NCBI GenBank assembly: GCA_025457725.1
Contig: JALOTU010000032.1
Coordinates: forward strand, 1 to 11,072
From: Verrucomicrobiota bacterium
Lineage (GTDB): Bacteria > Verrucomicrobiota > Verrucomicrobiia > Limisphaerales > DSYF01
Direction: 5' to 3'
DNA length: 11,072 bases
The notes beneath the pieces are model-generated. The model made no database searches. It was not told where the DNA came from and saw only the letters and a program-made list of their open reading frames with translations. Made by a program: the position numbers and the translations under genes. Below are positions 1-11,072 of this stretch, piece by piece (the first letter of the stretch is position 1; each line of letters starts with the position of its first letter).

Positions 1-330
1 GGGCACGTCCTCCATGCGGTTCAGGTGGACGATGAGCTGATGGATCGGACTCAGTTCCATATCCACACCGCCAAGGTCGTAGCCGGCCTGATGAAACACG
101 GGCACGCTGGCGTTGATTTCCACCAGCGAGTCGAGCAGGAGCGTCTCGCTGTCCGCCTTCAGATCATCCAATCCAAGCGTCACATCGCTTTTCAATTGTT
201 TGAGCTGGCCGGTGGTCAGCGCCACCGCTTCGCGCAGCTGGGCGATCTTCGGCGGCGCGCTCTGGGCCGCAGCCTGCAACTGGGCGGCGCGCTCGCTGAG
301 GTTTTGGATCGTGCTGATAAACTTTTTCAT
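1..330 (-). CDS. Hypothetical protein, 5' portion only (N-terminal ~110 aa; the gene continues past the left edge of the window). Probable third gene of the flotillin/AAA+ operon.
   Basis: The reverse complement of 1..330 is an uninterrupted frame starting at ATG (complement of 328..330). Translation: MKKFISTIQNLSERAAQLQAAAQSAPPKIAQLREAVALTTGQLKQLKSDVTLGLDDLKADSETLLLDSLVEINASVPVFHQAGYDLGGVDMELSPIHQLIVHLNRMEDVP... An AAGGA Shine-Dalgarno-like motif (complement of 335..339) lies 5 nt upstream of the ATG and overlaps the TGA stop (340..342) of the upstream giant gene. It is absent from the ORF track, presumably because there is no in-window stop. No recognisable family motif. Confidence 0.5.
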   Translation of the reverse strand, partial: MKKFISTIQNLSERAAQLQAAAQSAPPKIAQLREAVALTTGQLKQLKSDVTLGLDDLKADSETLLLDSLVEINASVPVFHQAGYDLGGVDMELSPIHQLIVHLNRMEDVP

Positions 331-339
331 GATCGTCCT

Positions 340-3300
340 TCAGGAAGCCTCCCCGGGAGGCTTGGGGTTGTCGGTGGTCTGCTGGCCCAGCGCGCGGTGA
401 AACTGCTCAAGAAAGGCGCCTTCGTTTTCCAGCATCTCTTGCGTGAGCTGGATCTCCACGGTGCCGTCCTTGGCCCGCTCCACCAGCATGGTTTCCACAC
501 TGCGCAGGTAATCGCGCTGACGGCTGGCGATATCCTTCAAGGTGGCCAGCGTGCTGTGGAGCATTTCCATTTCGTGCATCAGGCTCACCATCTTGTCCGC
601 CATCGAACCGGTGTGGACCTCGGCAATGGCATTCTTGAGATCGCCGCGCAAGGCATCGAGCCCCTCCCCCACCCTGGATGCCAGAACGCTGAAATCGGCT
701 TCAGGCGGCGCTGCGGTCGACGAGGCCGCTGTCAGCCGCTCCTCGAGGGTCGCGCGCAGGGACTCCAGGCTTTTGCCCAACGGCGCAAGATCCAGGGCCA
801 CCGGCGGCGGGTTCTGATCCCTGGCCGCGTTTGCCTGCAAGGCGGACTGCAGGGACTTCAGCCCCTTTTCCACCGGCCCGAAGTCAAGCACCAGCGGCGC
901 GGGGGCGGACGCCTTGGACAACTGGCTTTCGAGGGTCTGCTGGATGGATTCGAGTCCGGATTGGAACGCGGACAACTGCGCCACGACGCGTCCCACCGGG
1001 TCGGACTGGTCGCCGCCGTGGGCCAGCAGGTTGCGTTTGAAGGTCTTCTTGATCTCAGCCCAGCGTGTCGCCTCCTCGGGCGTCAGCGCCCCCAGCAGTT
1101 CCTTGAACTTGAGGAGATTCGCCTCCGCCCCGGTGGTGAGCGTCTGCGACTCGCCCTTGTAATAATCCACCAGCAAGGCCCGCACCTCGTTGTCGTTCAT
1201 GATCGCCGCCACCTTGGAGGCCAGCCGGTTCATGTTGCGGTAGGACCCCTGCAGTTTGAAAGGCGGCTCGGTACGGTATTCGTCCGCCTGCGCCGCCGAG
1301 CGGATGTACTCCAGGTTCACCTTCAGCACCACCTCGCGCACCGTCACCAGCTTCCGCATCACCGACAGGATCTCCTCCACTTCCTGCGACGAGTAGCTGC
1401 CCTCGAACCCATCGGCGTCCCTGCCGCCGGACTCCGCCATGCGAATGAACGCGCGAATGTCCTTCTGGCTCTTGTTGGCCAGCGGCGCAAGCACGGGGTT
1501 CGAGGTGACAGCGTTCTCCAGATAGCTGGCTTTGAAGTAATGTTCGCTGCCGCCGATGATGTCGCCGAGATTGTAGGTGTCGGCGCGGTTGGCCAGCATG
1601 TCGGGGATCTTGAACTTCTGCCCGCTCTCCGTGTAGGGGTTGCCGGCCATGACCACGATGATCTTGCGTCCGCGCAAGTCGTAGGTGCGCGGCCGGCCGC
1701 GCCAGACCCCCTCGATTTTCCGCTGGGCATCGCACAACGAGATGAACTTCTGGAGAAACTCCGGGTTGCAGTGCTGAATGTCGTCCACGTAGATCATCGC
1801 GTTGTCGCCCATCTCCAGCGCGAGATTCAATCGCTGCACCTCCTCGCGTGCCGCGGCGTTGGGCGCCTCCTCCGGATCCAGCGACGTGACATTGTGCCCG
1901 AGCGCCGGCCCGTTGATCTTGACGAACACGATGCCCAGCCGGTTGGCAATGTATTCCATCAACGTGGTCTTGCCGTAGCCGGGCGGCGAGATCAACAGCA
2001 GCAGCCCCATCAGATCCGTTCGTTTCTGGTCGCCGGCCACCCCCACCTGCTTGGCCAGGTTGTCACCGATCAACGGCAGATACACCTCGTCCAACAGCTG
2101 GTTGCGCACGAACGAGGTCAATACCTGCGGCTGAAACTCCCCGAGCCGCAGCCGGGTTCGTTCCCGCTCGACCAGCTGCTGTTTCAGTGTTTGAAACTGC
2201 TGAAAGCGCGGGACCACCTCGCACTGGAATTGCTCAAGCCGCCGCCGGAAGGTGAAATAGTCGAACCGGTACTGGTTGCCCCGGATGACCGCATGGCTGC
2301 CTTTGAGGCCATCGAGATCCCGCGTCGTTTCCGCCTCCACCACCGCCCGCCGCAGCTTCCCCCCGCAAAACAGGAGCGCCGCAACTTCGTCGAGGTAACG
2401 GATGCTCTCCGTTTGGCCCAGCAGAAACCCCCGGATCCAGTCCCGGATCAACTCGAGCTCGCTGGCCGGATGCGTTTCCAGCGACTTGCGGACCTCGCGG
2501 AACACCGCCTCGCTCCCTTTGACGGCAAGGTGCTGCTCGAACCGGGCCACCAGGTCGTTCGCCTCCCGGGTGACGACAAATGCGTCGCTTGCGATCAGTT
2601 GATCAAACAGATATTGCCCGGCCGCGGCCGCCAGGGATTCCGGGAAGAGCCGCGTCTGCCGCGCAAAGTCCGTCACCAGCCCCTGCAGGGCGGCGATGTA
2701 ATCCTGCTGGGTGGCATCGCCGGGAAAGAGCTGATTGCGGGCAGCGAACCCGTTGAGTTTCGCGGACCAAAGCGCAACGGTTTCCGCCGGACAAAAACGA
2801 TGCCAGAAAACGGCGGCACAGGCACGGGCTGCCGGTTCAAAGCAGGCCAATTGCAACGACAGATGGGCGGACGCCAGGGCGTGTAGGATCCGCGCCGCGT
2901 CCAGGTCGTGGATCCCCTTGGTGTAGCCCTCCTGATACCGGGCACCGATGAACTCCTGGACGAGGGACAGGCAGGCTTCCTCCGACGCAGCCGCCACGGC
3001 GAGCCGGCTTGGATGTCCCTCTCCGGGGGCATGAGCGGACTCACTTCCGCCGCTGCGGTTCAGCAGCGATTCCCACAACCGAAAGGCCAGATACTCGGCG
3101 CGGTAAACCGACGCGTTTTCCGAAACCACCTCCTGCTCCCATACGTCGCTCAGGGAGAGGAACACTTCATCGGTGATCCGGTCGAAGTAATTGGTGCTGG
3201 TCAGGTGGAGGTACTGTACGCCCTGGCGGTTCACCACGGTCAGGTCCAGCGGCTGGGTGTTGGTGTTGAACCGGTGCCCGCCCAGCTTGATGATCGCCTG

Positions 3301-5913
3301 GCCATCCACGAACAGCTCCTGGCGATCCTTCAACTGCCGCACCGCCTCCTGCTGCGCGCTTTTCAGCCGTCCCTGCAAATCGTCGGCTTTGACCGAATCG
3401 CCCAGCCCCACCAGCTGCTCGATCGTCTCGCGAACCTTGGCGCTCATCAGGTCCGACGCCATGTAGGTGTTGATTTCCCCGATCGTCTTGAACCCGGCCA
3501 GCCGGTTTTGGATCACCTTGAGGATCCGCTCGGCCGCGGTCATCAGCGCGTTCGAGCGGCGGTTGCGCTGCTCGATCAACGCGACCTTGCGTTGTTCAAA
3601 CGCCTCGTAGAGCTGCGTGCGCCGCTCGGCCAGCTGCACCGTGTAGTCCTCGAAATCCGCGAACGCGCCCTCGAGTTCCTCCAGCTGAACAGAGATCCGG
3701 TTCAGATACTCCTCGCACCGGGCCGGGGTGTCGCACAGGTCGAGGTAGCCCGCGGCGGACTGGCTCAACAGCTTGAGCTGCGCGGCAAACTGCGCGGCGC
3801 CTTCGCTCGCCACCAGCGCCTTCAGCCGCTTCTTCAACGCGGCCTTCACCTGGTTCAGGGTGGAATAGACCGCGGTGATGCCGTCGATGATCCGCGTGGT
3901 CTCGGTGGCGTCCTCGATCTTCAGGCTGTTGACGATCTCGACCAGCATCTCCAGCTCGCCCCCCGCCCCGGCCACCGTCTTCTCGATCTCGCGGCCTTCG
4001 GCGACCTTGGCGATCGATTCCACCCGCGCGAGTTGATCGTCCGCCTGCCGGCGATACGGCTCCAGGGCTTCGGGTTGCAGCAGAAACCGGACACACGCCC
4101 CGGACAAGTCTTCCGTCTGCCCGACGACGGCAGCCTCCAGTTCCTCGACCTGCGCGACCTCGACGTATCGCACCTCCTTGAGGGTGATGAGTTCGCCGCG
4201 CAGCTGCCGCAAGGCGGTCAAGTGGCCCACATAATCATTGAGCGACTTGAAGCTGGAACGGCGCATCTCCTGGAATCGCCCCTCGCAAAGCTGGCGGGCC
4301 TGCGCGACCCGCTGTTTCGCCTCCTGCTGCAGGCGGCGCACCTTGTCGAACTCGTCCACCGCCTTGTCGGCCGCCTCGCGCACCTGCTGGATCGCGGCCT
4401 GCAGCCCAAAGCCCTCCTCGCCGCGCAGCCAGGGATACGCATCCAGCACGGTGCCGCAGCGCTTGACCAGGTCGGTGTAAAGAGCGGCATAAGGCTGCTC
4501 CTTTTGCACCAGGGTCAGCACCTCGTTGCACTCGGCGAGGCAACGCACCACCTCCTTGTTTCCCACCTGGTAAAGAAAGGCCTCCCGCTTTCCCGCCGGC
4601 TCGTGGCCGGGTTCGTGGAAGGGTGTCTGACGCAGCTGGATCAGGTGATGCTTTTGCGGCTCGGCTTCGGCCCGAAACAGCACCATCTGCCCGTTGGGAA
4701 ACAACGTGAACCCGTGGCAGCTGATGCGCTCCTCGACCTTGTGCAGGATCAAACGGTAGGGCATCAGCACATACTCGCCCGTCAGCCGGTTATAGAAGAC
4801 GTAGAGCACATCCTCACCATTCGGCGCCTGCACGGCCCGCTCCATGATCATGCCGCGTTCCCGTCCCTCAAATTGCTTCAGCTCGCCCGTGGCCAGATAG
4901 CAGCCATGCGGAAAGATCAGACCATGCTCCTCCGGCAGCAGCGCGCAGGATTGGCCGATGGAATCCACGCGCACCACCGATTGCTGCTTCTCATTGTAGA
5001 TGAAGTAACGGGTGTCGGTCTCCTTGTAAGGCCGGATCTTGAGCAGGATGAGGTGCCCCAGGATGGCATAGCCGACCTCCGCATCGTCCACCTTCTGGTA
5101 CCGGTCATCGACCGGCTCGGCATAGATGCCCTGTCCCGTGCGGGTGTTGTCCTCGACCTTGATCGTCAGGTCGCCCCCGGTGCAATCCACGAACACGCGG
5201 TCCTCGATGGAGATGTGCGGATGATCGCCGTAGTGATACGATTCCCGATCGGGAATGCGCCACCGAAACGGGTGCGGGTCGGGAAATCCCACCCGCCGAT
5301 ACTCGGCCTCGGCGCGCCCGTCCACAAACCGCAGCCGGCCGTCGTTGAACGCCCACTTGAACACCGCGATGTCATTCGCCCCCGGGCCGGTGGCGAACAC
5401 CATGTAAAGCTTGCCCTCGATGACGGAGAATTTGCGGAAGGCGGTCTTCTCATAGACGTTGTACAGCCGCTGGAAATCGATGAGAAACTGCTTGTCCTGG
5501 AGCGGGTCCAGCCCGGTTTCCTTGAAGGTGCCGGAATCCTCATCCCGCTGGTAGACGGCAAACACATCCCCCAATTCCACCTGCTTCTTGAGTCCAAACT
5601 GGACGTTGAACCCGAAGAGGAACCGGCCGTGACCCAGCTGCACCATGTCCCGCGGCACGCAGTTGTGCGCCGTGATGATCCGGTCGGCCTGGAGCAGCTT
5701 GTGTTCGATGGATCCGAACACCTCGCGCCGCCGGGCATCCAGCCTGGCCATGGACTCGCGGAGGGATTCCCCCTGCGTCCGCAGCCGCTGGCGGATGATC
5801 TCATACGTGGCGCTGCCCAGCGTCTCAGCGGCAGGCGGCGCGGCGGGATCCGGCTTCGACCGGACCGCGTCCTCCGACTTCCCCGAAGGAGTTTTATCTT
5901 TGGTTTGGACCAT
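340..5913 (-). CDS. Giant (1857 aa) multidomain protein with one central MoxR/dynein-like AAA+ ATPase module, a beta-rich N-terminal domain, long coiled-coil segments and a repeat-containing C-terminus. Function uncharacterised. No signal peptide or TM segment evident.
   Basis: Single uninterrupted 5574-nt ORF with an ATG start at 5913 (MVQTKDK...) and TGA at 340..342. It contains an unmistakable P-loop (LLLISPPGYGKTTLMEYIANRLG; aa 1310-1317 = nt 1963..1986). Walker B is MIYVDDIQH (aa 1373-1381 = nt 1771..1797). This is followed by NPEFLQKFISLCD...RKIIVVMAGNPYTESGQ...IPDMLANRADTYNL, which matches the MoxR/AAA_5 pattern [DEINR]-NP-x-LL-x-M-E...hhhATQNP...LP-x-A-x-LDRF. The overlapping plus-strand ORFs (25..2886, 2908..5958) have no motifs and are judged antisense shadows. 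Confidence 0.85.
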   Translation of the reverse strand: MVQTKDKTPSGKSEDAVRSKPDPAAPPAAETLGSATYEIIRQRLRTQGESLRESMARLDARRREVFGSIEHKLLQADRIITAHNCVPRDMVQLGHGRFLFGFNVQFGLKKQVELGDVFAVYQRDEDSGTFKETGLDPLQDKQFLIDFQRLYNVYEKTAFRKFSVIEGKLYMVFATGPGANDIAVFKWAFNDGRLRFVDGRAEAEYRRVGFPDPHPFRWRIPDRESYHYGDHPHISIEDRVFVDCTGGDLTIKVEDNTRTGQGIYAEPVDDRYQKVDDAEVGYAILGHLILLKIRPYKETDTRYFIYNEKQQSVVRVDSIGQSCALLPEEHGLIFPHGCYLATGELKQFEGRERGMIMERAVQAPNGEDVLYVFYNRLTGEYVLMPYRLILHKVEERISCHGFTLFPNGQMVLFRAEAEPQKHHLIQLRQTPFHEPGHEPAGKREAFLYQVGNKEVVRCLAECNEVLTLVQKEQPYAALYTDLVKRCGTVLDAYPWLRGEEGFGLQAAIQQVREAADKAVDEFDKVRRLQQEAKQRVAQARQLCEGRFQEMRRSSFKSLNDYVGHLTALRQLRGELITLKEVRYVEVAQVEELEAAVVGQTEDLSGACVRFLLQPEALEPYRRQADDQLARVESIAKVAEGREIEKTVAGAGGELEMLVEIVNSLKIEDATETTRIIDGITAVYSTLNQVKAALKKRLKALVASEGAAQFAAQLKLLSQSAAGYLDLCDTPARCEEYLNRISVQLEELEGAFADFEDYTVQLAERRTQLYEAFEQRKVALIEQRNRRSNALMTAAERILKVIQNRLAGFKTIGEINTYMASDLMSAKVRETIEQLVGLGDSVKADDLQGRLKSAQQEAVRQLKDRQELFVDGQAIIKLGGHRFNTNTQPLDLTVVNRQGVQYLHLTSTNYFDRITDEVFLSLSDVWEQEVVSENASVYRAEYLAFRLWESLLNRSGGSESAHAPGEGHPSRLAVAAASEEACLSLVQEFIGARYQEGYTKGIHDLDAARILHALASAHLSLQLACFEPAARACAAVFWHRFCPAETVALWSAKLNGFAARNQLFPGDATQQDYIAALQGLVTDFARQTRLFPESLAAAAGQYLFDQLIASDAFVVTREANDLVARFEQHLAVKGSEAVFREVRKSLETHPASELELIRDWIRGFLLGQTESIRYLDEVAALLFCGGKLRRAVVEAETTRDLDGLKGSHAVIRGNQYRFDYFTFRRRLEQFQCEVVPRFQQFQTLKQQLVERERTRLRLGEFQPQVLTSFVRNQLLDEVYLPLIGDNLAKQVGVAGDQKRTDLMGLLLLISPPGYGKTTLMEYIANRLGIVFVKINGPALGHNVTSLDPEEAPNAAAREEVQRLNLALEMGDNAMIYVDDIQHCNPEFLQKFISLCDAQRKIEGVWRGRPRTYDLRGRKIIVVMAGNPYTESGQKFKIPDMLANRADTYNLGDIIGGSEHYFKASYLENAVTSNPVLAPLANKSQKDIRAFIRMAESGGRDADGFEGSYSSQEVEEILSVMRKLVTVREVVLKVNLEYIRSAAQADEYRTEPPFKLQGSYRNMNRLASKVAAIMNDNEVRALLVDYYKGESQTLTTGAEANLLKFKELLGALTPEEATRWAEIKKTFKRNLLAHGGDQSDPVGRVVAQLSAFQSGLESIQQTLESQLSKASAPAPLVLDFGPVEKGLKSLQSALQANAARDQNPPPVALDLAPLGKSLESLRATLEERLTAASSTAAPPEADFSVLASRVGEGLDALRGDLKNAIAEVHTGSMADKMVSLMHEMEMLHSTLATLKDIASRQRDYLRSVETMLVERAKDGTVEIQLTQEMLENEGAFLEQFHRALGQQTTDNPKPPGEAS
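616..906 (-). repeat. Degenerate ~25-30-aa tandem repeats (three copies) in the C-terminal region of the giant protein (coding repeat, protein level).
   Basis: Translation of this segment gives three similar units: VLDFGPVEKGLKSLQSALQAN, then ALDLAPLGKSLESLRATLEERL, then EADFSVLASRVGEGLDALRGDLKNAI. All share the pattern [LA]D[FL]..[VL]..(K/G)L.SL...L. Coordinates were derived by counting back from the stop at 340..342. Confidence 0.4.
1470..2110 (-). other. AAA+ ATPase module (MoxR / AAA_3-AAA_5-like) inside the giant protein, approximately aa 1270-1480: Walker A, Walker B, sensor-1-like GNP and the ANRAD segment.
   Basis: Walker A PPGYGKTT at nt 1963..1986 (minus strand). Walker B IYVDDIQH at 1776..1797. 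Downstream KIIVVMAGNPYTE and IPDMLANRADTYNL are colinear with the MoxR-family sensor-1 and LP..A.LDRF motifs. Boundaries are approximate, estimated by eye. Confidence 0.7.
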
Positions 5914-6029
5914 CGGTCAGATCATGGGCGCACCATGCGGATCATGTTCTCAAAGTGATGACTGCAACCGGTCGCTCGGTGGCTGCCAGCGATTCGAGTC
6001 TCCGGCGACGCTCCGCGCGCAGCCAGGCC
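5914..6029 (-). promoter_or_regulatory. 116-bp intergenic spacer between the flotillin stop and the giant-ATPase start. It may hold an internal promoter or translational signal. It contains a CATGATC direct repeat just upstream of the ATG.
   Basis: On the minus-strand transcript the sequence reads ...GAGAACATGATCCGCATGGTGCGCCCATGATCTGACCG-ATG. CATGATC occurs twice, 12 nt apart, ending 7 nt before the start codon. No convincing rho-independent terminator hairpin or SD motif is seen, so read-through and co-transcription are likely. Confidence 0.2.
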
Positions 6030-8201
6030 TCACACCTTGGCCGTCGCCTTGTCCCCCAGAGCCACCGAGGCCATCACCTCGGACAGCCCGGTATCCCTCG
6101 CCATTTCCTGAGCGGATTTGAGCACTGATTGGAGGGCGCTGTCGTGGGTGCCGGCCAGCAACCTGGCCAGCAACGCCGCCACGGTCAGGTTCTTCAAGTC
6201 CTCGGTCTTGATTCCGAACTCCTTGACCCACTGCCGCAGCTGGGTCTTGAAATGCTCGGGATCACCGTTGAAGAAGGTTTGCTTGATGTCGGTCAGCGTG
6301 CTGCTGCTGCCGACCAGGCGATCCACCGACTTCCCGCCGCCCACGGCGCGGACGATCTTCTCGAAGAAATCGTTTTCGCCGCCGACGATGTCGATTTTGG
6401 AATTCTTCAGCGCCTCGCCCACCACCTCGGAGTGGGCGCGGGCGATGTCGCGATTGACGTGGATGGCGGCCAGTTCGACATCCCGCTCCTTGGCCAGTTT
6501 GAGCCGGAATTCCTCGTGTTGCTGCGTGGTGGCCTGGAAGAGCTTCATGGACTTGGCCTTTTCCTCGATGCCCTTGGCCTCGGCCAGCAGTTTGGCCTCG
6601 ATGCCGGCGGCGGTGGCGAGTTCCTTGTCCTTGATGCCCTCCGCCTCGGCCTCCGCCTGGGTCTCGGTCACACGGGCATGCGCATCGCCCTTGACCTGTT
6701 CCACCTCGGCTTCGGCAACGCCCATTTCCCGGACGGCCGTGGCATCCACCTTGCGGGCCCCGGCCTTGGCGATGATCACCTTGGCTTCGGCCAGTCCCCT
6801 GGCCGCTTCCTGCGCCGCCACGCCCTCGGCTTCCTGCTCCATGGCATGGCGCTTCTTCTCGGACGCCTTGGCCTGCGCATCCGCGATGGTTTGGATGCGT
6901 TCGGATTCCTTCAAGGCGGCTTCGCGCGCGGCGTCGGCTTCCGTCACGGTCTTGATCTTCTGCCCCTCGGCCAGGTTGCGTTCCACTTCCTTCTGCGCCT
7001 CGGAAGCGACCACCTTTTCCACCTGATCCTTCTTGGCGTTCATGTCCGCCTCGATGAGTGTCACCTGGCGGACGCGTTCGGCGGTCATCTGCGCCTCGAT
7101 ATTGAGTTTCTCCTCCTCCTGCTGGACCACCGCCTTCTGCTCGGCCACCACCACGGCGCGCTTCCGTTCCACCTCGACGGCGGCATCGGCCACCTTGACC
7201 TGCTTGTCCATGTCGGCCAGGGCAACCACGCGCTCCCGGCGCACCCGGGCCTCCTCGCCCTCCTGCTGGGCTTCCTGGGCCAGGCGCTGCTTCTCCTTGG
7301 TCACCGTGTATTCCCGCTCCTGCACGGCGCGCTTCATGTCCTCGGTGCGCAGGCTGATCGCCTCATCCGCCTCGAGGCGTCGGGATTCGACCTCCTGCCG
7401 CCGGCTCTCGATGACCTTGCGCGCCTCCGCCTCCTCGGTGGCTTTCACCTCGGTGATCGCCCGGGTCTGCTTGGCATTGTCCTCCTCGTTGCGACGCAGC
7501 TGCTCGCGCTTGGCGATGTCCGCGTCGGCGTTCTCCTTTTCGATCTGCACGCTGGCCCGCTTGGTGAATTCGTTGGCGATGACCGCCTCGCGCTGCGTGA
7601 TCTCGGTGATCTTCTTGATGCCCTCCGAATCCAGCACATTATCCGGATCGTGCTGCTCCAGCGGGGTTTGTTCGAGGTAGTCGATGGCCACATCCTGCAG
7701 GAGGAATCCATCCAGGTCCTTGCCGATGGTATCCTGGATCCGGTCCCGGAACTTGATGCGCTCGGTGAAGAGTTCATGAAACTCCATCTGCTTGCCGGCC
7801 GTTTTCAGGGCTTCGGAGAACTTGGCTTCAAACAACTCGCGCAACTGCCCCACATCCGACACGCGCTCGGGGGTCAGCATCTGGGCCACCTTTCGGACAC
7901 TTTCCTCGTTGGCATCCACCCGGATGTAGAACGCCACGGTGATGTCCGCCCGGATGTTGTCCTTGCACACCAGCCCGTCCTTCCCCTTGCGCGCGATCTC
8001 GAGCTTCTTCACCGAGATATCGACGATGTGATAGGTCTGCAGCAAGGGCACCCGGATCATCCAGTCGAACGACACCTTGAGACCGCCCCAGCCGGTCTTC
8101 ACGCCCGCCCGGCCGGGTTGGATCTTGCGGATGCAGAAAGGGATGGCGACCAGCATGGGCAGGCCAATGAGTACCACCAGGGCGATGAGAATGTATTCCA
8201 T
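6030..8201 (-). CDS. Flotillin-family / SPFH (band 7) domain membrane protein, 723 aa, with an N-terminal transmembrane anchor, an SPFH domain and an extended Glu/Ala-rich coiled-coil ('flotillin repeat') region.
   Basis: ATG at 8201 and TGA at 6030..6032. The N-terminus MEYILIALVVLIGLPMLVAIPFCIRK is a hydrophobic helix. It is followed by an SPFH-like core (GWGGLKVSFDWMIRVPLLQTYHIVDISVKKLEI...VAFYIRVD...). Next comes a long EA/KE/RQ-rich heptad-like region (AEAEVEQVKGDAHARVTETQAEAEAEGIKDKELATAAGIEAKLLAEAKGIEEKAKS...). The C-terminal tail (IVGGENDFFEKIVRAVGGGKSVDRLVG...) is typical of bacterial FloT/YqiK-type flotillins. The overlapping plus ORF 6129..8219 is featureless antisense. Confidence 0.9.
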   Translation of the reverse strand: MEYILIALVVLIGLPMLVAIPFCIRKIQPGRAGVKTGWGGLKVSFDWMIRVPLLQTYHIVDISVKKLEIARKGKDGLVCKDNIRADITVAFYIRVDANEESVRKVAQMLTPERVSDVGQLRELFEAKFSEALKTAGKQMEFHELFTERIKFRDRIQDTIGKDLDGFLLQDVAIDYLEQTPLEQHDPDNVLDSEGIKKITEITQREAVIANEFTKRASVQIEKENADADIAKREQLRRNEEDNAKQTRAITEVKATEEAEARKVIESRRQEVESRRLEADEAISLRTEDMKRAVQEREYTVTKEKQRLAQEAQQEGEEARVRRERVVALADMDKQVKVADAAVEVERKRAVVVAEQKAVVQQEEEKLNIEAQMTAERVRQVTLIEADMNAKKDQVEKVVASEAQKEVERNLAEGQKIKTVTEADAAREAALKESERIQTIADAQAKASEKKRHAMEQEAEGVAAQEAARGLAEAKVIIAKAGARKVDATAVREMGVAEAEVEQVKGDAHARVTETQAEAEAEGIKDKELATAAGIEAKLLAEAKGIEEKAKSMKLFQATTQQHEEFRLKLAKERDVELAAIHVNRDIARAHSEVVGEALKNSKIDIVGGENDFFEKIVRAVGGGKSVDRLVGSSSTLTDIKQTFFNGDPEHFKTQLRQWVKEFGIKTEDLKNLTVAALLARLLAGTHDSALQSVLKSAQEMARDTGLSEVMASVALGDKATAKV
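6520..7510 (-). repeat. Low-complexity Glu/Ala/Lys/Arg-rich coiled-coil (flotillin EA-repeat) coding region. It is visible at DNA level as reiterated gcctcggcc/ggcctccgcc-type motifs.
   Basis: The protein segment ~aa 230-560 is dominated by E, A, K, R, Q and V in heptad-like spacing. The plus-strand DNA shows repeated GCCTCGGCC / CTCGGCCTCCGCCTGG motifs (e.g. 6581..6670). Boundaries are approximate. Confidence 0.5.
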
Positions 8202-8454
8202 AGCGTTAGAAGACGTTGATTGTTGATTCCCTCAGTTCCGCCGGGCGTTCTTCCACAGTGCGCAAACGCCACCCCTCCCGGTCGGCTGCACCCTGCGGCG
8301 GAACTGTGGGGTGAATAACAAACTTGAAAAGCCCGCGCCAATACAATTCAAACCGGATTTTGGAAAATCAGATGCAGCGGTGGAAACGGGCCGGTCAGAA
8401 TTGACTGGGCACTCGACCCTCAGAACGCCTATTCTCCGCGCCGGCTCGCGTCTC
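8202..8454. promoter_or_regulatory. Divergent intergenic region between the flotillin operon (minus) and pheT (plus). Presumed to contain both promoters. Noticeably AT-richer than the flanking coding DNA. Contains a 14-bp perfect palindrome GATTTTGGAAAATC at 8356..8369.
   Basis: 253 bp between the two divergent start codons. There is a local drop in GC (aatacaattcaaaccggattttggaaaatcagatg...). TTGAAA (8324..8329) and TTGACT (8401..8406) hexamers are present, but neither has a properly spaced -10 element. The palindrome has 6-bp arms and a 2-bp spacer. Confidence 0.3.
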
Positions 8455-11007
8455 ATGAAAGTCACCTTAAAATGGCTCAAACAATACGTTGATTTCGACT
8501 GGTCACCCGGGGAACTCGCCGAACGCCTGACCATGCTCGGCCTGGAAGTCGAAGGCGTGGAACACGTGGGCGGCGGGTTCGATGGCATCGTCGTGGCCCA
8601 GGTTGTCTCGCGCGATAAGCATCCCGACGCCGACAAGCTCTCCGTCTGTCGTGTCAACGACGGTCAGGGCGAACGTCAGATCGTCTGCGGCGCCCATAAT
8701 TTCAAGGCCGGTGACAAAGTCCCGCTGATCCTCCCCGGCTCCACGCTGGCGCCCAGGAAGGCGGGGGAGAAGCCCTTCACCATCAAGGTGGGCAGGATTC
8801 GCGGCGTGGAATCGCACGGGATGATGTGCTCCCATGAGGAACTGGGGATTGATCCGGAATCCATCGGGCTCAAGACCGAAGACGGACTCCTGATCCTGCC
8901 GCCAAGCGCCCGGGTCGGACAACCCTTCGCCGACTTCCTGGGCCAGGGCGACAAGGATGTGGTCTTTGACCTTGAAACCACGCCGAACCGGCCGGACTGG
9001 AACAGCGTCATCGGCATCGCCCGCGAGATTGCGGCACTGACGGGAAATCCGCTGCGGATGCCCGAGATCCAATGTTCGAAGTCCGATGTCCAAACCCGAG
9101 ACCTGGTCGCCGTCCGTATCGAGGATGCCGAGTTGTGCCCCCGCTACACCGCCCGCGTGATCCAGGGCGTGAAGGTCGGCCCCAGCCCGGACTGGCTGCG
9201 GAGTCTCCTGACGAAAGTCGGCATTCGCAGCATCAGCAATGTGGTGGATGTCACGAACTTTGTGATGATGGAGATCGGCCAGCCTCTGCACGCGTTCGAT
9301 TACCGCTTGATTGCACCCAGCGGTTCCGGAGATCGCGCAGACGCCCCCGCCGCCCGAGACGTCGCCGGCCAGCCCACCATCGTTGTCCGTCGCGCCCGGG
9401 CGGGTGAGACCTTCAAGACGCTCGACGATCAAGACCACACGCTTACGAACGAGCACCTGCTGATCGCCGATGACCACAGGGGCATTGCACTCGCCGGCAT
9501 CATGGGCGGGCAGAACACGGAGATCACGCCCCAAACCGTGGATGTGCTCATCGAGTCGGCCCATTTCAATCCCACCAACATTCGCCGCACCAGCAAGTCG
9601 CTGGGATTGCGCACGGACTCGAGCTATCGCTTTGAACGCGGGGCCGACATCGGCATCTGCGATTGGGCCAGCCAGCGCGCCGCGCGGCTCATCCTTGAAA
9701 CCGCCGGGGGCAGCCTGGCGGAAGGGGTGGTGGATGCCTATCCCCATCCCGCCCCGACCAAGGAGATCACCTTGCGCCCCGCCAAGGTGAGCGAACTGCT
9801 CGGTGTTTCATTGAAGCCCGCGGAGATCTCGTTCTACCTGGGTCAACTGGGCCTGAAATCCTCCCAGACCGTCCGGCGGCCGGCAGCCGTGGAATCCGAG
9901 TCCCCGTCCGACCCACTGATATTCGAGATTCCGACCTTCCGGGTGGATCTCAAACGCGAGGTGGATTTGATTGAGGAGGTCTGCCGGTTGCACGGCATTG
10001 ACAAAATCCCGTCCACACCTCCACGCGGCGCCCATGGGGTCAACGAATTCGATCGTGTCTATGATGAACTGGCGGAGGCGCGACAAATCCTGACCGGACT
10101 GGGCCTGCACGAGGCCATGGGACAGACATTGGTGGCGCAATCCGAGGTCCAGGGTCCAAAAGCCGGAGAAGTGGTCGGGCTGGCCAACCCGTTGAGCAGC
10201 GACATGGACGTGCTGCGACCGTCCCTGCTCCCCGGACTCATCCAATCCCTGCGTCACAATATCGCCCGGAAGAACAACGATGTGGCCTTGTTTGAGATCG
10301 GACGGGTTTTCAGCACCGCAAAGGTTTCCACATCCGCGGATGGCCGAGCCGGTGGCCCAGTTCACAAGGAAACGCGCACTGTGGCCATCGCCCTGACCGG
10401 CCAGCGCCATCCCAGCTTCTGGAGCGGACCGGATCGGGCCGCCAAGATGGATGTCAATGACTTGAAGGGGATACTCGAGGAATTCCTGGAACAGTTCGGC
10501 ATTCGCGGCGTGACGTTTCAGCGGCGGCCCGAGGCGGTCGAGCCGTTCATCGAATCCGCCGCGGTCACGCTCGGCGGCAAACTGCCCCTGGGCGAGATCG
10601 GGCTGCTGCATCCGAAAGTCGCGCGGCACCACGACCTCCGCGATCCCGTGCTGCTGGCCGAGCTCAGCCTCGACGCCCTGCTGGCGAGACGCAACGCATC
10701 CAAATCCTTCAAACCCCTGCCCCAGTTTCCGTCCATCCGGCGCGACATCGCCATGATCGTGCCTGAAGCCACCACCCACGAGGAGGTGCTCGGCGTGGCG
10801 CGTCGGGCCAGGGCCGCCCATCTCGAGAGCGTGGAACTGTTTGATGTCTTTCGCGGCAAGCATGTGCCCGCGGGCCAGAAGAGTCTGGCCTACGCCTTCA
10901 CCTACCGTTCACCGGACCAGACGCTCACGGACAACGAGGTAAGCCGGGAACACGCCAAGGTGGTTGGAGCCTTCAAGGAGGAGTTGAAGGCGGCGGTCAG
11001 GGAGTAA
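8455..11007 (+). CDS. pheT: Phenylalanine--tRNA ligase beta subunit (PheT), 850 aa.
   Basis: The N-terminus MKVTLKWLKQYVDFDWSPGELAERLTMLGLEVEGVE is the canonical PheT start. Other recognisable domains:
- tRNA-binding (Myf/EMAP-like): VVAQVVSRDKHPDADKLSVCRVNDGQGERQIVCGAHNFKAGDKVPLILPGSTL...GVESHGMMCSHEELGI;
- B3/B4;
- B5: RPAKVSELLGVSLKPAEISFYLGQLGL...;
- C-terminal FDX-ACB: ...SVELFDVFRGKHVPAGQKSLAYAFTYRSPDQTLTDNEVSREHAKVVGAFKEEL.
The TAA stop is at 11005..11007. The track ORF starts at ATG 8311, in the same frame 48 codons upstream. That extension lies in AT-richer DNA and is not PheT-like, so the ATG at 8455 is preferred. The minus-strand ORFs 8503..9747 and 9808..10863 are antisense shadows. 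Confidence 0.9.
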   Translation: MKVTLKWLKQYVDFDWSPGELAERLTMLGLEVEGVEHVGGGFDGIVVAQVVSRDKHPDADKLSVCRVNDGQGERQIVCGAHNFKAGDKVPLILPGSTLAPRKAGEKPFTIKVGRIRGVESHGMMCSHEELGIDPESIGLKTEDGLLILPPSARVGQPFADFLGQGDKDVVFDLETTPNRPDWNSVIGIAREIAALTGNPLRMPEIQCSKSDVQTRDLVAVRIEDAELCPRYTARVIQGVKVGPSPDWLRSLLTKVGIRSISNVVDVTNFVMMEIGQPLHAFDYRLIAPSGSGDRADAPAARDVAGQPTIVVRRARAGETFKTLDDQDHTLTNEHLLIADDHRGIALAGIMGGQNTEITPQTVDVLIESAHFNPTNIRRTSKSLGLRTDSSYRFERGADIGICDWASQRAARLILETAGGSLAEGVVDAYPHPAPTKEITLRPAKVSELLGVSLKPAEISFYLGQLGLKSSQTVRRPAAVESESPSDPLIFEIPTFRVDLKREVDLIEEVCRLHGIDKIPSTPPRGAHGVNEFDRVYDELAEARQILTGLGLHEAMGQTLVAQSEVQGPKAGEVVGLANPLSSDMDVLRPSLLPGLIQSLRHNIARKNNDVALFEIGRVFSTAKVSTSADGRAGGPVHKETRTVAIALTGQRHPSFWSGPDRAAKMDVNDLKGILEEFLEQFGIRGVTFQRRPEAVEPFIESAAVTLGGKLPLGEIGLLHPKVARHHDLRDPVLLAELSLDALLARRNASKSFKPLPQFPSIRRDIAMIVPEATTHEEVLGVARRARAAHLESVELFDVFRGKHVPAGQKSLAYAFTYRSPDQTLTDNEVSREHAKVVGAFKEELKAAVRE

Positions 11008-11072
11008 GTGAGGCCGAATCAACTCGACGGGAAGCCTTGGAAACGCCGGCATTCCCGGGCACTGGCGGCTGT

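Follow-up and report, generated by a model that had tools for sequence, protein, structure and literature searches.

A conserved YqiK-type flotillin and giant AAA+ ATPase gene pair in Verrucomicrobiota, a probable variant of a published operon

Gene content of the locus

We analyzed a stretch of 11,072 nucleotides from a Verrucomicrobiota bacterium (contig JALOTU010000032.1, positions 1 to 11,072), referred to as the window. It carries three co-directional genes on the minus strand, the last of which runs out of the window. This layout, including the 116-nt gap between the first two genes, had been proposed in an earlier sequence-only reading, and the coordinates were confirmed. The features are as follows, with their basis in brackets.

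8202..8310, no strand: intergenic stretch that separates pheT from the divergently oriented flotillin gene, where the operon promoter presumably lies (sequence; pheT identified)
6030..8201, minus: YqiK-type flotillin gene, 723 aa (ORF list, BLASTP against E. coli YqiK)
8118..8201, minus: N-terminal transmembrane segment of the flotillin, residues 1-28 (Kyte-Doolittle)
7701..8126, minus: SPFH/Band_7 domain of the flotillin, residues 26-167 (Pfam PF01145)
5914..6029, minus: flotillin-ATPase spacer, 116 nt (ORF coordinates and sequence)
340..5913, minus: giant cytoplasmic ATPase gene, 1857 aa (ORF list; NCBI family name "DNA repair ATPase")
4435..5763, minus: N-terminal DUF3686 domain of the ATPase, residues 51-493 (Pfam PF12458, E 1.9e-162)
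3820..4071, minus: DUF7902 inside the helical stalk, residues 615-698 (Pfam PF25472, E 3.1e-24)
2164..3335, minus: conserved middle region, residues ~860-1250 (cross-phylum alignment)
1621..2001, minus: AAA+ P-loop core, residues 1305-1431 (AAA/AAA_5 Pfam matches)
340..936, minus: ATPase tail, residues ~1660-1857, helical/low-complexity (tblastn, alignment)
1..330, minus: 5′ part of the third gene, 110 codons (start-site inspection)

The ATG of the third ORF (330-328) lies 9 nt past the TGA of the ATPase gene (342-340). An AGGA directly follows this stop codon and a GGGGAGG lies within the last ATPase codons, so that the ribosome-binding site of the third gene abuts or overlaps the end of the ATPase gene, roughly the overlapping junction that had been described. 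The third gene is probably translationally coupled to the ATPase gene. We found no terminator-like site on the minus strand between 5800 and 8500. A search of the divergent intergenic region for a sigma-70 consensus returned no match, and this region holds no YqiJ-like gene, unlike the loci of other phyla. On the other side of it, the minus-strand ORFs 8503-9747 and 9808-10863 are shadows of the plus-strand pheT.

A YqiK-type flotillin

The flotillin consists of an N-terminal transmembrane anchor, an SPFH/Band_7 domain, a helical region of ~400 aa and a conserved C-terminal region. Residues 1-28 are its sole hydrophobic segment (the only 19-residue Kyte-Doolittle window with a mean >1.6). This segment is followed by R25, K26 and R31, and thus the bulk of the protein is predicted, by the positive-inside rule, to be cytoplasmic. 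The Pfam scan of the full-length protein returned nothing, which is a false negative for Band_7 because residues 1-217 scanned alone match PF01145 (E 2.1e-12, 47.9 bits against a cut-off of 23.6). BLASTP aligned the flotillin to E. coli YqiK with 31% identity over 452 aa (E 1e-36), and hhalign gave a probability of 99.95% over 390 aligned columns; the homology covers the first coiled-coil region as well as the transmembrane and SPFH parts. In the databases, this very sequence goes by "flotillin family protein" (NCBI) and "YqiK" (JGI). These results bear out the identification of the protein as a membrane-anchored flotillin.

The C-terminal part gives a less clear picture. The window flotillin is 170 residues longer than YqiK, and its residues 440-723 have no Pfam match, whereas the YqiK control matches Flot (PF15975) at 6e-41. 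Aligned to YqiK residues 380-553, this part reached an hhalign probability of 4.8%, which is not significant. In the AF2 monomer model, the SPFH region is of low quality, with pLDDT <50 for residues 62-144. The flotillins that adjoin the ATPase in five other phyla are orthologous, with 34-39% identity and invariant motifs in common.

The giant ATPase

The hydropathy scan of the ATPase detected no transmembrane segment. Together with DUF3686, DUF7902 and a single P-loop AAA+ module, this agrees with the earlier description of a giant cytoplasmic AAA+ protein. The module does not lie embedded in more than 1000 residues of coiled coil, as had been thought; it occupies the C-terminal third and comes after a middle region that is not coiled coil. 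The family comprises >4000 homologues. By tblastn, residues ~32-1660 are collinear and 38-48% identical with homologues from other phyla (Hymenobacter, which is 48% identical, Streptomyces, Nonomuraea, Deinococcus, Pseudomonas pQBR103, Proteus, Halomonas, Vibrio and Photobacterium). These matches stop near residue 1650-1675, and the tail of ~200 residues found in the window clade is unaligned there. Searching for DUF3686 retrieved 671 representative clusters at E≤1e-3, and the domain is N-terminal in the full-length matches (~1600-1900 aa). We detected no Pfam or PDB sequence match for the middle region. In a 9-sequence alignment spanning five phyla it has the invariant residues H880, N885-T886-Q887, W925, S931-E932 and H1002-D1003-x-D1005. 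With its invariant H, D and E residues, the middle region could carry a different activity.

The module has the features of the AAA+ superfamily, i.e., Walker A, a Walker B acidic pair, sensor-1, an arginine finger and an alpha/beta plus lid fold. Walker A (SPPGYGKTT) spans residues 1309-1317 (nt 1963-1989), Walker B is D1377-D1378 (nt 1780-1785), sensor-1 is N1425, and R1443 sits just beyond the core span 1305-1431. Walker B is D-D and not D-E, and this is invariant across the five-phylum alignment; vigorous ATP hydrolysis is therefore not guaranteed. The module had been called MoxR/dynein-like. A pre-sensor-1 beta-hairpin speaks for this; it is formed by strands 220-225 and 228-233 of a moderate-confidence model (protein ~1399-1412), between helix 205-214 and strand 238-245. 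With respect to other AAA+ classes, the assignment is plausible but ambiguous. Classical AAA scores level with AAA_5 in Pfam, the best Foldseek matches include FtsH and Cdc48/p97, ranked equally, and the Walker A stretch is closest to the p97/VAT/Rix7 classical AAA clade. The MoxR/dynein assignment is thus tentative, and the clade is ambiguous between substrate threading (classical or Clp-like) and MoxR-like action. Unlike the MoxR-class ATPases RavA, NorQ and CbbQ, the window ATPase is seven times larger, has the Walker B DD and has no VWA partner. On this last point the sequence-only reading was right, as we found no VWA domain in the window or in the neighbor genes of the inspected loci.

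An orphan downstream gene

Orthologues of the third protein are soluble orphans of ~265-285 aa without a transmembrane segment. They have a helix at the N-terminus, then an alpha/beta domain, a linker rich in Pro and Ala that carries an SSFFE motif, and the motif DPLARFKKMPDL at the C-terminus; in the ~270-aa protein the conserved C-terminal motif reads DPLARFKKMP. With the 110-aa window fragment as query, a full-length orthologue was detected directly 3′ of the ATPase gene in 26 of 33 loci. The full-length protein of locus L029 as query raised the number of loci with an orthologue to 29 in all. A database of 5.8 billion proteins contains 234 homologues, none of which is named and one of which has a lone Pfam coiled-coil match. 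We considered and rejected two identities. The Pfam PspA_IM30 match (E 0.004, 17 bits against a cut-off of 33.9) covers 50 helical residues, and hhalign comparisons with PspA gave probabilities of 2.5% and 0.3%. No relation to YqiJ was detected by hhalign.

Conservation of the gene pair

Conserved adjacency of the flotillin and ATPase genes had been named as a check on their partnership, and it proved not to be sporadic. In 33/33 Verrucomicrobiota/PVC loci with ≥2.4 kb of upstream sequence, the gene immediately 5′ of the ATPase gene, in the same orientation, encodes a flotillin. The same is true of all nine distant loci (Hymenobacter, pQBR103, Streptomyces, Deinococcus, Proteus, Vibrio, Nonomuraea and the PVC outliers Opitutales and Phycisphaerae). 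The distant groups include Bacteroidota, Actinomycetota, Deinococcota and Gammaproteobacteria, and the pairing was seen in at least six bacterial phyla overall. A functional partnership of flotillin and ATPase is thus well supported by genomic context.

The spacer between the two genes varies among relatives, from about -19 to 2487 nt. In at least seven related species it contains an IS200/Y1 transposase of ~450 bp, with REP-like repeats on either side in at least four of these species, which argues against a need for tight co-translation. Every related Verrucomicrobiota locus that we examined carries the cassette, with 62-78% identity, and it thus looks vertically inherited. Genes with housekeeping or metabolic functions flank it in the Verrucomicrobial loci (pheT, RND efflux, pantothenate kinase, biotin ligase). 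Several hosts outside the Verrucomicrobiota carry it on megaplasmids or accessory replicons (pQBR103, Streptomyces linear plasmids, Deinococcus and Hymenobacter plasmids).

Comparison with known systems

We compared the locus to an operon described by Ravi et al. 2024 (mSystems 9:e00847-23, PMC11237479). This operon encodes a YqiJ/YuaF protein, a TM-Band-7-flotillin and a "beta-propeller + coiled-coil + AAA+ ATPase", the N-terminal domain of the flotillin-linked ATPase being the one called a beta-propeller. It often includes PspA and a CesT/Tir chaperone; shortened operons, including those without PspA, are treated as variants; and the prototype neighborhood is that of the Dokdonia donghaensis PspA ANH61663.1. 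Roles in sub-membrane dynamics and assembly were proposed (PMC11237479). The passages on the operon give no ATPase accession, and we matched the window ATPase family to it by architecture and gene context. The flotillin subfamily, the gene order and the orientation are the same and, by this match, so is the giant ATPase family. The Hymenobacter locus, CesT/Tir-PspA-DUF1449-flotillin-ATPase, reproduces the context given in those passages gene for gene. The window most likely carries a Verrucomicrobial variant of this already published operon, and the earlier view of it as an undescribed machine is not supported.

The variant differs in several respects. Unlike the operon as set out by Ravi et al., the window clade has no YqiJ/YuaF, PspA or CesT/Tir gene and adds the orphan downstream gene of ~270 aa. 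Neither this gene nor the ATPase tail is mentioned in their passages on the operon. By tblastn, no YqiJ-like gene was detected in the window, L001-L033 or L036-L052. A YqiJ-like membrane protein gene lies directly upstream of the flotillin gene in L034 and L035 (Opitutales and Phycisphaerae) and in L053-L056 and L058-L060 (other phyla). Among the loci examined, this Verrucomicrobial clade is the only one without it. A general replacement of NfeD partners is not supported, given the YqiJ-like gene upstream in all the other phyla and in Opitutales and Phycisphaerae. Linkage to PspA is facultative. In pQBR103, YjfI-PspA and other genes lie upstream of the flotillin-ATPase pair, and in one Phycisphaerae locus YqiJ-flotillin-ATPase is flanked by three PspA genes. 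No PspA gene occurs in the window or, within 10 kb, in any core Verrucomicrobial locus, so the PspA connection is indirect for this genome.

The flotillin has the same N-terminal anchor as those of E. coli yqiJK (YqiJ and the flotillin YqiK) and B. subtilis yuaFG (an NfeD-like protein and FloT). In E. coli K-12, by contrast with the window, no ATPase gene follows yqiK. The coupling of an AAA+ ATPase gene to PspA/IM30 genes in several phyla resembles Vps4-ESCRT-III and PspF/PspA, and the conserved C-terminal peptide of the third protein is reminiscent in principle of MIM-type docking motifs.

Proposed function and alternatives

The module appears to be widespread and ancient: a YqiK-type flotillin gene followed by a gene for a giant cytoplasmic AAA+ ATPase, preceded in most other lineages by a YqiJ/YuaF-type membrane protein and often set within PspA/IM30 envelope-stress operons. 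With moderate confidence, we propose that the ATPase acts in membrane maintenance, remodeling flotillin and/or PspA assemblies at the expense of ATP. The mechanism that we infer is the following. The flotillin, held by its N-terminal transmembrane helix, would form a scaffold of SPFH and coiled-coil parts at the cytoplasmic side of the inner membrane. The ATPase would oligomerize through its single AAA+ module, and the long helical stalk and the DUF3686 domain may physically connect it to the scaffold or to PspA polymers recruited by it. The flotillin may recruit or cage the ATPase, as had been suggested. ATP would be used to assemble, open or disassemble membrane-bound polymers in membrane maintenance or repair, in a role analogous to that of Vps4 on ESCRT-III or NSF on SNAREs. 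In the window clade, the YqiJ-like partner would have been lost, and the lineage-specific third protein may serve as an adaptor or a substrate through its conserved C-terminal peptide.

Membrane-protein quality control is an alternative that we consider unlikely. The flotillin scaffold would corral damaged or unassembled membrane proteins, and the ATPase, which has no fused protease, would extract or unfold them. HflK/C-FtsH is the established precedent for coupling of SPFH and AAA+ proteins and argues for this alternative, as do the strict gene linkage, the presence of FtsH and Cdc48/p97 among the top Foldseek matches and the affinity of the Walker A stretch to the classical AAA clade. Both HflK/C-FtsH and prohibitin-m-AAA resemble the window in that an SPFH-family scaffold is genetically coupled to an AAA+ ATPase. 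However, FtsH and the window ATPase are not orthologous. FtsH is a protease of ~650 aa that is embedded in the membrane within a periplasm-facing cage; the window ATPase is soluble, 1857 aa long and without a protease domain, and the flotillin that it would meet faces the cytoplasm.

An anti-phage or abortive-infection module, which would sense membrane perturbation and kill or arrest the cell, had also been suggested and is very improbable. PspA was originally recognized as phage-induced, giant NTPases are common in defense systems, and the accessory replicons that carry the cassette in several non-Verrucomicrobial hosts point the same way. The search of PADLOC-DB 2.0, however, gave no meaningful matches: the best was LmuB (E 1.2e-5, 22.7 bits) over the coiled-coil stalk, the others had E≥1e-3 and fell on the P-loop, and the flotillin and the third ORF had none at all. 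Effector domains (nuclease, protease, TIR or pore) were not detected either. The housekeeping or metabolic flanks and the presence of the cassette in all related Verrucomicrobiota loci, as expected of vertical inheritance, also stand against this role.

A DNA repair ATPase, with the flotillin adjacency incidental or tethering DNA transactions to the membrane, has hardly any probability: the database names (e.g., Pfam DUF3686 "ATPase involved in DNA repair"), a weak RuvB_N P-loop match and a LexA-family regulator divergently upstream of the Hymenobacter operon favor it, but no DNA-binding, nuclease or helicase domain was found in the ATPase, the RuvB similarity is confined to ~50 residues around Walker A (24 bits against a cut-off of 282), the conserved neighbors are all membrane proteins (flotillin, YqiJ, PspA), and the literature searched contained no link from DUF3686/PF12458 to DNA repair.

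Within the remodeling proposal, a narrower version is rather doubtful. Here the ATPase would be a dedicated opener or disassemblase of flotillin cages that may also act on PspA, and in Verrucomicrobiota an orphan adaptor docking through DPLARFKKMP would have replaced the YqiJ/NfeD-type partner. If this were true, the cage-opening ATPase would provide the first enzymatic handle on the loading, opening and recycling of closed SPFH assemblies.

Gene organization of the cassette

The cassette and its neighboring gene are laid out as follows.

Genes and open reading frames (ORFs) of the window
1-330, minus strand: third ORF, with its ATG at 330 (9 nt past the TGA of the giant gene) and open to the window end
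340-5913, minus strand: giant ATPase ORF, 1857 aa
6030-8201, minus strand: flotillin ORF, 723 aa
8311-11007, plus strand: pheT, phenylalanyl-tRNA synthetase beta chain, with B3_4, B5 and FDX-ACB domains

The operon begins with the flotillin gene, divergent from pheT, and a spacer of 116 nt separates the flotillin and ATPase ORFs. At the next junction, AGGA directly follows the stop codon of the giant gene and GGGGAGG lies within its last codons, which is compatible with translational coupling to the third ORF. No terminator-like sites were found between the cassette genes on the minus strand. The GTG of pheT at 8311 probably precedes the real start because the first Pfam domain starts only at residue 93 and alignments with related loci begin no earlier than residue ~49. 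Two minus-strand ORFs (8503-9747 and 9808-10863) had no family matches and were read as shadows of pheT, since the AT skew there has the reverse sign of the skew in the minus-strand genes. Scans of the window for Rfam families and tRNAs found none; a sigma-70 promoter scan gave no match either, a result that is uninformative for Verrucomicrobiota.

The flotillin-ATPase pair is conserved across phyla

We compared 52 related loci from species-representative genomes, mostly of Verrucomicrobiota with a few of Planctomycetota. Adjacency was scored in the 33 loci that include the N-terminus of the ATPase and ≥ 2.4 kb of upstream sequence. A flotillin gene lies upstream of the ATPase gene, on the same strand, in all 33. 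The wider gene context of the cassette is not conserved, given that pheT is beside it in only two of the 52 loci.

ATPase homologues with 38-48% identity were detected by tblastn in plasmid/chromid records of Hymenobacter, Nonomuraea, Streptomyces, Deinococcus, Pseudomonas fluorescens (pQBR103), Proteus, Halomonas, Photobacterium and Vibrio. The distant loci that we inspected were those of Hymenobacter, pQBR103, Streptomyces, Deinococcus, Proteus, Vibrio and Nonomuraea, together with L034 (Opitutales) and L035 (Phycisphaerae) from the related set. Every one of them carries an orthologous flotillin/SPFH gene of 640-720 aa directly upstream, whose product is 34-39% identical to the window flotillin and has long invariant motifs in common with it. 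The linkage of ATPase to flotillin is exceptionless in the loci examined, which span at least six phyla. The converse fails, as no such ATPase gene follows yqiK in E. coli. A sequence-only reading of the window had made its case for the pair depend on whether the adjacency is conserved or sporadic; the 33 related loci and all inspected distant loci show it to be conserved. Comparative genomics thus strongly supports functional coupling of the flotillin and the ATPase.

The spacer between the two genes holds a 150-aa IS200/Y1-type transposase in at least seven species (L029:9219-9671, L021, L023, L043, L045, L046 and L047), with 70-93% identity between species; the window spacer has none. Inverted copies of a REP-like repeat, with translations that recur as '..HSVSCG..', '..LTLWAT..' and '..QRELWV..', surround the transposase in at least four of these loci (L021, L029, L043 and L046). 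The element resembles a REPtron/RAYT that has been retained at one syntenic position.

The flotillin is YqiK-like

The full-length flotillin matched no Pfam family even at E ≤ 10 and nothing in a sequence search of the Protein Data Bank (PDB); a PDB profile search gave only a marginal match to QmcA. The Pfam miss is a false negative: residues 1-217 scanned alone match Band_7/SPFH (E 2.1e-12). Apparently, the long Ala/Glu/Lys-rich helical region triggers the HMMER bias filter. The precomputed Pfam field is also empty for the best 120 flotillin homologues among the matches listed, all of which are ≥ 76% identical. The protein is 31% identical to E. coli YqiK over 452 residues (BLASTP, E 1e-36), a profile of its orthologues matches YqiK with 99.95% probability, and its exact sequence is labelled 'flotillin family protein' by NCBI and 'YqiK' by JGI. 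Its C-terminal 280 residues had no Flot match and nothing significant in Pfam, and the similarity of its C-terminus to that of YqiK is below significance. A single hydrophobic segment (residues 1-28) is followed by basic residues, so the SPFH and helical parts are predicted to lie on the cytoplasmic side. An AF2 monomer model (pLDDT 62.6, pTM 0.21) was set aside, its SPFH region being too poor for a fold search.

The giant ATPase has a single AAA+ module in its C-terminal third

Domains and motifs of the giant ATPase (minus strand)
Residues 51-493: DUF3686, E 2e-162
Residues 494-~860: helical stalk, containing DUF7902 at 615-698 (E 3e-24)
Residues ~860-1250 (nt 2164-3335): conserved middle region, without Pfam or PDB match
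Residues ~1290-1640: single AAA+ module
Residues 1309-1317: Walker A, SPPGYGKTT
Residues D1377-D1378 (nt 1780-1785): Walker B
Residues N1425 and R1443: sensor-1 and a further AAA+ motif residue, respectively
Residues ~1660-1857: tail, unaligned in tblastn matches from other phyla

The protein is cytoplasmic, with no transmembrane (TM) segment. DUF3686 is N-terminal in the full-length matches (~1600-1900 aa; 671 representative clusters at E ≤ 1e-3). The sequence-only reading had placed the AAA+ module between a beta-rich N-domain and more than 1000 residues of coiled coil. This was roughly right, except that the module is in the C-terminal third and that much of the sequence before it is a conserved, non-coiled region. 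Invariant residues of this middle region in nine sequences from five phyla are H880, NTQ 885-887, W925, SE 931-932 and HDxD 1002-1005. A profile search of the region against the PDB found no match, and Pfam scans of the pieces 700-1000, 1000-1240, 860-1250 and 1620-1857 returned nothing significant. It might harbor a second activity or a binding site.

The AAA+ fold is confirmed; the assignment to MoxR, also made from the sequence, is plausible, not established. Pfam scores classical AAA (32.6 bits) and AAA_5 (30.0 bits) about equally, and the AAA_5 alignment spans almost the full length of that family. PDB sequence and profile matches, which favor p97, VAT and Rix7, cover the Walker A stretch only. 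An AF2 model of residues 1180-1700 (pLDDT 70) has a beta-hairpin between helix 3 and strand 4, which is the pre-sensor-1 hairpin; in the established AAA+ classification, this hairpin is missing from classical AAA proteins. Foldseek returned FtsH, NorQ, Cdc48 and MCM mixed, with similar E-values. No VWA partner of the MoxR type is present, as had been noticed. Walker B is DD rather than the usual DE, and is invariant in nine sequences from five phyla, as is the IQH that follows. The DD pair may make ATP hydrolysis slow or regulated.

Other partners vary between lineages

The linkage to YqiJ and PspA is facultative. Outside the window's clade, the flotillin gene is always preceded by a gene for a ~200-aa multi-TM DUF1449/YqiJ-related protein (YqiJ_N match in L035). 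The Hymenobacter operon additionally encodes a CesT/Tir chaperone and PspA, and the pQBR103 locus includes YjfI, PspA and polyamine genes. In a Phycisphaerae MAG (L035:5726-17338, JACZKQ010000073.1), a compact, co-directional array encodes PspA, PspA, YqiJ, flotillin, ATPase, PspA and a BamB-like propeller. The flotillin-ATPase pair is thus surrounded by three PspA/IM30 paralogues, and one of these takes the place that belongs to the orphan third gene in the window's clade; the final gene encodes a BamB/PQQ_2 beta-propeller protein. On the Hymenobacter plasmid (L053:2577-3362, NZ_CP010056.1), a LexA-family regulator (HTH plus S24 peptidase-type) is divergent from the CesT/Tir-PspA-YqiJ-flotillin-ATPase operon and is a candidate dedicated regulator of it.

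Neither YqiJ nor PspA is within reach in the core Verrucomicrobial loci, of which the window is one. Here the third gene lies directly downstream of the ATPase gene, in 26 of 33 loci with enough downstream sequence when the 110-aa window fragment was the query and in 29 loci in all with a full-length query. Its soluble product (~265-285 aa) combines an N-terminal helix with a conserved alpha/beta domain. A linker rich in Pro and Ala bears an SSFFE motif, and the C-terminal peptide, DPLARFKKMPDL, is strongly conserved. The family has 234 members in a database of 5.8 billion proteins, none with a functional name and one with a lone Pfam coiled-coil match; the central domain had nothing significant in Pfam. 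Profile comparison (hhalign) ruled out a PspA-like or YqiJ-like protein. Neither the ORF nor its C-terminal motif was found in other phyla or in the seven Verrucomicrobial loci without the third gene. The Verrucomicrobial variant has gained a new orphan partner, and it demonstrates that the module can do without the YqiJ-type one.

Relation to published operons

The module had been taken as possibly undescribed, but it is already in Ravi et al. (mSystems 2024, PMC11237479). That survey describes an operon of CesT/Tir-PspA and three further genes, one of them for a YqiJ/YuaF 3TM protein, and widely distributed abbreviated operons with flotillin, YqiJ/YuaF and sometimes the ATPase. We equate the two because the Hymenobacter locus repeats the arrangement published there gene for gene. 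The Hymenobacter LexA-family gene also matches the 'cHTH+Protease' drawn in the published Dokdonia neighborhood. The window module is a lineage-specific variant of this in-silico-catalogued operon that has lost YqiJ and gained the orphan third gene and a clade-specific ATPase tail. Literature searches on DUF3686, PF12458, flotillin with 'DNA repair ATPase', and YqiK with YqiJ and ATPase found nothing, and no experimental study of the module was found in the literature searched; a 2026 survey of P. aeruginosa SPFH proteins does not mention the ATPase. The core flotillin-ATPase association is not new, and its biology is open to test.

Proposed function

We propose that the ATPase would oligomerize through its AAA+ module and use its stalk and N-domain to reach the flotillin scaffold in the cytoplasm and, where they occur, PspA polymers. 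ATP would be spent to assemble, open or dismantle flotillin/PspA assemblies in membrane maintenance. The third protein could be a clade-specific adaptor or substrate, docking through its C-terminal peptide. Caveats are the DD Walker B, the middle region without a family assignment, and the tolerance of a Y1 transposase between the two genes in at least seven related species.

A possible alternative is a machine for quality control or extraction, like HflK/C-FtsH but protease-less. The anti-phage defense or abortive-infection role suggested from the sequence found no positive support: PADLOC matches were marginal, no effector domains were found, the flanking genes are housekeeping genes, and the cassette is apparently inherited vertically within the phylum. 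DNA repair, after the labels of the ATPase family ('DNA repair ATPase', NCBI) and of DUF3686 ('ATPase involved in DNA repair', Pfam), is without support from domains, gene context or the searched literature, and the name is misleading.

The mode of action of bacterial flotillins is debated, as is the opening of SPFH cages, which cryo-EM has shown closed. The ATPase, whose gene adjoins that of a flotillin in all loci examined, in at least six phyla, is the obvious first candidate for the active component that is missing. In the literature searched, the module has been noticed only by a gene-neighborhood survey. Homologues of the ATPase occur in genetically tractable hosts (Pseudomonas fluorescens SBW25 pQBR103, Proteus mirabilis, Vibrio campbellii, Streptomyces and Deinococcus), which makes the question of its function directly testable.
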